From NCBI GenBank assembly GCA_964647565.1, contig CAZYIM010000002.1, positions 16,235 through 80,234 on the forward strand: a stretch of 64,000 bases of DNA, read 5' to 3'. The translations under genes were made by a program, and so were the position numbers. This DNA is from an uncultured Methanosarcinales archaeon (GTDB taxonomy: Archaea; Nanobdellota; Nanobdellia; Woesearchaeales; CAZYIM01). Within the stretch, counting starts at the first letter, position 1; each line of letters opens with the position of its first letter. Below, one piece after another: positions 1 through 64,000 of the stretch. The notes below the pieces were generated by a model, which saw only the letters and a program-made list of their open reading frames with translations, was not told the origin of the DNA and did not search any database.

Positions 1-371
1 AGGATGTTTTCACCTTCTCCAACTATTACCTGGTCAAAATTATTGACAACATCTGCAGGCACCATACTTGCATGTATGCCTCCAAGAATGGTGTGGCCTT
101 GAGGGTAATAGGATTTGTAGGTTCTTGCGATTTCTTTTCCCCTGTTAACATTAGTGGTCAAACAGGTCAGGCAAAGGATATCGCAGTCAAGCTCCTCAGG
201 TCTTACATCTCTTTTGAGAATATTTTCATTCAGGATTTGAACATCGAAACCCGCTTCCTTGGCGATGGTGCCAAGATATACTGGACCTAAAAGAGGGATA
301 GTCATGAATTTATCAAAGACATTTGAACGTGCACCTCTTGGTTCAACAAATATTACCCTCTTTTTGTTCAT
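1..371 (-). CDS. B12-binding domain radical SAM protein, N-terminal part (gene continues beyond window start)
   Basis: Minus-strand translation from ATG (complement of 369-371) reads MNKKRVIFVEPRGARSNVFDKFMTIPLLGPVYLGTIAKEAGFDVQILNENI...LCLTCLTTNVNRGKEIARTYKSYYPQGHTILGGIHASMVP. This is the typical cobalamin-binding N-terminal domain of B12-dependent radical SAM enzymes. The ORF runs off the window edge, so it is absent from the ORF track. Confidence 0.55.
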   Translation of the reverse strand, partial: MNKKRVIFVEPRGARSNVFDKFMTIPLLGPVYLGTIAKEAGFDVQILNENILKRDVRPEELDCDILCLTCLTTNVNRGKEIARTYKSYYPQGHTILGGIHASMVPADVVNNFDQVIVGEGENI

Positions 372-850
372 TTTATTCTCTTATTGAAATAATCTATGAT
401 ATATAAACTTATTCCAAAAAATACCAGAGAAAGAGGCCAAGTTCTGGCTGACACCGCAAAGATTAGATAAAATGTAAGAAAGAGCATCACAAAGGCAACA
501 GCCATAATTGTGAAAACCTTTAATCTTATGAAAAAGGTGGTGGTGCTGAATGCCAGGCCGATTATCAAAAGGAAGAACGGCCATTGTGTTGCCAGGTTAG
601 TCCAGGAAGTGTAGTTAAGATAAAAAAAGAAAACACTTAGGAATGAGATAAAGCTTCCGATCCATATCAGGCCTGCTTCTTTTTTCTTAGAATGATGGAA
701 CAAGAGAATGAATCCTGCCCCTACTATCAACGGAAAGATAGGCCAGAGCCTGCTTAGACCCTCAAGTATGTCAAAATTCTCCAGAGTTACTATTATTCCT
801 GCAAGTATGAAGAAGATTGAAAGGAATACAAGACTTGCGTTTTTTCTCAT
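368..850 (-). CDS. integral membrane protein, hypothetical
   Basis: 160-aa ORF with about 5 predicted hydrophobic helices. No recognisable motif. Confidence 0.4.
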   Translation of the reverse strand: MRKNASLVFLSIFFILAGIIVTLENFDILEGLSRLWPIFPLIVGAGFILLFHHSKKKEAGLIWIGSFISFLSVFFFYLNYTSWTNLATQWPFFLLIIGLAFSTTTFFIRLKVFTIMAVAFVMLFLTFYLIFAVSARTWPLSLVFFGISLYIIDYFNKRIK

Positions 851-887
851 TGTTTTAAGATGCGTGGATTTGTTTATTTAAATCTTC

Positions 888-1745
888 TTAATTGTCTGGT
901 TTGCAGAGGCTCAGCACTACTTGATGCACTGCCTTGTATCTTTGGCTGAGATCTTTTTTTGAGTTTTCAGAGATCTTTGTATTGCCTATGCTTTTGAATA
1001 TGCTCTCTGTAAGCACCAGGCATTTATTCATTGTCTTGATGGTTGATCTATCTTTCCATTTCATCTGGTTCTGCTCGAGTATCTTTATCAGCTCTACAAA
1101 CCTTTCCAGAGATTGCAGTATGCTGTTGAGCAGCAGTTCCGTATTTGTGGTATCTATTGTTTTGGAATACCCTGACCTGCCTCTCTTGAGGACGAGGTCT
1201 CTTATCTCCTTTAAGGTTTCCTCAAATGAATCTGCATAGAGTTCTATGTCCCTGATCTTGGTTCGTCTCATGGTGCCTTCTTCTACACCAAATATCAGGT
1301 TGCTTATGTTCTGCCTGAACAGCAGAAGGGATGATCTTAGCCTGTTGACTTTCTCGTTGAATGATATCTCATACAGCTCGCTGAGTATGGCGTGCTGCCT
1401 GATGGATACTAGTTTTGAGGTCACTACTGCCAGCAATATCAGCCCTAGTATGACTTCGATGATTGCTATGAACCTATAGAATCCGAATGGGATGATATCC
1501 CCAAAACCAGTTGTTGTGGCTGTGACAAAGCTGAAGTAGATGGTGTTTAAGATGCCGGGTCTTGTGTTTTGATCTGCTGTAGTCAGTAGATATGTGTTTG
1601 GGCTGTCTAAGGAATGATAGAGGATTCCGAAGATTATGATTATGGATATCCATATCAAGAAGATCAATGGGAAGCTTAATCTGTCCAGCCAGTCAGATAC
1701 TTTTGTTGATCGCATGGACTTTATCAGGCCGGACTTTTTTTGCAT
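888..1745 (-). CDS. potassium channel family protein (two-TM pore domain plus cytoplasmic regulatory part)
   Basis: Two TM helices flank a pore-helix/selectivity-filter-like segment FVTATTTGFGDIIP (the TxxTxGFGD K+ channel signature). 285 aa. Confidence 0.6.
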   Translation of the reverse strand: MQKKSGLIKSMRSTKVSDWLDRLSFPLIFLIWISIIIIFGILYHSLDSPNTYLLTTADQNTRPGILNTIYFSFVTATTTGFGDIIPFGFYRFIAIIEVILGLILLAVVTSKLVSIRQHAILSELYEISFNEKVNRLRSSLLLFRQNISNLIFGVEEGTMRRTKIRDIELYADSFEETLKEIRDLVLKRGRSGYSKTIDTTNTELLLNSILQSLERFVELIKILEQNQMKWKDRSTIKTMNKCLVLTESIFKSIGNTKISENSKKDLSQRYKAVHQVVLSLCKPDN

Positions 1746-1846
1746 GGTTTTTTGCTTGTTTTTGGTTTTTAAATATCTTTTGAAAATAGTGCGGAATAGC
1801 TTATTTTGAATAACGTACTAAAACAAACTTTATATATGGTAACCAC

Positions 1847-4800
1847 TTGCCAATAACAACTATGATTGGTGAACAAGAATCTCTGCTGGAACAAGTCATC
1901 CTTGAGAACAGGAGGATCTTCAAGTCTATCAAGAAAAAGATAGATTGGCGACAATCGGTTTTAGGAGATGCGCCTACTCAAAGGGACATCAAGGAGTACA
2001 GGAAAAGAAGACGGAATCAAAAAGACGGGACTCCTTATAGTATAATCAATCCTAAATTCTATGATCAGATTGTTGAGATCTTGAAAAAAAAATATGCTGA
2101 ACCTGAAGCTCTTGATAAACATTTAAAGAATATATTGACAACATTCCCGATCTGGCAGAGGAACAGCAAGGGATTTGGTTTCAGTGACTATAATGTGGTT
2201 GATTTTGTTCGGAAATATTCAATTGTAGATGCTTTGGACAGGAGTGAGCTTCTTAAGCTGACCAACCTTGTTACAGCTAGGATAAAAGCTGATGATTCTT
2301 ATATGGGCTCAGACATAATCCGCAAAACCCTTCCCTCATTCATGAAGATAAAAATAGAGGGCACTCATTATGAGACCATACTCAAACTTGCTGGGCGGGC
2401 AACAGGCAAGCATAGCGGGCTGATAGTTGAGCATTTTGACAAGGTCAAGTCTGAGTTTGAACAAAGGAAACTAACTAGAAGAATGCCTAAACTCTTGGAG
2501 TTGCATAGTTTCCTCGAAGAAAATAATACTCATCTGATCAGTATCAGCCACGGATCATTAAGTCACCATCTTGATACCTTTGTCAAGCTTGATAAACATG
2601 ACAAGTTCTTTGACAAGACAATCGACCTTATAATACGTACAAAAACCACCAACCATTACTTTGGATATGATTCTATTGTCGAGTCTGTTGTTGGTTATAG
2701 GAAACGATTGATAAATCCTGAAAAAAGGGGCTGGTTTGACACTGCGATCAAGCTTGCAGACGCAGGTGTTGACCATGTTGATTATCTGAAGCATATCAGG
2801 AAGGTCAGAAGAAAATTTCCAAAGCTTGAGAAGATGTATTCTAAGTTCGCACTCTCTCTTGGAGAACACAGCAAAGACGCTGCAAGAAACCATCTCAATA
2901 ATCCTGCAGCATTAAGATTGATTGGCGGTGAACATGGCTATAGGTTCATAAGGACCGGACTTGGACTTGTCAAGGATTATGGGGACAGGGCTGCCGGTTA
3001 TTTCAATGAGGCAGAGCATATTCTCAAAGAGATGCCTGAACAATTTGATGATTGGATCACGACGGGCAGAGATTTTAGTGGAAAAGATGGACAGGACATG
3101 TTCTACTATATCAGCCATTCGCCCTTTGCAATGAAGAATGGTTTTCTGAATGATTATATCGGATGCTATAAAGATTTAAAGGAAAGACACAATAAATTTC
3201 TGCGTTCAGAAAAGAAGATAGTTAGAGATGAATGGTTTGCATCTGATGATTATAATTTTTATATTGAGAATGGGGATGATCCAAAAGATATTAAGAAGTG
3301 GGGGGATAGCTGGATCGAGAGTACGCTTAAAGAAAGGATACGCCATCATGGTTTTAGCAGCCTGATGCACCATTTTACCTCGTTTATAACTGCGCATGAG
3401 CATGGTATTCCTGTAGATTTCTGGTCTGAATTGTCCTGGAGCCTTTTCAACAAGAAAAAAGATACTTATGGTGATAATGTCCATAAGTTTTTCAATATGG
3501 TTAAGCAGGGATTTGAATACAAGAAACTAACTGAGGTATTTTTTGATTTGGTGGATTTCAATCTCTTTAACCATTACATGGACGATGATGTCGAAGAAAA
3601 AGCCAGGATGATGACAGTCATCAATTCAGATATCCATCTGACTCTGAAATCAGAGAAACTCTATAACTTTTCAATATTAAAAAAAGTTGAAGGGGTTCCT
3701 GGTCCTACACTTGATGACAGCTGGCTGGACGGAATTGAACAGCATGTGAATTCAGCATTCAGGAGTATATGGAAAACCAGCCCTAAAGGACTGACTCTTA
3801 ATGAGAAGATGAAAATGCTGATGCTTGATGGCCATGATGATGATTTCAGGATCCAGTACCTGCTAAAGTTAAGGAAGAAAAATAAGATGCCAGAGAAGGA
3901 CTTTGAACTTGGCAAGGAATACGGGCAGGTTCTTCTTTCAGGATTAAAAGCCTATGAGAATCCTACACAGATGGCTTTGTATCTTATCCAGGGACTTGTG
4001 GGTCGTGATGAAAAGGATAGGAAAAATGCAGAATCATATTTTGAGCCTAAATTTCTGGAAACTGCCAGGGGATATGTCGAGCTGCCTTTCTTATTCCCTA
4101 AAATAAGAGACTATATGTCATCATTGCGATCAGGCGATGAGCATGCTGCCAAAAAAGTGCTTCATGTACTAAAGGAAACATATCATTCCAAACATCACCT
4201 GCTTCGTCTTGTTTCAGGAATCGAGGGTATGTTCAGTCAGACTTTTGTCTACGATGCATTGTCAATCAGGATGCAGAATCATGATCTTTCAGATATGTTT
4301 GACAATCGTAGGATTAAGAGTTGCGTCTTCTATCCGCGAGGTGAGTGCCATGAAAAGGCCCCTACTCACGCGCTTGACAGGGACTATGGGATTCTCCAGA
4401 TCAAGCCAGTATATCAGGCGAACTTTCTTGATCCTATAGGTGCTGCACTTGCTCTTAACTGTGCTGATCAAAAAACCAAGGAGAAAGTACTTTTTGTGAG
4501 TAGTGTAGAAGGGGGTACTGCGCTGCGAAGAATTAAAAAGAAGCACTGGATTCCGATGGTACATACAGGCTTATTATCTGCTGCTGCTGACAACCATGCA
4601 GCAAAACTTGCATATCATTTAGATCCTGGCAATATGACTGCAAAATATTTTATCAACAACCTGGGCAAGATAGGGGGTGTAAGGACAAAGCTGGATCTGA
4701 TGAAATGTCATGGCGATGATTGCCTGATGGGGCATAAGAAGATAATCTCCTCTATGAGGGGTGCAAAAGACGACAATAGTGTTAGAAGACTTGATGATGG

Positions 4801-4894
4801 TGTCTATATCAAGGCCTTTAGTCATGCTCAGTATGGTGGTAAGTATGATCCTGGGGGCACAGCTAACGCTATTGTATTTGATATAAAAAAATAG
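1847..4894 (+). CDS. large hypothetical protein (1015 aa)
   Basis: Long uninterrupted ORF with AT-rich codon usage typical of the window. A TATA-like tttatata lies at 1831-1838, so the true start may be the leaderless ATG at 1862 (MIGEQ...). No recognisable catalytic motif. Confidence 0.5.
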   Translation: MPITTMIGEQESLLEQVILENRRIFKSIKKKIDWRQSVLGDAPTQRDIKEYRKRRRNQKDGTPYSIINPKFYDQIVEILKKKYAEPEALDKHLKNILTTFPIWQRNSKGFGFSDYNVVDFVRKYSIVDALDRSELLKLTNLVTARIKADDSYMGSDIIRKTLPSFMKIKIEGTHYETILKLAGRATGKHSGLIVEHFDKVKSEFEQRKLTRRMPKLLELHSFLEENNTHLISISHGSLSHHLDTFVKLDKHDKFFDKTIDLIIRTKTTNHYFGYDSIVESVVGYRKRLINPEKRGWFDTAIKLADAGVDHVDYLKHIRKVRRKFPKLEKMYSKFALSLGEHSKDAARNHLNNPAALRLIGGEHGYRFIRTGLGLVKDYGDRAAGYFNEAEHILKEMPEQFDDWITTGRDFSGKDGQDMFYYISHSPFAMKNGFLNDYIGCYKDLKERHNKFLRSEKKIVRDEWFASDDYNFYIENGDDPKDIKKWGDSWIESTLKERIRHHGFSSLMHHFTSFITAHEHGIPVDFWSELSWSLFNKKKDTYGDNVHKFFNMVKQGFEYKKLTEVFFDLVDFNLFNHYMDDDVEEKARMMTVINSDIHLTLKSEKLYNFSILKKVEGVPGPTLDDSWLDGIEQHVNSAFRSIWKTSPKGLTLNEKMKMLMLDGHDDDFRIQYLLKLRKKNKMPEKDFELGKEYGQVLLSGLKAYENPTQMALYLIQGLVGRDEKDRKNAESYFEPKFLETARGYVELPFLFPKIRDYMSSLRSGDEHAAKKVLHVLKETYHSKHHLLRLVSGIEGMFSQTFVYDALSIRMQNHDLSDMFDNRRIKSCVFYPRGECHEKAPTHALDRDYGILQIKPVYQANFLDPIGAALALNCADQKTKEKVLFVSSVEGGTALRRIKKKHWIPMVHTGLLSAAADNHAAKLAYHLDPGNMTAKYFINNLGKIGGVRTKLDLMKCHGDDCLMGHKKIISSMRGAKDDNSVRRLDDGVYIKAFSHAQYGGKYDPGGTANAIVFDIKK

Positions 4895-5009
4895 AATAAC
4901 TTTTTTTGCCGCGCTCCGTCCACATAGTTATTCACTTCTGTCGCCGATTTATTTGACATCGAGTGATTATCCTTGGACTTCGCTTGGCGGCAATGTAAAA
5001 GTAAACAAT

Positions 5010-5924
5010 CTAATAATAATCCTGCTGTCTTACCTTGCCTGCTGTAATATCCACGCCTTTCTTTATGCCGCCTAGTAATGTACGTGAGGCATATTCTTTT
5101 ACAGGTCTTAGATTGACCTGGTCCAGGCTCTGGATAAGGCAGTAATGGTCTGCATTTGGTAATGGAAGGTCGTGCTGGTCATTCAGGACTCTCAACAACA
5201 TCTCAGCTGGCTTGACTCCCTGATAGTCCATCAGGTCCTTGAATTTGATCATTACACCTTCTGGCATCTTTTTGACATCAGTAATAAACATGTTGTATCT
5301 TTTGTCTCCCTTGTTATATACTATGTCTGCTACCCTGTCTCCCTGCTTTAGAATATCTAAAGGTGCTGCCTCTGGATTTGAGACAATAGCCTTGTAGAGC
5401 TTGTCAACATTGGCTTCGTGATCTTCAGAGACCTCTAGTCTTAGCTTCCTTTGCATTGGTATCTTGTACACTCTTACATTTTCTTGGCTTTCGTTCTCTC
5501 CAAGAAAATCCTTGACTTCATTTGTCAAAAGACCGAATAGATTTTTAGCAATCTTGACGCCAGTCTCCGCAATCTCGCGGACTTCATGCTTCAGCTTTGG
5601 CTTGTGGACTGTTATGCTGGACAGGTTTGGGTTGAAAATCTTTACTGGAGTCTCCTTTAGGCCCCTGTGATGGTATCCCTCGATGACAATGCCCTGTACT
5701 TCGCCTTCGACTGCGTAATCTGAGAGCTTCCTGGTGTCATCATCGCCAGAATAATGAGTAGATCCTAAGCTGGCTTTCACCACTTTAAGACCTTTGATAT
5801 TGGGCTTGGCGAAAGGATTCTGCCTGTTGTTGACATCTACCAGAAGATCTCTTTCTGTATTGTTTAGTATGTTTAAGAAATAATCTATTGTTTCTTTGCT
5901 TAATCTTTGTAACATGGGTATCAC
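5010..5924 (-). CDS. hypothetical protein
   Basis: 304-aa ORF, convergent with the preceding gene. No motif recognised. Confidence 0.45.
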   Translation of the reverse strand: MIPMLQRLSKETIDYFLNILNNTERDLLVDVNNRQNPFAKPNIKGLKVVKASLGSTHYSGDDDTRKLSDYAVEGEVQGIVIEGYHHRGLKETPVKIFNPNLSSITVHKPKLKHEVREIAETGVKIAKNLFGLLTNEVKDFLGENESQENVRVYKIPMQRKLRLEVSEDHEANVDKLYKAIVSNPEAAPLDILKQGDRVADIVYNKGDKRYNMFITDVKKMPEGVMIKFKDLMDYQGVKPAEMLLRVLNDQHDLPLPNADHYCLIQSLDQVNLRPVKEYASRTLLGGIKKGVDITAGKVRQQDYY

Positions 5925-6079
5925 CTGAACTGGTTTTAATTAGGGGAATGTAAATTAGTTTTTAATTCTTTCGATGGATTGCTACTCTTGAGTGATTATG
6001 AATTAGAACGCTGTTAAAATGTCCAAATAAAACTAATTAGGAAATTTAGAGCTGAATATTAAAAAAATAAAAAAAAGAA

Positions 6080-6724
6080 TTATTCCTGTATCACCTTGAT
6101 TGTTGGCCTCATTATATAGTTTTCTCCTGCCTTATGGACAGATTTTTCTGCATCGAAGTCAAGGGTTAGAGTAGTTGTCTGATTTGCAACTATATCGAAG
6201 TTCTTGACTAACTTTATCTTTTCACTAGGTATAGTCAATGAAGCCTCTTCACCGCTCAGGAAAAGCTTGGCAGAGTCAACACTTAGGCGTATTTGGGTGT
6301 ATTTGCCTGCCTCAAACTCCTTAGATCCTAAGAACTCTTTAACATCCTTGATCTGGATAAGATCATAAGTGACAGGACCCTCAACCACTGTACTCCAACC
6401 TGCCTCATCAGTCACATTTTCGCATGTCTCGACCAATTGGCTTACATTTTCACAGATAGTAGTATCATTATTGCATATCTCTTCAATAACTGTTTCGTTG
6501 GTACATACTAATTCTAAGTTGCCGCCAGCTGTATGAACCTGTATATTTGAAATGATCACTTCAAGTGCTGTTATGTTCAGGGTTTCAGGTTTTGCATCTG
6601 TTATCTGCAAGTTCAAAGTACCTGTACTATCTATGGTTTCAGGGGTTGGCGTATTACAACCGTTCACCAGAAATAATGTTATAACCAAAATGGATATAAT
6701 AAAAACAGTTCTCATAAATATCAC
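6080..6724 (-). CDS. secreted lipoprotein, hypothetical
   Basis: N-terminal signal peptide followed by lipobox-like LVNGC. Rest of protein is Thr/Asn-rich beta-type sequence. Confidence 0.5.
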   Translation of the reverse strand: MIFMRTVFIISILVITLFLVNGCNTPTPETIDSTGTLNLQITDAKPETLNITALEVIISNIQVHTAGGNLELVCTNETVIEEICNNDTTICENVSQLVETCENVTDEAGWSTVVEGPVTYDLIQIKDVKEFLGSKEFEAGKYTQIRLSVDSAKLFLSGEEASLTIPSEKIKLVKNFDIVANQTTTLTLDFDAEKSVHKAGENYIMRPTIKVIQE

Positions 6725-6813
6725 CCTCTTTTATTTTTATGAATCTTAAAGTTCTTATAGTTTATAAAATTTTATTTTTTATTAACCTTCTAGGTAAAAA
6801 ATAGATAGAAAAA

Positions 6814-7062
6814 AGCGCCAAGGCCCAGACTTTCAGGTTGGTGCCCGCAATTGGTCACCGACTGTTTGAACTGGGAATTCCATACGGAACAAGCTATCCT
6901 GCAAATGGATTCCAGGCTTGCGCAATATCCCGCCAGATAATTTCTCATCCAGTACCGGGTTATGCGACCTTGGCGTGAACGTGAGTGAATGCCATTGGCG
7001 CGACCAGCAAACTTTTTTTTTGTTTGCTCTGTATGCGACCTTGGCGTGAGCGTTAAGAATGA
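6814..7062. ncRNA. GC-rich structured RNA candidate (identity unresolved; SRP-RNA-like size)
   Basis: A GC-rich island of about 250 nt (roughly 50% GC) sits in otherwise AT-rich intergenic DNA between two minus-strand genes. It has a 5' segment GCGCCAAGG (6815-6823) complementary to CCTTGGCG that occurs twice, inside a roughly 30-nt tandem duplication TATGCGACCTTGGCGTGARCGT..GAATG at 6961-6991 and 7032-7062. It also has an internal stem GGAATTCCAT...ATGGATTCC, a hairpin GCAAAC-T9-GTTTGC, and a T-tract on the minus strand at 6800-6813. Confidence 0.25.
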
Positions 7063-7083
7063 ATTTCAGTTCCTTTATAAAAA

Positions 7084-7503
7084 TTATTGTTTAGAAAGCG
7101 CGTCCATTGCATCTGTTACTCTTTGTTGCATCCAATCTGGGTAGTCTCCTTCTAATATCTCTTCTGGCGTAACCCAGGTGTGGTGCGTGTGCTCGTCGCT
7201 TAGTTTGACATCACCACTTTTGTATTTGCAATAGAATGTGGTTCCGACTATCTGTGTATTCTCGTCAAACATAAAACTCCATGAACTGGTGGGCTTTACT
7301 ATCTCTACTTCAAGACCGGTTTCCTCTTCTATCTCCCTCTTCAAGCCTTGTTTTGGGCTTTCTCCAAATTCCAGCTTGCCTCCAGGAAAGTCCAGCTCGT
7401 TAGGATTAAACTTTTCTTTTTCGCTTCGGGATATTAGAAGGATTTTTCCCTCTTTTTGTATGATTCCTTTTGCTGCAACTCGTGTCTTTTGTTCCATGAC
7501 CAA
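7084..7503 (-). CDS. NUDIX hydrolase
   Basis: Nudix box GGKLEFGESPKQGLKREIEEETGL matches the GX5EX7REUXEEXGU signature. Confidence 0.75.
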   Translation of the reverse strand: MVMEQKTRVAAKGIIQKEGKILLISRSEKEKFNPNELDFPGGKLEFGESPKQGLKREIEEETGLEVEIVKPTSSWSFMFDENTQIVGTTFYCKYKSGDVKLSDEHTHHTWVTPEEILEGDYPDWMQQRVTDAMDALSKQ

Positions 7504-7602
7504 AAGTTGTCCAGTTTTCGTTTATAAGTGTTGCTCTTTGTAACCGAAATCTATATATAGTTAGGAAATCAATATTAGTGTTTAATCTAGGAGGGTGGCA
7601 CT

Positions 7603-8388
7603 ATGGATATGAAAAAACTGTCGATAGGAATATTGTTAGCATTGGGCGTAACGTTTGGATCAACAAAAGCTTTGGCGCAGAAGAAGGTATATCCTCGTAC
7701 AACTTTTCAGGCAGAGCAGGTTGTGGCATATCTGGAATCTGATGCGGATACACTGAGTCATGCCGAGCATGTTATGCTTGGAGACTCAATTAAACCAAAA
7801 AAAGATTATCCTAAGGTTATCCTGCTTGGGGAGACTGATAAGGGATACCTGAAAGCAGAATTCTCAATGGGCAGTTCTCTTAATACACTTTATACTGAGG
7901 AACTTCCAGAAAAATGGGAAGATAGATATGGATATGCAATCATAGATGGAAAAAAAAGAATAATAGAATACCTTCATCCAAAGCCAGTGCTACAACATCT
8001 GACTAAAACATGCAATAATCTCAATTTACATCTTTATGCTGAGACTGGTGAAGAAGTGTTCTGGCTTATGGATAAAGGTCCTGTCCTTCCGACAGCTGCG
8101 CCAGGTCACGGGCCTTTTGAATATGGAACGATTGACGAGGCAATAAATCGTAATTACCCTCGGGGCTGGGATATAGAAAATGTTAAGCCAATGACGCCTC
8201 TTTATGATAAGTTACTTGCTATAGTGTCTGGTCATCTGGCTGATACAAAAAGTTATCCGATACCCCAGATTCCTCTAAAGAAGGAAAAGATTTCTGACTC
8301 TCCTGACAAGGAACTTATTGAGAAGTTCTACAATGTTGATTGGAAGGTTTATCAGAAAGTAAATGTAATAGATCTTGGTAAACCCTGA
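7603..8388 (+). CDS. secreted hypothetical protein
   Basis: N-terminal Sec-type signal peptide (LSIGILLALGVTFGSTKALA). 261 aa. Confidence 0.5.
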   Translation: MDMKKLSIGILLALGVTFGSTKALAQKKVYPRTTFQAEQVVAYLESDADTLSHAEHVMLGDSIKPKKDYPKVILLGETDKGYLKAEFSMGSSLNTLYTEELPEKWEDRYGYAIIDGKKRIIEYLHPKPVLQHLTKTCNNLNLHLYAETGEEVFWLMDKGPVLPTAAPGHGPFEYGTIDEAINRNYPRGWDIENVKPMTPLYDKLLAIVSGHLADTKSYPIPQIPLKKEKISDSPDKELIEKFYNVDWKVYQKVNVIDLGKP

Positions 8389-8536
8389 TCAGAATGAAAC
8401 ATAACCCTGTCGCTGTGTTCCTTATTTATACTTATTTAAGATACCTAAACTTACTGATTTCAAAAGAATTCAGACGTTTTGAAATAGTGAACCTATTTCA
8501 ATAACTTTTTAAATAAATCCTTTTTCTCAAGGCATC

Positions 8537-8791
8537 ATGGAAGGAACTATAGCTAATTTCGTACAGGGAAGACATCATACCAAAGGCAACCATATGATTA
8601 TTGTTGTCAATGGAGTGGATTCTAGAGACAAGGCTAAAGGATTAGTCGGTAAGAAAGTAGTTTTCAATACAGGAAAAAAGGATATTTCTGGTAAAGTGGC
8701 ATCTGCCCATGGCAACTCTGGTGCTATAAGGGTCATCTTTGAGACAGGTATGCCAGGCCAGAGCCTAGCTCAGAAAGTAAAAATAGAATAA
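8537..8791 (+). CDS. rpl35ae: ribosomal protein L35Ae
   Basis: 84-aa protein. Its glycine/lysine spacing (GRHHTKGNH...GLVGKKVVF...GKVASAHGNSGAIRVIF) matches the L35Ae family. Confidence 0.55.
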   Translation: MEGTIANFVQGRHHTKGNHMIIVVNGVDSRDKAKGLVGKKVVFNTGKKDISGKVASAHGNSGAIRVIFETGMPGQSLAQKVKIE

Positions 8792-8802
8792 AAATTCTTT
8801 TT

Positions 8803-9021
8803 CTAGAATTGTCGTATCATAAGAGCATCTATAATTAGAAAGATACCACCAATAGCGAGCAAGACATGTAATATCAAAGCAGGGATGGCGGGAAGAGTTA
8901 TCTGAACTAAGCCCAACTGTACAACTGCCAAGAATATCATGATAAGTCCAAGTAATATGCTGATTGCCTTAATGCCGTTTTTGCCACCGCCCATACCTTG
9001 TGCCAATTTATTATTAAACAT
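8803..9021 (-). CDS. small membrane protein, hypothetical
   Basis: 72 aa with two hydrophobic helices. Confidence 0.35.
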   Translation of the reverse strand: MFNNKLAQGMGGGKNGIKAISILLGLIMIFLAVVQLGLVQITLPAIPALILHVLLAIGGIFLIIDALMIRQF

Positions 9022-9158
9022 GATTTCACCTACTTTACACTTACTCTGATAAACACACTATTTAAATGTTTCTCTTTTATATGTCAGAGATAAATCACAG
9101 TTTAGATTGTGGACGAAGTCCCTTTCAAATTATTGAATATTCTTTATCTCTGATCATG

Positions 9159-9257
9159 ATCAAGAACCATCTAGTTAAATTGTCAAGAAGATTGTTTCAT
9201 TAATGCCACTTGTTAGTAATTAGTGGTTCTTGACAAAAGAACAATAATTTTATAAAG
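9159..9257 (+). promoter_or_regulatory. putative promoter/operator region of the exosome superoperon
   Basis: Inverted repeat ATCAAGAACCAT (9159-9170) / GTGGTTCTTGAC (9223-9234), plus a third half-site TGTCAAGAAG at 9181-9190, followed by a TATA-like TTTTATAAA at 9249-9257 upstream of the pop5 ATG at 9337. Confidence 0.2.
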
Positions 9258-9336
9258 GAAATAATAATTCCTAAGCAGGAAGGAGAAACAAAGACGCAGA
9301 AAGGGGTGCCTGATTTCTCTATTATATATAGCAAAA

Positions 9337-9696
9337 ATGACTAAATTAAAACCCTTATTACCTACATTAAAAGAGAAGAAAAGATATCTTGTTTTTGAGA
9401 TTATCAGTCAAAAACCATTAGTTAGAGATATATCCAAAGAGTTAGTTACAAAAGTTCAACGTATTTTGGGAGTATTCGATGCTGCGAAAGCAGGACTCAT
9501 GAGTATAAGGTATAATGTGAATACGCAGAGGGGTGTGATGAAGGTGAGTAACAAATATGTTGAGAAGTTGAAGGTGAGTTTAATGCTGACCAACATGCTG
9601 GAAAACCAGGATGTGTTGGTACAATCTCTTGGGGTGTCAGGTGTTCTGAAAAAAACTGAGAAGTTTCTGAAGATTCCTAACAAACTAGCAGGATAA
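9337..9696 (+). CDS. rnp2: RNase P protein component 2 (Pop5/Rnp2 homolog)
   Basis: 119 aa. N-terminal KLKPLLPTLKEKKRYLVFEI matches the archaeal Pop5 start. It is the first gene of the conserved archaeal pop5-psmA-...-rrp superoperon. Confidence 0.55.
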   Translation: MTKLKPLLPTLKEKKRYLVFEIISQKPLVRDISKELVTKVQRILGVFDAAKAGLMSIRYNVNTQRGVMKVSNKYVEKLKVSLMLTNMLENQDVLVQSLGVSGVLKKTEKFLKIPNKLAG

Positions 9697-9755
9697 AGAT
9701 AAAAAAAAGGAAATAATTTAAAAGATAATATATCGAGGTATTGAGGTTAAAAAAA

Positions 9756-10472
9756 ATGGAACCATTACAACACCAAATGATGGGATATGATAGGGCTATA
9801 ACCATGTTTAGTCCTGATGGACGACTGCTGCAGGTAGAATACGCAAAGAAGACAGTTCGCTTAGGCAACACAGCTATTGGTATGGTTTGTACTGACGGTG
9901 TCATCCTTGTGACTGATAAGAGAATAGTGGACAAACTTGTTGTATCTGAAGCAATAGAGAAGATATTCCAGATTGATGATCATTTAATGGCTACAGCTGC
10001 AGGTATTATCAGTGATGCAAGAATCCTGGTTGAAAGAGCTCAACTTAAGGCTCAGCAGCACATGGTAACATATGACAGCCCAATCGATAGTATTAGTATT
10101 GTCAGGGACATCTGTAATCTTAAACAGATGTGTACCCAGTCTGGTGGATTGAGGCCGTTTGGTGTGTCACTTTTGATTGCAGGAGTAGATGAAAGCGGTA
10201 TGAAGCTCTTTGAGACGGATCCCACAGGCATATACTATCAGTATAGAGCCTCAGCAATCGGGGAAGGAGAGCCAGAGATAGAAGAAATCCTCCAAAAGGA
10301 GTACAAGGATTCAATGACAGTGGAAGAAGGACTAAAGCTTTGCATTAAGGCCTTAAAAAAAGTGCTTGATTCCAACTTCAATCATGAGAGGATCGATGCT
10401 GCATTCATATCTGAGAAGAATAAGAAAATGCAGAAATTCCCCAGAACAACCATTGCTAAGATATTAAAATAA
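9756..10472 (+). CDS. psmA: proteasome subunit alpha
   Basis: GYDRAITMFSPDGRLLQVEYA is the canonical alpha-subunit N-terminus. ATG at 9756; the track begins at an upstream TTG. Confidence 0.9.
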   Translation: MEPLQHQMMGYDRAITMFSPDGRLLQVEYAKKTVRLGNTAIGMVCTDGVILVTDKRIVDKLVVSEAIEKIFQIDDHLMATAAGIISDARILVERAQLKAQQHMVTYDSPIDSISIVRDICNLKQMCTQSGGLRPFGVSLLIAGVDESGMKLFETDPTGIYYQYRASAIGEGEPEIEEILQKEYKDSMTVEEGLKLCIKALKKVLDSNFNHERIDAAFISEKNKKMQKFPRTTIAKILK

Positions 10473-10484
10473 AGGTGAAAAATT

Positions 10485-11204
10485 ATGAAAGGATTTCAAA
10501 CATTTGATCGTGAAAGGGTCTCATTTAACCTGGCTAAACTTAAGAAAGGCGGGGAAACATTTGAGATAGCAATAGACCCGGATCTTGCAATAGATCTAAA
10601 ACATGGTAAGGATGTTGATATGAGAGACGTATTAAAGTCTGAAGATATTTTTTCAGACGCAAAAAAAGGTACTCTTGCATCAGAAAGTAAGATGCATGAG
10701 TTATTTAACACTTCTGATCCTCTGAAAGTGGCCGAAGCCATCATTAATGATGGCCAGATTCAGCTCTCTTCAGAGTATCGAGAAAAACTTAGAGAGGAAA
10801 AAAAGAATAAAATAGTCAATATCATTCATCGAAATGCTATTGATCCGAAAACTAATCTACCACACCCTCCACAAAGAATCGAAAATGCATTCAAGGAGGC
10901 AAAGGTACATATTGATGAGTTCAAAAAAGCAGAAGAACAGGTAGAAGATATTGTAGATAAACTAAGACCTATAATCCCAATCAAATTTGCTACTAGAAAG
11001 ATTGAAGTTCATATTGGTTCTGAATATGCTGCCAAATTATACGGCACAATTCAGTCCTTTGGCAAGATTTCTAAAGATAATTGGTTAGGAGATGGTTCTT
11101 GGAGTGCAATTGTAGAAATTCCTGCCGGACTTCAAACAGATTTCTTTGAAGAGCTCAACAACAAGACACACGGATCAGTACAGGTGAAGATATTAGAAGA
11201 ATAG
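10485..11204 (+). CDS. sdo1: SBDS/Sdo1 family ribosome maturation protein
   Basis: LAKLKKGGETFEIAIDPDLA...NLPHPPQRIENAF matches the SBDS family. Position between psmA and rrp4 is conserved. Shine-Dalgarno-like AGGTGA precedes the ATG. Confidence 0.8.
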   Translation: MKGFQTFDRERVSFNLAKLKKGGETFEIAIDPDLAIDLKHGKDVDMRDVLKSEDIFSDAKKGTLASESKMHELFNTSDPLKVAEAIINDGQIQLSSEYREKLREEKKNKIVNIIHRNAIDPKTNLPHPPQRIENAFKEAKVHIDEFKKAEEQVEDIVDKLRPIIPIKFATRKIEVHIGSEYAAKLYGTIQSFGKISKDNWLGDGSWSAIVEIPAGLQTDFFEELNNKTHGSVQVKILEE

Positions 11205-11224
11205 AATACATATAGGTGATTTAC

Positions 11225-12022
11225 ATGAGTGAATTATTAGTAAAAAATAAAGATGTTGTTGCACCTGGACAAGTTCTTGCCGTTGGCATGGATTACTTGC
11301 CCAGTAATGGAACATATAGATTAGATGATAAGATACTAGCAAACAGGCTCGGTCTTATCACAGTAGATGGAAAAGTAATAAAGTCGATTCCGCTTGCAGG
11401 TAGATATATGCCTAAGCCAAAGGATATTATAATTGGCAGGGTTAAAGATATCTTAATGACTGGTTGGAGAATGGACATAAGCAGTCCTTATTCAGCTGTT
11501 CTTTCTGTTAGAGATACCAGAGAGTTCATAAGGAATACAGATGATCTTTCTAGGGCATATGCACTTGATGACTGGGTTGTTGTGATGATAACTAAGGTAA
11601 CAAGCCAGAATCTTGTAGATGTGTCGATGAAAGGCCCTGGAGGCTTAAGAAAGCTGAGAGGTGGCAGAATAATCAAGGTAAATACCCATAAGGTCCCAAG
11701 GATAATTGGAAAGAAGGGATCAATGGTGTCCATGATTAAATTGGCAACAGATTGTCAGATAACTGTCGGCCAGAATGGTAATGTGTGGATTTCAGGAAAC
11801 GATCCAAATAAGGAGCTAGTGGCTGTTTTAGCAATACAGATGATTGAAGAACAATCACACGTTTCTGGATTGACCAATATTATCAAGAAGTTCTTGGAGG
11901 AAAAGACAGGAGCCAAGATTCCTGATGCTCCGATGAATGAGGACAACCACCAAAGCCAACATGGTGATAATCATCAACATGGTGATAACCACCAACAACA
12001 TTCCAGGGAGGGATCACAATGA
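11225..12022 (+). CDS. rrp4: exosome complex RNA-binding subunit Rrp4 (S1 + KH)
   Basis: S1-like (GDIVIGRV...GWRMDI) and KH (IIGKKGSMVSMI) regions. Operon context. His-rich C-terminal tail. ATG at 11225; the track starts at an upstream GTG. Confidence 0.8.
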   Translation: MSELLVKNKDVVAPGQVLAVGMDYLPSNGTYRLDDKILANRLGLITVDGKVIKSIPLAGRYMPKPKDIIIGRVKDILMTGWRMDISSPYSAVLSVRDTREFIRNTDDLSRAYALDDWVVVMITKVTSQNLVDVSMKGPGGLRKLRGGRIIKVNTHKVPRIIGKKGSMVSMIKLATDCQITVGQNGNVWISGNDPNKELVAVLAIQMIEEQSHVSGLTNIIKKFLEEKTGAKIPDAPMNEDNHQSQHGDNHQHGDNHQQHSREGSQ

Positions 12023-12741
12023 CTGACCAAAAACGACCAGACGGAAGAGCCATGGATGAACCCCGACCTATGGAGGCTAAAGCAGGAGTTATCAAGAAAG
12101 CAGACGGATCTGCATACTTTAGAATTGGTAGGACCTTTGCTTATGCAGCAGTTTATGGACCCAGGGAACTTCATCCAAGATCCATGCAGGATCCTAAAAG
12201 AGGCTTGTTGAGAGTTAACTACAACATGATGCCTTTCTCAGGTGATGGTGATAGGGTAAGGCCAGGACCAAGCAGGCGTTCAAAGGAAATATCACAGGTT
12301 ACAGCATTGGCATTTCTGCCAGTAGTTGATCTTGAAGATTATCCTAATGCAGTTGTTGATGTATTTATTGAGCTGCCAGAAACAAATGCAGGTTCACGAT
12401 GTGCAGGCATATGTGCAGCTTCAATAGCTCTGGCCGATGCAGGCATAACCATGAAGGACATGGTGGCATCTGTATCTGGTGGTAAGGTAGGCGATTCCCT
12501 TAGGATTGATTTGGATGGAGAAGAAGAACATATCGACGATGTTGATGTTGCCGACATACCAATTGCAGTGGTGCCAAGTACTGGCGAGATAACTCTATTG
12601 CAGATGGATGGTTTTATCAAAAAAGATGAACTCCTTAGTGTTATGGAGACTGTGAAAAAGAAATGTGCAGAGATTGCAGAGGTGCAGAGGCAGGCGATAA
12701 GAGACCGGTTTGCAGTTACAGCAGGTGATAAAAATGAATGA
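12019..12741 (+). CDS. rrp41: exosome complex exonuclease Rrp41 (RNase PH family)
   Basis: RPDGRAMDEPRPMEAKAGVIKKADGSAYFRIGRTFAYAAVYGPRE matches the RNase PH domain. Its ATGA start overlaps the rrp4 stop. Confidence 0.9.
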   Translation: MTDQKRPDGRAMDEPRPMEAKAGVIKKADGSAYFRIGRTFAYAAVYGPRELHPRSMQDPKRGLLRVNYNMMPFSGDGDRVRPGPSRRSKEISQVTALAFLPVVDLEDYPNAVVDVFIELPETNAGSRCAGICAASIALADAGITMKDMVASVSGGKVGDSLRIDLDGEEEHIDDVDVADIPIAVVPSTGEITLLQMDGFIKKDELLSVMETVKKKCAEIAEVQRQAIRDRFAVTAGDKNE

Positions 12742-13525
12742 AGATGTAAAAAAGCACATCAGTGATTGCCTGTTGAAAGGTATAAGGCTAGATGGTCGAA
12801 AAAAGAATGAATTTAGAGATATTGAAATTCAGACTGGTGTCAGTTCAACTGCAGAAGGCTCGGCAAGAGTCAAGTGCGGCGATACTGAAGTGATTGCAGG
12901 AGTCAAGATGGCAGTTGGAGTACCATATCCTGACAGCCCAGACGATGGTGTGTTAATGGTTGGAGCAGAACTTCTTCCGTTATCAAATCCTGAATTTGAG
13001 TCCGGACCTCCAAGGTTTGCGTCAATCGAGATTGCCAGGGTTATTGACCGAGGCATAAGAGAGAGTAAGACCATAGATACAAAATCACTTTGTATTGAAC
13101 CAGGCAAGAAAGTATGGATGGTCCAGGTAGATATTTGCCCTATTAACTCAGATGGAAACTTAATAGACATAGGTTCAATTGCAGCTCTTGCAGCTCTTAA
13201 GACAGCAAAGTTCCCTTCATATGATGAGAAACTTGAAAAAGTAGACTATCATACTAAAACAGACAAAAAGCTTCCGCTTTCAAAGAATCCCATACCTGTG
13301 ACTGTTATCAAGATAGGTGATAATCTTCTGGTCGATCCTCTTGAAGCTGAAGAGAAGGCATTGGATGCCAGGTTGACAGTTACTCATATTGACGATGGTA
13401 AGATATGTTCTCTGCAGAAAGGTGGAGAGGCGTCCTTGACTGTTGAGGATATTGATGCTATGGTTGCTCTTGCAGATGAGAACAGCAAAAAGTTAAGGGA
13501 GCAGATAAATAAAGTTGAAGGGTGA
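12734..13525 (+). CDS. rrp42: exosome complex subunit Rrp42 (inactive RNase PH-like)
   Basis: RNase PH-like fold sequence. Follows rrp41 with an 8-nt overlap. ATG at 12734; the track starts at TTG 12710. Confidence 0.8.
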   Translation: MNEDVKKHISDCLLKGIRLDGRKKNEFRDIEIQTGVSSTAEGSARVKCGDTEVIAGVKMAVGVPYPDSPDDGVLMVGAELLPLSNPEFESGPPRFASIEIARVIDRGIRESKTIDTKSLCIEPGKKVWMVQVDICPINSDGNLIDIGSIAALAALKTAKFPSYDEKLEKVDYHTKTDKKLPLSKNPIPVTVIKIGDNLLVDPLEAEEKALDARLTVTHIDDGKICSLQKGGEASLTVEDIDAMVALADENSKKLREQINKVEG

Positions 13526-13584
13526 GAAAATGCTTAAAAATCGTTACACAATTTTTAGCATATTTAAAACCGGAGGTTTTAAAC

Positions 13585-13827
13585 ATGAAGTCGAAGCTTG
13601 AAGAAGGCGAATTCACCAAATATGAAAAAGCCCGGATGATTGGCAGCAGGGCGCTCCAGATATCTATGGGCGCTCCTTTCCTCGTAAAATTAAATCAGAA
13701 GCAGCTTGAGGAACTCAATTTCAATCCTGTTGAGATTGCCAAGCGAGAGTTCGAAGCAGGTGTCATTCCAATTGAAGTCAAAAGGACCCTGCCCAGGCTC
13801 GAGGAAGAAGAAGCCAAAGCTGAGTAA
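13585..13827 (+). CDS. rpoK: DNA-directed RNA polymerase subunit Rpo6 (RpoK/omega-like)
   Basis: TKYEKARMIGSRALQISMGAPFLV is the RpoK signature. GGAGGT Shine-Dalgarno lies 7 nt upstream of ATG 13585; the track ORF starts at GTG 13522. Confidence 0.75.
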   Translation: MKSKLEEGEFTKYEKARMIGSRALQISMGAPFLVKLNQKQLEELNFNPVEIAKREFEAGVIPIEVKRTLPRLEEEEAKAE

Positions 13828-13890
13828 TTTTTTATTTTATTTCTTTTTTTTATATTTACAAGTAGTTGACAAGTTATGAGAACTGCTTGA

Positions 13891-14214
13891 TCATATTGTT
13901 TTCTTTATGAACGGCTTCATCAAGAGAGCCAGAATGAATAAGAATATTGCGCTTGCCAATCCCCAAGCCCAGTTCTGCAATGCAAGTGTTGCCAGCACCA
14001 GGGTTATTATGATCACTATTATCATCGGAGGACCATAGAAAAAAAAATCAATAACATAGATCCCTGCGAGCACTATGAAAAATATCAGGCTTAGGTGGGT
14101 GAGTATACTTATGTGTCCAAAACCTATGATTGTAGGATCTATGAAGCCAAAGAAAAGAGCTCCTACAAAAGCCAATGAGATGATGTCAGTGATAAGCCTG
14201 GGAATGTAAACCAT
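13891..14214 (-). CDS. small integral membrane protein, hypothetical
   Basis: 107 aa, three hydrophobic helices. Confidence 0.4.
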   Translation of the reverse strand: MVYIPRLITDIISLAFVGALFFGFIDPTIIGFGHISILTHLSLIFFIVLAGIYVIDFFFYGPPMIIVIIITLVLATLALQNWAWGLASAIFLFILALLMKPFIKKTI

Positions 14215-14274
14215 GATTGATTCTTTGAGAATTAGGTATTTAAATATTTCGATGGGATATTTTACTACTTATTA

Positions 14275-15168
14275 GTGGTTAATAAACGAAAGATTTATAA
14301 AGGATTAGTATATAATGATACCATTGAGATAAGAGGTGATCTAATGAATACCTTTGAAATGTTGAATGTTATTTTGAATGCAAGTCCGTACAAAGCTGAA
14401 AAAGAGCATAACGAGCAAATTGAACAGGCAAATAAGAGCCTTCGAGATGCTGAAAAATCAGAAAAGTATCTGGGTGAAACAGTCCGGAGATTAACTGGAT
14501 ACATTGAAGCTGCAAAACAGTCAAAAACCTTCGATGCATCCGATGATTATTTCTTAAGAGGTAAGATGGGCGGTGAAGATATATACTATAAACCTATACA
14601 TGAAAGGAATGGTACACCTGATGAATACCCTTCAGATTATTTCTTAGAGCATATAGCTGAACAATTTGAAAACTATAAAACATCCTTTGAAATTGCTCAA
14701 CAAAAAGTTATTGAACTTAAACAAGCTGATGGACCAAAAGCACCTGATTTTAAGAAATTAAAAGACGAATATGATCAGACTATATCTGAATTCAACAAGA
14801 AATTCGATGGTGTTGTTAACGTGACTTTGGTCAAACAAAAATTCAATGAGGTTCCTGCTTGTCCTCTTATATACTTGACAGAAGATGCATCAACTCTTCG
14901 AGGAGATATGCAAACTTTTGTAGAAAGTAATATTGATGAGCTGGATGTTGAGGCAGTCCATCCAACAGAAGGTGAGGTTGCTCCGGTTCTGAATGTCTTT
15001 CCCAAACAAGGGATGGGTACTGGTTGGATTGATTTCTTCCGAAGTGATCAAGTATATATTGATCCAAAAAAGATACCTAAAGGGGTGGTTATGTCTGCCT
15101 CAAGTCTAGATCAGGATAGTTTTATGACTCGAATTCTATCGAGTTATCTTGACTCCAAGCTAAGTTGA
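14275..15168 (+). CDS. hypothetical protein
   Basis: 297-aa ORF with window-typical codon usage. No motif recognised. Confidence 0.45.
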   Translation: MVNKRKIYKGLVYNDTIEIRGDLMNTFEMLNVILNASPYKAEKEHNEQIEQANKSLRDAEKSEKYLGETVRRLTGYIEAAKQSKTFDASDDYFLRGKMGGEDIYYKPIHERNGTPDEYPSDYFLEHIAEQFENYKTSFEIAQQKVIELKQADGPKAPDFKKLKDEYDQTISEFNKKFDGVVNVTLVKQKFNEVPACPLIYLTEDASTLRGDMQTFVESNIDELDVEAVHPTEGEVAPVLNVFPKQGMGTGWIDFFRSDQVYIDPKKIPKGVVMSASSLDQDSFMTRILSSYLDSKLS

Positions 15169-15289
15169 TTTCTTATTTTATTTTTTCCCTTTCTTTTCAT
15201 AAACTTACAAGATTTTAGAAAATTTTGAAGTTAAGAAATATCAAAATATTTCATAAACTTTTTAAAACCTTCTTCTTCTCTTGTGTACT

Positions 15290-16750
15290 ATGTCACAACA
15301 ACTTGGAATCACGGTAAAGAAGAAGGATGATTTTTCCGAATGGTACTCTCAGCTGGTGCAGAAAGCTGAACTTGGCGACCTTAGATATAATGTTAAAGGT
15401 TTCCTGGTTTACCTGCCCTGGGCTACCCGTACAATCCGGAAGATGTATAGCAAGTATGAGGCTGAGATGGATGCAACAGGCCATGAGCCGCTTACTATGC
15501 CGTCCTTGATTCCAGAGAGAAACTTCAATCTGGAGAAAGATCATGTAGAGGGCTTCACACCAGAGGTGTTTTGGGTTACAGAACATGGTCAAGGTGAGAA
15601 GTTCGAGGAAAGGTTGGCACTCAGGCCTACGTCTGAGACTGCTCTTTACCCTATGTATTCATTATGGATACGAAGCTATAAGGATCTTCCATTCAAGAGA
15701 TACCAATCCTGCCAGGTCTGGAGATGTGAGGGTAAGATGACCCGGCCTTTTTTCAGGGCCAGGGAATTCCATTGGATCGAGAGCCATAATGTTTATGCTA
15801 CGCATGAAGAAGCTCTTGCTCAGGTAAAAGAAGACATGGAAATAACTCTTAAGCTGCTTCAAGATGAGTTTGCAATCCCTGCCATCTTCTTCAAGAGGCC
15901 GCAATGGGATAAGTTTGCAGGAGCCCTGAATACCTATGCTGCAGATGCTTTGATGGATTCAGGAAAGGTGCTTCAATTGCCTTCCACCCATGATCTTGGT
16001 CAGAACTTTGCCAAGGCTTTTGGTGTTAAGTTTGTGGATAAGGATGGTAGTGAAAAGCACGGTTGGATTACATGTTATGGCCCTGCTATCAGCAGGATCT
16101 ATGGTGCTATGATAGCCCTTCTTGGAGATGATAACGGGTTAGTGTTACCTTTTGACCTGGCACCTTTGCAGGCTGTGATTGTTCCTATTCTATTTGATAA
16201 GAGTTCGGATGCTGTTTTGAAGAGATGTAATGAGGTGAAGAAGCAGCTGGAGAAGCTTGGCCTTAGTGCCAAGGTTGATACTCGTGATGAGAAACCTGGC
16301 TTTAAGTTCCATCATTGGGAGCTAAAAGGCGTGCCTATAAGGATTGAGGTCGGCCCGAAGGACCTGGAAAATAAGCAGGTTGTGTTATGCAGACGGGATA
16401 TAGGTGAGAAGACTGCAGTAGCTGACAAGGATTTTGATAATGTTGTCAAGGATATTAAGGCGGGCTTTACAGATAATATCAAGAAAAAACATTTCAAGAA
16501 GTTTGAGGACAGGATGGTTAATGCAAAAAACACTGCTGACATCAAGAAGGGTCTTGATTCTGGTAAGATAGTTCGTTGCGAATTCTGTTCAGATGGTCTT
16601 GACGGCGTTCCTTGCGCAGAGGTTGTTGAGAAAGAATGCGGCGGCTTTGTAAGAGGTACAAGAGCAGACAAGGAAGAGGAACCAAAAGGCTATTGTGCTA
16701 TCTGTGAGAAGGAATCCAAAGAAATTGTCTATATTGCTAAGAGCTATTAA
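15290..16750 (+). CDS. proS: proline--tRNA ligase (archaeal/eukaryotic type)
   Basis: Class II aaRS motifs (LALRPTSETALYPMYSLWIRSYKDLP; FRAREFHWIESH). C-terminal zinc-binding-like CxxC...CxxC. ATG at 15290. Confidence 0.9.
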   Translation: MSQQLGITVKKKDDFSEWYSQLVQKAELGDLRYNVKGFLVYLPWATRTIRKMYSKYEAEMDATGHEPLTMPSLIPERNFNLEKDHVEGFTPEVFWVTEHGQGEKFEERLALRPTSETALYPMYSLWIRSYKDLPFKRYQSCQVWRCEGKMTRPFFRAREFHWIESHNVYATHEEALAQVKEDMEITLKLLQDEFAIPAIFFKRPQWDKFAGALNTYAADALMDSGKVLQLPSTHDLGQNFAKAFGVKFVDKDGSEKHGWITCYGPAISRIYGAMIALLGDDNGLVLPFDLAPLQAVIVPILFDKSSDAVLKRCNEVKKQLEKLGLSAKVDTRDEKPGFKFHHWELKGVPIRIEVGPKDLENKQVVLCRRDIGEKTAVADKDFDNVVKDIKAGFTDNIKKKHFKKFEDRMVNAKNTADIKKGLDSGKIVRCEFCSDGLDGVPCAEVVEKECGGFVRGTRADKEEEPKGYCAICEKESKEIVYIAKSY

Positions 16751-17189
16751 AGGATTATTTCTTTTTTAAGTATGTCAACTTCTAGCTCTCTTTTTTCTAT
16801 TGAGAAGTTAGCCTGTAATATGAATGTGACTAATATCACATTCTCTATCTCACCATTGTTCTCTTTAATTATGGTGATAGTCTGCTCTGCCTCAAACTCC
16901 GGCAGTTTCTCTAGTTCTTGGAGTTCATTCATTCTATATAGGTATACTTATTTGTATACTTATATATAAATGTTTCGAAAATATTAATTTTCAAAGCCTC
17001 AAAATCTTCGATTTTTTATGTTTCGATTGTTTGTTGTTGGTATATTCGTGCTTACAAATCTATAATTTTTCGTTACTTTTTAGTAGTAAAATAACCGAAA
17101 GTTTTATAAATGGAGACATAACCTGGGAATTGATTTTAATTTTTTTTTTTTATTCAGGTTAAATATAAACTAGAATATGAGGCGAGAAA

Positions 17190-17861
17190 ATGAAAGAAGA
17201 TGATTTTTTGATGAAAATATATAAAGACGTACTTGAGATAAGCAGTGGCAATGAGATTGATGAAAACTCATTCAACATGCTGAACTCCCTTGGATTGGCA
17301 GGACATGTTGATGCTGCTCATTATGAAAAAGGAAAACAAATGAGGTTCCCACATCTGGGTGCTCAGAAAAATCTATGGTTGAATCCAGAAGGTGCTGCTA
17401 AGACTGAAGAAGGCGACAAGTTCACAATAGTAGATAAAACCAATACTGAAGACTTGAAGCTCATTGTTGAATCTGCAGCTCTTGAATTTGATATGTGTGA
17501 ATGTAGGGACGGTAAAGACTCTTATCAGGGAATAACACAAGAGTATGGCGCTTTATTGCTTAAGGTGCAAGATGCATTATTCAATACATTCCGACAGGAA
17601 GCAGGCGATGATTGTCCCAGTTTTGCAGGTTTTAGTGAGTTTAAAGAACGCGCATATGATATCATTGATAGGATGGATCTTGATGATCATAGTACAATGC
17701 GCATCAAGTTTGGCGGTATGATCATGCCCACTATGACTGTAAAGACAGTCAGTGATTTTGCTGGGGAAAGCGTACACAGCAAGTTCACCAAGGCTGTATA
17801 TGAGAAGCGGCTTGATGGTATGGTTGACAGGATACAAACTGCTTACCAGAATCTAGATTAA
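17190..17861 (+). CDS. hypothetical protein
   Basis: 223-aa ORF, no motif recognised. Confidence 0.45.
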   Translation: MKEDDFLMKIYKDVLEISSGNEIDENSFNMLNSLGLAGHVDAAHYEKGKQMRFPHLGAQKNLWLNPEGAAKTEEGDKFTIVDKTNTEDLKLIVESAALEFDMCECRDGKDSYQGITQEYGALLLKVQDALFNTFRQEAGDDCPSFAGFSEFKERAYDIIDRMDLDDHSTMRIKFGGMIMPTMTVKTVSDFAGESVHSKFTKAVYEKRLDGMVDRIQTAYQNLD

Positions 17862-17937
17862 TTCTTTTCTTCTTTTTTTCTTTTTCTTTTTATTACCGTA
17901 ATATTTTAATAATAGTTAGTTCAGGATTTGTTTTAGG

Positions 17938-19380
17938 TTGAAAGAGAAGAGGTTTGTTAGTTTTTTGTTAGTTGTAGTTTTATCTATGGCTTTGGCTCTT
18001 GTTTTTTTGGATTTTGTTCCTTCTGGTGGTTTGGCGGGTGTTGGTTTGAGTTGTGATTCTGTTTGTTTTGATGGTGGTTATAGTCGTGGTTTTTGTTTGC
18101 CTGAGAGTGCGGGTTGTGTTATTGAGGGTAGTGTTCATGAGGGTGTTGGTGATGTTTTTTGTTCTGAGCGGTTGTCTGTTGATTCTTTTTGTTGCTGTTT
18201 GGGTATTAGTCAGGATACTGATGGGGACCGAAATGTTTTGACTAAGTCTGTTGGTGTTGAGTTTGTTTATGCGGTTGGTCAGAGGGTTGCGAAGGTTGAG
18301 GGTGAGGATGTTTTCTTTTTTGTGAATGATCATTTGGGTAGTCCTAGGCGGGTTTTGGATGTTGGTGGTGCTGTTGTTTCTGAGTTGGATTTTTTGCCGT
18401 TTGGTGGTGAGATGACTGCTAGTGGTGAGGATTTTAAGTATACTGGCAAGGAGTTGGATTTTGATTCTGGTTTGCATTATTATGGTGCTCGTTTTTATGA
18501 TTCTGTTCTTGGCAGGTTTGTTACGCCGGATATTGTTGAAAAGTTTCCTAATCCTTATGTCTATGTTGCGAATAATCCTATGAGAAATATCGATCCTACA
18601 GGTGAGCAGGTTGTGAATCTTGCTGGCCGGCAAAAACAATTAGCAGCCGTAACTAGTTGGACCAAAAAACACATGCCTGAGCCTGTCTATAATGTCCTGA
18701 ATTTTGTTTTAGGATTCGATGAGTCTATGGAGACTAGAATGAAGAATTCACTGACAGATATGCTCCTGCCTATGTCTTCAGTTGAAAAGGTTGCTAAGAA
18801 GGGGGGTAGCAAGATACTTGACAAGGTGGGATCCTGGTTTCGGAAAAAGTTCAGATCTGCGCCAGTTAAGCAATATGGTCCTCATTCTAACAGGGAATTC
18901 GGAAGGATATACAACCAATTGCGAGAGTGGGGTGCTGATTGGGAGGCGGACGATTTTCTTAAGCTTCACCAGGCAGACCAGGTTCAATACGGAGATCTGG
19001 GATTTAATGTGTTTGTAAGCAAGAATCCGACTGGAGGATACTGGAAGTCCAGTGATATATTTACTGACAGGCTAGGTGGTCGAATCAATCTGGGACCTGA
19101 GCTTGGTGTCACAATAATGGATATGCCGCGAGTCCCTTACTTTTGGGGGTTTGGTAGAAAACGAATGAAAGATGCCACTGCCTTTGAGGCTTCGGTTGTG
19201 ATGCACGAACTTCAGCATAAGATGAATCCTGGTATGTCTGAAAAAGGAGTGGTTTGGCAGACCATTCGTCGAAAGCTAGGGTTGGATGTGGACTACATGC
19301 GGCCTAGCGAGGATTTTGTGCTGATTAATAACAGGTTAAGTGATAATTATCTAGACATGGCTAAGAACGGTATCAAATGA
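17938..19380 (+). CDS. RHS repeat-associated core domain protein with divergent C-terminal (toxin-like) domain; orphan-like cassette
   Basis: N-terminal signal/TM, Cys-rich module, then RHS-core signature GLHYYGARFYDSVLGRFVTPD...NPYVYVANNPMRNIDPTGE. A unique roughly 260-aa C-terminal region follows, containing VMHELQH. It is paralogous to 25877-27286 over the first ~220 aa only. Confidence 0.7.
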   Translation: MKEKRFVSFLLVVVLSMALALVFLDFVPSGGLAGVGLSCDSVCFDGGYSRGFCLPESAGCVIEGSVHEGVGDVFCSERLSVDSFCCCLGISQDTDGDRNVLTKSVGVEFVYAVGQRVAKVEGEDVFFFVNDHLGSPRRVLDVGGAVVSELDFLPFGGEMTASGEDFKYTGKELDFDSGLHYYGARFYDSVLGRFVTPDIVEKFPNPYVYVANNPMRNIDPTGEQVVNLAGRQKQLAAVTSWTKKHMPEPVYNVLNFVLGFDESMETRMKNSLTDMLLPMSSVEKVAKKGGSKILDKVGSWFRKKFRSAPVKQYGPHSNREFGRIYNQLREWGADWEADDFLKLHQADQVQYGDLGFNVFVSKNPTGGYWKSSDIFTDRLGGRINLGPELGVTIMDMPRVPYFWGFGRKRMKDATAFEASVVMHELQHKMNPGMSEKGVVWQTIRRKLGLDVDYMRPSEDFVLINNRLSDNYLDMAKNGIK

Positions 19381-19693
19381 AATACATTTTCAAAAACTCA
19401 CAAAACTTGAGGTTTTGCAAGGCTTTTTATTGCGAAAACTAGCAAAACTTTTTGGTGCGTTTTGAAGTTTTCCCATCTTTGCGATGCGAAAACTATTTAA
19501 ATAATTTCATCAAGAGGAATATCGAAGAGGGATACTCATAAAAAAAGTAGGTTGGGTTTTAGTTGTTATTGCATTACTGCTTCTTAGTTCTATCTTCATC
19601 TATGCAGATGGTGATGAGGGTGAAGGAGAGGAGAATGAGAATCCTACTGACTTAAACAAGGTCATCGGCACTCCTGATGACAGGTTTGAGGTT

Positions 19694-29878: not shown

Positions 29879-30910
29879 ATGATCCGAATTGACGGTTCCC
29901 ATGGCGAGGGTGGTGGAGCGATTGTTAGGCAGGCTCTGGCGCTTAGTACGCTTACTGGCAAGGCATTTGAGGTAGTCAATATCAGGAAGGGCAGGAGCCA
30001 GCCTGGTCTAAAGGCCCAGCATCTTCATTCTATCAAGGCTCTTGTGGAGCTGACTGGTGCTGAGGTGAAAGGGGATGTCTTAGGCAATGAATGGCTACAT
30101 TTTAAACCAGGAAAGGTCAAGAGCAAGGTCATAAAGGTGGATGTTGGCACTGCAGGCTCTATCACATTGTTATTGCAGTCCTTGCTATTGCCGTGCATAT
30201 TTTCTGGAAAAAAGGTTCATTTTGAGATCACTGGTGGTACAGATGTAAAGTGGAGCCAACCGATTGATTATTTTGCTAATGTGCTACTGCCTTATCTGAA
30301 ACCTTTTGCTGATTTTGACCTTAAGATAATGAAGAGAGGATACTATCCTAAGGGCGGCGGGCAGATATCTTTGATGATAACTGGCAAAAAGAGGCTGGAT
30401 GAGTGCAAGGCTGTAAATCATACTACCAGGGGCAAGATATTGCATCTTAAAGGTGTCTGCCATGGATCAATTGAGCTGGAATCTGCTAATGTGGTGCAGA
30501 GGATGTCAAGTTCAGCTGAGCTTTTATTATTGAAGTATGGCAAGGTGAACATCCAGCAGCAATACTGCAAGAGCCTTTCTGTTGGTACTGGCATAACTGT
30601 CTGGGCCATTCTTGGAGATGGCTATTATGAGCATTTCTCGATATTAGGTGCTGACTGCCTTGGAGAGAAGGGAGTGCAGGCAGAGAAGGTTGGTGAGATG
30701 GCTGCTCATGCTTTAATTAAGGAGATAGAATCACAGGCTCCGGTTGATCACTTCCTTGCAGACCAGTTGGTTCCCTTGCTTGGTTTGTTGGGCGGGCAGA
30801 TGATCACTTCAGAGATCACAGATCACACCAAGTCTAATATCTATGTCACAGAGCAGTTTCTAGACGTAAAGTTTATAACTGAGGGCAACAGAATCAAAGT
30901 GGAGAAGTAA
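29879..30910 (+). CDS. rtcA: RNA 3'-terminal phosphate cyclase
   Basis: MIRIDGSHGEGGGAIVRQALALSTLTGKAFEVVNIRKGRSQPGLKAQH matches the RtcA N-terminus. ATG at 29879. Confidence 0.8.
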   Translation: MIRIDGSHGEGGGAIVRQALALSTLTGKAFEVVNIRKGRSQPGLKAQHLHSIKALVELTGAEVKGDVLGNEWLHFKPGKVKSKVIKVDVGTAGSITLLLQSLLLPCIFSGKKVHFEITGGTDVKWSQPIDYFANVLLPYLKPFADFDLKIMKRGYYPKGGGQISLMITGKKRLDECKAVNHTTRGKILHLKGVCHGSIELESANVVQRMSSSAELLLLKYGKVNIQQQYCKSLSVGTGITVWAILGDGYYEHFSILGADCLGEKGVQAEKVGEMAAHALIKEIESQAPVDHFLADQLVPLLGLLGGQMITSEITDHTKSNIYVTEQFLDVKFITEGNRIKVEK

Positions 30911-30914
30911 TAAC

Positions 30915-32864
30915 ATGCAATTTCAAGGCTTTACATTAGATAAGTTCCAGGAAGATGCTGTGGCTGCTGTCAACAGGAACCATTCTGTTGTTGTTTCTGC
31001 GCCAACAGGTTCCGGAAAGACTCTGATTGCAGATTATATCATCGATAAGTTTCTGCAGTCTGATACCAGGGTTATCTATACTGCACCCATCAAGGCCCTT
31101 TCAAACCAGAAATATCATGATTTCTGCAAGGATTATGGTGAGGATAAGATAGGTCTGATTACAGGTGATATTGTGATCAATCCAAATGCCCAGGTAGTCA
31201 TAATGACCACAGAGGTCTACCGGAACATGGCTATTATTGATGATCCTATGCTGGACCAGGTCTCTTATTGTATCATGGATGAGATACACTTCATAAATGA
31301 TGAGGAAAGAGGTCATGTCTGGGAAGAGTCGATAATGTTCAGCGGTGAGAATGTCCGTTTCCTTTTTCTATCTGCTACAATACCTAATGCAGAGGAGTTT
31401 GCAGCGTGGGTCGGCAAGATCAAGCAGCACGAGGTAGAAGTCATCAGATGGGATATTCGGCCGGTTCCACTTAAGATAAGGTTCTTTGATGCAGAACTGG
31501 GCATAACAACTTTGGAGAAACTTAACAAGAAACGTGAGGATGATGATATTCCACAATACAAGAACATGTACTCGAGGCATAGGCATGTCCAAAAACAGAA
31601 GATACCACCTCCTAATTATCAGGATCTTGTCAGGGAGATAAAGGGCCAGGACCAGATGCCCTGCATATTCTTTGTCTTTTCAAGGGCCAAAACCCAGGAA
31701 TATGCACTTAAACTTTCTAAAAAAAAGAGTTTCTTAAGCCAGAATGAATACAGGAAGATGGCAGAGATCACAAGTACTGAGTATGCAAACTTAAGCAGCC
31801 AGGTGTCTGCGCTCAAATCAACCCATCAGCTAAGGCAGTGTATATCAAATGGTGTTGCGTTTCATCATGCAGGATTATTGCCTGATGTCAAGCACATAAT
31901 AGAGAAACTCTTTGCCGTGGGCCTGATAAAGGTTCTATTTGCTACCGAGACATTTGCTGTGGGCATAAACATGCCTGCCAGATGTGTCTGCTTTGATGGT
32001 CTAAGGAAATTTACTGGTGTTGGATTTCGTTATCTTACATCCAAGGAGTTCTTCCAGATGTCTGGTCGGGCTGGCAGGAGAGGTATTGACAAAGAAGGCC
32101 TTGCTGTTGCTATGGTACACAGGACCCGGGAAGACATAAAGAAGATAGATGCTTTTACAAAAAAGGATATGCTGCCTCTCAAGTCTCAATTCAAGCTTAC
32201 ATATAATACCATCCTGAACATGGTCAATATGCATTCAGCTGAGGAGATAACTAAGATACTTAGGATGAACTATTTCACATACCAGGCAACCAAGGACCGG
32301 GGTGATAACAGGGTCTTAGGCGCTATTAAAGCCAGGTATACAAAGGCTGTTAGGATTCTTACCCAGATGGGCTATATCAAGGATGACAAGCTTACTGAAC
32401 TTGGATTGTTCACCACCAAGATATTCTCAAATGAGCTTGAAGTCTCACAATTGTTCGGCACTAAGTTCGACTATCCTATTGATGAATATTTTATGATTCT
32501 TGTCTTGGGTGCTTTGATCTACGAGCCTAAAAGAGGTGTTCGTTTCTACGAGAAATTCACCTCGAAGCAGCTATTTAAGTTCATATCAGTCATAAAGCAT
32601 CATAACTATCTTAGGAAAGGTAAATGGTCTGATAATATTGAGAAGGTGACTGCATTGATCTATCCCTTGTTCCAGCAGAAGAAGTTCATTGACATACTGA
32701 AGAACACTAACATGCTTGAAGGTGATGTCATAAGATTCTTCATGCAGATAATGGACAAGCTTGAACAGATAGACAGGGCTTCTGAGGATTTTGAGCTTAC
32801 TGAAAGAGTGAGGAATGCCAAGCAGACCATAAGGGCTGCTTTGGAAGGAATACATATCTTTTGA
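30915..32864 (+). CDS. Ski2-like DEAD/DEAH-box helicase
   Basis: Walker A APTGSGKT, DEIH box, SAT, HHAGL and QMSGRAGRRG motifs. Confidence 0.8.
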   Translation: MQFQGFTLDKFQEDAVAAVNRNHSVVVSAPTGSGKTLIADYIIDKFLQSDTRVIYTAPIKALSNQKYHDFCKDYGEDKIGLITGDIVINPNAQVVIMTTEVYRNMAIIDDPMLDQVSYCIMDEIHFINDEERGHVWEESIMFSGENVRFLFLSATIPNAEEFAAWVGKIKQHEVEVIRWDIRPVPLKIRFFDAELGITTLEKLNKKREDDDIPQYKNMYSRHRHVQKQKIPPPNYQDLVREIKGQDQMPCIFFVFSRAKTQEYALKLSKKKSFLSQNEYRKMAEITSTEYANLSSQVSALKSTHQLRQCISNGVAFHHAGLLPDVKHIIEKLFAVGLIKVLFATETFAVGINMPARCVCFDGLRKFTGVGFRYLTSKEFFQMSGRAGRRGIDKEGLAVAMVHRTREDIKKIDAFTKKDMLPLKSQFKLTYNTILNMVNMHSAEEITKILRMNYFTYQATKDRGDNRVLGAIKARYTKAVRILTQMGYIKDDKLTELGLFTTKIFSNELEVSQLFGTKFDYPIDEYFMILVLGALIYEPKRGVRFYEKFTSKQLFKFISVIKHHNYLRKGKWSDNIEKVTALIYPLFQQKKFIDILKNTNMLEGDVIRFFMQIMDKLEQIDRASEDFELTERVRNAKQTIRAALEGIHIF

Positions 32865-33301
32865 AAATGTCAGAAAAACCTAAATTAGGCAAATCTTCAA
32901 ATGGGAAGGAGATGCATTATTCTGCAGGCGCTATACTAAAAAAGGATGGTAAATATTTGCTTGTTGACAGGCTCAACCCTCCATTGGGCTTTGCAGGCCT
33001 TGCAGGCCATATCGAAGATGGTGAGACTCCTGAGCAGGCTCTTTTTCGGGAAGTGAAAGAGGAGAGCAATCTGGATGTCAAGAGCTACAAGCTTCTTTTT
33101 GTGCAGGAGATTGATGGCAATGTCTGCAGCAGGGGAGTTCCTGTACATTATTGGTATTTCTATGAGTGTGAGGTTGAAGGGGAGATAAGATTTAATTCTG
33201 ACGAATCCAAGTCAATTGATTGGTATTCCAAAGACGAGCTTTTGAAGCTAAATCTGGAGCCTATTTGGGCATTTTGGTTCAAGAAACTAGGCATATTATA
33301 G
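32861..33301 (+). CDS. NUDIX hydrolase
   Basis: Nudix box GHIEDGETPEQALFREVKEESNL. ATGA overlap with helicase stop. Confidence 0.75.
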   Translation: MKMSEKPKLGKSSNGKEMHYSAGAILKKDGKYLLVDRLNPPLGFAGLAGHIEDGETPEQALFREVKEESNLDVKSYKLLFVQEIDGNVCSRGVPVHYWYFYECEVEGEIRFNSDESKSIDWYSKDELLKLNLEPIWAFWFKKLGIL

Positions 33302-33525
33302 TAATTCTCCATTAGGGACTCTGTTCTGAACAGGGGATTTATCCCGCCTAGCGTAGTCAAGTGTTCAGGATCTGATTAAAATAGAATCGGTTTGCAGTCG
33401 ATAACATGAGGAGTGCAAAGCGCGGGAAAATTCTCTGCGTAAGCATTCTGGACAGAGCCCCATTAGGAAAACATTTTTAAATAATATTTATCTCGTTATT
33501 TTAACATTTTGAGGGGTGATATTAT

Positions 33526-33744
33526 ATGAAAAAAGAAGTTCTAGAAAAGCTTGCAGCTCTTTTAACAGCTGCGTTTGGACTTGTTGCTGCTCTGGCTTGG
33601 AATGGTGCGATAAAGGCTATCTTTATTGAGCTATTCGGCACAGCAGATACAATTCTTGGAATGCTTATCTATGCTGTTGTTGTTACTATAATCGCTGTTT
33701 TAGTGGTTATCCAGATCGGCAAAGCAACCGGAGAAGCAAAATAG
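33526..33744 (+). CDS. small two-helix membrane protein, hypothetical
   Basis: 72 aa, two hydrophobic helices. A family of similar small proteins is common in archaea. Confidence 0.45.
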   Translation: MKKEVLEKLAALLTAAFGLVAALAWNGAIKAIFIELFGTADTILGMLIYAVVVTIIAVLVVIQIGKATGEAK

Positions 33745-33770
33745 ACTTTTTTTATTTTTTTTTTAATTTC

Positions 33771-36044
33771 TTATGCTAATCCTTTTGCAATTATAGCTAA
33801 ATTGATATCATCATAGAGTTCTCGAATGGCATTGTATATGTTAGCCTTTTCAGCACCTTCGAGCTCGCTGATCACAAAGAGCTGTTTCATATCCAAATAC
33901 ATGGCCTTTGCATCCTCGATCTTGCCGTTTTCAAGCAGGTCTCTACAAAGCCGGACCATCTCCTCAAACTTGGAATGCTTGTCCTTGGGCAGGTGAGCCT
34001 TGTCAAGAGGAACATCCTTATGAGGGCTAAGTTGTTTGAGCTTTTCATTGAGATAAACTTCGAAACCCTTTTCCTCAATAGCCTCTTTCTTCTTCTCTAG
34101 TTTTTTCTCTGCAGATGCCATTTTCCTGGCTATTCTCTTAGATTCCGCGTAGTCGTGGCTTACTTGTTTCTTCCTTTCTTCAAATTTCGTAAGCTTTTCT
34201 TCGTACTTATTCTCATCTCTCTCGAGCTTATGTTGATCGATCAATAGTTGTTTAGCCTGTTTCTCAAGCGCTTTCTCCCTTTCCTTTAAGAGAACATATC
34301 TTCTTTTTACATCAGTTTCCAGATCCATTACTTCAGTACCTACCTTTGAGAGCATCTTTTCATCATGCTTGACCTCTTTTTCAAGGGCACGCTCAGCTTC
34401 AAGTCTAAGTGATAGCTTTTTTGACAATCTGGTGAATTCTGCCTTCTTCCTACCTGCTTCCTTCACCTTTTGGTCACAAACAAGCTTTAATTTATCTGCC
34501 TCTTCTTTCATGGCCTTTATGGTTTCAGCCTGTTTGAGTAGTTTGCTTGCAGCCTTTTTGTCTTTATTGAAGGTGGCTAGCTCTTCATCATATTGTGCCT
34601 TTAGTTGATCATACTCAGCGATCTTCTTGTCCCTGAGCGCAGTTTTCCTGGCAAGTAGCTCTTTTTGATTGGCCAATTTTATAGCGAGTTCCTTCTTAAC
34701 CTTTTCATTTATTGTTATGTTTAACCTCTTATTCCTCTTGACCAGTTCCTTCATCTTCTTATTGAATCGAAGTGTAAGTTCCTTGAATTTTTTATTGTAT
34801 CTTGCATTGAGTTCCTTATTCTTTTTCGCATATTTGGCTCTAACATTCTTATTGACGACATTATCGAATTTTTTCCTCTCAAGAGCCAGCTTGTTCTCAC
34901 CTTGAGTAAGAGCTCTCTTTTTCTTGGCCAACTCCCTTTTGAGCTTCTGGATATCATCTAATGCAACCTCCAGATCCCTTTCGACATTAGGATCAAAAGG
35001 CATATCGTATGATTCGTTTAAGACCTTTTTTATATCCTCAGAATAATCCTTAGGAATAAGATCCTGGACAGCTACATCAGGTTTAGGAGGTTCAGGTATC
35101 TCGTGTTCTTTAATTGGTGGTGGAGGCAAATCAATTTTTTTAGGTTTTATTGCCTTTTTGAGTTTGTGTAATACACCTTTTTTCTCAGGTTCTGGTGGTG
35201 GAGGCGGAGGAGGCATAGGCATATTGGATTGAGGTTCTGGGGGTTCACTGATTGTTTCTCCTGTAGCATCAAAAAGTTCATTTTGCAGGTCGGATTTCTC
35301 TTTTTCCAAGTCATCAAAATGTTCTTCTGGAGCTTTTTCCTTTTCTTCTGCCACCTTTACTTCTTCCTTATGATTAAAATCAGCCCACCCACTATCTTTA
35401 TTGGATGAGGTCGTATCTGCTTCAATCCAAACATTCTTTTTTGAGGTTTTTTTCTTTCCTTTGGTTTTTGTTTTAGCTTTTTTGACCTCTTTTTTCTTTT
35501 CAATAGGTTTAGCTTGCGCAATTGACTGTTGGCTGAAATCATCTGCAGGTTCAGAGAAATCTATATCCTCTGCCATAGGAGCTGGTTCTTCTGGTAAAGG
35601 AGGTTCTTTAGTATCTGGAACATCAGATTTTTCTTCTTCAGGCTTAAAATCCTGATCCTTATCAGGCAGTCTCCTGAATTCGTCAAAACCAGTGAATACA
35701 TCATCCATTGAATCTGGCAATACAGTATCCTTTGAGGGGTCCTTAGGTTCGTCTGCTATTGAATCAAGGATAGAATCATCTATCGGTTCTTTAGGCTGTT
35801 TGCTCTCTTCCTCTATGGGGATGTCAAGTTTTGCTCTAAGTTCTGCCAAGTCAGGATCTATTGGTGGTCCTATATCCTTCTCAGCCTTAGAAACCGCTTC
35901 GCTTTTCTTCTCTTTTTTACTAAAAAGCTTAGAAAATATACTTTTTTTGTCCTCTTCTTTTTTCTTTAATTGTTCACCTAATGATTCACCCGCACTTATT
36001 TGTGGTGGCGTAGGTGGCAAAATACCCTCGTCAACCATCGTCAC
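33771..36044 (-). CDS. large lysine/glutamate-rich coiled-coil protein with proline-rich linker
   Basis: 757 aa. Long heptad-like K/E-rich segments, a PPPPPPPEPEKK stretch, and an acidic N-terminal region. Overlapping plus-strand ORFs are low-complexity artefacts. Confidence 0.55.
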   Translation of the reverse strand: MTMVDEGILPPTPPQISAGESLGEQLKKKEEDKKSIFSKLFSKKEKKSEAVSKAEKDIGPPIDPDLAELRAKLDIPIEEESKQPKEPIDDSILDSIADEPKDPSKDTVLPDSMDDVFTGFDEFRRLPDKDQDFKPEEEKSDVPDTKEPPLPEEPAPMAEDIDFSEPADDFSQQSIAQAKPIEKKKEVKKAKTKTKGKKKTSKKNVWIEADTTSSNKDSGWADFNHKEEVKVAEEKEKAPEEHFDDLEKEKSDLQNELFDATGETISEPPEPQSNMPMPPPPPPPEPEKKGVLHKLKKAIKPKKIDLPPPPIKEHEIPEPPKPDVAVQDLIPKDYSEDIKKVLNESYDMPFDPNVERDLEVALDDIQKLKRELAKKKRALTQGENKLALERKKFDNVVNKNVRAKYAKKNKELNARYNKKFKELTLRFNKKMKELVKRNKRLNITINEKVKKELAIKLANQKELLARKTALRDKKIAEYDQLKAQYDEELATFNKDKKAASKLLKQAETIKAMKEEADKLKLVCDQKVKEAGRKKAEFTRLSKKLSLRLEAERALEKEVKHDEKMLSKVGTEVMDLETDVKRRYVLLKEREKALEKQAKQLLIDQHKLERDENKYEEKLTKFEERKKQVSHDYAESKRIARKMASAEKKLEKKKEAIEEKGFEVYLNEKLKQLSPHKDVPLDKAHLPKDKHSKFEEMVRLCRDLLENGKIEDAKAMYLDMKQLFVISELEGAEKANIYNAIRELYDDINLAIIAKGLA

Positions 36045-36168
36045 TCCCCCTTTTTTTCTTTATAATTAAGAATTAGAATGAATTTATATTATCACCTATA
36101 AAAATCTTTTGTTTTTATTATTGTGAACTTTAATAAAATTTATATAATGGTAACTCTATTTCTTAATT

Positions 36169-36531
36169 ATGAAAGGGCCTGTTCTTACTGATCTTCAGAT
36201 TTATTTTGATAGGATAGAGGGAAGAATCTCTGTTTTGGAAGCAGATTCTTTGACCATTGAGAATGAGATGGCAAGCAGGGATGAACGACTTTTGGAGCAT
36301 TATGAAAATACATCTGCTAAACTTAACAGGATTCGTGGGGAAATTGCCAATCTGAACTCAGATATTAAGAACATGATGCATACTATTAAGATTGTGATTG
36401 GTAGCCTGAAGCAGACTGTTAAAAAAGATGTATTTAATGCATTTCAAGAAAAAGTTGATGACTGGAGTCCAGAAACATTTATTTCACGCGAAACCGCCAA
36501 GAGAATGATCAAAGAAGCTAAGAACGATTAA
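36169..36531 (+). CDS. hypothetical coiled-coil protein
   Basis: 120 aa. Confidence 0.4.
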   Translation: MKGPVLTDLQIYFDRIEGRISVLEADSLTIENEMASRDERLLEHYENTSAKLNRIRGEIANLNSDIKNMMHTIKIVIGSLKQTVKKDVFNAFQEKVDDWSPETFISRETAKRMIKEAKND

Positions 36532-37407
36532 CTATAAGATCTTTTCTTTCTTTAGGACAGCTTTCAATGATGTTAGTGCAACTTCTATTTGCTTATCATC
36601 TGGCGGATTGGTTGTTAAACTCTGTAGCCAGAGCCCTGGTGCTGCTATTATCCTGAAGAGCAGAAAATGGTGAAATTTACTTGTTAGCTTCATGAATTCG
36701 TACGAGACTCCCATGATTACAGGCAATAATAGGATTCTGAGCAGATATTTCTGCCAAAAGCTGACTGTGAATGGGATGAAGATATAGATGATTATGCTCA
36801 AGACCAATACGCTTAAGATAAAGGTTGTTCCGCACCTTGTGTGTGCTGTAGAATATTTCTTTACGTTTTTCACATTGAGCTCTTTACCTGTTTCAAAACA
36901 ATGGATTGTCTTATGTTCTGCTCCATGATATGCAAATATGCGTTTCATATCTTTAAGTTTGGAGATTATGGCTAGGTAAAGTACGAAGATGGTAGCTTTT
37001 ATGATGCCATCAATCAGATTGTATAGGAGATTGTTCACTCCTAACCCTTTTTTAAAGAGTTCGGCAATACCTAGGGGCAATAGCTTAAACATGACCAAAG
37101 CAAAAAGTACTGCAAGCGCTAATGATATTACGAGCTCCCATGTTGAGAATTTATCATCTGATTCGTCTAAAGCCTGGTTGCTTGACCAGGTAAGTGATTT
37201 TAAGCCTGTGGAGAGCATCTCGATCATTGAGACCACACCTCTTATGAATGGCCATTTGAGCACTGGTTTTTTGGTCCAGGAAACATGTTTTTTTACTGTT
37301 GTAATGATTTTGCCATTGGGTTTTCTAACAGATGTTGCAATGTAATTAGGGCTTTTCATCATAACTCCCTCAATTACAGCTTGGCCGCCAACAAGGATCT
37401 TCTTCAT
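36532..37407 (-). CDS. DUF1385-family membrane protein
   Basis: N-terminal GGQAVIEGVMMKSPNY is the characteristic DUF1385 start. Several TM helices follow. Confidence 0.6.
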   Translation of the reverse strand: MKKILVGGQAVIEGVMMKSPNYIATSVRKPNGKIITTVKKHVSWTKKPVLKWPFIRGVVSMIEMLSTGLKSLTWSSNQALDESDDKFSTWELVISLALAVLFALVMFKLLPLGIAELFKKGLGVNNLLYNLIDGIIKATIFVLYLAIISKLKDMKRIFAYHGAEHKTIHCFETGKELNVKNVKKYSTAHTRCGTTFILSVLVLSIIIYIFIPFTVSFWQKYLLRILLLPVIMGVSYEFMKLTSKFHHFLLFRIIAAPGLWLQSLTTNPPDDKQIEVALTSLKAVLKKEKIL

Positions 37408-37504
37408 AGCAAAATAATTTTATTATTCTTTTTATAAATTTTGTGGGTATAGAACAAGTATATGTTATGAATGAAAAATAAAAAAAATAAAAAAAGGAAA
37501 AGAT

Positions 37505-37990
37505 TTACGATGCTTTTCCTGCAATGCTTCCAAGGGCTTTGTTGGGTAATCCGTTTTCAAGATTCTTATATAAAACCTGCATCTCTCCCTTGAATCTTCC
37601 TGCTGTAATGCCGTTAGAACAGTTAAAACGTATTGTTACTTTTTCATTGTTGGCAATTGTTACAGGTACAGCAGCTAATGTACAGCCTGCGCCAGCACAT
37701 GCAGCGATTCCGCTTGTTGTACAGTCGTCACCAGTCACATCTTCATAGCCTGTTATGTTTATTGAGGCACCGTTGTTGTTGGTTAATACAACTGATACTG
37801 TGTTTGAGTCTGCTGCTACAGATGCCTTACCTACGCAGTCCATTCCAGAAGGAAATGCACATCTTTCTGGAAGCAGGCTTGCCGTATCTAATACTCCGAA
37901 ATAAGCCAGAGCGCCTATGGCTGCTAATACTACTAGAATAGCCCATCCATAGGTCATAAGAAATTCCATTGCGGCTTGACCTTTTCTCAT
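37505..37990 (-). CDS. archaeal type IV pilin-like protein (class III signal peptide)
   Basis: MRKGQAAMEFLMTYGWAILVVLAAIG has the archaeal prepilin motif KGQ-A-EFL followed by a hydrophobic helix. Confidence 0.65.
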   Translation of the reverse strand: MRKGQAAMEFLMTYGWAILVVLAAIGALAYFGVLDTASLLPERCAFPSGMDCVGKASVAADSNTVSVVLTNNNGASINITGYEDVTGDDCTTSGIAACAGAGCTLAAVPVTIANNEKVTIRFNCSNGITAGRFKGEMQVLYKNLENGLPNKALGSIAGKAS

Positions 37991-38191
37991 ACTTACACCT
38001 CTTTTATTTTTTTATTATTAATATACTTTTTTATATATTAGTTGCCTTTAATATATAAAGCTTTCGGTTTTTATATAATGAAAGTCGAAACTTGGCAGAC
38101 TCTGCTGCGCTACGTCTCTCAGGTTCAATTTTTTAAAAAATTAACTTCGAGGAACGGTTTTTTTGTGAGAAATCTAAGATTTGTCTCTTAC

Positions 38192-39892
38192 TCATAGGAA
38201 AACACTCAATAGGCCTCCAATTAAGGCATTTGAGACAAAGTATAGAAGGACAGTGACAATTATGAAAACAGGGATAAATTTGATGCCCTGCTTGATATTG
38301 CCCTTCTTGATTGTAGCGATTATGCAGGAAGAGAAAAATGAGGTTATTGTCAGTGAAACAATAGCAAATATGGTCAATGATTGTATACTTATAGAATCTC
38401 CTGACATGTTCAGGCTGATCAGGCTACCGCTCGTGGGTAATGTACTCATATCAATACCACCGACAATCTGGGTTATGATAGCTACCAATTGGGTTGCAAG
38501 GCCTAATAAGACAGGCGCACCTACAATAGTTGCAAAACCAATGAAGATTACATAAGTGGTGACATTGGCAGCCATCTCCTTTTTTAGCAACCTGGTTTCT
38601 TGGATGTCTGTCGCGATCTTTGAAAGGAGCTCAGCAAGCTCTCCTCCTGCTTCCAGACCCTCTAATAATATGTTGATAGATCGTTTTAAAACCTTTGAAT
38701 CAAACTTATTAGCAAAATTACGTAGTGCATTCTGCAGGTTCTCTCCTGCAATAGTGGCTTTGGCCACCTCTTGTATCTCAAGGGCCAGTATGCCAAATCG
38801 AGGCCTTACAGCCGCCCACATTGCCTTTTCAATGGTCATGCCTGCGCTGATATTTGCAGATGTTAGCTGGAGGAAATCTGGCAGCACATCTTCAACCTGC
38901 AGTCTTCTGTGGAATATACGAAGGTCTACAACTACATAAATAAATAACCATGTAATGAGCAGTAAAAACACAAATACAAAGGTCCATAAAATAACAATAA
39001 ACAACAATACCTTTAGAACATTAGTGTTATTTAGTCCGAAAATGACTAGGAAGAACGCTGTTGCTGCAAGGCAAAGTATGAGTGCGATCTTGAATGTCTT
39101 GGCCTTAAGGGAGGTTTCATCTGTTTGAGTAAGACCTGCCTTTTGGAAATATTCTTTGACAATCTTCTTTTTCACAGACTTTTTTTGGTGTTTGAGCTCA
39201 TCTTTGGACTTTACAGCTTTTTCTATTTTATACGATTTGTTCTTTCTTAATATAGTTCTGACTCTGATATCAACAAATAAATAAAACAAGCCCCATCCCA
39301 CTAAAAAGATTAATGCAAAGACCAGAGTCCAAAGGAGTCCGATGAATATCAGTAGCTTCATTACCGAATTGTGGGAGATGGCAGAACTTATCAGGGAAAC
39401 TATAGATATGATTAAGCATATTGTTACTGATATCCTGAAAATCAATCTTTGCATAGACTGCTCGTTTAAATGTCTGAGACCTGCTTTCTCAGCATAGTTT
39501 TTGAAAATAAGCTGCTCCTTATGCAAAAGCCGTTCAAACAGGTTTACTGGTTTTTTCAAGGGGAGGTGATGCTTTTCATGCTTTTTTTCTTTTATGGTGG
39601 GAGTTTTTGTTTCGAGTGGTTTCTCTTCTTTTTGTTCTGGTTGGCTTAGTTTTAGCTTCTTTAATCTAAAACTTGGTCTGGAAGGGCGGATTTTAGAGAA
39701 TAATGTGCTTAAATGTTCTTTTATATTAAAGGAAGGTCTTGTCTTTTTTGGTTCTGGAGTTTTTGTATCTGTCTTTGGAACTTTTTGTTTCTGAGGTTTA
39801 GCAGGGCTCTTCTTTTCTGTAACCGCCTGCACATTATCTTCACCCATAATTTTATCATAATCATCCAGCATGTCTTTGATGTCTTTTGTCAT
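38192..39892 (-). CDS. type II secretion system F-domain (TadC/FlaJ-like) pilus membrane protein
   Basis: C-terminal T2SSF-like region (MTIEKAMWAAVRPRFGILALEIQEVAKATIAGENLQNALRNFANKF) with flanking TM helices. Long lysine-rich N-terminal extension. Confidence 0.65.
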   Translation of the reverse strand: MTKDIKDMLDDYDKIMGEDNVQAVTEKKSPAKPQKQKVPKTDTKTPEPKKTRPSFNIKEHLSTLFSKIRPSRPSFRLKKLKLSQPEQKEEKPLETKTPTIKEKKHEKHHLPLKKPVNLFERLLHKEQLIFKNYAEKAGLRHLNEQSMQRLIFRISVTICLIISIVSLISSAISHNSVMKLLIFIGLLWTLVFALIFLVGWGLFYLFVDIRVRTILRKNKSYKIEKAVKSKDELKHQKKSVKKKIVKEYFQKAGLTQTDETSLKAKTFKIALILCLAATAFFLVIFGLNNTNVLKVLLFIVILWTFVFVFLLLITWLFIYVVVDLRIFHRRLQVEDVLPDFLQLTSANISAGMTIEKAMWAAVRPRFGILALEIQEVAKATIAGENLQNALRNFANKFDSKVLKRSINILLEGLEAGGELAELLSKIATDIQETRLLKKEMAANVTTYVIFIGFATIVGAPVLLGLATQLVAIITQIVGGIDMSTLPTSGSLISLNMSGDSISIQSLTIFAIVSLTITSFFSSCIIATIKKGNIKQGIKFIPVFIIVTVLLYFVSNALIGGLLSVFL

Positions 39893-39895
39893 TTT

Positions 39896-40702
39896 TTACA
39901 TTTCCATAGGAGGTCTTGATGACTTGATTATCGAGAGGAACATGAACTGCACAAAGCCCAGGAATCCTGCAAATAACAGTAATACTGTAAGGGATATCTT
40001 AATTCCGATAAAGAGGGACATGACAACCATAAAGGCTGTGCCTAATGAGGGAACAATGACTGCGATCATCATGTAGAACATAGCTAATGGGTTAAGTTTT
40101 CTTCCATATTCCTTGACAGCGATCTGCTGCTGTCTGATAACCTGTGAAATGACTGTGTTTAAAGAGTTTGCAACATTGGCGCCAGTTCTCATGGAGTTGA
40201 GGATCTGCCACAAGATCTTTCTGAAGTTGGTTGAAGATGTGGTTGTGATCATCTCATTCAATGCATCTTCAAGAGGTGTTCCAAGATCAACCTTCTGTAC
40301 TACCTCATTGAAATATGGGCCGACAATATCATAGTTCTTGGCCAGGTTCTTGAATACCTGGTATAGCGGTACTCCTGATTCCAGCTCGATTATAAGGAAT
40401 CTGCCTGCAAAGACCAACTCCTGGTCAATCTGCATATTGATCTTATCTATCTTAACATCTGCATACCTAAGGAAGTACATGAATGCTATAAAGAAGACTA
40501 TGGGCACGAAGAAGATCACCCCTATAGACTTTAAGAATGTGAAGAAGATGATAAGCAGTCCTACTGAAAGAAAAAGGGAGCTCATAAAGGTTCTTCTGAC
40601 ATATTGTTCAGGTGTATATGGCAGCCTTGCCTGTTCAAGTTTCAGGGCTAATCCTGGAATCTTCCTGGCAATATTTTTATAGAGCAGCATTTTAAAAATC
40701 AA
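39896..40702 (-). CDS. type II secretion system F-domain (TadB/TadC-like) pilus membrane protein
   Basis: GVPLYQVFKNLAKNYDIVGPYFNEVVQKVDLGTPLEDALNEM matches the T2SSF domain. TM helices either side. Confidence 0.65.
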   Translation of the reverse strand: MIFKMLLYKNIARKIPGLALKLEQARLPYTPEQYVRRTFMSSLFLSVGLLIIFFTFLKSIGVIFFVPIVFFIAFMYFLRYADVKIDKINMQIDQELVFAGRFLIIELESGVPLYQVFKNLAKNYDIVGPYFNEVVQKVDLGTPLEDALNEMITTTSSTNFRKILWQILNSMRTGANVANSLNTVISQVIRQQQIAVKEYGRKLNPLAMFYMMIAVIVPSLGTAFMVVMSLFIGIKISLTVLLLFAGFLGFVQFMFLSIIKSSRPPMEM

Positions 40703-42263
40703 AGGGTTTGTTGTTTTTCACATATTCCATCAGATTTTCCCTGTCTGTGTAGTATTCTGCCATGATTCTTCCAACAGCATCAACATTTTCAATATTTTGG
40801 TTCACGAGATATCTTAGAATTTGTTCCTTATCCTTGATGTGTGAATCAATCTCTTTGACAGAATATCCTGTGTATAAAGAAAGGTTCTTGTACAGGTTCA
40901 TAGATGGAAAGAGCTTGACCAGTTTATCCTGTTTTGCATTATACTGCATAAGTACATTTACTTTAGCGTCTGCAAGCACCTCAGCTACCTGGAAGGTTCT
41001 CCTTGTGCCAGTTCTTCTGTTTCTGAACTGTACGATGATTAAGGAGATTGCAGGTACCAGGATCTCAGGAACATCAATAGGAGGATTGGTCAGTCGTTTT
41101 ATTGTCTCATCAGCAGTATTGGCGTGGATGGTTGCGTAGACTGAATGGCCTGTGTGGATAGCCTCGAACAAGGTTTCAGATTCCCTTTTCCTCCTGACTT
41201 CTCCAACAATGATTCGGTCAGGCCTCATTCTTAGTGAGTTTACCAGCAGGTCTCCCATGGTGATCTCGCCCCTGCCTTCAGGATTTGGCAGACGGGTGGT
41301 CATGGGCACCCAATGCAGAAACTTTGGTAGGGTTATCTCTCTTGTGTCCTCTATTGAGATGATTCTTTGGTTAGGCGGGAAAAAGTTGGTCAATACATTG
41401 AGCATGGAAGTCTTTCCAGATGCAGTTCCTCCTGCGATTAGGATACTCATCTCATACTGTATTGCCATCCAAATTAAGGCTGCTGCGGCAAATGAGATAG
41501 ATCCTGCTTTCAAGAAACGGGTGATGGTCCAGGGGTCTCTTGAGAATTTTCTGATGGTGAATGTGTTGCCTGCTGTTGAGATCGGCATGATAGTTGCATT
41601 CACTCTGTCTCCCTCAGCAAGGTGGGCGTCAAGCAGGGGCTGGAGCACAGTGATCTGCCTTCCTACTCTCCTGGCAACAATACTTGCATAATGCCGGGTC
41701 TGGTCTTCATTTAGGATGTTGACATTGGTTTTCACCCAACCGAAATTCTTATGGTATACCCAGATAGGCTCATCCACGCCATTGATGACTATCTCCTCAA
41801 GATTCACATCAGCATTCAGGATCTCTATGCTTCCAAGTCCCAGGCTTTTCTCAACCAGATAACTGGTCAGAAAACCCTTGGTCTTTTCATCCTCGTCGGG
41901 GAAGTACTTTCGTATAAGTACAGCAATAGTCTCCTTGAATCTTTCCTCCACTACATCCTTTTTCTTCACAGTGGTCAGGTCTATCATCTCAAGCTTGGAT
42001 TTCTTGATAAGTTCCTGGCGTATCTTTTCAAGGATAAACTCTGTTGTTGTGCTTAATTTGGAGATATTAACTTCATAGATAGGCACAAACTCCCCTTTTT
42101 TCATCGAGATCTTGACATGGATAGGAATATCTCCTGCATCATAATCATAACTGTCCAGGATTTTTTCCCGGGATTTAACCTTAGGTACTATTGCGGGCTT
42201 TTTATTAATGATTTGAGTCTTAGAACTGTCTTTAGATACCTTTTTTTTACGGCTTTTCAACAA
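40692..42263 (-). CDS. type IV pilus/archaellum assembly ATPase (VirB11/FlaI/TadA family)
   Basis: Walker A GGTASGKTS. Also carries the ISIEDTREI and RPDRIIVGEVR motifs typical of GspE/VirB11 secretion ATPases. Confidence 0.85.
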   Translation of the reverse strand: MLKSRKKKVSKDSSKTQIINKKPAIVPKVKSREKILDSYDYDAGDIPIHVKISMKKGEFVPIYEVNISKLSTTTEFILEKIRQELIKKSKLEMIDLTTVKKKDVVEERFKETIAVLIRKYFPDEDEKTKGFLTSYLVEKSLGLGSIEILNADVNLEEIVINGVDEPIWVYHKNFGWVKTNVNILNEDQTRHYASIVARRVGRQITVLQPLLDAHLAEGDRVNATIMPISTAGNTFTIRKFSRDPWTITRFLKAGSISFAAAALIWMAIQYEMSILIAGGTASGKTSMLNVLTNFFPPNQRIISIEDTREITLPKFLHWVPMTTRLPNPEGRGEITMGDLLVNSLRMRPDRIIVGEVRRKRESETLFEAIHTGHSVYATIHANTADETIKRLTNPPIDVPEILVPAISLIIVQFRNRRTGTRRTFQVAEVLADAKVNVLMQYNAKQDKLVKLFPSMNLYKNLSLYTGYSVKEIDSHIKDKEQILRYLVNQNIENVDAVGRIMAEYYTDRENLMEYVKNNKPFDF

Positions 42264-42346
42264 AATACACCTCTTTTTTTAAATGTGCCAATCCCTTCTT
42301 CTAGATAATTCATGCTTGACTATTTAAATATTGCGTAAGAAATTAG

Positions 42347-42976
42347 TTAGTCTTTAAGAAAACTCAATAAGTCAAAGATTTTCTTTCTTAAAAAAGTCTT
42401 TTTCTTTTCCAGAGAATCCATGTGTGTCTTGAGATCAGACATCTGCTTGTTGATTGTTGCGGATTTAGAAATGATATTGAATCCCTTTGCACTCTCTATT
42501 AATTCTTTGAATTCCTTCTCCAGGTTTAGCCTCAGATCATCTATGTCATCAAGTTTTTTCTCGATATTGGTCTTATAGTTCAGGAACTTCTCAAAGTTCT
42601 TTATGATGTGTTTGCTTTCCTCTGTGTATTTCTCAACAGATTCCTTTTTTTTGCTGATATTCTTGAGCATACTTTTCTGGAGTTCCTCAATTTTTTTCTT
42701 GTGTTGTGCACTTTTCTCAATCAAGGGGTTTAGGAAGCTCTTTTTGTTGCTAAGATCGGTCTCAATCCTTTCCGCCAGATTTTTCAACTCATCCATTCTG
42801 ACTTTTGAGAGATCTACGTCTTTTTCTTCTTCAGCTATCTTATCCTCAATTAGTTCGAGCTCTTCCACAAGTTTATTGATTCTTGATTTGACCTTGTCCT
42901 CGTCAGAAAGCAATTTCTTGATCTCGTCAGTTTCCTTGGAGATGTTTTCCCTTTCAATCTTGATGTCTGAAATCAT
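42347..42976 (-). CDS. coiled-coil protein (possible C-terminal part of interrupted gene)
   Basis: 209 aa K/E-rich coiled coil. In the same frame as 43007-43579, separated by a single TAG. Confidence 0.4.
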   Translation of the reverse strand: MISDIKIERENISKETDEIKKLLSDEDKVKSRINKLVEELELIEDKIAEEEKDVDLSKVRMDELKNLAERIETDLSNKKSFLNPLIEKSAQHKKKIEELQKSMLKNISKKKESVEKYTEESKHIIKNFEKFLNYKTNIEKKLDDIDDLRLNLEKEFKELIESAKGFNIISKSATINKQMSDLKTHMDSLEKKKTFLRKKIFDLLSFLKD

Positions 42977-43006
42977 GGATGCGTACTTCTGCTCATGTTC
43001 CTTTAT

Positions 43007-43579
43007 CTATAGTGCTGCTTTTTCAACGAGATCTTCATATTCTTTCTTCTGGTTCTCAATCTCTGTCCTGAGATTCTTCTGAGCATCCTGATATTCATGG
43101 ATTTTCTTAAGATCATCTTTCATGTCTGAGATTTCAGGGCCCATTCTTGACTGCAGGTTCTTGAACTCATCCTTGATTGTATTAAATGATTCAGTCTCGC
43201 TGTCTAAAACCCTGATTGCAGATTCTACTTTCCTGATAAATGCATCTTTTTTGGATGAGTACTCTGTCTGTTTTACTGCTATCTCTTTCTTGCTCAACCT
43301 TCTTTCAACCAGGAAAACCTTTGAAAGAGAGTATTCGATGCTTATCAGACCCTGTTCTTCAAGAAAGTTAGCCCATTCCTGGACTACCATTGGGCTGACG
43401 TTTAGCTCTTTAGCAGCTACATTGAGTTCAAGCTTCTTTTCCTTGGCTACCAGAGCAACAAGCCTGTCCACACCCGTTTCAATCTTATCCATAGTTATTC
43501 TGAAGAATGAGCAGTATAAAAAGATTTCTATTTGATGATGCTGCATTAAAGATAGAAAATAAGTATTCATCTCTGGCAC
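43007..43579 (-). CDS. HTH-domain plus coiled-coil protein (possible N-terminal part of interrupted gene)
   Basis: Winged-HTH-like LNVAAKELNVSPMVVQEWANFLEEQGLI followed by coiled coil. A likely start is the internal MDKIETG. Confidence 0.45.
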   Translation of the reverse strand: MPEMNTYFLSLMQHHQIEIFLYCSFFRITMDKIETGVDRLVALVAKEKKLELNVAAKELNVSPMVVQEWANFLEEQGLISIEYSLSKVFLVERRLSKKEIAVKQTEYSSKKDAFIRKVESAIRVLDSETESFNTIKDEFKNLQSRMGPEISDMKDDLKKIHEYQDAQKNLRTEIENQKKEYEDLVEKAAL

Positions 43580-43776
43580 AGATGGACTTTCTGCGAAAGT
43601 CCTACCCTCCCAAGGGTTACGCCCCTTGAGGACGTGTGCGGCTTTCGCCTTTGGCTCAGTCCCACTCTTTAACTAGCCCTTCGGGAATGCATATTGTCGG
43701 CTCGCCCGGCCATGGTTCGCAAGCCTCTTTGCGAACCCGAGAACGAACGAAGTGAAGTGACCATGAATGCTTATTT
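43556..43776 (+). repeat. GC-rich structured repeat element, copy A (terminal inverted repeats AAAATAAGTATTCAT / ATGAATGCTTATTTT)
   Basis: 221 nt, at least 50% GC in AT-rich intergenic DNA. It is homologous to 61505-61784 along its full length and shares a perfect internal hairpin GGTTCGCAA-GCCTCTT-TGCGAACC. Terminal inverted repeats are 14-15 bp. Confidence 0.55.
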
Positions 43777-43796
43777 TATGATACTAGAACTTGTCT

Positions 43797-44783
43797 TCAA
43801 CAACTTGTGTAGTTCAGTTGGTTGATCTCGTAATCATTTATATGTGCGTCATCTATCTTGAACCAGTCTGGCATGGTGTCTATTTCGCAGTTGAGGTTGG
43901 TAGTGGTGTTGCCGAAGTATAGGTAGTCTACAACACTCAGTTCTGTGTCGATGTCAATGTCCTGGCTTTGGAGCAGATCAAGATCCACAAAGCTCTCAAT
44001 ACCGTTCGGATTATCTGAGAAGTTGCCTGAGAATCGCATAATGAAACTAGGTGCCTTATCTGAGCTCTTATAGTAGGATTGATTCTGGAATAGCTGCAGG
44101 TTGCTTGAGTCCTTAGTGACATTATCTACAAAGTCAGTTGTGTTGAATTGGCTTATTGGATTTTTTAATCTTCCGAGAGTTCCTACACTATAGAGAGGAT
44201 CAAATAGATTGTCTATTGGGACAAACGTATCGTAGTCTTGGATAAAATCCCATCTGGCACTGTTAGATGCATCTGTGAGATTCACTTCGAGGGTGATGAC
44301 AACCTTTACAATCCAGGGGGTTTCTTGTGTGAAGTTGATCGAACTTACTGATAACTCAGTTTGCATGTTCCGTCTGTTTGCGTTTTGGTTTACCCTGTTT
44401 AGGTATTCCTCCAGACTAGCATTTTCCATTATAGATTGAGATGTTCCATTGATAGTGCCGTTATAGATTATCTCTGTGAACATGCTTTCGAGGTTGGGCA
44501 GGTAGCTTCCTTGCTCAACGATATGGTTTTCAAGAGCTAAAAATGTCCTGAAGGTAGCGATGAATACAGCACGATCCAGGTCCCTGTCAAAGTCATCGAG
44601 AAAATCATTCATAGCCATAACCCTTGATACAACTACCTCTTTGTTGTTGCCTATAAACTTGGTCTTTTCAGAGGCGTAGATTGAGAAAAGCACAGCTATA
44701 AGAAGTATGACGATGAATGTGTACATGAATCCTTTCTTGCTGCCTAATACCATACATTCACCTCTGTTAGTGATGGCCCCCAA
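43797..44783 (-). CDS. secreted/membrane-anchored hypothetical protein with many N-glycosylation sequons (pilus locus)
   Basis: N-terminal TM (FIVILLIAVLFSIYA). Numerous N-x-S/T sequons. Confidence 0.5.
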   Translation of the reverse strand: MGAITNRGECMVLGSKKGFMYTFIVILLIAVLFSIYASEKTKFIGNNKEVVVSRVMAMNDFLDDFDRDLDRAVFIATFRTFLALENHIVEQGSYLPNLESMFTEIIYNGTINGTSQSIMENASLEEYLNRVNQNANRRNMQTELSVSSINFTQETPWIVKVVITLEVNLTDASNSARWDFIQDYDTFVPIDNLFDPLYSVGTLGRLKNPISQFNTTDFVDNVTKDSSNLQLFQNQSYYKSSDKAPSFIMRFSGNFSDNPNGIESFVDLDLLQSQDIDIDTELSVVDYLYFGNTTTNLNCEIDTMPDWFKIDDAHINDYEINQLNYTSC

Positions 44784-47455
44784 AGGTATGGCACACCAGG
44801 TACAACCACAACCACAACCTCTAAGTCTGCCTGGTTTATGTTGATGAGCAGTCTTCCATCATTATCATAGTCAAACTGGCTAATCAAGGAATATACCGCA
44901 AAGTCATATGCATCATCACTATCGTAGCTGATGCTTGCTGCTGTGTATTCACAGTTGTCGCTTCCGCTGTAAGTTTGTGGGATTGTGAAGTTGAGGAAAT
45001 CTCCGTCTTCGAATTCAACCCTCCAATGACAGCCAATGGCAGTTGGTTTGACGTCTGTGAACACAGTTGAGGAATTGGCAAGTGCTGTGTATATGACTGA
45101 GTTGTTCATTGAACAACCTGTTATGTTATCAGGCGTGTCTGCAGTATTGAATGTTATGTTGTTGATGCCATGGATCAAGAGGTTGACTGGTATCTGGACA
45201 TAGAAGGGATCTCCTAGTCTTGGATAGGGCACTAGGTATTCTGACATGTTGAAGACTGTGATGTTGTTTACAACCAAGGTATTGGTCCAATGGGAGCCAG
45301 AATATGAAGTGAGTTTAGCATCAACAACCCTAAGGCCTTCGAATACCTCAAAGTTGGTGTCGCAGGAGTCAAAGGTGTTTGTCTGGAAGACAAGGGATAT
45401 CTCTCCGGATTCAGGAGGATCTACAATAGGCGTATAGTTGAACTCGATAAAGGAGTCGTCATAGAGCATAGCAGGTGTGTAATCTCCCTGGACATTAATC
45501 AGCTGGCTTGATTGGTTGATTCGTGTTAGGATGTCGTATGCTATCTCTTCATAGATCTCTTTTAGTCTTGTTGTATTGCTGCTGTTCATGTATGTGCCGT
45601 TGCCAATAGTTGCAACCTGCTCTAAGAGGGCGACTGCGCTTGAGCATTCTGAAATAAGGCCGAATCCTACAGAGAAGACTGTTGTATTGAGATCGTCTAC
45701 AGCTCTTTGGACGCTGAAGATGGTGTGGTTGATTGCCTCTTCACAGGCATTATCATTGCAGCCCTCAAAATCACATGATCCCCCTCCTCCCTGGGTATCG
45801 CAATACCCTTCACAGATTTCAGGTGTTAAGTAGTCATCAGATGTGCCTGAGGTACAGTTGTCCTCTGCGCAGTGAGTAGGCACGCCATCTGTCATGAACA
45901 CGATGAATTTTGCCCTTGATGAATTGCTGAATGAATCAAGGATATCATATGCTCTGTTGACTGCACATGAAAGGCAGGTCTGGTCTTTTCCCTGGGGACC
46001 GAAATTGGAAATATAGCTCTTGATTGCATCTTTATCAGAAGGATTATTGTACCATTCGATTTCGTCTGAATGCAAAAAGACAGGCCAAATACGATTGCCT
46101 GTATAATTCATGACTATATCTACTAGTTCATTGTCAACGCATCTTGCCAGGTGGCTCTTCCTGGCATCATCATATCCGTAAAGTTCATCACAATCTTTCA
46201 CTCCTGTTCCAAGAGCAGTATTGTCGCTGACTGCCTTTTTCATGCTTCCTGAGAAGTCTGTTATTAAGACGATATCTGCATTGCCTCCTGTAACAATCTC
46301 TGATGTGTAGTTGTATGATGCGAACCTGATCGGGATGGTCTTGTTGCTCAGGAAGACATAGTCCAGGTTCTGCGGTGCTTGTTGAAGATAGGTGCTGTTT
46401 AGATATGCTTCGATGTCTGTTCCATTGGCAACATGTTGATATGCTGTCTTCTCACCAATCGTGATATATGTTGTTGAGTTGGAGTTGTAATGCAGGTAGA
46501 TGCCCATGCTGTTTAGGGTTCCTGGAATGTAAAAGGAATCATAGAGATTAGGTATACCCTCGATCCTGGGGAAATAATAGCGCAGGGTTCCTGGTGTTGA
46601 AGCATCCTGTATCTGTTCTGTATGATAAGTGAGCTTAACATATCCTCCTGCGATGTATGAATTGTTGATACCTTCAAAGACAAAAGTAAAATTGTTCTGC
46701 CCGGGTATTATTGAGCTATTGCATCCTGTTATATCCCATCTGTCTGCGCTCATGTTGAAATGAGCAGGTTCAAATTCGCTGTTGCATTGATCGCCATTGA
46801 TGTACAAGGTGAAGTTAGATGCGACATCTAGCTCCAGTATGAGTTCCTGGATGGATGAGCTGTTTACATCGTCAGGTATATCCCGAATTGAGCCTGTGAT
46901 ATTGCCTTGGCCTACAAAGCCCCCGAAATATAGGTAGGATGAGAACGGTTTGTTCCTGATCTTCCTAAGATAAGCTGAGGATGCGGATCCGGTTGTAGGA
47001 AGGCCTTGGGCAATTCCCGATATCATTCGCCTTGCAGTGACCAGGTTGTTGACATTTGTTATGTTCTTGCTGTATACTGTCTCATCACCTATCTTGAAGC
47101 TGAATCCAAAACGATCTGGAAGGGAGTCGTTAACCACTATATCTAACAATCGGTCGATGTAGACATAATTGCCATTCACCCAGTAGTTTCCTACTTGTAC
47201 AAGTATTGAAACGTTTGGATCTGATATGCTGCCGTTGGATATTTGTGCCTGTACCCAGCTATTGTTGAGTTCGTTTATCTTTATCTCGCTTATTGCATTT
47301 GTTATGTCCTTTGAGACATAGTCTATCTGCCTGATATCTGGTTTGGAGTCAGTAAACTGGAAGATCATGTAAGCTGCTGTTATCAATAGCACTGAAGCTA
47401 GGAATGCGTCAATGCTGAAATATAGTGCTTTCCTGTTCATCTTAGTCCCAAACAT
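44744..47455 (-). CDS. large surface protein with von Willebrand factor A (vWA) domain, putative pilus-associated adhesin
   Basis: MIDAS motif in ADIVLITDFSGSM (DxSxS). N-terminal TM anchor. 903 aa with dense N-x-S/T sequons. Confidence 0.65.
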   Translation of the reverse strand: MFGTKMNRKALYFSIDAFLASVLLITAAYMIFQFTDSKPDIRQIDYVSKDITNAISEIKINELNNSWVQAQISNGSISDPNVSILVQVGNYWVNGNYVYIDRLLDIVVNDSLPDRFGFSFKIGDETVYSKNITNVNNLVTARRMISGIAQGLPTTGSASSAYLRKIRNKPFSSYLYFGGFVGQGNITGSIRDIPDDVNSSSIQELILELDVASNFTLYINGDQCNSEFEPAHFNMSADRWDITGCNSSIIPGQNNFTFVFEGINNSYIAGGYVKLTYHTEQIQDASTPGTLRYYFPRIEGIPNLYDSFYIPGTLNSMGIYLHYNSNSTTYITIGEKTAYQHVANGTDIEAYLNSTYLQQAPQNLDYVFLSNKTIPIRFASYNYTSEIVTGGNADIVLITDFSGSMKKAVSDNTALGTGVKDCDELYGYDDARKSHLARCVDNELVDIVMNYTGNRIWPVFLHSDEIEWYNNPSDKDAIKSYISNFGPQGKDQTCLSCAVNRAYDILDSFSNSSRAKFIVFMTDGVPTHCAEDNCTSGTSDDYLTPEICEGYCDTQGGGGSCDFEGCNDNACEEAINHTIFSVQRAVDDLNTTVFSVGFGLISECSSAVALLEQVATIGNGTYMNSSNTTRLKEIYEEIAYDILTRINQSSQLINVQGDYTPAMLYDDSFIEFNYTPIVDPPESGEISLVFQTNTFDSCDTNFEVFEGLRVVDAKLTSYSGSHWTNTLVVNNITVFNMSEYLVPYPRLGDPFYVQIPVNLLIHGINNITFNTADTPDNITGCSMNNSVIYTALANSSTVFTDVKPTAIGCHWRVEFEDGDFLNFTIPQTYSGSDNCEYTAASISYDSDDAYDFAVYSLISQFDYDNDGRLLININQADLEVVVVVVPGVPYLWGPSLTEVNVWY

Positions 47456-47957
47456 ATAGGATCATAGACACGATGGTCGCATCATGTACAACAAACCTTT
47501 CAATCTTGATTAAGTTCTTATATGTCTCTGTGATATTCACTGAGTTATTGGTTATTGATGCTGCGGGATGTCCTTGGCCCAGTTCGCCGCTTATGTTCAA
47601 TATGCTGTCATTCTTAGTGAAAAAGTAAAAATAGTCGGATTTGATGCCCAATAGGCCTTTTGACCTGTCGTAGCTAATCTTCCTGAATTCGTCAAGTTTG
47701 GTAAGATTCAGTCTTGAGCTGTCAACAATACCTGGAGTGAAGACTGAGCTGTTGGTCCAGTTCCTTGGAAATCCTGATGTCATCAAAAGCTCTGATAATT
47801 CTTGTCCTTCTGAATAAACTACTTCAAATGAGTCATCAAGGAATGTGTTGAATATGAGTTTTGTTATCAGAATCATAGCTATCATGAATATCAGAAAACC
47901 TACGATGAAATCCGTCGTCCACGCCTGGGCTTTAGCTGACATAGACCTCACCACCAA
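47442..47957 (-). CDS. pilin-like protein (class III signal peptide-like N-terminus)
   Basis: N-terminus KAQAWTTDFIVGFLIFMIAMILI resembles prepilin signal plus hydrophobic helix. Lies in the pilin operon. Confidence 0.45.
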   Translation of the reverse strand: MVVRSMSAKAQAWTTDFIVGFLIFMIAMILITKLIFNTFLDDSFEVVYSEGQELSELLMTSGFPRNWTNSSVFTPGIVDSSRLNLTKLDEFRKISYDRSKGLLGIKSDYFYFFTKNDSILNISGELGQGHPAASITNNSVNITETYKNLIKIERFVVHDATIVSMILYVWD

Positions 47958-48312
47958 TATTTCTTAATGTATTGGTTCCCTTGGATAGGGTACCATTGAT
48001 CCTGGGTATCCTGTAGTAAAGTGCGCCTCTAGAATATTCCAGTTGGAAATAGTTATTTCCATTCGAGATGTTGAATGATACAGTTGTTATCTCATCAGGT
48101 ATTTCAATATCCCGTTGATAACCAGGACTGACAGCTGATGCAAGCCCAATCTCCCTTTGCAGGTTTTTCCCAAAAGTTTCTAATTCTAGCTCTTTTTGAT
48201 CCAGTGAGTAGTCTTTGTAATAATCGAGAATGATCATCAGAGACATGGTTGTGAGCAATATAGCTATTCCTATGTATGTCATGAATTCGATAGCTACTTG
48301 TCCTTTCTTCAT
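47932..48312 (-). CDS. archaeal type IV pilin
   Basis: MKKGQVAIEFMTYIGIAILL carries the KGQ-x-IEF prepilin motif. Confidence 0.6.
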   Translation of the reverse strand: MKKGQVAIEFMTYIGIAILLTTMSLMIILDYYKDYSLDQKELELETFGKNLQREIGLASAVSPGYQRDIEIPDEITTVSFNISNGNNYFQLEYSRGALYYRIPRINGTLSKGTNTLRNIGGEVYVS

Positions 48313-48716
48313 GATTCCTGGATCAGCACGTTGTCAAGCTGTGCTGTGACTGTGATGATGTGCAGACCTGCTTCAGTAGATAATGAACCTGTGAGATTTG
48401 CTTTGGATGTCTTGTCCATTGTATATTCTACTGTTCCCTTGCTTATGTTGAAGGTGATGGTCTGGTTCTCTATTGCGATGTTGTTAACCTGTTTTGGCAT
48501 ATAAAGTCTCAATTGCTGCTGGGCAGGAGGTCCCTGGTAATAGACAGTATCTGCAGCTCCAACAACAGTTTCTAGTATCTTATGTACTTGCGAGTCTGTG
48601 ATATCCTCGTTAAAATTCCTGCTTTGCGTTAGGAATAATATTATGGTTGGAATAAGCATAAGAAAGATCAGACCTGTAATCATAAGGTATTCCATAGCTA
48701 CCTGTGCTTTAGACAT
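48309..48716 (-). CDS. archaeal type IV pilin
   Basis: MSKAQVAMEYLMITGLIFLML is a prepilin-like signal plus helix. Confidence 0.6.
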   Translation of the reverse strand: MSKAQVAMEYLMITGLIFLMLIPTIILFLTQSRNFNEDITDSQVHKILETVVGAADTVYYQGPPAQQQLRLYMPKQVNNIAIENQTITFNISKGTVEYTMDKTSKANLTGSLSTEAGLHIITVTAQLDNVLIQES

Positions 48717-48820
48717 AATCTGGTTTGGGGTGTTGAATATTTAAAATGATGTTACTATTTCTGTGTAAAGATGCTGCTTGTTTGATAAAGCTTATAAATA
48801 GTTTGACCTTACGTAAGTAA

Positions 48821-49411
48821 ATGATAATTACAATATCTGGGGCAGAAGGCTCTGGGAAGAGTTCTGTTGGGAAGTCGTTGGCTTTGAAATTAGGTTTTGA
48901 GAGTTATTCTGTGGGTGACTTTAGAAGAGCGCTTGCCAAGAAGCATGGAATGACTCTGGTTGAACAGAATGAGATTGCTAAAACAGAGGACTGGGTTGAC
49001 AAGGCAGCTGATCAGCTGTTCATTGAGCATACACAGCAGCATGATGATTTTGTGATAGATGGAAGGTTGGGTTTCTATTTTGTCAAGAAAGCTATTAAGG
49101 AGTTTGATCTGGACAAGAAATCTCTTCATATATATCTTGATGTTGATGAGGTTGAGGCTGCCAAAAGAATATGGAAGTCTGTCTCTTCTGGTGTTGAAAG
49201 GAATGAAGGTACTTTCCATAGTCAGATGGATGTGCTGCATGAGATAAGGCAAAGGAACAAGAATGACTGCGAGAGATATCTTAGATATTATGGGTTAGAT
49301 ACTAAGAAAAAAGAGCACTATGATCTTGTATTGGATACGACTTCGAAGAGTGTTGAGGAGGTTGTTGAACTGATTCTGGGGATATTGAAGGGAAAAGGAT
49401 TGTTGAAGTGA
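48821..49411 (+). CDS. cmk: cytidylate kinase (archaeal type)
   Basis: P-loop ITISGAEGSGKSSVGK followed by SVGDFRRALAKKHGMTLVE and VIDGRL, as in archaeal CMP kinases. Confidence 0.65.
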   Translation: MIITISGAEGSGKSSVGKSLALKLGFESYSVGDFRRALAKKHGMTLVEQNEIAKTEDWVDKAADQLFIEHTQQHDDFVIDGRLGFYFVKKAIKEFDLDKKSLHIYLDVDEVEAAKRIWKSVSSGVERNEGTFHSQMDVLHEIRQRNKNDCERYLRYYGLDTKKKEHYDLVLDTTSKSVEEVVELILGILKGKGLLK

Positions 49412-49471
49412 GTTGGTTTTTCAGAAAAGTAGATTCTTAATTGATTTTGACAGGTATAGAAGTTCTTGTCA

Positions 49472-49939
49472 TCACCAGGGTGTGTTCTTGAACTTGACGT
49501 CCTTGTCTGTGGTCTTTGTCCTTACGATGTGATATGGTTGTGAGAGTGCGGTGGTAGTTCCTTCTCCTGGACCTGGCTGTTTTTCAGCAACATAGACATC
49601 CAGTGTGTTTTTTCGTTCTAAGATCTCACTGACTTTGATCTCATAGCCGCCTGAAGACTGCTCTCCCATAAAGACCCCTATCAGCATGTCTTTTTGAAAA
49701 TCTACATCTGCAGGACCCACTATAGGCAGCCGTCCGTCAATCACCTTTACCCAGAGGGTGTTCCATGCAGCCTCATCCTTTACCACGTAGTTCTTCCTTT
49801 CGGTGTGGCCGCAATGATATCCCTGTTCGATTGTATTGAACTCTTTTTCAATACTTGGTTGGGGTTCGGTTACCCTGCTGCAGCTGCAGACAATGGCCAA
49901 TAGGCTAGCAGTCATGATCAGTTTTGAGCGTATTGTCAT
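49472..49939 (-). CDS. lipoprotein, possibly PrcB-family (protease complex subunit-like)
   Basis: Signal peptide plus lipobox (LAIVCSC). C-terminal GEQSSGGYEIKV...PGPGEGTTTALSQPYHIV fits the PrcB C-terminal pattern. Higher GC than surrounding genes. Confidence 0.35.
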   Translation of the reverse strand: MTIRSKLIMTASLLAIVCSCSRVTEPQPSIEKEFNTIEQGYHCGHTERKNYVVKDEAAWNTLWVKVIDGRLPIVGPADVDFQKDMLIGVFMGEQSSGGYEIKVSEILERKNTLDVYVAEKQPGPGEGTTTALSQPYHIVRTKTTDKDVKFKNTPW

Positions 49940-50114
49940 CTTAAGAATATAGTTAAAAAAAGATATATAAATTTTTTCAATAGGATTGTGCTTTGGGATT
50001 CTTTTTTTAGTATCTGCTTCGGGCTTTATATTGAGATCATAGTTTATATTTTGTTTACCCTTATTCAGTGGTAAAAAACAGAAACTTTATAAACGGTGAG
50101 CCGGTTGCAAGCAC

Positions 50115-50999
50115 ATGGCTCCGCAAGATAATCCGCTCTATGATGCATTATTGAAGAATCCTGAAAAAGAGCTATTGAAATTAGAGGGTTCTTTTCAATG
50201 CAATATTGGCAGGGAGAGAAAGTTTGACCTACATCCACTGCATATCATCAGGATACCAGAGAGAAAGATCTTACGAGAACAGATTTATGAGCGCTATGGC
50301 ATTGAGAATATTGACAGCTATTACATCCCTGTCATCCTGGATACAGTCAGTTACAGGCTCATCTCCAGGAATGAAGAGCCTGATTGGATCAAGGATATGT
50401 GGGATTTCGATGAAAAGGAAAAGAGCAGGGAAGGCATACTTATGCATAGGCAGAACTGTCTTATCGGCTATATGTCTGTGTATTTTCCAAGTGCTGAAGC
50501 TATAGAGCATGAAGCCATACACGCGTATTTTTTCAACAACCCTAATTATAAGAAATATTCAGGCAAATGGAACGTCTACAAAATACCTCCTGAAATTCGT
50601 GGCTGGACAGAAGCAATATCATACACAACCACCCGCAAACGTGAAGAGCTGGATGCAGAGGCGATAATAGACAGTTATGTCGGATCTGCAGTGCCCGAAG
50701 AGGACATAACCAGATTTACAGATGTAAAGGTTTTATTGAATATTATTCGACAAACTGCCAAAGCCTCGTTCAAGGATATAATCGATGGGCGTATATCCCG
50801 GCTGCCATTGAAGCTGGCAGCAGTTCCATTAATATTTGCTTACCAAATCGTTAATCCTGTCAGCAAGAGAAACAAGATCAGGCAAAGCTGGAAAGAGTCT
50901 TTTGATCTTTCACAAAACCTGATAGAGAAATATGGCAAGAAAGAGTTCTTAAGGTTTGCAGGCCAGTATACAAGGGAAGACCTGCTCAGGAGGCTATAA
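50115..50999 (+). CDS. hypothetical protein with HExxH motif (putative zinc metallopeptidase)
   Basis: EAIEHEAIHAYF contains HEAIH. First gene of a GC-richer four-gene operon. Confidence 0.45.
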   Translation: MAPQDNPLYDALLKNPEKELLKLEGSFQCNIGRERKFDLHPLHIIRIPERKILREQIYERYGIENIDSYYIPVILDTVSYRLISRNEEPDWIKDMWDFDEKEKSREGILMHRQNCLIGYMSVYFPSAEAIEHEAIHAYFFNNPNYKKYSGKWNVYKIPPEIRGWTEAISYTTTRKREELDAEAIIDSYVGSAVPEEDITRFTDVKVLLNIIRQTAKASFKDIIDGRISRLPLKLAAVPLIFAYQIVNPVSKRNKIRQSWKESFDLSQNLIEKYGKKEFLRFAGQYTREDLLRRL

Positions 51000-52366
51000 T
51001 GCTTCAGGAACAGATCGACAAGGCATTGACAGTGTTCTCGCCAAAAGAGCTGAGAATGCTTGCGAAAAAAACAGGACAGTTTGCAAAACAAATTGCAGGG
51101 GACAGGAATAGCCCTTATTTTTATGTTGACACTTATCCTACTCCTGATTTTAAGGCAACCCATCAAAGAGAAGGCATTGTTCTGGGATATGTTCTTGAAG
51201 ACCTTGTTTGCCAGCCAATAATCAATAAGGTAGTTGAACTGCTTGACATGCCTGTCCACAGGCCTAAAGGCCCATATCATATATCTATCGCCTTCCAGAG
51301 ACGTGCCTATATAGAACATCTGGATAACATGCCATCCAGGGCAGCTATTGATTCAGATGTGGACTTTACAAGGCAGGCCAAAATGATTATTAAAAAGATT
51401 GAAAAGATCCGAAAAGAGTGTGATGAAAATAAAGAATCACGAGTCCTGGATATACAAAATCAAGATAAAAGTTATATTGGTATTGATATCGATGATCTGC
51501 TCAGAGGCACAATAATAAGCAAGATCGAAGATGCCATATGCGGCCATCTGGAAGAGAGCATCAATACTCTTCAGGGTGATTATTTTTATGAAGAACCGTT
51601 GAAGGTTGGAAAAACACAAAATTTAGGCGGGGATATCTATCTATATGGCCATCTCAAGTCTGTAGGTTATATGCTGGGTCGCCATCTTGGATGCCTAACA
51701 GGCCCAGAGGATAAAAGACCATTAGTTAGGGAAACATTAGATACAACAAAAACACTTCCAATCATTGAGAAAATTACACATGCACTGGCGGCTTTGGTCA
51801 ATCAGGAGGTGCAAAAAGCATTTAGTGATCCTGGTTATGATTCGAAATATGTGCAGAGGGCTGAGCAGCAAACAACTGTATCTTATCGCGACATAATATA
51901 TGCTGCGTCACCTTTTAACCTGATGAGACGAGAGCTTGAATCCTGGGTCAGTGGTTTATATTTTACCGAGCCAGGAATATATCAAAACCATAAAAGGACT
52001 GTTTTGGTTGAAGAGACGAAAAGAGAGTCTCGCTTAAAGATTGTAAGCGCTGATCAGATGCAGGCCTTGGCAGAGTATACATGGAACTCAACGACAGATT
52101 GGATTAACCAGCGGCAGGGAGATTTCAGTATGATGTATCATGTTGGTTGTTCGAGTTCATTCTTAATGCAGCAGATCATTGATAATCCTCACAGGCCGCA
52201 CCAGATGATAGTTGTGAACAAATATGCTGACGGAATAGAAGAGTTGACTCGGCAGTGTGCAGAAACTTTAGTGAAAAAGCAATATCCTGTTGTGGAATTG
52301 TGCCAAAAACCCAGGAATCCTCAAAAGCCCTATCTTAAGATGGGCGAGATTACCTGGCAGAGATGA
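50999..52366 (+). CDS. hypothetical protein (455 aa)
   Basis: ATGA-type overlap with upstream gene. No motif recognised. Confidence 0.45.
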   Translation: MLQEQIDKALTVFSPKELRMLAKKTGQFAKQIAGDRNSPYFYVDTYPTPDFKATHQREGIVLGYVLEDLVCQPIINKVVELLDMPVHRPKGPYHISIAFQRRAYIEHLDNMPSRAAIDSDVDFTRQAKMIIKKIEKIRKECDENKESRVLDIQNQDKSYIGIDIDDLLRGTIISKIEDAICGHLEESINTLQGDYFYEEPLKVGKTQNLGGDIYLYGHLKSVGYMLGRHLGCLTGPEDKRPLVRETLDTTKTLPIIEKITHALAALVNQEVQKAFSDPGYDSKYVQRAEQQTTVSYRDIIYAASPFNLMRRELESWVSGLYFTEPGIYQNHKRTVLVEETKRESRLKIVSADQMQALAEYTWNSTTDWINQRQGDFSMMYHVGCSSSFLMQQIIDNPHRPHQMIVVNKYADGIEELTRQCAETLVKKQYPVVELCQKPRNPQKPYLKMGEITWQR

Positions 52367-52424
52367 TTTATCTCCTTGGAAATTCTCCAAAAGTGTTTTA
52401 TATTAGTTTTGACAATATGTCATT

Positions 52425-52805
52425 ATGAGCAGTGGAAAAGGGATTCCTGCTGGCTGGCTGGGTATTACTGAGCTGATAAAGGAAAGGCTTGAAAATGAGA
52501 ATCGGATCAGGAATAAAGGCGGCAATAAGTTTCTGCAGCTAGAGGCCCGGTTGACTGACCAGGCGTCTGGTAAGCTGATGGAGGACATTGTCATCTACGC
52601 GATTAGGACCATAAAGGATAAGTCTGAAGCAGAGGATTTCCTAAATGGCTATATAGAGAATATCAAGAGCCATCCAGCCAAGTATGATTTGAAGCAGGAT
52701 GCTATGGATTATGCAAAGAATGACATCTATCTTGCCCTGAACATGCATTTTGCCTCCAAACAGACGCACAGGCTTTGGAATGATGTGCTTGGTGGGCCCA
52801 GGTGA
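52425..52805 (+). CDS. hypothetical protein ending in ...LGGPR
   Basis: 126 aa, largely helical by composition. C-terminus carries Gly-Gly two residues before the stop, immediately upstream of the JAMM gene. Confidence 0.4.
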   Translation: MSSGKGIPAGWLGITELIKERLENENRIRNKGGNKFLQLEARLTDQASGKLMEDIVIYAIRTIKDKSEAEDFLNGYIENIKSHPAKYDLKQDAMDYAKNDIYLALNMHFASKQTHRLWNDVLGGPR

Positions 52806-52808
52806 TCT

Positions 52809-53267
52809 ATGATAGAAAAGATCATTCTTAGACAATGTTATGCTCATGGCATCGATACGTATCCTGAGGAGGCGTGCGGATTGATCAGCGGGCCGGCTGA
52901 TCAGCAGGAGCTGTTGTCAAAAGTACATCGCATGCGTAATGTGCTGGATGAATTCCACGCAGAGATTCCTGTACAGTTCCCCCGAACCAATCTCACTGGA
53001 TATATCATTGATCCAATGGAACACAGGGATCTGGAGAACCAGCTTAAAACGCAAAACCAAAGCATAAAGATCATTTATCACAATCATGTAGATAAGCATG
53101 CCTATTTCTCAGAAACTGACATAAAGTATGCCCTTTGGCATGGTGAACCAACCCAGCCAGGCGTCCACTATCTGGTCTGCAGTATCAGGAATATGATGCC
53201 TGCTGGTGCTGTTTTAGCCATGTTCAATTCAGTTTCAGAGGTTTTTGATGTTGTAAAGATTGAATGA
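52809..53267 (+). CDS. JAMM/MPN+ (Mov34) family metalloprotease
   Basis: EACGLI...YHNHVDKHAYFSETD matches the E-x(n)-HxH-x7-S-xx-D JAMM motif. Confidence 0.7.
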   Translation: MIEKIILRQCYAHGIDTYPEEACGLISGPADQQELLSKVHRMRNVLDEFHAEIPVQFPRTNLTGYIIDPMEHRDLENQLKTQNQSIKIIYHNHVDKHAYFSETDIKYALWHGEPTQPGVHYLVCSIRNMMPAGAVLAMFNSVSEVFDVVKIE

Positions 53268-53422
53268 TTGGTGGCCTAAAGAAAAATATTTAGATTTTCG
53301 GAGATCTTCTGATTTTTTTGGGTAAACACTTATTAAGATATTTTCTCAAATGTTGATGGTGGTAAGATAGAATAAGAATCTTTATATATAAGCTGTTATA
53401 TACAGACTATAGGTGATATATA

Positions 53423-53647
53423 ATGGCATCAACAACAATCCAGCTTGAGAAATCGCTTGTCGATTCGCTAAAAGAGATTCGACAATATCCTAGGCAGACA
53501 TATAACGAACTTATTGAACAGATGATTAAAGTGTTTAAGGCTGTAAAGGAAAGAAACCAGTACGATGAATTCCTGCATAAGGTGCAGAGCGCAAAGATGA
53601 AGGAATTATGGGATAACAAGGAAGATGAGGTTTGGGATGACGCTTAA
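53423..53647 (+). CDS. putative antitoxin (small partner of MazF-like toxin)
   Basis: 74-aa acidic protein overlapping the downstream toxin gene by 23 nt. Confidence 0.4.
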   Translation: MASTTIQLEKSLVDSLKEIRQYPRQTYNELIEQMIKVFKAVKERNQYDEFLHKVQSAKMKELWDNKEDEVWDDA

Positions 53648-53951
53648 ATCTGGTGATGTAGTACTGGCCAGGGTCCAATTCACAGACACTTTCGAGATCA
53701 AGAAGAGACCTGTCCTCATATTGTTTGAGGAATTTGATAATGTAGTTGTTGCAGGTATTACTAGCAATCTGGGCATGAAGGGAATTCGGTTGACTAAAAA
53801 AGAGGGTGCGCTCAAAGATAGTGTTATTAAACTGAACTATATATTCACTGTTTCGAGTGTTATGATCGAGAAGAAATTGTTCTCATTATCTCCAGAAAAA
53901 AGAAATATTGTTTATAAAGGTTTGAGGACTAAGATTGATGGCCTGAAATAA
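53625..53951 (+). CDS. MazF/PemK-family toxin-like endoribonuclease
   Basis: GDVVLARVQFTDTFEIKKRPVLILF...VVVAGITSN...DSVIKLNYIFTV matches the PemK/MazF pattern. Confidence 0.55.
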   Translation: MRFGMTLKSGDVVLARVQFTDTFEIKKRPVLILFEEFDNVVVAGITSNLGMKGIRLTKKEGALKDSVIKLNYIFTVSSVMIEKKLFSLSPEKRNIVYKGLRTKIDGLK

Positions 53952-53959
53952 AGAAAAAG

Positions 53960-54388
53960 TTATTTTGCTTGGCCTACTATGAACGGATCTGTGTTTAGTT
54001 CTTTTACACTGAACAGTGGTTTGTGATTGTAAGCGTTGTAGAAATCCATTCTCCATCCATATGCTGAGGGTTGGATGTGGGAGATGAGAAGACCGCCTGG
54101 TGTGACTCCCTGGTTTTCAATATGGATGAGATATGCCCTTGAATTAAGGAATATGTCGCTTACTGGTTCATTTTTTTGTTTTTTTTGAAGTTGGGCCTTT
54201 CCTCTGGCCGCATAATCTGCAAGCTCGTTATAGACAAGGTTGCTCTCGTTGATTTTCTTGATAGTCTTTTCAAGAACATCCAAAGGATAATTTTTTTGAT
54301 GGACTTCAATTTTAAACTTCCATTTTGGAAAGTTTTCTTTTATGATCAATGTTAGTTCATCTTTCATTCGTTGTTTTCTTGTGCACAT
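53960..54388 (-). CDS. hypothetical protein
   Basis: 142-aa ORF. Confidence 0.4.
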   Translation of the reverse strand: MCTRKQRMKDELTLIIKENFPKWKFKIEVHQKNYPLDVLEKTIKKINESNLVYNELADYAARGKAQLQKKQKNEPVSDIFLNSRAYLIHIENQGVTPGGLLISHIQPSAYGWRMDFYNAYNHKPLFSVKELNTDPFIVGQAK

Positions 54389-54399
54389 ATTTACCGCCT

Positions 54400-54972
54400 T
54401 TATTGTTTACTTCTTTTCATCAATTGTTTGTGATTTTGACTGATATATTGGTTGATCGGGTCGAAGATTACATCCAAAGGGACTGTTTTTGGATCTATAT
54501 TCCTTCTTTGTAACCTTGTTGTAAGGTAATCTAAATAGTCCTGGCCATGAGACTTGCCTGCCAGTGCAGTGCGCCACACGCTGTCTCTTGAACTTGTTGC
54601 CTTTACACTCCAAAGACGTTTTTTCCAAAATTTATTCTCGTCAATGTTCAAACTTAACTTTAAATCCTTATTTTTATAATGTAATGATTTTATTGGTTTT
54701 AAAAGATATTTAGTCAGGCTTGCATCCCCGTATACCTGATCCCCATACCATATGTCAAAGTCAAATACTCTGGCAATGTAAAGAACTTTTTGATTACCTT
54801 CAGTTGTGTAGTGATCGTAACGTTGATTGCTGAAATATCGTTGCTTGTTAACAGTTGCGCGTCGATCGAATAATTTGTGGCCTTCATCCTTTAGTTCGAG
54901 GGATGGACTGGGTGTTTTCTTTGGAATGCGTCTGGGTTTCCTTCCAGATGTATCGTTAAATATTATTGTTGA
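54400..54972 (-). pseudogene. ORF lacking a canonical start (possible truncated or decaying gene)
   Basis: The reading frame is open for about 190 codons from 54972 down to 54400. The only ATG/GTG/TTG in frame is the TTG at 54651, which the track uses. Upstream codons encode plausible protein (...KPRRIPKKTPSPSLELKDEGHKLFDRRATVNKQRYFSNQRYDHYTTEGNQKVLYIARVFDFDIWYGDQVYGD...). Confidence 0.3.
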
Positions 54973-55010
54973 TTTGATTTTAGTTCCTCAGTAACTTTTT
55001 TTGAGGAAGA

Positions 55011-55150
55011 GTTGATCGGATTCTTGCCAGACAAAAATCCGATCCGTTTTTTCCTCATTTTCTCGGGCGAGAAATTATGAATGTGATATCAAGAAAGCCA
55101 GATCGGATCCTGGTTTCCTTGGATATCCGATCTGTTTTCTTCTCAGTCGA
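55011..55150. promoter_or_regulatory. two hairpin/palindrome elements built on GATCGGAT upstream of the Lrp/AsnC gene
   Basis: GATCGGATT(55012-55020)...AATCCGATC(55038-55046) followed by TTTTTT. A second pair AGATCGGAT(55108-55116)...ATCCGATCT(55135-55143) follows. Confidence 0.25.
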
Positions 55151-55243
55151 TATTTTGATGTTAACTACTTATATGTAAGTACTTGTTGATATTTAAAAGT
55201 TTGTACCGAAAACTTTAAATATTATTATAAATATAAACATATT

Positions 55244-56209
55244 ATGGATAAAATTCAGAAACTTGATAAGAAAAATCAGAAGCTGTTATTGGGGCTCTTT
55301 AAGTCTGGCAGGGCGTCGTTTAGAGAGCTCGGCAGGAAGATTGGTGTCTCGACAGAGATGGCTCGCTATCGTCTTGAACGCCTGGAAAAAAACTGTGTGT
55401 TAAGAAGGGTGACGCCGTTAATAGATTTTGCATGCCTTGGCTTTGTTACTTATCGATTGCAGCTGCAGTTTGGAACGTGTACAAAAGAGGAGAAAGAGGA
55501 TTTTTTTAGGACAGCCTCTGGAATAAAGCAGTTCAGATGGGTGGTGAGGTTGACTGGCAATTGGGACATGCTGATGTATTTTCTTGTAAAGGACCATACG
55601 GAGTTCTCAAAAATTTATGATGTGTTGATGCATAAGCATGGACGTATTGTGAAGGACAGGATAATAAGCACAACCACCCGGCTCTATCATCTAGCTCCAG
55701 AATATATACGCAGTAATAAGGCTGCTGAAAGACGTCTATATATAACACATCAAAATTTTGATAAGGTTGAAATAGATGGGCTTGACGTAAAGATCATAAA
55801 TGCTCTGCTAAAAGATGGCAGGGTTTCGTTATCAGATATGGCTAGTACTCTTAAGATGCCTTTTTCTACAATAAGGCGAAGATTTGAAATCCTGAAGACA
55901 AAAGGTATAATCGTTGGCTTTGTTCCTATGATAGAGAATGAAACGATTGGATATCATCATTTTAAGATCATGATACGGCTTGCGAATTATGATGATAAGA
56001 ATAAGTTGCTTACAAGATTGTCACAGCATCCTAACGTTACCTATATATTTGAGTCCATGGGGAAATATGACCTTGAGTTTGATGCAAATTTTAGGTCGGA
56101 GTTTATGGTGCAGAAATTTGTTAGGGAGCTTTCAGATGAGATTGCTGTCAGTGAGTTTGATGTCCTATACTTTGAAGAAGAGAAAGTTGTTAATGAGCCT
56201 CCATTCTAG
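55244..56209 (+). CDS. tandem Lrp/AsnC-family transcriptional regulator (two HTH + RAM modules)
   Basis: Two repeats of HTH_AsnC-like sequence (KLLLGLFKSGRASFRELGRKIGVSTEMARYRLERLEK; KIINALLKDGRVSLSDMASTLKMPFSTIRRRFEILK), each followed by a ligand-binding-like region. Confidence 0.6.
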   Translation: MDKIQKLDKKNQKLLLGLFKSGRASFRELGRKIGVSTEMARYRLERLEKNCVLRRVTPLIDFACLGFVTYRLQLQFGTCTKEEKEDFFRTASGIKQFRWVVRLTGNWDMLMYFLVKDHTEFSKIYDVLMHKHGRIVKDRIISTTTRLYHLAPEYIRSNKAAERRLYITHQNFDKVEIDGLDVKIINALLKDGRVSLSDMASTLKMPFSTIRRRFEILKTKGIIVGFVPMIENETIGYHHFKIMIRLANYDDKNKLLTRLSQHPNVTYIFESMGKYDLEFDANFRSEFMVQKFVRELSDEIAVSEFDVLYFEEEKVVNEPPF

Positions 56210-56231
56210 GAGATTCTTCAGATGCATATTG

Positions 56232-56747
56232 TTAATCAATTATTTCGTTAATCTTTGCAATAAACTTTTTTGCTTTTTCGTATATTTCTTCAACTCTTCT
56301 TTGCGTGTATATTTTTGTGGCACTGTATCTGCTCACTGAGCTTTCAGTTCTTGCTTCCTTGAAGTAGTCTATGTAATCATCTTCAAATATCTTGTGAGCT
56401 TGGTCTAGAAGCTCTAAGTCTTCTTTTTCAATCTCATCTGGCACAAGAAGATGGCTGAGAGCGATTTGTGTTGAGTAGTGATCATCTGTTTCATATCCTT
56501 TTGTTAGAATTATAGCTTTTGCTAGATATAACATGGAGTAATAGCAGATAGTGATGGTCCAGTAATCCCTTGCAGGCTCATCAGATTCTTTGATGGATCT
56601 TGCCAGATCAAAACTATCATTTCCTTTTTTTACAAACTTTTTTATCTTAAAGCTGGCGTTGCTTTCTCTTATGAAAAACTTGTGTGCTTCTGACTCTTTC
56701 AAGAGTTTATTAAATTCTTTTTCATATGTTTCTTTGTTAAATTCCAT
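56232..56747 (-). CDS. HEPN-like helical protein (partner of adjacent nucleotidyltransferase)
   Basis: 171-aa all-helical protein overlapping the upstream nucleotidyltransferase gene by 11 nt. The arrangement is typical of MNT-HEPN pairs. The HEPN Rx4-6H motif is not clearly seen. Confidence 0.35.
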   Translation of the reverse strand: MEFNKETYEKEFNKLLKESEAHKFFIRESNASFKIKKFVKKGNDSFDLARSIKESDEPARDYWTITICYYSMLYLAKAIILTKGYETDDHYSTQIALSHLLVPDEIEKEDLELLDQAHKIFEDDYIDYFKEARTESSVSRYSATKIYTQRRVEEIYEKAKKFIAKINEIID

Positions 56748-57321
56748 TTTTATTCTTCCAGATAATGTTCCAGAAATATTCTTCTCCGTGCAGTATTATA
56801 TGTTTTTTTAGTATTTCATTTGTAAGATTATGTTCTTCTTCATTTAACATGGCTTTGAATTCTTTTCTTGAAAAGAATAAGGGATTTACTTTTACATCAT
56901 ATAGGTGCTCGAATTGTGAAAAATTAATATTGTTTTTTCCATCTTTATTTACGGCGCAGATATCAACATCACTTTTCTTCCTGTGTGTTTCATTTGCTCT
57001 TGATCCAAAAATTATTAAAGTATATTCTCCCTCAGGTAAATTCTTTTTAATTAACTTGAATTCAGGGTATTTTGTTAAGAAGGAATCTGTCATTTTCCGT
57101 TCAGCTAGGATGAGATAGTTTTTTGTGATGTTATCATCCTTCTTTAATGATACAAGCTTGATGTTTCCTTTCTGATTGATTCTGAATAATTCCTTATTTG
57201 CTTCGATAAGTCTGTGTGTTGTAGTATTTGGTACACTTGATTCTATTGAAAGCTGTCTGATTGGTATATCATCATTCATGTGTTTTCCTAAAAAATATAT
57301 TAATCTAAAAAGATTTCCCAT
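56737..57321 (-). CDS. minimal nucleotidyltransferase (MNT) domain protein with N-terminal wHTH
   Basis: LIIFGSRANETHRKKSDVDICAV matches the GS-x9-13-DxD nucleotidyltransferase motif. N-terminal HTH-like segment. Confidence 0.55.
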   Translation of the reverse strand: MGNLFRLIYFLGKHMNDDIPIRQLSIESSVPNTTTHRLIEANKELFRINQKGNIKLVSLKKDDNITKNYLILAERKMTDSFLTKYPEFKLIKKNLPEGEYTLIIFGSRANETHRKKSDVDICAVNKDGKNNINFSQFEHLYDVKVNPLFFSRKEFKAMLNEEEHNLTNEILKKHIILHGEEYFWNIIWKNKNGI

Positions 57322-57391
57322 TTTTGGTAAATATTTACCATATTTAGTATTTAAGTTTTTCGGTTTTGTGGTAAAATAGAGACGAATGATC

Positions 57392-58003
57392 TTATCTGAA
57401 TAGGTTGGCGATAAGATTGTAGATTTTCTTTAATGGGATCTCTGCCTGTGTCTGATAGTACAGTCTTCTTCCAAATAGGAGGCTATTTTTTGAGGTCAGG
57501 CCAACATTGAGATTAGCGAAGCTGGTGTTGTAACCTATCTTGCCGCCGATGTTGCCCAGGTATTCGGTATTCATGCTTGCAGAGCCGCTCAGGCTGAACT
57601 TTTTTAGGAACGTGGTGCTTAAAGCAGTTGAGAGATTATTCATTTGCTGATCTAAATCTGCTTGGTTCCTTGCAATGCCTGAGGTAAGCTTATAAGGTTG
57701 GAATGTTACACTTGCATTTACTTTGCCAATACTTTTATTGTATTTGAGCTTAAAAGCAGTGTAGCTGTTGGCCTTTCGAAGTGTGTTTTCTTCTCCGAGA
57801 TAACTTGCCTTGTTCATATCAAGATTATCTGTTCCTGCCTCTGCAACTATTTCCAATGCTCCGATTCTAGCTGCCCGATAGCTTAGATAAGTCTTTTGAC
57901 CAACAGTTGTGCCTGAACTCTTGTTGAGCTTAAGCTTGGTCTGTGCAAAACTAGATGTTGTCAATAAGATTGCTAACATAGTGATAAATCTTTTTCCTTT
58001 CAT
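57392..58003 (-). CDS. secreted beta-strand-rich protein (porin/OmpA-like barrel appearance), hypothetical
   Basis: Signal peptide (AILLTTSSFAQT), alternating hydrophobic pattern, C-terminal aromatic residue. Confidence 0.35.
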   Translation of the reverse strand: MKGKRFITMLAILLTTSSFAQTKLKLNKSSGTTVGQKTYLSYRAARIGALEIVAEAGTDNLDMNKASYLGEENTLRKANSYTAFKLKYNKSIGKVNASVTFQPYKLTSGIARNQADLDQQMNNLSTALSTTFLKKFSLSGSASMNTEYLGNIGGKIGYNTSFANLNVGLTSKNSLLFGRRLYYQTQAEIPLKKIYNLIANLFR

Positions 58004-58086
58004 TAGACCTGGGGAGTGAGAATTCTTATTTATTCTTTTTGGTGTTTTCGCAGTAAGATTTATATAGTTTATTCCTTTTTTTTCTT

Positions 58087-58704
58087 ATGGGTGGTTTGAT
58101 GATTGTGACTATTTCAGGATTGGCTGGTTCTGGTAAGAACAAGCTGGGTGATTTTCTATCAGAGGAGTTTGAGAAGCATACAGGCCATAAGCATGAGCGG
58201 TTTTCGGCAGGTGATTTTAGGAGGGCGCTTGCTGACAAACATGGCATGTCCATTATTGAATTGAACAAGATCGGCGAGACAGAGTCTTGGACTGATCTTG
58301 AAGCTGACATGATGCAGATGGAGTATGCCAAGAAGTACGAGCACATGGTTGTTGATGGTAGGCTTAGCTTTTATTTCATGAAGAAGGCGATTGACCAGTT
58401 TGGTCTTGACAGGCAGTTGTTGAACATATATATAGATGTCTCTGATGAAGAGGCTGCCAACAGGATATGGAAAGATATCTCAATTAAGGGTGCCAACAGA
58501 AATGAGGGTGAGTTCGGCTCTAAGGAAGAGGTGCTGAAGAGCATCAGGGAAAGGAAGCAGTCTGACATAGTGAGATATGGCACGCATTACCGCGGCCTTA
58601 ATCCATACCAAAAACATCATTATCATTTCTATCTTGACTCATCTGATCTAAAAGAAGCTGCAGTAAAAGATGCTGTCCTTGAATACGTCAAGACGCATTT
58701 TTAG
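58087..58704 (+). CDS. cytidylate kinase-like P-loop kinase (paralog of 48821-49411)
   Basis: ITISGLAGSGKNKLG...SAGDFRRALADKHGMSIIE...VVDGRLSFY...YIDV is collinear with the cmk at 48821. Confidence 0.55.
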   Translation: MGGLMIVTISGLAGSGKNKLGDFLSEEFEKHTGHKHERFSAGDFRRALADKHGMSIIELNKIGETESWTDLEADMMQMEYAKKYEHMVVDGRLSFYFMKKAIDQFGLDRQLLNIYIDVSDEEAANRIWKDISIKGANRNEGEFGSKEEVLKSIRERKQSDIVRYGTHYRGLNPYQKHHYHFYLDSSDLKEAAVKDAVLEYVKTHF

Positions 58705-58858
58705 CAGTATCTGACTTTATGTTTGTCTTGGATCTACTGTCTTTTCTATTTGACCCTGGTTATCTTATATTGTGGATGTTATCTTCTTTATAATCTTCAC
58801 TCTTTTAAAGTAGTGTATTGGACAATATTTATATATCTTCTTCACTTTCCCTTTCAGA

Positions 58859-59277
58859 TGATAGAGCTTGAAAATGATGTCCGCACTTTTGTAGAGGAAA
58901 AAGGACTCCGGGATTTATATTCTGACTTAACTGAATGTTTTGACAAGTTCAGCAAAGAAAATGAAAACTTTCCCTACAAACTTTGCAAGCCTGGCAGTAT
59001 CTATGTTGCGAATGGCAGCAGATTCCTGGTCAGGATCTGGGGGGATGAATTCTATATACCTGATTATTTCAAGAGCGGAAAACCCCTTAGACAGGTCCAT
59101 TATTTCAACTACTATGAACCTCCTGATGCCATAATTGATATTGCAGTATCCCAATTTGATGTACATTTTGAAGATATCAAGATACCCGAAGTATTGTTAT
59201 TAGCAAGAGACCATTGGTTTGTCAAGAAACACTACAGTCTGAATAGGAAGAACCTGCTTCCTTCAGATACATTTTAA
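58859..59277 (+). CDS. hypothetical protein
   Basis: Start chosen at ATG 58859 (MIELEND...), preceded by a TATA-like TTTATATAT about 30 nt upstream. The track ORF begins at TTG 58723 and would add an odd hydrophobic leader. Confidence 0.4.
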
Positions 59278-59301
59278 AATACATAACTATTTCTGATAAG
59301 A

Positions 59302-59610
59302 ATGGCTGACGAAAAAATTTTGGAGATTTCAGATGACAAGCTTGACAAATACTTTAAGATAACAGGCGAGGCCTTGGAGATGGCAAGAGCAGCCCCTAAA
59401 AGAAAAGACATGCCTGATGAGGCAGAAGATTTTCTGGACATGGCCAATAGATATTACGAGGATGCAGGACATTTCAGAGAAAAAGGTGATTATGTCAATG
59501 CCTTTGCAGCGCTCAACTATGCGCACGGCTGGCTGGATGCAGGTGCCAGGATAGGCTTGTTTGAGGTCAAGGACAGCAGGTTGTTCACTGTCGATGATGT
59601 CGATGACTAG
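59302..59610 (+). CDS. small conserved archaeal protein (DUF357-like)
   Basis: 102 aa. YEDAGHFREKGDYVNAFAALNYAHGWLDAGARIG resembles DUF357-family proteins. Confidence 0.4.
   Translation: MADEKILEISDDKLDKYFKITGEALEMARAAPKRKDMPDEAEDFLDMANRYYEDAGHFREKGDYVNAFAALNYAHGWLDAGARIGLFEVKDSRLFTVDDVDD

Positions 59611-64000: not shown

Follow-up and report, generated by a model that had tools for sequence, protein, structure and literature searches.

Coding-strand G+T skew in the conserved head of an orphan RHS cassette gene from a Woesearchaeota-like archaeon

The stand-alone ('orphan') RHS cassette gene located at 17938..19380 of the analysed DNA (a stretch of 64,000 nucleotides, called the window below) carries a G+T-skewed tract in codons 1–215 (17938..18582) of its coding strand, covering the conserved part of the gene, the head, while the variable C-terminal part, the tip, has an ordinary composition. 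The coding strand of this head and of the heads forming one clade with it is enriched in T, and in G where T changes the amino acid, at all tolerated codon positions. This is a strand-skew (G+T) form of the known rhs core/tip break, unreported as far as could be found. The favoured explanation, to which a probability of roughly 0.4 is assigned, is a persistent and most likely mutational drive of the coding strand to T, acting on an old head and filtered by purifying selection, the tips being younger. All features described below lie on the + strand unless stated otherwise.

Layout of the orphan gene and its assemblies

The orphan, an ORF intact in frame 1, starts with TTG and codes for 480 aa. 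It is an RHS toxin cassette gene of a Woesearchaeota-like DPANN archaeon. Its product begins with a putative signal peptide or transmembrane segment, followed by a Cys-rich domain, a fragment of the RHS-associated core, and finally a unique toxin tip. The start at 17938 is favoured since homology with the paralogue described below extends, in the pairwise alignment, back to the N-terminus (KEKRF/RNDRF). The putative N-terminal signal peptide or membrane anchor, MKEKRFVSFLLVVVLSMALALVFLDFVPSGG (17938..18030), was read from the translation and aligns with the N-terminus of the paralogue. The Cys-rich domain (18052..18198; C39–C87, with eight Cys), delimited by alignment of the orphan and the paralogue, is found in these two only and has no Pfam match. 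The RHS repeat-associated core domain (18397..18603), defined by the TIGR03696 match and an alignment with 13 homologues, ends in the DPTG junction motif (18592–18603). TIGR03696 (Rhs_assc_core) matches aa 154–222 with 70.7 bits, above the curated cut-off of 32.5, and the end of the core shows the pattern YYGARxYD ... NPxxYxDPxG followed by an unrelated C-terminal domain, with the columns G, K, D, Y, G, A, R, Y ... N, P, D invariant in the alignment with the 13 homologues. In protein searches, the database matches to the orphan span the core half of the query only, and the head likewise gives core matches only, at identities of at most 52%.

The variable toxin tip (18604..19377), ordinary in its codon use, contains a motif of the HExxH type, HELQH, read from the sequence at 19204–19218. 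It has no Pfam or PDB match, and a protein search for its close relatives was also empty; among 1.84 billion representatives the sole match with E<1e-30 is the gene's own cluster (P0235), and two further matches (E 1e-18 and 3.5e-4) are short repeated stretches. Upstream of the gene, the intergenic region (17862..17937) comprises a T/C-rich tract after the preceding gene and an A/T-rich, TATA-like stretch ca. 25–35 nt before the start, which suggests that the orphan has its own promoter and a leader that is short or absent. In the 313 nt separating the orphan from the next gene, no ORF was identified as an immunity gene, small ORFs being left aside. Rfam and tRNA scans of the window yielded nothing, there are no ribosomal-protein genes in it either, and none of the larger ORFs scanned codes for a reverse transcriptase, a deaminase, or a recombinase.

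The head is also crossed by an antisense ORF of 219 aa (17980..18639, – strand), low in complexity (T/N/R/I/K) and lying in the codon-complement frame. It was rejected as a gene and regarded as a mechanical by-product of the skew; it is open because stops in that frame need sense codons ending in A (TTA, CTA, TCA), which are nearly absent. A gene caller placed a partial antisense gene on the same stretch of the JGI contig L084, in a different reading frame.

The full-length orphan protein is present in three assemblies, from NCBI (133 kb), JGI (21.6 kb), and ENA (9.4 kb), in the form of P0239, P0238, and P0235, differing by single residues. The sequence-only reading, made before the present analysis, had raised the alternative of an assembly artefact or a chimeric contig, to which one may add sequencing error, and the break of L084 80 nt into the tract could be taken as a sign of it. 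However, L084 confirms the 5' junction, only the coding frame of the module is open (the other two + frames contain 8 and 30 stops), and all the family motifs are intact; the agreement of three independent assemblies excludes this alternative, whose probability is practically nil. The evidence of polymorphism consists of two variants, both in the head. At 17959 the window has A (AGT, Ser8), and L084 and P0238 have G (GGT, Gly8), this being the sole mismatch across 6403 aligned bases of L084; at 18124..18126 the window has GAG (Glu63) and the ENA protein P0235 has Asp, the sole difference between the two over 471 aligned residues.

Size, codon-level nature, and boundary of the skew

The base composition of 17938–18640 is A 0.164, C 0.100, G 0.310, and T 0.427. 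The peak 600-nt window, starting at 17951, contains 77.7% G+T against a window-wide mean of 0.536 (sd 0.040), thus deviating by ca. 6 sd, and the maximum-likelihood segment lies at 17862–18522 (G+T 0.773 inside and 0.536 outside, lnLR 63). The plus strand up to about 18600 had been described as almost entirely G and T; the skew is real, extreme, and strand-specific, as had been claimed, but the actual share is about 75–77%. Comparable skew is absent from the rest of the window, in which the second most skewed place, the paralogous module at ca. 25750–25950, reaches a G+T of only 0.64, and the 123 comparison loci, 843 kb in all, contain no 600-nt window above 0.70 G+T on either strand.

Amino-acid content accounts for only a part of the skew. 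When the same protein is back-translated with the codon use of the other + strand genes, G+T amounts to 0.613 +/- 0.011 in comparison with 0.754 observed (z 12.7), which bears out the earlier claim of an excess beyond the amino-acid effect. Third positions are G or T in 94% of codons 1–215, and their G/T share is 0.87–1.00 in all 30-codon windows up to ca. 18520, falling to 0.63 by 18570–18650. In each class of degenerate sites of the head the order is T > G >> A, C: four-fold sites have T 0.82, G 0.12, A 0.02, and C 0.03, two-fold pyrimidine sites T 66 against C 3, and two-fold purine sites G 40 against A 5. T acts as a sink: at four-fold sites it is T, and not G, that takes the place of A, and G increases only at sites where T would be non-synonymous. 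First codon positions of the core part have a G/T of 0.685 and second positions one of 0.50, values at or above the maximum of 104 homologues.

These codon preferences could be due to translational selection, either for near-optimal or for deliberately slow NNU and NNG codons serving high expression or paced secretion and folding, the tips being as yet unadapted. For most amino acids the head does exaggerate the commonest codons of the + strand genes (GTT, GGT, GAT, TTT, AAT, TAT, CAT, CCT, AAG, CAG, AGG); A-ending usage had been ascribed to the rest of the window, but the + strand genes already prefer T-ending codons and use AAG in 56% of cases. A boundary at the junction would also suit an old head and a young tip. 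Nevertheless, translational selection is very unlikely. Third-position G/T is only 0.50–0.64 in housekeeping genes of the window (proteasome alpha, exosome subunits, ProRS), ordinary genes favour C over G at four-fold sites and retain 30–40% C at two-fold pyrimidine sites, unlike the head, which is almost devoid of C, and the Leu TTG, Thr ACT, Ile ATT, and Ser TCT/AGT codons of the head are not the commonest choices of the genome. Moreover, the shift extends to first and second positions and to the amino-acid content, an outcome not expected from codon selection.

The third-position change point of the orphan falls after codon 215 (2-lnL support 198–229), with G/T of 0.94 before it and 0.64 after it (lnLR 35.5), and the DPTG motif ends at codon 222. 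An abrupt stop of the skew at DPTGEQ had been reported; the skew does end at the conserved/variable junction, but it fades over ca. 100 nt just before DPTG, with no step. Four-fold sites of the tip (T 0.43, A 0.24, G 0.22, C 0.12) resemble those of other + strand genes. Among the heads forming one clade with the orphan, the change points of L088 and L123 also lie at the DPxG junction. In the paralogue and L087 the change comes earlier and the support interval has the junction at its margin; no clade member has a third-position change point incompatible with this junction. An effect dependent on a fixed 5' distance from the start, such as a promoter-proximal one, was rejected, since the distances differ (645, 420, and 435 nt) and it is the junction that the change points keep to.

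The orphan shares several features with the core/tip break of the rhs loci of Enterobacteriaceae (Jackson et al. 2009, PMC2935791): the core fragment has its homologue in a full rhs locus, the junction is of the DPxG type, the tip is unrelated, the composition changes at the junction, and tips are exchanged by recombination in the conserved part, recombination at the core end having been found to displace them (PMC2935791). The break in Enterobacteriaceae, however, is a G+C peak, while in the orphan G+C is flat (0.40–0.43) and equal to that of the host, and the discontinuity lies in the G+T strand skew; furthermore, composition there follows the host genome (PMC2935791), and here it follows the module clade across genomes. 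As in rhs orphans and dissociated tips (Jackson 2009; Poole 2011), the core fragment of the orphan is homologous to a head in the same locus (25877–26566). Dissociated rhs tips lie downstream of the main rhs gene and usually have no start of their own, whereas the orphan lies upstream of the shell genes (17938 as compared with 19694–25893) and has its own start, a putative signal peptide, a Cys-rich domain, and a TATA-like upstream region.

The paralogous head and the clade of related heads

The RHS/YD-repeat shell gene (23383..25893; Pfam RHS_repeat, E 7e-44) ends just before the core and overlaps by 17 nt the cassette following it, the head of which (25877..26566) is paralogous to that of the orphan (66–72% aa and 71% nt identity; TIGR03696 score 78.1 bits, cut-off 32.5). 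The composition of the shell gene is ordinary (third-position G/T 0.65, four-fold T 0.39). The skew of the paralogous head is milder, with a maximum-likelihood segment at 25908–26370 (G+T 0.68 inside and 0.53 outside, lnLR 18.7), four-fold sites of T 0.62 and A 0.17, and a four-fold K:M ratio differing from the rest of the operon (OR 2.2, p 0.002). The tips of the orphan and of the paralogous cassette are not related.

Raw differences between the orphan and the paralogue are asymmetric, as had been described (A>G 34 against 9, C>T 33 against 7, A>T 28 against 7), and the sequence-only reading took them for directional hypermutation of the orphan copy. In this form the explanation postulates that the orphan, once duplicated from the 25877 copy, underwent a recent strand-specific burst caused by a deaminase or by a process resembling DGR or RIP; the skew of both paralogous heads, restricted to their homologous part, is in its favour as well. 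The claim does not withstand a closer comparison of the two copies. T>G (21) and G>T (20) differences are frequent too, C>G (12) also occurs, A>T equals A>G, transversions are as common as transitions, and the changes are not adenine-specific. At shared four-fold sites the identity is 0.56 in comparison with 0.52 expected from composition alone; the silent sites of the two copies are saturated (pS 0.51, pN 0.22). All six four-fold sites with G in the paralogue have T in the orphan, and 6 of the 38 with T have G, which loss of A and C from a paralogue-like ancestor would not give. Nor is the change confined to the orphan: amino-acid differences polarised with outgroups comprise 7 derived in the orphan (+5 G/T) and 9 derived in the paralogue (–13 G/T), hence about half of the contrast is due to the paralogue drifting away from G/T. 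As the trait is, in addition, common to homologues in other genomes, and no reverse transcriptase or deaminase gene was noticed among the larger ORFs scanned in the window, such a burst is highly improbable.

The known targeted hypermutation systems (diversity-generating retroelements or DGR, fungal RIP, and AID at immunoglobulin switch and variable regions) are alike in showing a local, strand-aware peculiarity in a gene family under diversifying pressure, and RIP also in affecting only the duplicated, homologous part. They differ in that here it is the conserved part that is affected and not the variable one. RIP is further distinguished by acting on both strands and through transitions, and RIP or deaminase action would leave C>T and G>A transitions only and a recoverable ancestor, which is at odds with the transversions and the saturation found. 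As to DGR, the larger ORFs scanned include no reverse transcriptase, there is no template repeat, and the differences from the sole homologous copy involve all bases instead of adenines only, so the head is not regarded as a DGR target.

In a neighbour-joining tree the orphan, the paralogue, L087, L088, and L123 form a clade with a mean four-fold G/T of 0.87, a small sample of 4–5 members in which the last three are the nearest homologues and come from other metagenomes. The four-fold contrast between the module and its flanks gives odds ratios of 10 (p 4e-8), 2.2 (0.002), 5.8 (1.5e-6), 7.5 (4.6e-6), and 2.3 (0.1), respectively. L088 and L123 start with GTG, which, like the TTG of the orphan, is free of A. 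Outside the clade, L011 and L007 have a weaker skew, L124, L125, L126, and L089 have none, and neither do the more distant homologues among ca. 115 RHS-core loci; no general core-tip contrast exists across 78 diverse loci (mean +0.015). The clade members are ca. 50% identical, each resides in a different genome, and all are skewed. Since their synonymous sites are saturated, the composition appears to be maintained and not inherited frozen, and the skew is, as read from these sequences, an old, maintained trait of the cassette-head lineage.

The same data bear on a foreign origin of the module, which had been proposed alongside hypermutation and which is kept here as a rival. It assumes that the head, or the whole cassette before tip exchange, was recently imported from a donor with all coding strands rich in G+T, for example a single-stranded or rolling-circle element, and that the paralogue may be an older, partly ameliorated import. 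In rhs loci, a change of composition between core and tip is classically taken to indicate separate histories (PMC2935791), the paralogue has shifted, relative to the outgroups, away from residues encoded by G/T, and the tip of L123 is also fairly G/T-rich (four-fold T 0.66). On the other hand, 80 genome, 31 viral, and 3 metagenome RHS-core loci included no comparably composed donor, the maximum core G+T being 0.61; none of the 31 loci of the viral-contig scan was skewed, and the metagenome scan with head-specific peptide patterns yielded three loci, all of them distant. The saturation between clade members that retain the skew in different genomes argues against a frozen donor signature, the G+C content of the cassette is that of the host, and tip displacement brings in a core fragment together with a tip, so the tip should look foreign, which it does not. 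A foreign origin is therefore considered unlikely.

Origin and meaning of the skew

According to the favoured explanation, a persistent directional pressure would act on the head, with purifying selection keeping the protein (dN/dS at most 0.31), and the tips, swapped by recombination at the DPTG junction, would be too young to be driven. The coding (non-template) strand would be damaged while single-stranded: C would be deaminated to U and read as T, lost bases would be bypassed by insertion of A opposite and so yield T, and A would be deaminated to hypoxanthine and read as G. These routes would make T the sink and G the fallback, as is observed, and the static composition of the head fits mutational asymmetry. 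Strand asymmetries, such as GC and AT skew, G+T-rich leading strands, and the H strand of vertebrate mitochondria, have been attributed to damage of single-stranded DNA, with asymmetric deamination in replication and transcription as their source (PMC2031905, PMC3269016). The head resembles them in the preference for T over A and for G over C on one strand, in the effect being strongest at silent sites, and in T being the sink. The + strand of the window has a mild form of such a skew, with four-fold T of 0.39 against A of 0.27 in genes of either orientation. Nevertheless, the known replication and transcription skews are modest and span replichores or whole transcripts, while that of the head extends over ca. 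650 nt, ends inside a gene, reaches 94% G/T, and travels with the gene module instead of being tied to chromosomal location. A replication-strand skew in amplified form was rejected for L087; the same-strand genes flanking it are A-rich, so replication-strand bias cannot be the cause there.

Several observations speak against a mutational drive. Co-directional shell genes just upstream are unskewed (third-position G/T 0.63–0.65 here and 0.50 in L087). The ordinary genes of the genome show no T/A transcription asymmetry and their coding strand prefers C over G, opposite to the head. Confinement to the head across several genomes would need a specific cause, and R-loops are a doubtful one, because the RNA-DNA hybrid predicted from the composition would contain many weak rU:dA pairs.

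A static pattern identical to that of mutational drive is also predicted if selection acts directly on the nucleic acid and excludes A and C from the head, an alternative that is possible, if somewhat unlikely. Four candidate benefits can be named: the G/T-rich strand may be preferred by RecA-family recombinases and serve as a homology handle for tip swaps; a G+U mRNA may be unable to form strong helices; the lack of A on one strand and T on the other may eliminate TATA boxes and palindromes, and thereby block internal or antisense promoters expressing a leaderless toxin; and T-runs may attenuate archaeal transcription of a toxic gene. Selection would account for the maintenance of the skew despite synonymous saturation, for its limits being those of the functional unit, at the start of the cassette as well as at the DPxG junction, for the hierarchy of bases wherever the code is degenerate, and for the A-free start codons. 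RecA preference for TGG/GT-rich DNA (PMC3763553) and termination of archaeal RNA polymerase at T5–6 (PMC2253867) have been reported. In agreement with the second and fourth benefits, the predicted folding of the head is ca. 30% weaker than that of the tip (–57 vs. –82 kcal/mol per 300 nt), and runs of at least five T occur at 12 per kb in the head and at 0.9 per kb in other + strand genes. However, the number of these runs (T5–7, at 17961, 18002, 18090, 18155, 18186, 18316, 18390, and 18492) is what composition predicts (8 observed, 6 expected, p 0.2), and their enrichment was rejected as evidence of a selected attenuator. No specific RNA structure beyond that of shuffled sequences was found in the head (folding z –0.75), and tandem-repeat and k-mer searches revealed in it no switch-like repeats, repeated motif, or Chi-like word. 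The skew weakens toward the junction, where recombination should happen, the longest identical stretch shared by the two copies is 21 bases, which makes them hardly able to recombine now, and second-order selection for recombinogenicity is theoretically weak; the blocking of promoters would matter most in or beside the tip, yet the tip is unskewed. Avoidance of the MazF target was set aside as well: ACA occurs once in the head and 11 times in the tip, which would thus still be cleaved.

A dedicated, strand-polarised 'handle' is a further, rather improbable reading, in which a homology-limited process, linked to the exchange of cassettes, would keep the coding strand of the heads of this clade almost without A and C. 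In its first form, the same strand would be repeatedly exposed to single-strand damage in one-ended recombination or break-induced copying; in the second, selection would favour a G/T-rich strand preferentially paired by the archaeal recombinase. GT-rich recombination hot spots (Chi, TGG repeats; RecA/Rad51, PMC3763553) are alike in having a G/T-rich strand in a segment that serves as rhs recombination homology, and differ in that the head contains no recurrent motif, its skew fades toward the junction, and the two local copies are too diverged to recombine. Immunoglobulin switch regions, the targets of AID, likewise have a G-rich non-template strand beside a recombination junction, but with tandem repeats that the head does not possess. 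Either form of the handle would, if true, be a prokaryotic counterpart of the switch regions for swapping toxin tips.

In practical terms, at least one gene caller predicted a wrong-strand ORF in the skewed tract, and counting substitutions between two such paralogues gives a misleading picture. A skew in base composition is usually taken to reflect replication direction, transcription, or recent import. That of the head is as strong as any found in ca. 900 kb of comparison sequence, and it does not extend beyond a single protein module, stops at a known recombination junction, and is retained in several genomes despite silent saturation. If mutational, as favoured here, it would mark DNA whose handling differs from that of the adjoining DNA, in organisms with reduced genomes; if selective, it would show that the conserved part of polymorphic toxin cassettes has a function at the level of the nucleic acid.

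Strand composition of the orphan RHS gene

The orphan RHS cassette gene (17938–19380, + strand) codes, from a TTG start, for a protein of 480 aa, in which a signal peptide is followed by a Cys-rich domain, then an RHS-associated core fragment up to DPTG, and finally a 256-aa tip. The protein belongs to the RHS-associated core family (TIGR03696 match of 70.7 bits), with all family motifs intact. The skewed tract lies inside this ORF, in the conserved head preceding the tip, and its base composition (17938–18640) is A 0.164, C 0.100, G 0.310, and T 0.427. In 600-nt windows sliding over the 64 kb, G+T has a mean of 0.536 (sd 0.040) and peaks at 0.777 at start 17951, confirming the extreme skew noticed in the sequence-only reading; next after the orphan locus comes the paralogous module near 25750–25950 (0.64). 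A maximum-likelihood segment search delimited the tract to 17862–18522 (G+T 0.773 inside vs 0.536 outside, lnLR 63) and found a weaker one, 25908–26370, in the paralogue (0.68 vs 0.53, lnLR 18.7), the cassette with a homologous head at 25877–26566 (+). The G+C content is unchanged across both tracts.

The tract is stop-free in its coding frame, against 8 and 30 stops in the other two + frames. The gene is under purifying selection, with a pN of 0.22 vs a pS of 0.51 relative to the paralogue (dN/dS at most 0.31). The tip (18604–19377) contains an HExxH motif (HELQH at 19204–19218) and has no match in Pfam or PDB; among 1.84 billion representative proteins its own cluster was the sole match at E<1e-30, two weaker matches being short stretches, one of them within a repeat-rich 1457-aa protein.

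The independent JGI contig L084 reproduces 11616–18018, including the 5' junction, with A17959G as its sole difference over 6.4 kb. The orphan protein cluster has three members, one from NCBI (133-kb contig, identical to the window), one from JGI (21.6-kb contig, Ser8Gly, i.e., the A17959G change also found in L084), and one from ENA (9.4-kb contig, Glu63Asp). The presence of the orphan in three assemblies, together with L084 spanning the 5' junction, rules out an assembly artefact for all practical purposes. Both variants fall within the head and 0 in the tip, which, for two variants only, hints at elevated variability of the head.

Codon usage and comparison with the paralogue

Third positions are 87–100% G/T in every 30-codon window to about 18520, falling to 0.63 by 18570–18650. 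Four-fold degenerate sites of the head are T 0.82, G 0.12, A 0.02, and C 0.03, vs T 0.39, A 0.28, C 0.18, and G 0.15 in the other + strand genes. Two-fold pyrimidine sites carry T 66 times vs C 3, two-fold purine sites G 40 times vs A 5, and 16 of the 20 Leu codons are TTG. The rule is therefore T wherever it is allowed and otherwise G, four-fold A being replaced by T, not G. Back-translation of the protein with background codon use gives a G+T of 0.613 ± 0.011 vs the observed 0.754 (z 12.7), so the skew is, as claimed earlier, not merely an amino-acid effect. Since 0.613 itself exceeds the background of about 0.51, the head protein is already G/T-encoded. First positions of the core (G/T 0.685) surpass those of all 104 homologous cores (at most 0.655), and second positions (0.50) come near the highest value there (0.508). 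The skew is thus mainly at the codon level, yet it reaches the protein.

The sequence-only reading proposed directional hypermutation of the orphan copy, on the basis of its differences from the copy at 25877. Their asymmetry is real (A>G 34 vs 9, C>T 33 vs 7, A>T 28 vs 7, C>G 12 vs 4). However, four-fold identity over 59 shared sites is 0.56, vs 0.52 expected from the two compositions; silent sites are saturated, and the counts therefore merely restate both compositions. Where the paralogue has G at a four-fold site the orphan has T in 6/6 cases, and where it has T the orphan has G in 6/38. Amino-acid differences polarised with 13 outgroups place the larger G/T shift on the paralogue side (nine derived changes, net −13 G/T) rather than the orphan side (seven, net +5); the ancestor was already G/T-rich, and the paralogue is drifting off that state. 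With a longest identical stretch of just 21 nt in addition, a recent burst in the orphan is very improbable. The locus does not qualify as a case of RIP.

Distribution of the skew and its end at the tip junction

RHS-core homologues in 80 genome loci have a mean core G+T of 0.49 (maximum 0.61), a mean third-position G/T of 0.54, and a mean core-minus-tip contrast of +0.015. No similar skew was found in 31 viral-contig and three metagenome RHS-core loci, and no 600-nt window on either strand of the comparison loci (843 kb) exceeds 0.70 G+T. The nearest homologues, from other metagenomes, differ: third-position G/T of the head is 0.80–0.92 in L087 (P0001; flanking genes 0.50 and 0.54) and 0.80–0.88 in L088 (P0002; tip 0.44–0.62), while in L123 (P0003) four-fold T is 0.79 in the head and 0.66 in the tip. 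Fisher tests of G/T vs A/C at four-fold sites, head vs the rest, gave odds ratios of 10.1 for the orphan (p 4e-8), 2.2 for the paralogue (p 0.002), 5.8 for L087 (p 1.5e-6), 7.5 for L088 (p 4.6e-6), and 2.3 for L123 (p 0.10); among other comparison loci, values were 3.0 for L011 of a Woesearchaeota member (p 0.008), 2.6 for L007 (p 0.004), and 0.6–1.0, not significant, for L124, L125, L126, and L089. In a neighbour-joining tree of 90 cores the orphan, the paralogue, L087, L088, and L123 form one clade with a mean four-fold G/T of 0.87. Start codons are TTG in the orphan and GTG in L088 and L123, all A-free, and ATG in the paralogue and L087. This cassette-head clade is thus shown to keep an extreme coding-strand T/G enrichment across genomes despite saturated silent sites. 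A word-indexed protein search missed the orphan and the paralogue, although both are in the collection and P0235, the ENA member of the orphan cluster, is a cluster representative.

Skews of other kinds were also seen. RHS genes of the high-G+C prophage-like contigs L114 (4200–5300), L110, and L028 are skewed the other way, towards A+C (up to 0.70), and their third-position G/T is 0.15–0.17, probably because YD-repeat proteins contain many residues whose two-fold codons end in C. In L017, a Woesearchaeota RHS gene (3101–3700, G+C 0.48), third-position G/T is 0.75–0.85 over the signal peptide and low-complexity stretch at the N-terminus and 0.57–0.65 in the YD repeats and core.

The enrichment of the clade heads is shown to end at the tip junction, marked by the DPxG motif. 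Third-position change points lie at codon 215 in the orphan (DPxG end codon 222), 140 in L088 (141), and 145 in L123 (141); in the paralogue (codon 168) and L087 (codon 103) the support reaches the DPxG end codons, 231 and 132. The boundary proposed earlier therefore holds, but not its abruptness, as the skew fades towards the junction. A fixed-length promoter-proximal effect is ruled out by change points 645, 420, and 435 nt from the start. On the 5' side the skew begins with the cassette ORF, and the overlapping co-directional shell gene has ordinary composition, here and in L087.

In this split architecture (23383–27286; L087 1–886) the YD-repeat shell gene stops just short of the core, and core and tip form a separate ORF with its own signal peptide, overlapping the shell by 17 nt in the window, where a Cys-rich domain is additionally present, and by 11 nt in L087. 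Many database homologues are built alike, as 300–390-aa proteins in which a short core stands between signal peptide and tip. In L087 (443–1251), the nearest homologue, the head ORF ends ~15 codons past DPTG and the next begins at the overlapping base (886), so the tip may be a separate gene or one split off by a frameshift. The orphan resembles known rhs orphans in its core fragment, junction motif, unrelated tip, and compositional break, but lies upstream, has a start and a signal peptide of its own, and lacks an identified immunity gene. Its break is one of strand skew at constant G+C, for which literature searches found no description, only the classical G+C peak. It does not qualify as a DGR target.

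Host background and possible causes

Genes in the window code for a proteasome alpha subunit, SBDS, exosome RNase PH subunits, RpoK, an archaeal-type ProRS, RtcA, a Ski2-like helicase, and a type IV pilus-like ATPase and membrane pair. Database protein P0115 matches the ProRS exactly, and the next matches, some labelled Woesearchaeota, share 66–68% identity with it; the host is a DPANN archaeon of which no close relative has been sequenced. Toxin–antitoxin-type genes (53625–53951, 56232–57321, 59607–60497) comprise a PemK/MazF-like toxin, a HEPN and nucleotidyltransferase pair, and a MazE-like-domain protein. The large RHS N-terminal gene has its listed start at GTG 19694, while its frame is open from 19538 (region 19495–19700) and there encodes a typical signal peptide (IKKVGWVLVVIALLLLSSIFIYADG...) with ATA in place of the expected ATG and a TTTAAATA box ~35 nt upstream; the ATA is either a non-canonical or a decayed start.

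Whichever way the genes point, their four-fold sites give the same + strand composition (T 0.39 vs A 0.26–0.28). This T/A bias is clearly a replication-type skew, so a single replichore probably contains the whole window. Ordinary genes of both sets favour C over G on their coding strand; the head does the opposite.

We favour, tentatively (probability about 0.4), a mutational pressure on the head. A persistent directional pressure would have acted on an old head, and the tips would be younger DNA arriving via recombination, which is already known at rhs loci (PMC2935791). T as the sink with G only as the fallback is what exposed-strand damage (PMC2031905, PMC3269016) predicts, since C becomes U, A becomes hypoxanthine, and lost bases are bypassed by inserting A opposite them. 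The shift of first and second codon positions and a weak genomic skew of the same sign agree with this. Against it, there is no sign why the head alone would be exposed, upstream shell genes are unaffected, ordinary genes lack such transcription asymmetry, and the L087 flanks are A-rich. Selection on the nucleic acid itself predicts the same static picture; it is a possible but doubtful alternative, as T runs are no commoner than composition predicts, the head has no RNA structure or motif, and the skew weakens towards the junction. Less likely than either are a G/T-rich donor, the foreign origin also proposed earlier, which is improbable, and translational selection, which is more improbable still, as well as the burst and the artefact. 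The pattern is striking and reproducible.

Eight T runs of 5–7 bases lie in the coding sequence (17961–18496), ~12 per kb where the remaining + strand genes have 0.9 per kb, a number in line with base composition; they may still make archaeal RNA polymerase terminate early, or lead to slippage. A-free third positions keep a 219-aa antisense ORF open (17980–18639, − strand), and in L084 (6301–6402) a gene caller predicted an incomplete antisense gene here, in a different reading frame. Tracts with such skew can mislead annotation.

Follow-up and report, generated by a model that had tools for sequence, protein, structure and literature searches.

A two-copy intergenic element with inverted termini and a conserved core, a candidate structured RNA in an uncultured DPANN archaeon

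MITEs with structured interiors are known from both prokaryotic domains, for example the Correia- and ERIC-type repeats of bacteria and the SM-type elements of the archaeon Sulfolobus. The element described here resembles them in its size of about 220–280 nt, its non-coding, intergenic nature, and its strong predicted fold, and like them, it has inverted termini and dispersed copies and shows a lineage-specific insertion. The end-paired stable RNAs, which include Y RNA/YrlA, 6S RNA, SRP RNA, and RNase P RNA, provide a second comparison, since they share with the element a terminal helix made from both ends, branched internal hairpins, and an invariant core with optional expansion hairpins. A third is given by the scaffold RNAs of mobile elements (the omega RNAs of TnpB and IscB and the bridge RNA of IS110), which are likewise structured, about 150–250 nt long, tied to mobile DNA, and composed of conserved scaffolds and variable hairpins. 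Orphan copies of such scaffold RNAs are known. DPANN archaea live on the cells of hosts and have tiny genomes, in which RNase P is not always identified. To our knowledge, almost no non-coding RNAs or mobile elements of their own have been described.

The stretch of DNA that was analyzed (the window, 64 000 nt) derives from the chromosome of an uncultured DPANN archaeon. For the proteins encoded near the element, the best named relatives come from Pacearchaeota, Woesearchaeota, and Nanoarchaeota MAGs, and the window carries an archaeal-type ProRS, a Ski2-like helicase, and an archaeal type IV pilus-like operon. Exactly two copies of the element, 18 kb apart, were found in the window with an nhmmer profile, and there is no third copy in about 69 kb, comprising the window and 2–3 kb beyond each of its ends. 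Copy A (43556–43777, 222 nt; nhmmer, 254.6 bits) and copy B (61505–61784, 280 nt; nhmmer) were delimited by their inverted termini and by alignment to each other; no strand is assigned to the copies or to the parts described below. A first-pass annotation of this DNA had placed copy A at 43556–43776 and had proposed that inverted termini bound it and that it is homologous over its whole length to copy B. The left end, the termini, and the homology are all confirmed, whereas the right end of copy A is at 43777. The homology runs from end to end, identity being 92% in the 3′ 133 nt and 81% in the 5′ 84 nt, and the sole gap in the alignment is a 60-nt insertion in copy B (61589–61648), directly after GTGTGCG. 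The conserved blocks quoted in that annotation are indeed exact in both copies and absent elsewhere in the window, and shuffled sequences lead one to expect 0 matches.

With a GC content of 52%, compared to about 38–43% in the surrounding DNA, the element forms a GC island. It contains just short ORFs, different in each copy and none consistent across them, and a coding element was rejected. Copy B is identical in four other metagenome contigs, and both loci are 99.5–100% identical across the metagenome contigs of the same population. No presence/absence polymorphism was seen, as every metagenome contig of this population has both copies. An acyltransferase gene (63112–63891 of the window; 7851–8333 of contig L032) is called as 259 aa in the window and in one contig, whereas the call in a further contig from this population is 160 aa.

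The terminal arms of copy A, AAAATAAGTATTCAT (43556–43570) and ATGAATGCTTATTTT (43763–43777), are 15 nt long and 93% complementary, with one T opposite G that would be a G·U pair only if the + strand is the RNA. The arms of copy B (61505–61518 and 61771–61784) are 14 nt long and 100% complementary. Inside the left terminus is a variable hairpin, H1, which is GGACTTTC-TGC-GAAAGTCC in copy A (43584–43602) and GCCCTCCT-TTC-AGGAGTGC in copy B (61532–61550). Next is a 28-nt core, AAGGGTTACGCCCCTTGAGGACGTGTGC (43612–43639), identical in copy B (61560–61587); a hairpin, H2, lies within this region of copy A (CAAGGG, 43611–43616, with CCCTTG, 43623–43628). Block II, TTGGCTCAGTCCCACTC (43651–43667 in copy A), carries a CAC whose partner in the predicted folds is the GTG of the core. 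A mini-hairpin can be read from the sequence as CCC-TTC-GGG in copy A (43677–43685) and as CCC-TGC-GGG in copy B (61685–61693). It is followed by H4, a perfect 9-bp hairpin, GGTTCGCAA-GCCTCT-TTGCGAACC (43714–43737), which has its match in copy B at 61722–61745. The 60-nt expansion of copy B, missing in copy A, holds two hairpins, hp1 (61597–61619) and hp2 (61628–61646, extended by GGACAC/GTGTTC). The T-runs at the ends of the element are short, only 3–4 long. An 8-mer, TGATGATG, is present upstream (+ strand) of both copies, at 43533–43540 and 61464–61471, 16 and 34 nt from the left terminus; this may be chance. Compared with dinucleotide shuffles, both copies fold far better, whichever strand is taken. 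The z-scores are −4.3 (+ strand) and −3.9 (− strand) for copy A, and −6.2 (+ strand) and −6.0 (− strand) for copy B.

Is the element a member of a known RNA family? The covariance models of Rfam 15 gave 0 matches at gathering score in the whole window. At E ≤ 10, copy A, copy B, and L007, a metagenome contig with a distant relative of the core that is described below, gave chance-level matches only, with no family common to them. These models include Y RNA/YrlA, 6S RNA, group I and II introns, self-cleaving ribozymes, and omega RNAs. ARAGORN at its default settings found no tRNA in the element, and at relaxed thresholds, it gave differing, inconsistent calls in copies A and B; a tRNA-like element was rejected for lack of a cloverleaf at default settings and for the inconsistency of the relaxed calls. 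Thus, the earlier failure to match the element to RNase P, SRP, or tRNA is borne out, and the match to a known Rfam family that had been named as contrary to a new element is absent. Signatures of RNase P, SRP, group I and II introns, hammerhead, and K-turn were also sought by eye and rejected, with partial look-alikes such as GAAAGTCC of copy A not being kept in copy B.

The element thus differs from the end-paired stable RNAs in having no covariance-model match to any of them and in being present as two copies 18 kb apart. Sequences that define RNase P, SRP, and Y RNAs are missing in at least one copy and are not conserved between A and B. A Y RNA with Ro60 was considered and rejected, since the adjacent 903-aa VWA protein has no TROVE/Ro60 match and is part of the pilus-like operon; unlike in the Y RNA system, this neighbor is not Ro60. 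The element differs from the scaffold RNAs of mobile elements in that the scanned window ORFs contain no TnpB, IscB, or IS110 recombinase domain, in the lack of an Rfam match, and in its variable part, which is a self-complementary hairpin and not a guide. Among the window ORFs scanned, none had a transposase, integrase, or reverse transcriptase domain, and a retron, an integron attC site, and an IS110 or TnpB partner were rejected for want of a reverse transcriptase, integrase, or recombinase domain in them.

Other collections were also searched. Viral collections gave nothing relevant, the terminus being unmatched in viral contigs, and the element was unmatched in plasmid and phage collections. 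A genome collection scanned with block II, which proved not to be the conserved block, gave a chance match only. A full-text literature search with the core sequence returned unrelated primers only.

The two copies have diverged very unevenly. In H1, 11 of 19 bases differ (58%), compared to about 6–8% in the rest of the element. Nevertheless, H1 is self-complementary in both copies, as the first-pass annotation had noted: four of the eight pairs have changed on both sides and are still paired, and one has become a mismatch. Outside H1, when MFE pairs are predicted from one copy alone, a substitution in the other copy is about as likely to disrupt a pair as to preserve it. Thus, A–B covariation is essentially confined to H1, the other helices being either invariant or uncertain. 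Since H1 has changed so far with its pairing kept, it would be under pairing constraint only, and the rest of the element under sequence constraint. If the divergence of H1 is taken as the age of the duplication, this suggests that the other ~200 nt have been held by sequence constraint.

A search of a metagenome collection with 19 nt of the core yielded three matches. Two of these were dismissed as chance, because they lie in GC-rich coding DNA and the similarity does not extend. The third is on L007, an unrelated, AT-rich DPANN-like contig, which carries 27 of the 28 core bases (AAGGGTTNCGCCCCTTGAGGACGTGTGC; core match, AAGGGTTcCGCCCCTTGAGGACGTGTGC). The site is the 200-nt spacer that separates rpiA from a tRNA-Met gene, and the end of the core is 2 nt away from the mature 5′ end of the tRNA. 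A profile of A and B aligns L007 over 108 nt, spanning the core, the region of the insertion in B, and block II, with a score of 27.4 bits, while chance matches obtained via an exact core seed (the same 19-mer or a 16-nt substring of it) score ≤ 11.4 bits.

The core of L007 is followed by two hairpins in the same order as in copy B, with different sequences, and then by a GCTC(A/G)GT..CAC block. In a sequence-only MAFFT alignment, hp1 retains all 8 of its pairs between copy B and L007, and both bases differ in 4 of these, compared to 0 in slid controls. The hp2 hairpin and its extension stem correspond by eye; they are 2 columns out of register in the MAFFT alignment and were left uncounted. 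Beyond the 28-mer, there is no significant plain sequence similarity to L007, and no copy of the inverted termini was found in L007. Hence, the core and its neighboring architecture are conserved independently of the termini. Copy A has lost the two-hairpin expansion, which has positional counterparts in L007; presence in B and L007 and absence in A is the usual behavior of a peripheral RNA domain. The first-pass annotation had read the compensatory pattern as evidence of selection on RNA or ssDNA structure and not of a degenerating MITE. Selection on structure is supported by the compensation in H1 and by the L007 core with its two drifting hairpins. The choice of RNA in particular is not, as the strand evidence is ambiguous and an ssDNA fold is possible.

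We tentatively suggest that the element is an undescribed, DPANN-restricted small structured RNA and that the cassette carrying it is closed by a helix of the two termini, a reading that we place somewhat short of probable. An invariant core beside stems that drift yet still pair is typical of a functional folded nucleic acid and not of a decaying MITE. Together with the optional expansion and the predicted multi-branch fold closed by the ends, it would give the element the look of functional structured RNAs and not that of a MITE which has recently spread or is decaying. The evidence comes from three independent sequences only (copy A, copy B, and L007). The inverted termini and the lineage-specific insertion described below speak for mobility and are features that a MITE would have.

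In the proposed RNA, the element would specify a non-coding transcript of about 190–280 nt in DPANN archaea, and the two copies described here would be paralogous cassettes, each self-contained. The AT-rich inverted termini and a GGCAC/GTGACC extension would form the closing helix, which would lead into a multi-branch junction with three parts. The first would be H1, whose sequence would be free provided that pairing holds. The second would be a central domain on the 28-nt core, consisting of H2 and a long-range GTG...CAC helix to block II that would enclose the optional two-hairpin expansion, and the third would be the perfect 9-bp hairpin, H4. In outline, the core would be the functional center, most plausibly a platform that binds a conserved protein or RNA partner, and the peripheral hairpins would be scaffolding. 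The cassette would have arrived at its present sites through insertion. A bolder form of this proposal, in which the element represents a new DPANN-specific RNA class, with the core as an active or binding center, possibly self-processing, and with a cassette that has spread and has termini doubling as the closing helix, is in our opinion unlikely. Self-processing is considered because the L007 core ends so close to the mature 5′ end of a tRNA-Met whose gene lacks a promoter-like motif of its own.

The genomic setting of the two copies bears on how they came to be there. Copy A is located inside the co-directional pilus operon and is antisense to it on the + strand. Copy B is located just downstream of a PHP phosphoesterase gene, between it and a ParE toxin–antitoxin pair, and is co-oriented with them. 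Thus, the copies have opposite orientations relative to their neighboring genes, in unrelated intergenic contexts. In relatives with pilus ATPases that are ~70% identical, the order of the operon is VWA protein, 317–332 aa protein, DUF192, 385–387 aa protein, and ATPase, and a third relative has a 127-nt spacer where DUF192 stands in the others. Copy A occupies the position of DUF192, of which there is no remnant in the window. Since relatives have the same pilus operon without the element at this site, copy A is a lineage-specific insertion and not a syntenic gene, although the relatives compared are distant, at 51–71% protein identity. Downstream of the nearest relative of the PHP gene, at the site of copy B, there is no spacer, and synteny with the nearest relative ends at copy B, beside the toxin–antitoxin genes. 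No homologue of the element was found in ~80 kb of related DPANN DNA, nor in the synteny around homologues of the PHP, PEP-utilizing-enzyme, and ATPase genes. Segmental duplication and island att sites were rejected because the flanks are unrelated and there is no integrase.

Several other features of these regions were observed. The homologue of the continuous 385–387 aa pilus-operon protein of the relatives (42347–43492, − strand) is interrupted by an in-frame TAG at 43007–43009, giving ORFs of 161 and 209 aa, and two other metagenome contigs show it as still more fragmented gene calls. The gene may be split or a pseudogene, or the stop codon may be read through. Toxin–antitoxin-type modules (MazF, 53625–53951; a HEPN/MNT pair, 56232–57321; ParE, 62237–62560) lie between and just after the two copies. 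Direct repeats of ~520 nt with 77–79% identity (18027–18549 and 25990–26515) are paralogous coding segments of proteins of 480 and 469 aa that flank an RHS/YD-repeat cluster (19694–27286).

The insertion history is what would be expected of a structured MITE, a non-autonomous transposon mobilized in trans via its 14–15 nt termini, with hairpins that are by-products or serve transposition and have no RNA function. The perfect or near-perfect termini fit this explanation, as do the two dispersed copies in unrelated contexts and opposite orientations, the position of copy A where relatives have a DUF192 gene or a 127-nt spacer, and that of copy B next to toxin–antitoxin genes at the end of synteny. 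However, neither copy has an abutting target-site duplication; the best candidates, GATA and TAT, are offset by ≤ 2 nt and are inconsistent between the copies. The first-pass annotation had held that many near-identical copies with target-site duplications and no covariation would mean a plain MITE; only two copies were seen in ~69 kb and none in ~80 kb from relatives, a very low copy number for a structured-interior MITE in the DNA examined.

Furthermore, the similarity between A and B stops at the right terminus but runs ~10 nt past the left one, where 8 of the next 10 bases match (TTAAAGATAG vs. TTAATGATAT). The element has no known partner transposase, with no transposase domain in the scanned ORFs of the window, and the contrast in divergence between H1 and the rest is unlike neutral decay. 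It also differs from structured-interior MITEs in having a multi-branch fold and not one long palindrome, and in a 28-nt core that is kept, with its hairpin architecture, in a lineage without the termini. We consider a structured MITE doubtful, but it is the second choice after a structured RNA.

The element might also act in cis within transcripts made for other genes, as ERIC- or Correia-type repeats do in bacteria. It would then be an orientation-independent hairpin cassette, transcribed only within neighboring mRNAs and serving as a terminator, processing site, or stabilizer. The element has no strong promoter of its own, and all three sites would be compatible with such a role: copy A is inside a co-directional operon, copy B is just downstream of the PHP gene, and the L007 copy is between rpiA and a tRNA-Met gene without its own promoter-like motif. 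A generic hairpin, however, needs no 28-nt core that is invariant between distant lineages, and the fold is multi-branched and not a single long palindrome, so we regard a cis element as improbable.

The setting of the core in L007 was analyzed further. The tRNA-Met gene (449–522, within 249–522 of L007) has no TATA-like motif upstream. The strongest promoter-like motif of the spacer (15.7 bits, 289–274) lies on the other strand and is directed into the 3′ end of rpiA. Given that the tRNA-Met gene has no promoter-like motif of its own, transcription must pass through the element in that orientation. The T-loop of this tRNA is TGCGAAT instead of the usual TTCGAAT.

Which strand of the element would be the RNA? 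The evidence conflicts. The + strand is favored by G·U pairs in well-defined helices (the terminus of A, two hp1 pairs of B, and the hp2 extension), which are A–C mismatches on the opposite strand. The left flank also matches the local promoter profile on the + strand, which would place the start at the first base of H1, but this match is weak, 6.6 bits for copy A and 3.7 bits for copy B, compared to 9–17 bits for real promoters. The − strand is favored by lower folding energies for B and L007, by G..A-type loops, by the co-orientation of copy A with its operon, and by the read-through towards tRNA-Met in L007. The local promoter consensus, CGAAAnnTTTATAWA, starts 37 nt before start codons, which points to mostly leaderless mRNAs. 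A 40-nt repeat that holds a promoter is found at 28334–28373 and 29724–29763.

The loops of the − strand raise the question of whether the fold is one of ssDNA, that is, the ends or recognition hairpins of HUH/Y1-type transposition or replication, as in the palindrome-associated elements of the IS200/IS605 kind. The − strand has two C–G-closed GNA triloops, C-GAA-G and C-GCA-G, that swap between the copies and remain GNA, and C–G-closed GNA triloops form unusually stable DNA mini-hairpins. However, the element has inverted termini, which IS200/IS605-type elements lack, there is no TnpA or TnpB domain in the window ORFs scanned, and the sequences of H1 and H4 are unrelated. Such an ssDNA fold is, in our judgment, very improbable. 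Thus, we favor a structured RNA first and a structured MITE second, followed by a cis element and then an ssDNA fold.

Whichever of the first two applies, the element would be new for these organisms: either a new functional RNA of DPANN archaea or the first structured MITE-like element described for them. In either case, the 28-nt motif and the fold would provide a handle for searching DPANN genomes and metatranscriptomes. The location of the L007 core directly upstream of a tRNA gene without a promoter-like motif gives a testable lead on the processing of tRNA leaders.
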